From Catajapyx aquilonaris (Eukaryota): 22,691 bases of DNA. Of the stretch, positions 1 to 22,691 are shown one piece after another. The notes under the pieces were generated by a model. The model searched no databases, was not told the origin of the DNA, and worked only from the letters and a program-made list of their open reading frames with translations. The position numbers were made by a program, and so were the translations under genes. Within the stretch, counting starts at the first letter, position 1. Each line of letters begins with the position of its first letter. The stretch covers positions 62,001-84,691 of the forward strand of contig JYFJ02001344.1 in assembly GCA_000934665.2 (NCBI GenBank), read 5' to 3'.

Positions 1-127
1 ATAATAATAATAATAATAACAACATTCATATTCCGCAATCTGACCTGAATAAAATTAAATAATTGACATTAATAATTATGTATGAAAATATGAAAATGAT
101 TCCAAGTGTTTCCCCGCTACGTTTTCA

Positions 128-221
128 AATCGATACTATCGAACCACTCGAACTATCAGTATCATTTTTTGTCACTATGGTATCGATTGATTACTATTTT
201 TAATCTTTTCAAGATGGCCGC
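128..221 (+). promoter_or_regulatory. Putative KDSR promoter motifs: two DRE-like elements and a YY1/Pho-like site
   Basis: AATCGATA (128-135) and TATCGATT (181-188) are 7/8 matches to the DRE (TATCGATA). CAAGATGGCCGC (210-221) resembles the YY1/Pho consensus CAAGATGGCGGC, ~105 nt upstream of the KDSR ATG. Motif match only. Confidence 0.4.
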
Positions 222-325
222 TTTGTAACAGTCGTTTTTTTTTTTTGGTTGAGCCGGTTAGAATTTTTTTTGAGTCGTTTTCAGGACGATTTTTGGTCCA
301 AAAAGTGGTTGGAAATTAGGAAGAG

Positions 326-2917
326 ATGTTGGTGGTCGTAGTGGGCCTCGTGGTTGGGATTGGACTGGTGCTGGTCGTCCTCCAGCACGTCTTGAAGAAG
401 CCAACGGACATCACAGGGAAGCACGTGATGGTATTAAAATATTTGGCATTGAGAAAGACTAATATTAAAAAATATTCATAATTATATATTTAAAAATAAT
501 TTAAGAACCAAATGTATGACATATTCAGATGAGTTGTCGCATTATTTCCTATAATATGTTTACAGCGGACTGCAGACAATTTAATGCTTCGTGCGCATTG
601 TTGCGACCAAATTATATTTTCATGCCTGTCGTACGCAAGGGGGTTGGTGCACCAGCCATTATTTTCTGTAGTCCCTGAATTACTCTTTCAGAACTCCCAC
701 TGGTAGCGTCTCATGTCTTTTTGGCTTCGTATGCAGCTGGCGAATAACCTTCAATTTCTGTCACCGCTAGATGCTCCGCATGTTGGAATGTTGCCCAACC
801 TTAACAGCTGCCAATTAATCGAGTTAGAGTGGGAATAAATCAGTTGCTCGACAGACTCACAACATGGGGCTGCTACTTTTGCAATATGTCACAAGAGGTA
901 GTAACATACGAGGCCAAGTGTGCGTGTTTGTCCGACCATTTAATTTTTTATTCCCATAATGTAATATGAAAATGGGAATCAAATGGACAAGAAACTTTGC
1001 CATTATATGTTTCCACATCTTATGCAAATTTTGTTTGTTTGTTTGTCCAGGTTTGGGAACCATTGTAACCCATCATAATGGTTCCCAAACCTCGACAAAC
1101 AAATAAACAAACAAATGCAGTTACCGAAGCAACTAGATTATCAATTGTGTAATTAAATTGATTTTACGAATTAATTGATTTAATTCTAAGCCACCTTATT
1201 AATTATTTATTTTAGTAAGCAACCATTTTAATAATTATTTCAGTAATTAACCATTTTATTTATTAATTATTTTATTAATTAAACATTTTGATTATTATTT
1301 ATTTGAGCTATGATTTATGCGTTCGATTAATTATTAAATATGTGTTCATAATTTTCCATATGCTTATAGTGTATCTGTTGATTATTTTATTTGATGAATT
1401 ATCTCATTTTAGCAATTAATCACTTTCACAATTAATTTACTGAATAATCTATATATTTTAATAATCAATCAATTTCAATATGAATTAATTTTGTGTTCAA
1501 TATATTAATAATGGCATTTTATTTATTTATTGCACTATTAATATTTACTTAATTATTAGGGCTAATATTTAATTAATAAGTTATTTTATTGTTTAATCAA
1601 TTTATATTTAATTTGTGTGCGTAATTTATGTTATTTTTATTGTAAATGTATTTTATTGTGAATGCAATTTATTTCAGTTTATTGCCTATGTATTTATTTT
1701 TAGTTAATTTATCATTATATATTAATTGTGCATAAAATTGACTCGACAGCTGCGACAGATTCTGATGCTTTCTGTTCACTAGGTGACAGGGGGATCAAGT
1801 GGTATCGGCCTGTGCGTGGGTGTGGAGGCGGCCAAACGAGGTGCAAACGTGACCCTGATGGCCCGTGACCCGACCCGACTTGAACAGGCGAAAGAGGAGG
1901 TCAGGCGTCACCTGGTGTCCCCTCAGACCCAGAAGGTGCACACGGTGAGTGCGGACGTGTCGGGGGATTACGAGGAGGTGGAGCGGGCGGTGGAGGCGGC
2001 GCAGGACGAGATGGGCCCCGTGGCTGTGATGGTGGCCTGCGCTGGGACGTCCGTCAGCGCCAGGTTTGAGGACACCCCTCTCCAGGAGTTCCAGGTGAGT
2101 CCCGCCGTAACGCAGAACGATCCTTTAACTCATTAGTGGCAACTGCAGCGACTGATGAAGATCAACTACATGGGAACCGTCCACGCCATTCGTGCCACGC
2201 TGCCAACCATGAAGAGGTCTGGTGGCGGCCACATCGTGCTGGTCTCCTCAGTGGCTGGGTCCATGGGAGTGTTTGGGTACACGGCATACTCCGGGTCGAA
2301 GTTTGCCCTCAGAGGTCTGGCCGAGTCGCTTCAAATGGAGGTCAGGCCGTACGGTGTTAAGGTCACGCTGTCCATGCCGCCAGACACGGACACGCCAGGA
2401 TTCAGGGAGGAGGAGAAGAGCAAGCCGCAGGAGACCAGGCTCATATCAAGTGCCGGAGGTGTCATGTCGCCACAGGTCGTTGCAAACGACCTGGTCAGGG
2501 ACGCCCTGGTTAGTCCGGCTGCCATTAAAAAAAAAAGTATGCATATTAATTATGGATTAATTAATTTCGCAGCTGGGTAAGTTCCTGAGCACAAGTGGAT
2601 TCGACGCATGGATGGTGACACTTGTGACATCTGGAATGTCACCCGTCGCGTCCGCTCTGGAATTGTCAGCTCAGGTAAGGCAATTTCATGGCGATTGTGT
2701 TTGATGAATGCGAATGAATAACTAGCATGGTTGCCATGAGAGCCAAACATGGACAAACAAACGGAAAAGTTCGACCCGATTAACTTTATTATTATTTCTT
2801 TTCCAGGTGTTTCTGATGGGTGTGGTGCGATTCGTGGGCGTGCTTCACTTGCTTCACTTCGACCGGATCGTGCGTAAGTGCGTGAAGACTCGTGACCAGA
2901 ACAAAAAGCTCGAGTAA
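326..2917 (+). CDS. KDSR: 3-ketodihydrosphingosine reductase (SDR family); join(326..430,1783..2094,2149..2508,2573..2674,2807..2917), 329 aa
   Basis: Five exons joined by GT-AG introns, all phase 0. Features in order: hydrophobic N-terminal anchor (MLVVVVGLVVGIGLVLVVL), NADPH motif VTGGSSGIG, catalytic YSGSK (YxxxK), KDSR-typical LAESLQMEV..PPDTDTPGF..E..KP.ETRLIS, C-terminal hydrophobic segment, and a KKLE* dilysine ER-retrieval signal. Confidence 0.95.
1030..1111. repeat. Inverted repeat with 35-bp arms and a 12-nt loop in KDSR intron 1, built from the GTTT/GGACAAAC repeat family
   Basis: tttgtttgtttgtttgtccaggtttgggaaccatt (1030-1064) pairs with aatggttcccaaacctcgacaaacaaataaacaaa (1077-1111) with 2 mismatches. 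Confidence 0.8.
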
Positions 2918-3563
2918 TCTCACGGGTAACGAAAAAGCATCAAAAAATGACATTTTCCGAAGAAAACATTCCAATCCATTTCCAAAAAAAAAAAAAAAAA
3001 AGATGGACCAACCAGCTTTATTTGCTACGATTAATTTTCACAGCTTGTAAAATGTATACATTTTTTTTCTTCTTCAATTTCTGTACGTCTCGTTGTGAAC
3101 TACAAAACTACAAAAAATTGATTGACAGTTTTCTGAACACATGGGTTTAATCTCCTTGGCTAATTAGTCGTTAAATTGACTAGTTGCTTTCGACACACAA
3201 AAATTGACATTCATATCTACAAAATGCTTGTTTATATGTTATAAAAAAGCGTAATGACTGAGATCAGTACATGAATATATGGGGGGGGCGATGAATGCGA
3301 TTGTCACGCGAATGCGATTCAGATTTGGCTGCATTGCGCTTACATTTTGTACACATGGCCGCAACTAACGAAGGGCCAATCGTTACCAAAGAGAATTTTT
3401 TTTAACCGGTAATGACTAAAAAAAAAAATGACATTTTCCCCCCTGACTACGTACACTGAGAATAATTTTTAGGGAACGCTGCCTCACTGTATGGCACAAA
3501 ATATATCTCACAACCTATCACTGGTCATCTCAGGTCATCTCCCGAGTGACCTTTTCCAGTCTT

Positions 3564-6105
3564 CTATGGCCTCCTTTCCGATCCGCCCTTTAGAGCCGCT
3601 GGGTTTGGGTATTGCGGATGCTCAATCACACCTTTGCCGAACTTCAGCTCGAGGAAGTCCCTCGCATTGTTCGGTACCGAGGCGTCGACTCCGACGAACT
3701 CAAGTCGCTCTAACGGTTTCAAAAAGCGCTCCGGAAACTCCATGTCCTGCGGATGCCCCAGAATCCATGTGTCCTTAGTCATGATCCCGCCGGAGCTCCG
3801 AAACGGGAAGATGTCAACATGCAACCTGGAATATTCGGGGTCAATCGTATGCATGACTAGCTCAGGTTACGTACCGGTACCTGTTAATGTGGGAGTAGTG
3901 AACGCGGAAGAAGTCGCCTTCTTTCGCCTTTTCCCAGACGAATCCAGATGCGTCTTCGGCCGGGCTTTTCCTGCGGGCTTCCTGCAGCGGCTTGCATTTG
4001 GATATATCGTCTGCGTACATTCCCAGGTCTACGTCGTAGTCCCATGGTATTATATCGCCGGTACGTACTGCGCCAAGTAAGCTACCGCCTTCCAACCAGT
4101 AGCGGACACCCGAGTCGTCCAGAGTCTGCGGGACATTGTGTTACAATCGGGGCCATTAAATGTGATTTAACTGACCTGCATGACATGCCGGGCCGTTTGT
4201 CTCAAGCCTTCGAGGCAGCATGGGGGTGTCCATCGACCTAGATGAAGGTAGTTTGGCGTGTCGTTCAGTACCGTCGGGAAGCATCGTGGCGTGTCTCGCC
4301 TGCAGCCGAACCAGTCTTCTTCAACGCCTTCACCGTCGCCATCACCGCTGTTCCGCACCACCCGTTTCATACCCATCTGGCGGTACAGATTGGCCAGACG
4401 AGCCGGAAGCAACTGCTCGTGCTTCCATCGCAGGTGGGAGTCCATGAAGAGCTGTCGGCCCGGTTGAAACACAACGGACTTCAGCAGCTGGACCTGAAAC
4501 GAACTGCGTCACACCCTGCTAGAGTACGCGACACGGCTTTACCTTCACGCGTCTGACCGCCGTTTGCAAGTACAGCGCTTCAGGAAACGGCCTGAGAAAC
4601 GGCTGGGCCAGGTCGGCCAGCAGCCTCGTCTCCATCATCACCACGTGTCTGTCGGCAATCGCATCGCACTTCCTGAAGTCTGACGCTCTGTACGAGTACT
4701 CAAGGGTCCAGCGGCGCACGCTCACTTTCAGGAGCATGCATTTGGTGGATGTGCCGGGAAACCTGGCGGCCACGGCCGACACGCTGTTGTCAAGTTCATG
4801 CAGCATCTGCTTCAGCTGGTATCCGGCGTCCAGACGTGTCGAGTCCGGCACGATCGCCACGTACCTGCAACCACACCATTTTGTTAAGAGTTACATGATA
4901 ATAAATGCAATCAACAACAATCAATCTTTGTTGAAAGCAAACCAGGACAAACAGACAGACAAACACGTAGCAGCTGGTTGCCACAGCAAACAAACTATGG
5001 CTTTTATAATAATAAATTTGCAGTACATTACTTTATTATAATTATATTATTTTATATTTAATCATTATTGGAAACCTGGACAAACAGACAAGCACATGGT
5101 AGCTTGTTGCCATGGTAAACATTGGCAAAGGAACTTTGTCTTTTATAATAGTAGACATTATTTTACTTATTACATTACACTATGTATAATTATTCATTTT
5201 TTAAATTATTCATTATGTAATTATTATTTTATACTCTTAAAAGTATGTTATTAATATTTTACTATTATTGCATATTGGAAACCTGGACAAACAGACAAAC
5301 ACATGGTAGCGGGTTGCCATGGCAGACAAACAGACGAATTTCGACTTTTATATTAGTAGAGATTTATTATTTTTAATTATATTATACAAGTATATTATTA
5401 TTGCTTACTGGAAATTTGGACAAAGAAACAAACTTTGTGTGTCATAGTAGTAGACCTTTCCTGTTTATTATTATTAAAATATTTTATTAAGTAATTATTA
5501 TATTATGTTATACAAGCATTTTAGTTTTTAAATATGATTGCTTATTGGAAACCCGGACAAGCGGACAAACTCTGCTTTTTATACATAATAATGATGCGGA
5601 TTTATAGTGCTCGTGTAGTGAGACCTGGTCTTGATGTAACTGATGGGGTCGAGATCCCTGAAGCGACTGGTGAGCTGTGGGTCGGTGGTGACCAGTCGGA
5701 CGTTGGTGGAGTTGTGGAGCTTCAAGGGCGGGTAGGGGTACTTCTCGGTGACCACCAGGACCCTCAGGGTGGGCATGGAGGAGAGGAAGGACCTGACCGT
5801 GGCCGGCACGTCGTTGTCGAAGTCCTCGAAGTCGTATATGACGACGGTGACGAACTCTGCCACGCTCATGTTGCTGTCCCTGCTCCAGGCCTTCAGCTGG
5901 GAGAGCTGGGGTCGCCTCAAGAGGTCCTGTCTGCGGAGGAGGTAAAGGGTCAGCATGCCTTGTCCCAAGTGGGTGTCCCCCAGCCAGCCAACCTGTCGTA
6001 GTAGGGCCTGTCCGATCCGCTGAGGTACCTCCAGAGCAGGTATATCGAGAGGAGGTTGAGCACCAGGAAGGTGAGGGTGACGCACTTCAAGCGACGGACT
6101 TTCAT
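3564..6105 (-). CDS. FKRP: Fukutin-related protein (ribitol-5-phosphate transferase, LicD/nucleotidyltransferase fold); complement(join(3564..3825,3881..4125,4176..4493,4543..4864,5625..5930,5993..6105)), 521 aa; alternative in-frame ATG at 6144
   Basis: Six exons with phase-consistent GT-AG introns of 62, 760, 49, 50 and 55 nt. Type II signal anchor ([25 protein letters not shown]), [18 protein letters not shown]....RCF..WTPPCC zinc-binding cysteines, [26 protein letters not shown] (DxD), LHVDIFPF and FLELKFG.GVIE.PQYPNP all match FKRP as I know it. Confidence 0.95.
4936..5590 (-). mobile_element. Five short Helitron-5'-end-like fragments separated by AT-rich spacers in FKRP intron 2
   Basis: Units near 4938, 5070, 5277, 5410 and 5547 read ggaaacctggacaaacagac...gttgcca...cttttata..agtaga on +. 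On - this is TCTACTAATATAAAAG followed by GTCT/GTTT microsatellite, the layout of non-autonomous arthropod Helitron 5' ends. No 3' hairpin-CTAG end seen. Confidence 0.5.
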
Positions 6106-6293
6106 CGCCAGGGAGACCGCTGCAGCCTTCTCAGACTCGCCCATGCAGCGCCTCTCCAACTAACTGGGGGTGCTTCCAACGCTCCAGGCAAACTAGTTGT
6201 TGGGGGGCCTCGGAGGCGCCGGAATTTGGCACGCGAATTGTGTGTGTGGTGCAAAAATTTAAGCGAAAAAATCACGGGAAATTATCACCGGGC

Positions 6294-6305
6294 GCTGCCA
6301 TCTTG
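6294..6305 (-). promoter_or_regulatory. YY1/Pho-like site upstream of FKRP
   Basis: CAAGATGGCAGC on the - strand, co-oriented with FKRP and ~190 nt upstream of the ATG at 6105, in a similar arrangement to KDSR. Confidence 0.35.
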
Positions 6306-6781
6306 GATTCAGGGTTGCCAATGCAAGGTTTACACGTTCAAGGCGCAACAGTGCGGACTGCGTTCGGCCCAATAGGAACACGGAATTGAGTCTCGCGCAT
6401 GCGTACTACTGGGAAATTGCTGGAACATGTAAATTGCTAGCTACTTTAGCCAGTTGAGTACAGGTTGAATATTAGCTATTGGTAGCAGTTAATTGCAGGA
6501 TTGCCAATGGCAGGTTTACACGTTCAAGGCGCAACAGTGCTGACTGGGTTCGAACCAATAGGAACACGGAATTGAGTCTCGCGCATGCGTACTAGTGGGA
6601 AATTGCTGGAACGTGTAAATATTTAGCTACTTTAGCCAGTTGAGTATTAGCTATTGGGAGCAGTTATTTGCAGGGTTGCCAATGGCAGGTTTACACGTGC
6701 AAGGCGCAACACTTCGGACCAATAAGAACGTGGCAATGAGTCTCACGCATGCGCACTGATTGAATGCTGCTGAAACACAAG

Positions 6782-7152
6782 CAGCCCACGGACACTTATA
6801 CTACGTTCTGGCGTTATCAGCTGCCGAGGGATTACGCAACGGGTGCCCACTAGAGATCGCTACGAGACATTTCCCAAGGCTATCATGTGGCGACCCTACC
6901 GGACTAAGGCTGAACTTTACAGGTACGAAGGGGAGGGCTACATTGGGGGGCCCAACATGGCCGCTGGCGGCCATATTGGGCCAGCATGTAGCCCTCCCCT
7001 TCGTACCTGTAAAGTTCAGCCTTAGTCCGGTAGGGTCGCCACATGATAGCATTGGGAAATGTCTCGTAGCGATCTCTAGTGGGCACCCGGTGCGTAATCC
7101 TTCGGCAGGGGGTGGGTGGGGAGTGACCTAACCTGAGTCTTCTACAGCCGTG
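6782..7152. mobile_element. Non-autonomous palindromic DNA transposon, copy 1 (371 bp, 8-bp TSD AACACAAG, internal 288-bp hairpin 6821-7108)
   Basis: TSD at 6774-6781 and 7153-7160. Ends are CAGCCCACGG... and ...CAGCCGTG. Arms are complementary apart from 4 mismatches and one asymmetric bubble. Homologous to 7897-8270. Confidence 0.9.
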
Positions 7153-7896
7153 AACACAAGCTTGCAGTTAATTTTTTGCCAGTTATTCATATTAGCTAAT
7201 CGTAGCGGTTATTTTATGCTGTAGCGTTTTGTTGACTTATATTAGCTCGAAGTAGCAGCTGCATACAGGGTTGGTAATATTAGGTTTACACATTCAAGGC
7301 GCAACGGTTCTGACCGATATGGACCAATAGGAACAAGGATTGCTCCACGCGCCTGCGTATCGTCGTTAAACAACTGGAACGTGTTAAAATACTTACATAC
7401 AGGGTAGCCAATAGCAAGTTTACACATTCAAGGCGCTAAAGTTTGGATCTGTTTGGACCAGGTTTGGACCAATAGAAAAGCAGTATTGCGTCACACGCAT
7501 GCGCACCGACTTATGACGATGAACGTGTAGAGTTATAGCAACTTTTGCCAGCTATTTATATTAGCTCAAAGCAGCAGTTATATGCTTACAGCTGCCTATC
7601 ATTGCCAGTTATTTATATCGCGCTAAAAGGAATAGCTATCTGCTGTAATATTTGTAAAATCAGGGCCGAAAGCAGCTTATTTATGTTATAAATAACCTGT
7701 TAACTGCTAACACATAAATAAACATCTTTCTAAGCGGTTATCCCAAGCGTTATCTTTTCCCTATATCATATAACTGCTACTTAGAGATAATATAGCTGTC
7801 AAAAAGTAGCTAGATATTTACACGATTCAACCCTTTTCAACAGTACGCATGCGTGCGGCTCAATACCGTGCGTCTATTGGTCCGTACAGTTGCGCC

Positions 7897-8270
7897 CAGC
7901 ACACGGACAGTTATACTACGTTCTGGCGTTATCACCTGCCGAGGCGTTTTGCAGCGATTTCTCACCTGAGACCGCCATAAGACATTTCGGAGCCTCGACA
8001 AGTGGCGACCCTACCGGACCAAGGTTGAACTTTATAGGTACGAAAGGGGGGGGGGGGCTACATGATGACCCAACATGGCCGCCGGCGGCCATGTTGGGCC
8101 ACCCAATGTAGCCCCCCCCTTTCGTACCTATAAAGTTCAACCTTGGTCCGGTAGGGTCGCCACTTGTCGAGGCTCCGAAATGTCTCATGGCGGTCTCAGG
8201 TGAGAAATCGCTGCAAAACGCCCCGGCAGTGGGGGGGTGGGAGTGACCTAACCTGTCTTCTATAACCATG
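7897..8270. mobile_element. Non-autonomous palindromic DNA transposon, copy 2 (374 bp, 8-bp TSD GTTGCGCC, internal 294-bp hairpin 7936-8229)
   Basis: TSD at 7889-7896 and 8271-8278. Removing the element and one TSD restores an intact inverted copy of the host repeat (compare the reverse complement of 6671-6758). Arms differ by 2 mismatches, a G12/C8 run and one asymmetric bubble. Confidence 0.92.
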
Positions 8271-8446
8271 GTTGCGCCTTTAACGTATAAACATGCGTTT
8301 GGCAACCATGCACTTGTCTGGAAACTTGAATAAATTTTAACATCTACAAAACTTATTTTAAAATGATCCGGATTTTTAAATACATGTATATTATAAAAGC
8401 AAAATTAATGTCGATTCATAATTATGGCATGTGAGAGCCGTTCCGA

Positions 8447-8481
8447 GTGACGTCACGTCCTGTCGGTTCAAAGTTTTCGAA
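8447..8481 (+). promoter_or_regulatory. Putative PMF1 promoter: palindromic CRE plus two CHR-like elements
   Basis: GTGACGTCAC at 8447-8456, TTCAAA (TTTGAA on -) at 8467-8472 and TTCGAA at 8476-8481, 30-65 nt upstream of the ATG at 8511. Motif match only. Confidence 0.4.
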
Positions 8482-8510
8482 CATCTCTTTTGCCTTCCAT
8501 TGTCCCTCGA

Positions 8511-10620
8511 ATGGAAGCCGCCGAACAAAGGATGGCGGAAGGGGCCTCCTCCGATGGAGGAAGGGGCGACCAGCCGGGGCAACGGACACCGCCACTAGTA
8601 CAGGCCGAGGAGAAAGAAGAGGTCAGCTCCACCAGGCCAAAGGTCGGCAGGCCCAGGTCGAAGAGGCTGAAGGAGGCGCTGGACGTGATGGCAAACCATG
8701 TGGCAGATGGACTCAGGTTAACAACCAGGGGAGGGAGAAACAACCAAGGAGTGGCGGGGGGAAACTAGATTAATTACTTATTAAATTAACGCAATTAATT
8801 AGTAAGAAGCCAACGGCAGACGGAAAAAATTAGGAAAGCCGCAAAAGGTTCCAGTGTGTTCCGAAAAGTGGAACATGACCAGCACTGTAAGCGCCGTTGT
8901 TTGTTTGTCCATGTGGTAACCCAGTAGCCATGGACGAACAAACAAACGAGAGTTGCCATGGAGACATGTGGCCATGGTCAAACAAATACCCAAACGACTG
9001 TTGCCATGGACAAACAAACAATAGTTGCCATGGAGACACCCCCCGATGGTGTCTCCACCTTATCGTGGTGGTTGGGGTTTGCGTTTCTCCCGTGACCCCA
9101 AGAGCTATGCCGGCGGTAGCTTCGTCTGCTGGTAGGGCCGCCGAAGTCGGACAGGTCTTTGGGATAGGAGACACACTCAGAGCAATGCCAGTCTTTCCTC
9201 TCTTTTTTTTCCTCTTCGTATCTCTCTCCATCTGTCCCACCTTTGCTTCTTCTTATAGCCAGATAGCCATAGTTGCTTTGGCTTCTTCTGAATAAACCAA
9301 ACCAAACCATAGAGACATGTAGACATGGACAAACAATCAAACAAGAGTTGCTATCCATGTACAAACAAACAAACGACCGTTGCCATCCACGGACGAACAA
9401 ACAAACGACCGTTACCATCCACGGACGAACAAGCAAACTACCGTTGCCATCCAGGGACAAACAAACAAGCGACCGTTGCCATCCATGAACGAACAAACAA
9501 ACGACTGTTCCCATGGGATCAAAGTGGGAGTTTAAAAAGTGGATCCTACTCTAGTCCAGTTGGCTAAATCTCCATAATTATTACATATGGTTATTAGTAA
9601 TAGGCCAACAGGCAGATATTTAAAAATATATATTTTGAGTTGAAAGTATGAAAATGCATGTTTCACGCAATACAGAGTAACGACTACATAGTTTTGTATA
9701 TTCCTGGTGTTATAAGTAACCAGCAGCCAAATCTGTTCTTCGCACTGTCTCGTATGAACACTGAGTCGCGTTTTGTCATGCAATGCAATTAGGTACAGTT
9801 TTAAAATGCAAGAGCTTAGTAAACTGTGTGGTATTAATGTTGCGAATCTTCCTGGACATGTTTGGTGATATTTTTCAGATTCTGCTGTCCGAGCATGGTG
9901 TGGACGACTCTTGAGCGTTGGTGGTCAGGTCGGGTCGAGTCGCAACTTTGTGGTATTCAGACTCAAATTGCACTTGTCCCGGCCTGATCAACAATCTGCC
10001 TAACAAGCAAGCGAACAGGGTCAAACAAACAAACTTAGCCTTTTATGATAGTAGCGATTCGATGGATAATGTCAAGCCGTCGTAATTTGACTAATTTTTC
10101 GTTTGTAGCTACAGCAAGTTCTGCAGCTCGTTTCCGGAAGTGGCCCGGAAGAACCCGAAGGCGACTAGAGCCATGTACGACCAGATGCGGGCCACTCTAA
10201 GGGAGGAGCTGCTTAACGAGGTGCAGTGTGTGGTGCAAGACAAGGACCTTGTTGAGAAGCTGGACCGTCTTGACCAGCTGGTCAAGACGGCGGGGCCTAG
10301 TGGAAATCCACCTGGATGGTACGACATCGCTGCATTGTATCACATGGGGTGCTAATCGGTACTTTTCCAGGCGTCCAAGTAAGGATCCGGGTGCGGACCA
10401 GTTGGCTCATGACATGCGAGCGAAGCTTGAGACGAAGCGGAGGCTGCAGAAGTTGTTGGCTCATGAGGACGCACGTTTGGCGGCACTTAAGCAGGAGGTG
10501 GCAGACGGACGGAAGCGACTAGCCGAAGTTGTGAAGGCCAGGAAGGATCTCATGGCAATCTCGCTGGAGCAGGCTGCAGCTCAGGAAAGAGCGGAGGAAG
10601 ACCTACTCAACATGTGTTAA
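8511..10620 (+). CDS. PMF1: Polyamine-modulated factor 1 / Nnf1 (MIS12 kinetochore complex subunit); join(8511..8716,10109..10318,10371..10620), 221 aa
   Basis: Two phase-2 GT-AG introns (1392 and 52 nt) give an open frame: ..RSKRLKEALDVM..GL-SYSKFCSSFP..MYDQMRATLREELLNEV..LVEKLDRLDQLV..PGW-RPSKDP.., then a C-terminal coiled coil (EVADGRKRL). The order of SYxxF, YD and WRPSxxP motifs matches PMF1/Nnf1. Confidence 0.82.
8895..9035. repeat. Degenerate GGACAAACAAAC/GTTGCCATGG repeat units, including a short inverted pair, in PMF1 intron 1
   Basis: gtttgtttgtccatg..catggacgaacaaac inverted pair near 8899-8943, then three gttgccatgga-type units. Confidence 0.7.
9325..9515 (+). repeat. 32-bp tandem repeat (~6 copies) of the same family
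   Basis: The unit acggacgaacaaacaaacgaccgttgccatcc recurs at 9389, 9421, 9453 and 9485, with degenerate flanking copies. Confidence 0.85.
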
Positions 10621-11042
10621 CATACAAGCCCTGTTTTGCCTTATGTATATTTGTGTTAATAGTTTTGTTGGGTACGGATTGCCCTGGTGCATATCACAAT
10701 TGAAAATATTTTGTACGACGCATAAATATATCGCATTGGAAATATCTCACCGATGTATCTGCCAAACCTAGCCGTTTTGCAGGCTACGTGCGATGCAGTG
10801 TCGTTATGACAAGAGAAGTGAGTACAACATATCAACAACAATTGGCTGTCAATGGTAAAAATATTTTGTAGCAATAGCATATAGCTGATAAGGTTTCCCA
10901 GCTGTTTCTTAACAGTTCTTCTTTCCAGCTGCTGCGCTCCTTTTGGCTCCCTGTTGGCAACGCTGGTTCGCTTTCGTGGCCTTGGTAGGTGTCGTCTTCT
11001 CCCAGCAGCTGTCCTCCTCAGAAGAAGGTCCACCAGGAAGGA

Positions 11043-12270
11043 ATGATGCAGGAGGACTCCAACGGCGAATCGACCTTCGAGTTTGTTGAAGGAGGGAAGG
11101 GAGCCAGGCCCAAGACCAACAAGGGTATGACGCAGTTGCCATGGACAAAACCGTTGCCATGTCACGGACAAACAAACTTGTCTCGTGAAGATTTCTGAAA
11201 TAATTGATTTAATTAGGTGCGTCGGCTGCGTCTGGCCCGATGCCGACTCCTGCCTTGCCGCTGTCAGTTGTGTCGTTGTCGTCAACGCCGCCGTCGCAGA
11301 TGCAACCAGCTCCGCCAGCACCGCCACCGAGCACCGTTGATTTCGGGACGGCTCATCCAAGCGGCGGGTCCGCCCGACTGATGGACTGGTTCGGAGGTGG
11401 TTTGCTCTCGAAGGTTGCGGAGAAGGCGCAGAACTCGGTGCAGTCCGTGATCACCACACTTGATCCGCAGATGCGCGAGTTTATATGTAAGTACGACATC
11501 TGCATTTGTGGCAGGGTGATTTCAGTGGAGCAATTTCAGATTCCGGTGGCGACATTGACATCGTCGTGGCGTCGGACAAGGAGGCTAAAGTCAGCCCGAT
11601 TCGTGAAGGATTCCAGTCCACTTTTGGGAAAGCGACTGTGAGGTGAGGTTCGGTATGATACTACCCGATTTCATACTAACATGCAATAATTTTGAAGGGG
11701 TATGGCAGCACAGGCTCCGACGATGGCGGCCCAGCCAGTCGGATTCGTAGCCGGCGTTAAGGGTGCGGAGGAGCGGATTCATTGTCTTAGGTCAGGTAGC
11801 GACCTTGAGGAAGGCCAGGTCGTGGTCGCTTCTGAGGGGTTTCTTGTAGAGGCCACCCAGGACAGGTGGTTCGAAGCGTCCGCCCTCGTCCTGAGCGACC
11901 CTGCAAAGGGCGTGACCCTCCAGACTTACACTCAACTGACGCCAGTCCCGCTTGAGTGGGTAACGCAAGCACAGGAAGATACGCCTTCGGATTACCCCAT
12001 GAGGTGGGCTGGACTCGGAGTCACCGTAGGAGAGATCGCTGCCAAGAGGTTGCAGGTTGGTTTCATAATATTTAAATTTTAATTAATTTTAAAATTTAAC
12101 TTCGCAGGATATACTGACATACTTTCCCTTTTATATATAACTTGTAATGTTTATTGCAGGTTCCCCATTGGCAGTGGCATGAGGCATTGACTGGTGTGAC
12201 CCGAAGAGACATGATTTTGATAGCTGCCAGGACTTTGGCGGGGCTGTACAAAAGTGCACTTAAGGTGTGA
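11043..12270 (+). CDS. PRRC1: Proline-rich coiled-coil protein 1 (PRRC1, C-terminal NTPase/YjjX-like domain); join(11043..11124,11217..11486,11540..11642,11698..12055,12160..12270), 307 aa
   Basis: Five exons with phase-consistent GT-AG introns (92, 53, 55, 104 nt), and a TACTAAC branch point at 11674-11680. Pro-rich N-terminus, KVAEKAQNSVQSVITTLDPQM, SGGDIDIVVASDKEAKV, AAQPVGFVAGVKGAEERI, TP.DYPMRWAGLGVTVGE and WHEALTGVTRRDMI..AARTLAGLYK match PRRC1. Confidence 0.93.
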
Positions 12271-13033
12271 ACATAACGAGCAACAAACGGCCGCATAATA
12301 ACTGTAATTATAATAAAAGTTTGTGTATACGTCTCGTCTCCCACGGATTTTCCAAGTGTAGGACACTTGTTTGTTTTTGTACATATTGTCTGAACTCGTT
12401 GGGAGTTGTCGAATCGTATGTTACAAAGTACTTGGTGTTGATCCTAACATGTTGATTTGAAACAAAAGAAACGGAAGTGCTTCTAACAAAAATGGGCTTA
12501 TGGTTATGTATTGACTGGTAATAAAAGAAATGTTTGCAATATTTGCAATTACAAGTAGCATTATCTAACTTTCATGACCTTATCGCAATGTGTGTTATTT
12601 GGTCAAGTGTGCGAAAGTTTTGTGGGTTTTTTAGGTGCATAGTGTGTGTCGATACAGATGCTATTATTAAATTAAGATATTATTTTCAATCTAATTTTTA
12701 AGTTTGGTTTAAGAGCATGTTGAGTGTTTAGATTTATTGTGCACTGACATGTAATTTGTTAAACTTGGTTATGAGGAATTTAATTACATATATTAATTTA
12801 ATTATATTTAAAACCAAGTATATAATAAATTTAATACAATTTACATGCAAACAATAACTTAATCATTTAATATTAGCTAAATATATAGTAATAATTAGAG
12901 ATTTTTATTATAATTTCATAATTATAAATTATTAAATAACAATTTGACCATATGTATTTGTAAATGTATCGAAATACATAAATATATTTAACTTGCATTT
13001 AATGTAATTGCATATTTAATGTTTACAAATATA

Positions 13034-13215
13034 TTTAAACATTTAAAAGACTACAATTTCACATTTATTATGTTTATAAATGTATTTAAATACATTTAAA
13101 AGACTACAATTTCACATTAATATGTTTATAAATGTATTTAAATACATTTAAAAGACTACAATTTCACATTTAATGTTTAAATGTATTTAAATACATTGAA
13201 ATGACTACCATTTAC
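13034..13215 (+). repeat. ~52-bp AT-rich tandem repeat (~3.5 copies)
   Basis: Repeated tttaaatacatttaaaagactacaatttcacatt..atgtttataaatgta. Unit junctions form the 20-bp palindrome aaatgtatttaaatacattt. Confidence 0.85.
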
Positions 13216-13332
13216 ATGCAATCAACAGTAATCTAATAATAATCATTTATGATTAGCTAAATAAATTTTATCGTAAATTATTAATTTCAATTTTAAAGCA
13301 TTTAAAAATAACAGCTTTATTGTTACACCAGT

Positions 13333-13334
<2 letters not shown>

Positions 13335-13383
<49 letters not shown>
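13335..13383 (+). repeat. (TAA)n microsatellite, ~16 copies
   Basis: Uninterrupted taa run. Confidence 0.95.
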
Positions 13384-13476
13384 TGTTGTTCGTTTTATAT
13401 GTAGCTGTAAATGTTGTACTTTGAATGAACTGTATTTTTTTTTTTGCGTACACTGTAATGGGCGTTGTTCATGTTT

Positions 13477-13491
13477 GTCACTAGATGGCAG
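13477..13491 (+). promoter_or_regulatory. Candidate CTCF-binding site
   Basis: GTCACTAGATGGCAG closely matches the CTCF core CCACTAGRTGGCRS. Motif match only. Confidence 0.4.
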
Positions 13492-14147
13492 ATGACCAGC
13501 CATTTTCGCAACACCCGATTAGGTTTGGCGCAAAGAAAAGTCATCCTTCAAATTAATGAATCGCTGTGCAAATTTCCAGGAAGAAAAACAATGCAATATC
13601 CACCCTTCAGTTAAAAAAAAATATATACAAAAAAAAACTTGAGCTTAGACACCTTCATGGGATGCAAGAACCGCAACGAGATTTGTCAGTAAACGGACCA
13701 GCGATCAAGCATAACTACACGTCGCGATTTTTTTTTTTTGCCAATTCACTCCCATATGATTCCGACCAATTCGCAAAAAAAAGAGAAGACTCGATAGAGC
13801 AGATCCAGAGTGGGCAAAAGGATGACCTGCCGTCTGAAATTCTCACGAAAAGACTTCTTTTCACTAGTCCTTCTCCTCCAGCTCTTGAAGAATTTTTCGC
13901 AAACTTTTTTGCAGTGCGAAAAAAAAGGAAAGCAAGACTCGGCGTGCATGAAGCCCAGTGCTCAGCAGCTGATGCAATCAGAGGTTTCTCAGTTGAGTCC
14001 AAGAGTGACGGACCAACAGTCGAAGACATGGAGCCAGTGCTAGTGGAAGTGCTTCTAGTGCTAGTAGTGGGCACTAAGTGAAGTTGTTGTTGTTTTTTTT
14101 TGCGAAAAGGATAAAAGAAGGACTAATTTCTGGTGTAGTATCGGGCG

Positions 14148-14204
14148 ATGCTGCTGGAGACCATCAAGGAGGAGGACAAAGGAAAGGGAATCTTCAACCT
14201 ACAG
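14148..14204 (+). CDS. Putative first coding exon of an unidentified gene (MLLETIKEEDKGKGIFNLQ)
   Basis: ATG in gcgATG context, 19 GC3-rich codons like those of neighbouring genes, ending at a good phase-0 donor CAG|GTATGC and followed by intron-like satellite. Confidence 0.5.
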
Positions 14205-14254
14205 GTATGCCTGTCAAATTGATCTGTTTACCTCATTGATAGATAATAATTAGG

Positions 14255-15180
14255 AGTAGCTGCTATTTGCTAGTAGTAGCTACTTTAAACAATTTAGTAG
14301 TAGCTACTTAAACAATTTGTTAGTAGTAGCTACTTAGAACAATTTGTTAGTAGCAGATACTATCTTAGAGACATCTTAGTAGTAGATGCTTAGTATAGCT
14401 GTCTTCTAGTAGTAAGATGCTATTGCACTGTTAGTATTGTAGCAGTATCTTACTACTAGAATCTACTACCAGATCTACAAGTAATTAGTAGTAGATGTTT
14501 AGTAGAGAAATTTGTTAGTAGTAGATGTTTAGTAGAGAAATTTGTTAGTAGTAGATATGTAGCAGAGCTCTTTTAGCAGATGCTTAGTAGAGAAATTTGT
14601 TAGTAGTAGATGTGTAGCAGAGCTCTTTTAGTAGATGCTTAGTAGAGCCATCTTAGTAGTAGTAGTTTTATAAAGATATAGTTGATGTTTAGTATAGAAA
14701 TAATTTGTTAGCAGAAGATGCTTAGTAGAGCTACCAGTACTGCTGTATTTGTTAGTAACAGCTGCTTAGTAGCTGTCTGTTAGTAGGCCTACTATCTACT
14801 TAGACCTATTTGCTATCAGTAGTTCTATTTGTAGTCTATTTGTTAGTAACAGCTGCTTAGTGTAGTTGTCTGTTAGTAGTACCTACTTAGAGCTATTTGC
14901 TAGCAGTAGATAGTAGGACTATATGTCAGTAGAAGCTGATTAGCAGTACTGTTTGGTAGTAGTAAGTTATTTGCTTAGTAGAGCTTGTTAGTAGTCGTTG
15001 CCTAGTAGGGCAATTTATTAGTAGTACTTAGTAGATGCTTAGTCTATCAATTTATTAGTAGTACTTAGTAGATGCTTAGTCTATCAATTTATTAGTAGTA
15101 CTTAGTACGGTAGATGCTTAGTCTTATCAATTTATTAGTAGTTCATGCTTAGTAGAGCTCTATGCTAGTAGTAGCTACTG
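14255..15180 (+). repeat. Degenerate TAGTAG-rich satellite (~30-bp and ~37-bp units)
   Basis: Units such as atgtttagtagagaaatttgttagtagtag (14495, 14525) and tttattagtagtacttagtagatgcttagtctatcaa (15014, 15051, 15088). Confidence 0.85.
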
Positions 15181-15983
15181 CTAACCTGCCAGAATAATGA
15201 AAAATGAAAATTATAGTAACATAATAATTATAGTAACATAATCATAGTAATTATGCGCATTCATCATTTAGGAAGGCTAAGCCGCTACTATATGTTACTG
15301 TACCAGTCGTTTTCTAATTACTAAATAATTATATACTGTATTTCTAAAAATAACAAGCTCCGTTTAGAGCCGTGCAGTTAAAACAATTTAATTCCTGCTT
15401 TCCAGCCTACATATCCGCCACTTACGCTAACAAAGTGAAACCCCATTTTTGCAGCCGGAAAAAAAACACACCAGCAGTAATTAATGTTACTGGAGCTTCT
15501 CCAATTATTGCAAGAAAAGAAATCAAAAAAAGAATCATTTCTGGAACGCGTTTATTATTTGGTCACGCTTTCGATGGACACACGTATGGATTGATTAGAA
15601 GGATATTAAACCAGGAAAAGAGCCCAAAATTTCGCAAATTAAAATTCAATCTGCCATTTTTTCCTGTAGCAATGACGTTAACTGAAAGTACCGTACAGTT
15701 TCCTTTTTTTGCAGTCTCCAAAATAAAGAGTCAAAAAATACGACCAAGGGCAAAGCACTTTCTTTGTCATTTTCGTGTGCCATTGTTCTGGCTTAGCCTT
15801 CTGACTTTCTGTGTTTATCTGGTTGTGAAGAAGTGAAACATGTTAACTGTTATGTGCAGGAAAGGTTATCACACGCTGCAACGATAAAAAAAACTAGCTG
15901 ACAATTATCTGTAAGGTAAAAAAAAAGTGAAATGGTTGACTTGATCAAAAAATTTTGATTATTATTTTAATATTTGAAAGCAG

Positions 15984-16162
15984 GATGAAGCAGGAGCTGC
16001 AGCAGCCATGTGGAGCGAGAAGTATTCATACCTTCTGTCGCTTTTGGAGAGACCTAGGCGACTTCTGGATGCTGAAGAACGACAGAAGAAGTTGGAACAG
16101 CTTCAAAAGGCATACAGTCTCGAGAGGCTTTTGGTGGAAAAGGCAGTGCAGCAAGACTCAGG
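15984..16162 (+). CDS. Putative second coding exon of the same unidentified gene (DEAGAAAAMWSEKYSYLLSLLERPRRLLDAEERQKKLEQLQKAYSLERLLVEKAVQQDS-G), coiled-coil-like
   Basis: Acceptor ..ttgaaagCAG| at 15983 and donor GG|GTAGGT at 16163. The exon is stop-free in phase 0, so it joins 14148..14204 in frame. Helical L/E/K/R-rich composition. This frame is absent from the supplied ORF track. Confidence 0.55.
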
Positions 16163-16695
16163 GTAGGTCAATCCCCTGGATACAAAATGGCTTGTGCTAG
16201 GCCTAGGTGAAGCCACTGAAGACAACATGGATTCTAGGCCTCGTGCAAGGCCTAGGTGAATCCTCTGGATACAAAATGGCTGCTAGGTCTCGTGATAGAC
16301 CTACTGTAGTACTAGCACTGCTAGTAGCCATTTTCTCTTCAGAGGCTTCACCTTGGCCTAGCACGAGGCCTAGTGGCCATTTTGTCACAGGCTAGGACTA
16401 GATGAATCCTCTGAAGACAAAATGGCTGCCAAGCCCCGTTCTAGGCCTGGGTTCTTGTGTCCTTGTGAGTCTCCATTTTGTCACATGCTATGGGGAGCTA
16501 GGCTTAGGTCAATCCCCTGGATGCAAAATGGCTACTAGGCCTTGTGCTAGGCCTAGGTGAAGCCACTGAAGACAAAATGGATTCTAGGCCTAGCTTCTTG
16601 CCCTAATGAGTCGCCATTTTGTCACAGCCCTAGGTGAATCCTTTGGATACAAATTGACTGCTCAGCCTCTTGTAGGCCTAGGTTCTTGCCCTAAT
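16163..16695. repeat. Degenerate ~50-bp repeat with CTAGGCCTAG palindromes and CAAAATGGC motifs in both orientations
   Basis: ctaggcctaggtgaagccactgaagacaa at 16197 and 16547. Inverted units lie around 16320-16395. Confidence 0.8.
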
Positions 16696-17234
16696 AAGCT
16701 CTCAAAGGTGCAATGTCTGCCACGAACTGCTAAGTTTCTCGCGATAACCATCGGGTCATTTTCACCATTTGGAGGACCGGATGCTCGTCATGGAAGGGGC
16801 AGTCACAGGGTGACGATTCCTATTCAAATTTTAATTATGGTACCTGCTGCACAGTGCGTGGTGACTGGGCGTCCATTTTTGGGTCCTCTCTGTGTGTACA
16901 GTGTTTATCAGGAAGGATGATAATATGCAGATGAAGTTTTTAAAGGCAACAGGTTATGTTGACAGTGGCATTATTAGGAAATAAATTAAATCCACGTGGG
17001 TACGAGTCGACTGTTATTATCAGACCGTTACAAAATGACGTTTTCGGAGACGCGCTATCTTTACGTTTTATCAACAGTGCCAACCAGTTCCTCGTAACTG
17101 GAAAAAAAACAACTGAACATATTATTGTACGCAATACATGTGAAATTTATGTGCTACCAGTTTTAACTATTATTTAAAACATAAGTTTGCAGAGCAGTTA
17201 GCCAGTCCCGTTTATGCATCTGAAATTTACATGT

Positions 17235-17358
17235 AAATAATATTTATTTTATATGAAATAATATTTATTTTATACGAAATAATATTTATTTTATAAGAAA
17301 TAATATTTATTTTATACGAAATAATATTTATTTTATAAGAAATAATATTTATTTTATA
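17235..17358 (+). repeat. 21-bp AT-rich minisatellite, 6 copies
   Basis: aaataatatttattttata(t/c/a)g repeated six times. Confidence 0.92.
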
Positions 17359-18379
17359 TTACTAATATTTGTATTACATTAAAATCCACTTCCACGTACA
17401 CCAGTGCATTGTAAGGGAATAATATTGCGCTAATATATGCTAATATTTTATTTTATTTATTACTTATTATATTACCGGTACTTTATTTTAATATTTTGGC
17501 AACAATACTTATTTACATTAAATATAATATATATATAATTCACGACGGACGTCAGTGCACTCTAGGGGAATAATATTGAGCCAATATGTGCTTAGCAATT
17601 CCGCCTCGATTATTTGCAAAAAAGTTTGCAAAAAATTCCCACTGGCAAAAATTTGCCAATTTTCGCACCCATGACGTAAGTCAGGTGTTAGCCACCCTTC
17701 CCAAACCAAAATTCGCCAAATCTGGTCTGTTTTGCCACAAAAAATTCGCACACTTTTAGCAAAAAAAACTATAGCTACAAGCCCGATTTGGCGTGCAAAC
17801 CGGGGAAGCTCGTTACGGATTTAATTTCTGCATATTTAACAAGCATCCCAGCGCCAGATAGCGATTCAGCTTTATAGGTCACATCCTCCCCCCATTGATT
17901 TGCCTGGCCTCCCCAACAATGCGAAAAAAAAATTTGCACACAGAAAAAAAAACAATAGAGTTTTTGTCACTGGCGATTCTGGTGTGAAAAACGCGTTGTT
18001 TTTCGATCCACACCAGCTCTCACGCCTTGTTATTCATTATGTTTCATTTAAAGCCTAATTGTGGTATCAAAGACAAAAAAGGATTGGAGAGTATGGGGCC
18101 CACCCACTTGTTTGTTTGTTTGTTTTGGGGGGGGGGGGAGGGGGTGGCAAAAACAAACAACGGGAGCAATTACGGTGCAGGTGACATACAGGGCACAAGC
18201 GGATTAATCACAGGTGGGGGACTCTCTTTTGGTATGGGGTATCCGCACCTACACATATGCAAAGTTGGAGCAATTAAAACCCTAAACAGGAACTTGGTTG
18301 AAGTACGCTATTCATGTGAGGTCTGTTTGTTACATCAACTCAGCTCAGGTAGTACCATGCCCATCACATCGATATCGCA

Positions 18380-19580
18380 AATGGCATATTGGCAAAACCA
18401 CAATAACGTTCGTTGGCATGCAGTTGCCGATACACAACCCTCAATAAATGCTCAGCTCGTTATGTTCGCGATTAATCATCAAGGGCGACGCACTGTGCCT
18501 GGCAGGGCTACAAGCGGGCCCATCAGCTTATTATATTTTATCACATTGTGTTCCACCCTGTACTTTCTGGACGGAACAGAAAGAGGGCATTGGCTGGGAT
18601 TTCCATGGCAATTTGGCAAAGCCACAATAAGGTTCGTTGGCCGGCGGTGCACTCCTGCCACTTTCAGGGCAACCCATGGCATATTGGAAAATCCACAATA
18701 ACGTTTGTTGGCCTGCGGTGCACTCCTGCCACTTTCAGGGCAACCCATGGCATATTGGAAAATCCACAATAACGTTTGTTGGCCTGCCGTGCACTCCTGC
18801 CACTTTCAGGGCATCCCATGGCAAATTGGAAAATCCACAATAACGTTTGTTGGCATGCGGTGCACTCCTTTCAGGGCAACCCATGGCATATGGGAAAATC
18901 CACAATAACGTTTGTTGGCCTGCGGTGCACTCCTGACACTGTCATGGCATCCCATGGCAAATGGGAAAATCCACAATAACGTTTGTTGGCCTGCGGTGCA
19001 CTCCTTTCAGGGCAACCCATGGCATATGGGAAAATCCACAATAACGTTTGTTGGCCTGCGGTGCACTCCTGCCACTGTTAGGCCATCACATGGCATATTG
19101 GTAACGCAACAATAACGTTTGTTTCGGTAATGCTGCGGATTCACAGCCCACAACAGCTCGCTACACTCGCAATTAATCATCGGACGCGACGTACCGTGCC
19201 TGGCAGGGACACAAGTGAGCCGATTAGCTCATTATATTCCATTACATTGTGCTCCACCCTGTACTTTCTGGCTGAGATGGTACACAGAGTGGGGGATTTC
19301 CATGGCAACGGGTTGCCATAGCAAATTGGCAAAGCCACAGTAACGTTCGTTGGCCTGCAGCGCACAAGACTGCCAGTAATGTTGTGGATATACACAGCCC
19401 ACAATATTAAAGCGCTCAGCTCGCTACACTCGTATCTAGCGCGACGTACCGTGCATGTCAGGGCCACATCCTATTAGCTGATGACCGTTTCATTACATTG
19501 TCGTGCACCCTGTACTTTCTGACTAGATGTAACAGAGAGAAGAGCATTGGCTTGGGGGGGGGCGAATGGAAATCCCATGA
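18380..19580 (+). repeat. Nested tandem repeat: three ~225-bp units enclosing a seven-unit 71/65-bp array (18622-19106)
   Basis: ccacaataacg-like starts at 18398, 18622, 18693, 18764, 18835, 18900, 18971, 19036, ~19107 and 19335. The long units share cgcgacgtaccgtgcc..cattacattgtg..caccctgtactttctg. Confidence 0.9.
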
Positions 19581-20258
19581 TGCAGCTTCTGAGCGGGTAC
19601 CAAACCTCCATCGGAAGTGGATATCCGGAAAGTAGATGGAAATATTCTCCCTGGCATTTCCCCCCCTCCCCGCTCCTCCATCCCCTCCTCCCTTATACCT
19701 CTCCCCGCTTCCCTCCATCTGCTACTTCGCCACTCGCTGGAGTCGTACGGAAATGCAACTGCAGAATGGTCATGATTTATTCCGCAGACACCCGCCGCAG
19801 CCCAAACCCTCTTTATTCTGCTTCTCCCCCAGAAAAAAAAAGTGGGGGAAGGCGGGGAGGATGGGGGTGTCCGCGCGGAATTGCCAAAACTCGCTGCGGA
19901 TATCGCCCTGTGTGGTAGTATACACCGCCAGATATGTAAATAAAATATTTGCAAGTATACAGGGTGGAAGAGGGTGGGGGTGATGCACTCTCAAGTCCAC
20001 AGGATGAGAGTTATGGATTGTTTACCTCTACAGAGAGATTGTTGCTGCTTGAGGGACAATATTTCGGGATTTTAAAATCTACATTTTTAAAATTGGAAAT
20101 AATTGCATTTAAAATTTAATATTTAAACCAGATGAAACAAATTTTTGAATGGTAATAAAAATTAATATAATCAATAATGTCATTTAAATTTAAAATAATT
20201 GACAATTTCATTGAAATTAAAGTGTGAAATAATCAGCAGTTTAATAATTAAGGCTTAA

Positions 20259-20534
20259 TCGGGGAGATGAAGTGGCGTCGCGGTAACGCTTGCGCCCACG
20301 GATATGAAGGTCCCGGGTTCAATCCCCACCCGGTGTTCCCACCTTTATCCGTGCAGAGTTGGGCCATCTCTGGCTTCATTTCGGGTGGCAATTTCCGACA
20401 GACTAAGCCACCCGGGGGAGTTCACAAAATGACCGTTAGAGACATTGCACTTGCACTTTGCACATCCCCTCCCACCCACCCTTGGAGTACACTAATAAGA
20501 TCCATCTTAATGGTGGTAATCCACCCCCCCCCCC
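20259..20534 (+). mobile_element. tRNA-derived SINE, 276 bp, 10-bp TSD TAAGGCTTAA, poly(C) 3' tail
   Basis: A box TGGCGTCGCGG (20273-20283), B box GGTTCAATCCC (20316-20326), residual D-stem GCGT/ACGC, and direct repeats at 20249-20258 and 20535-20544. It forms a GC-rich island in very AT-rich DNA. Confidence 0.85.
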
Positions 20535-20734
20535 TAAGGCTTAAATTAAAATACAATGAGCAATTGAATTATAATTAATATAAATCTCTAAATTTTAATG
20601 AAAAATTAAAATGCAATTGACAATTTTAAAATTAAAATGAAAAATAGTCAGCGATTTAATTAAGATTTTTGGCAAAATATAACGAACAGTTTCATTTAAA
20701 ATTAAATTAACATTTTAAAATTAATTTAAAATTA

Positions 20735-20885
20735 AGATTTTAAGATGAATTTAAAATTAACATTTTAAGATAAATTTAAAATTAACATTTTAAGATGAAT
20801 TTAAAATTAACATTTTAAGATAAATTTAAAATTAACATTTTAAGATAAATTTAAAATTAACATTTTAAGATAAATTTAAAATTAA
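20735..20885 (+). repeat. 25-bp AT-rich minisatellite (~6 copies)
   Basis: cattttaagat(a/g)aatttaaaattaa at 20761, 20786, 20811, 20836 and 20861. Confidence 0.9.
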
Positions 20886-21105
20886 AATTCAATTAAATAT
20901 TTTAATAATTTAATAAATATTTAACATTAACTTAAAATTCAATTAAATATTTTAATAATTTAATAAATATTTAAGATAAATATAATCGATAATTCAATTA
21001 AATATTTTAATAATTTAATAAATATTTAAGATAAATATAATCGATAATTCAATTAAATATTTTAATAATTTAATAAATATTTAAGATAAATATAGTCGAT
21101 AATTA
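20886..21105 (+). repeat. 50-55-bp AT-rich tandem repeat, 4 copies
   Basis: aattcaattaaatattttaataatttaataaatatttaa.. at 20886, 20936, 20991 and 21046. Confidence 0.9.
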
Positions 21106-22184
21106 AATTTCAAGTTAAATTGAAAAATAGTTAACGACTTAATTAAAATTTTCCCTAAAATATATTTAACAATTAAATCGAATCTCAAAATTAAATTTCT
21201 GTTTGAAACAAAAATGGTCTCCTACTCGATGCGGACAATTTGCACAAAATATTGTCTTGGGATTATTTTTTTTCTTCAAATTTTGCACATCCTCATGTTG
21301 CGGAAGCGGATACAGTAACGGAAGATTTTGCAGGATGTTACTCTGGAAGATGTGTGTAGATGAATTTTGTGTTGTAAAATGATACATCTGCAAGGAGTAA
21401 TTAACTAGGTTGTTAGCAGATTAGCTGAACCGGTTTGTAACTGCTAGTCAAGGTTGGGAGGCTGTTAATTACACTTATTACAACATGCAAAAAAATATTT
21501 TTTTCCCCATCTTTTGCATATGAAGCTGAACCAGCTCTAAATGACTGTAATATTTTAAAATATCTGGATGGTATTTATTCTGCCAGACAATTATAGTTAC
21601 GTAAAGCTTTTCATTATGATAATGCACACATCAGCTGGATTCGGAGCATGAAATCTTGCATCTATTTGTCAAGCAGCTGTTACTCGCATTATAATTATTA
21701 TGTAATTATTATTCTCTCGCTTATTATACGTGAAGCTTTTCTCATGTGAAAAACCGCCCGTACGTACACCTTTTAAAATAATATAACTCATTAAAATATT
21801 CATTTTAGTTATCAAAATGTTTGTTACCAGCTGCTTACTATAACATGTCACATTTAAGCGGTTAATTGCAGCATAAAAGTAGCCTATATTAGCTGGTAAT
21901 ATCAGGTCAATTTGATCCGCGATCCGGACTCTGAATCGCATTCAATTTGCGATCGGCAATAATGGTCCCACTGACCTAGATCTGCCACCTAGATCCGAAT
22001 AACCTAGAACTAGATCCTACTATTATCAGCTCATATCTTTGACACCTCTAAAAGTAGGCTATCCATCCTGAAATAATTACCGTACATGAAAAATAAAATA
22101 GTTAAATGCCAAATATGCCAAGAGCTATTTGATTATTTGATAGTAGTCTAGTAGCTGTTTAACAGAGTCTTCTTGGTATGATAG

Positions 22185-22492
22185 ATGCTTAGTAGAGACA
22201 TCTTATGAGATGTTTAGTAGAGCGACCTTAGTAGATGTTTAGTAGAGCTATTTGTTAGTAGTAAAGGTTTAGTAGAGCCATCTTAGTAGATGTTTAGTAG
22301 AGCTATTTGTTAGTAGTAAATGTTTAGTAGAGCTATTTGTTAGTAGTAAATGTTTAGTAGAGCTATTTGTTAGTAGTAAATGTTTAGTAGAGCTATTTGT
22401 TAGTAGTAAATGTTTAGTAGAGCTATTTGTTAGTAGTAAATGTTTAGTAGAGCCATCTTAGTAGATGTTTAGTAGAGCTATTTGTTAGTAGT
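22185..22492 (+). repeat. 30-bp TAGTAG-rich satellite, same family as 14255-15180
   Basis: Five perfect copies of tgtttagtagagctatttgttagtagtaaa at 22291-22440, flanked by shorter variant units. Confidence 0.92.
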
Positions 22493-22691
22493 ATTATTTT
22501 TTATTTATTTTTATTATTTATTTTATTTTCCTACCCCGTACTCAGGCGTGCGCCTGTATTGGGGGACACATACACACTCTCTTTTTTTTACAGATTACTT
22601 TTGTAGTTACAAATTTGGCAAATTATCAGATGTTTAGAGGTTTCCGGATTACATTGAAAAGTTGATTCTTTTATTTACATTGTGAAAAAAA

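Follow-up and report, generated by a model that had tools for sequence, protein, structure and literature searches.

The sequence examined here, referred to below as the window, comprises 22,691 nt of Catajapyx aquilonaris DNA (contig JYFJ02001344.1, positions 62,001-84,691 of the forward strand; GCA_000934665.2). It is eukaryotic DNA with compact, intron-split genes, and it harbors two copies of a short palindromic element inserted in a local repeat array. The genes and the array are arranged as follows.

1783-2577: short-chain dehydrogenase gene
about 3567-6130, minus strand: fukutin-related protein gene, with FKRP_N and LicD domains
6310-8305, no strand assigned: host array of ~186-bp units, which receives both copies of the element
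11213-12079: weak match to DUF84 near 11700, below the cut-off

Downstream of copy 2, two open frames on the plus strand (8451-8768 and 10201-10620) are coding-like and have no Pfam match. The window also contains several other repeats. A second, shorter hairpin lies at 1030-1111 (35-bp arms, 94% complementary, with a 12-nt loop and GTTT/AAAC runs), and 32-bp repeats related to it occupy 8925-9546. A TAGTAG-rich minisatellite of 25-30 bp is found at 14268-15180 and again, 7 kb apart, at 22182-22500, and a 71-bp tandem repeat (7.5 copies, diverged in the flanking units) occurs at 18378-19381. Repeats of ~49 bp are clustered in both orientations at 16153-16700, and the first unit resembles the right end of the element on the reverse strand (22/24); this stretch, 16153-16176, was rejected as a further copy because it has neither a matching end structure nor an exact duplication.

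The ~186-bp array consists of five forward units and one reversed unit and adjoins the fukutin-related protein gene on its upstream side. Each unit carries a CCAAT box and a GCGCATGCG-like palindrome, which we take to be promoter-like. Because contig depth over 7164-7852 is single-copy, the array is a local feature and not a genome-wide repeat. The insertion points of the two copies within the unit differ, that of copy 2 being in the reversed one, and when the element is removed in silico the flanks realign to the host unit with 85/117 and 114/165 identical columns. The parts of the two copies are listed below.

6774-6781, plus strand: left target-site duplication of copy 1 (AACACAAG)
6782-6820, plus strand: unique left end of copy 1, 39 bp, starting with CA
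6821-6943, plus strand: left arm of copy 1, 123 bp, of which the outer ~65 bp are variable and the inner ~57 bp are conserved
6944-6950, plus strand: left side of the copy 1 bubble, 7 nt, TGGGGGG
6951-6980, no strand assigned: inner palindrome of copy 1, 30 bp, with 2 mismatched pairs
6981-6985, plus strand: right side of the copy 1 bubble, 5 nt, CCAGC
6986-7108, minus strand: right arm of copy 1; 3 mismatches in 123 bp against the left arm
7109-7152, plus strand: unique right end of copy 1, 44 bp, with a G-rich start and a TG finish
7153-7160, plus strand: right target-site duplication of copy 1
7889-7896, plus strand: left target-site duplication of copy 2 (GTTGCGCC)
7897-7935, plus strand: unique left end of copy 2, 39 bp
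7936-8063, plus strand: left arm of copy 2; G run 4 nt longer than in the partner arm
8064-8068, plus strand: left side of the copy 2 bubble, 5 nt, GATGA; inverted relative to copy 1
8069-8098, no strand assigned: inner palindrome of copy 2, 30 bp, perfect
8099-8105, plus strand: right side of the copy 2 bubble, 7 nt, CCACCCA
8106-8229, minus strand: right arm of copy 2; 2 mismatches and the G-run length difference against the left arm
8230-8270, plus strand: unique right end of copy 2, 41 bp, with a TG finish
8271-8278, plus strand: right target-site duplication of copy 2

With refined boundaries, copy 1 spans 6782-7152 (371 bp) and copy 2 spans 7897-8270 (374 bp), and the two are 78% identical. 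Both are non-coding; the short frames that cross them represent read-through of the palindrome and have no coding capacity. Each copy is built around its 30-bp inner palindrome: the two sides of the bubble enclose it, the arms lie outside these, and a unique left or right end is outermost, so that the internal palindrome of ~290 bp starts 39 bp inside the left end and stops 41-44 bp inside the right end. The element strand is predicted to fold at -186 kcal/mol (z -32.6). The ends are CA..TG, with only the 2 terminal letters complementary and with 3 and 2 matches in the two copies among the first 11 letters, and are therefore not terminal inverted repeats (TIRs). As a reading of the sequence without database searches had claimed, the element is a mobile one that generates target-site duplications (TSDs): both copies are flanked by a perfect 8-bp duplication, and the other lengths among 5-11 bp fail. 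The same reading was right that the unique ends of the two copies are co-oriented, the left ends being identical at 36/39 positions and the right ends at 36/44, each in one direction. The duplicated sequences of copies 1 and 2 are unrelated, and each occupies a different place in the host unit, so that no target specificity was found in these two insertions.

Independent data were available as contigs from four DNA runs, all belonging to a single sample of a single study, and these contigs were compared with the window over 6740-8320. In all four runs, a contig of 808 bp corresponds to 7124-7931 without a difference; it leads from the right end of copy 1 across the spacer into the left end of copy 2, which confirms that these three parts are contiguous and that the copies are co-oriented neighbors. 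In run X4, 11 contigs with unrelated flanks stop at 6782. Across the four runs, the depths summed at three end positions exceed that of the single-copy spacer by a factor of 268-1,289, a ratio that is not itself a copy number, and suggest a dispersed family of several hundred copies. The runs also contain internally deleted relatives, in which joints at 6840-7110, 6905-7023 and 7955-8171 skip 269, 117 and 215 bp, respectively; these retain the ends, have lost most or all of the hairpin and occur at about single-copy depth, as expected for an unstable palindrome. Other contigs differ at the ends: 3-5 contigs per run have a variant left end before 7916, and 6-9 contigs in runs X2 and X3 continue behind 8248 with the subterminal sequence of the element followed by a different right end. 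These may be sister families or longer relatives, and possibly leads to an autonomous partner.

The fixed-length TSD, the fixed ends, the dispersed occurrence, the high abundance and the lack of coding sequence identify the element as a non-autonomous class II (DNA) transposon; neither poly(A) nor an LTR was found in it. The element is short (371-374 bp), abundant and stably folded like a MITE but lacks TIRs, and it therefore belongs neither to the MITEs in the strict sense nor to the hAT or P superfamilies. The latter two also produce 8-bp TSDs, and their TIRs are about 11 bp or more. HUH transposons such as Helitron and Replitron, which have no TSD or a variable one and carry short terminal hairpins or direct repeats, are excluded by the fixed 8-bp TSD. 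A hairpin-transfer replicon, comparable to a parvovirus or an AAV inverted terminal repeat, was rejected because the palindrome is not at the terminus. Dada was likewise rejected, since its TSDs are described as 6-7 bp and its targets as small-RNA genes (PMC3706591), whereas the element has an 8-bp TSD and other targets. No transposase domain, Rep-like or other, was found in the 22 of the 53 open frames of the window that were scanned. The exact pattern of the left end was absent from both the viral and the metagenome contigs scanned (0 loci each), a centre pattern was likewise absent from the metagenome contigs (0 loci), and copy 1 had no BLASTN match among 50,697 phage records. Seven viral loci with an 18-letter arm pattern match over at most 18-29 letters by BLAST and have no second arm, and are attributed to chance.

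The features of the ends fit the KDZ (Zisupton/Kyakuja-type) transposons best, which provides a lead and not a membership, as it was drawn by comparing the ends with published descriptions. In the descriptions cited, Kyakuja has CA..TG ends, no TIR and a 7-bp TSD, Zisupton and Dileera have 8-bp TSDs (PMC12730594), and KDZx1 has an 8-bp TSD with no TIR detected (10.1101/2024.08.15.608186). The element agrees with Kyakuja in its CA..TG ends without TIRs but not in the length of its TSD, because 8 bp fits both copies, and it shares the 8-bp TSD with Zisupton and Dileera; TIRs, which the element lacks, are described for Zisupton and KDZ1 but vary within the family. Kyakuja and Zisupton have been called understudied (10.1101/2020.06.13.149070), and non-autonomous elements are classified in Repbase by TSD length and alignment of the ends (PMC4455052).

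The two copies differ in the orientation of the bubble that separates the arms from the inner palindrome. The four bubble coordinates given in the sequence-only reading are exact in both copies, and its observation that the reverse complement of the copy 2 centre matches copy 1 holds for 9/12 bubble letters. In the flipped orientation this match contains no gaps (score +6), whereas the unflipped comparison requires two 2-nt gaps (score -4); for the whole centre, the alignment score is 101 flipped and 85 unflipped. At the three divergent bubble letters of copy 2, 56-97% of the contig depth carries the letter that restores the exact reverse complement of copy 1, and these differences are therefore derived. 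There is thus one family bubble, of which copy 2 has a slightly mutated, reversed version. The bubble is kept in most of the family, as 94-97% of the depth agrees at position 8101. The flip is visible only because the two ends of the element are unlike.

The alternative that no inversion took place, and that small indels and substitutions arose independently in the two bubbles, derives some plausibility from the marker itself, which comprises only 12 G/C-rich letters with partly complementary sides and is the sole marker of inversion, the apex being symmetric in most copies (6965). Such divergence would nevertheless require the loss of 2 nt on one side and the gain of 2 nt on the other in a way that recreates the reverse complement. 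A match of 9/12 arises in only 0.08% of 200,000 random draws at the letter composition of the elements (chance 0.0008), and the family majority restores the exact match at all three mismatches. Independent divergence is therefore scarcely credible.

The reversal of the bubble between the co-oriented copies is confirmed in the assembled sequence. It could still have been generated by the assembly, if the near-identical arms were left unphased and one bubble was placed backwards. Phasing of the bubble to a unique end means crossing a perfectly self-complementary arm of 65 bp in copy 1 and 74 bp in copy 2, for which reads or words longer than 65-74 bp are required. Contigs break inside both copies, and none of the 32 pieces listed (with 3,301 further ones beyond the listing) extends from a unique end into the bubble, so that the orientation inside each copy is taken from the window assembly alone; this assembly is fragmented, with 1,246 windows on 1,121 pieces. 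Nevertheless, differences confined to one arm are preserved (three in copy 1, at 6878, 6839 and 6828; two in copy 2, at 7979 and 7942, and the G run), and the letter peculiar to one arm at 6839 is found at about single-copy depth (32.4, compared with 35.9 in the spacer; run X2), which together indicate that the arms were not collapsed in the assembly. Moreover, 100-bp reads or read pairs are able to phase gaps of 65-74 bp. An artefact of assembly is thus considered unlikely. Because contigs that fit both arms are aligned to one arm only (7995 vs 8170), positions at which the window letter lacks contig support, such as 7077 and 7995, were not counted as private variants. A loose end before 8209 (2 contigs, run X1), which resembles a deleted copy and has the 7-nt side on the left, was left out of the orientation count.

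Comparison of the four arms of the two copies over 128 aligned columns reveals 91 invariant columns and 28 that differ by copy, 0 that differ by side, 0 crosswise and 9 in which one arm is different, 4 of the latter being the G-run gap of copy 2. By a crude estimate, about 1.6 mirrored columns would be expected without copying from arm to arm. At the mirrored sites 7957/8208, 7958/8207 and 7960/8205, copy 2 carries minority alleles on both arms in all four runs, with 74-97% of the depth having the other letter, and such mirrored variants therefore mark subfamilies. Evidently, the arms have been overwritten repeatedly during the history of the family, and the mismatches that remain (3 in copy 1 and 2 in copy 2, or about 1% per arm) have accumulated since the last overwriting. 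Hairpin transfer of the viral type turns mismatches over yet keeps them, and it makes no mirrored substitutions. The 28 mirrored differences thus require arm-to-arm copying, for which hairpin transfer alone is insufficient. The inversion comprises at least the 42-bp centre; its break points are not placeable within homogenised arms.

The inner and outer parts of the arms have not been conserved equally. Between the two copies, 53/59 positions of the inner arm but only 44/66 of the outer arm are identical (Fisher p 0.002), and the contrast persists when the choice of break point is allowed for by permutation (p 0.011); contig depth is lower over the outer arms. The core is not a repeat of the end motifs, since all four local alignments are no better than those of shuffled sequences (p 0.43-1.0), and a search of the element for RNA families in Rfam gave 8 matches, of which the best (43.9 bits) is below the gathering cut-off of 83. 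The conserved core may be a protein-binding stretch from a parent element, a survivor effect or a cis-acting site for copying.

As a whole, these features are probably best explained by a TIR-less, KDZ-like non-autonomous DNA transposon in which switching or recombination between the arms occasionally inverts the centre. A transposase supplied in trans would cut the two unlike ends and integrate the element with an 8-bp stagger, of which the duplication is seen and the enzyme is presumed. The interior may have been born by a fold-back or template switch during gap repair, which would leave one subterminal stretch present twice in inverted orientation. During replication or the repair of excision gaps, a polymerase would now and then copy the other arm, such that one arm is overwritten, whereas a switch to the opposite strand or sister across the centre, or a crossover between the arms, would invert the 42-bp centre. 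The inverted version could then be multiplied by ordinary transposition as a member of a subfamily. The flip is thus most likely an occasional by-product of the palindrome and not a step of transposition; as two full-length copies were compared, "occasional" denotes a reading and not a rate.

Template switching between inverted repeats homogenises their arms, and an intermolecular switch inverts the spacer (PMC8604942); the latter event is reported to be reversible, recurrent and favored by longer arms, and has been seen repeatedly in yeast (PMC8604942). The same geometry of switching has been described for ordinary chromosomal inverted repeats (PMC8794818). In the published spacer inversions, as described there, the arms measure 10-16 bp and the spacers 2-5 bp, far less than in the element (PMC8604942, PMC8794818). 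For hairpin MITEs, an origin by arm-to-arm template switching in post-excision gap repair has been proposed (PMC3814204), and in Galileo internal sequence has been recruited in inverted orientation and central regions have been swapped (PMC3573991).

Some observations stand against occasional switching between the arms. Although the arms are overwritten, the bubble has survived in the two copies as well as in most family members, and repeated overwriting by random conversion tracts should sometimes erase it. Perfect palindromes tend to be lost, and this survivor bias is a possible answer. In addition, the better-kept inner arm hints at a function of the core beyond the template-switch model.

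Alternatively, the two orientations may have been fixed since two subfamilies originated or separated early on, by a single inversion or by two independent fold-back events, with no flipping thereafter. The 78% identity of the copies and the minority subfamily alleles in copy 2 agree with such an ancient event, and one inversion somewhere in the history of two copies this divergent suffices, so that they do not call for routine flipping. However, the arms have evidently been overwritten many times, and the same process has been reported to invert spacers repeatedly in yeast (PMC8604942). A strictly ancient event is quite unlikely; it is the low-rate limit of occasional inversion, and two copies cannot separate the two.

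At the other extreme, the element may be copied by way of a hairpin or cruciform that is nicked, unfolded and copied, with the core flipping routinely and being conserved as the site of nicking or resolution. The two copies show one orientation each, conservation is higher in the core (inner arm, bubble and inner palindrome) than in the outer arm, over which depth dips, the strand folds with the strong stability given above, and the bubble is kept as are the bubbles of viral flip/flop sequences. On the other hand, the hairpin is internal to an element with fixed ends and an 8-bp duplication, whereas the flip/flop of AAV is described for its replicating termini (PMC5948225), and most HUH transposons are reported to lack a duplication (PMC10288648). 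Mismatches between the arms would not be overwritten by hairpin transfer, yet 28 columns are mirrored; at 78% identity one old event is enough; and the scanned frames of the window lack a Rep-like or other transposase domain. Routine copying of this kind is therefore doubtful. The suggestion of the sequence-only reading that a hairpin or cruciform intermediate takes part in transposition is disfavored on the same grounds (the internal position of the hairpin, the fixed ends and TSD, and the mirrored arms), whereas template switching or recombination between inverted repeats, which it also named, is the cause preferred here.

A more specific form of this view would be that a TIR-less lineage with 8-bp TSDs, possibly of the KDZ type, has short derivatives that multiply by a fold-back or cruciform, with the conserved ~150-bp core acting in cis as a site nicked or resolved in each round. 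This is improbable; if it held, the centre would flip routinely, the arms would be re-paired and corrected at each move, and MITEs would have a replicative route of amplification that combines integration by a transposase with a resolution of hairpins resembling that of viral ends.

If the flip is the rare by-product that we judge likeliest, the element represents a tidy case of known mutation chemistry. So far, the matching of the arms and the high copy number of hairpin mini-transposons have been argued from models, with little direct evidence. In elements whose palindrome reaches the tips, a flipped centre resembles a reversed insertion and is unscoreable; here, the unlike ends and the lopsided centre allow each of several hundred copies to record its own orientation. 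The family could thus reveal how often inversion occurs, how it is tied to transposition and how long the tracts of arm overwriting are, and it would add an animal example to the poorly described group of short, TIR-less elements with 8-bp TSDs. Among the titles listed by a literature search that covered mostly open-access papers, with most subscription journals and Repbase outside it, flipped centres were not found in a eukaryotic transposon family, nor was a short, TIR-less element that combines an 8-bp TSD, a long internal palindrome and a scoreable flip. The processes involved are already known; their combination in one element did not appear there.

Among the systems with which the element can be compared, mutation of quasi-palindromes by template switching (the Ripley model; PMC8604942, PMC8794818) shares the mirrored changes of the arms and the inversion of the centre in place, with no dedicated enzyme. 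In the cases described in these sources, which lie in genes, the arms measure ~10-16 bp and the spacers 2-8 nt (PMC8604942, PMC8794818). The element, by contrast, is mobile and has arms of ~123 bp and an inverted part of at least 42 bp. Among the MITEs with a whole-foldback or long-TIR structure is Angel of zebrafish. The PALTA, PALTTAA, Cele, Hairpin and Goblin MITEs are likewise short, non-coding, high-copy, hairpin-shaped and flanked by target duplications (PMC3814204). In the whole-foldback and long-TIR MITEs described in that source, the palindrome reaches the tips as TIRs (PMC3814204), whereas in the element unlike ends of 39 and 41-44 bp lie outside it, by which a flipped centre can be distinguished from a reversed insertion.

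With the KDZ transposons, the element shares CA..TG ends without TIRs, as in Kyakuja, and an 8-bp TSD, as in Zisupton, Dileera and KDZx1 (PMC12730594; 10.1101/2024.08.15.608186); it differs from the 7-bp TSD of Kyakuja and the TIRs of Zisupton, and short palindromic KDZ derivatives are not described in the accounts drawn on here. Galileo, the foldback P-type transposon of Drosophila, has the same near-identical inverted arms, recruitment of inverted sequence and exchanged centres, but is characterized by true long TIRs, kilobase size and a known P-family transposase, and no scored flip of its centre is mentioned in the account drawn on here (PMC3573991). Dada also has no TIRs, but its TSDs of 6-7 bp and its small-RNA targets (PMC3706591) differ from the 8-bp TSD and the two unrelated targets of the element.

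A formal likeness is also found in viruses, in which imperfect palindromes exist in two reverse-complement forms. Those of poxviruses form the telomeres. The inverted terminal repeats of AAV and other parvoviruses share this feature with the element, but, as described, they are terminal, serve as origins of replication, are nicked by a viral protein and occur in the two forms at near-equal ratios (PMC5948225), whereas the palindrome of the element is internal.
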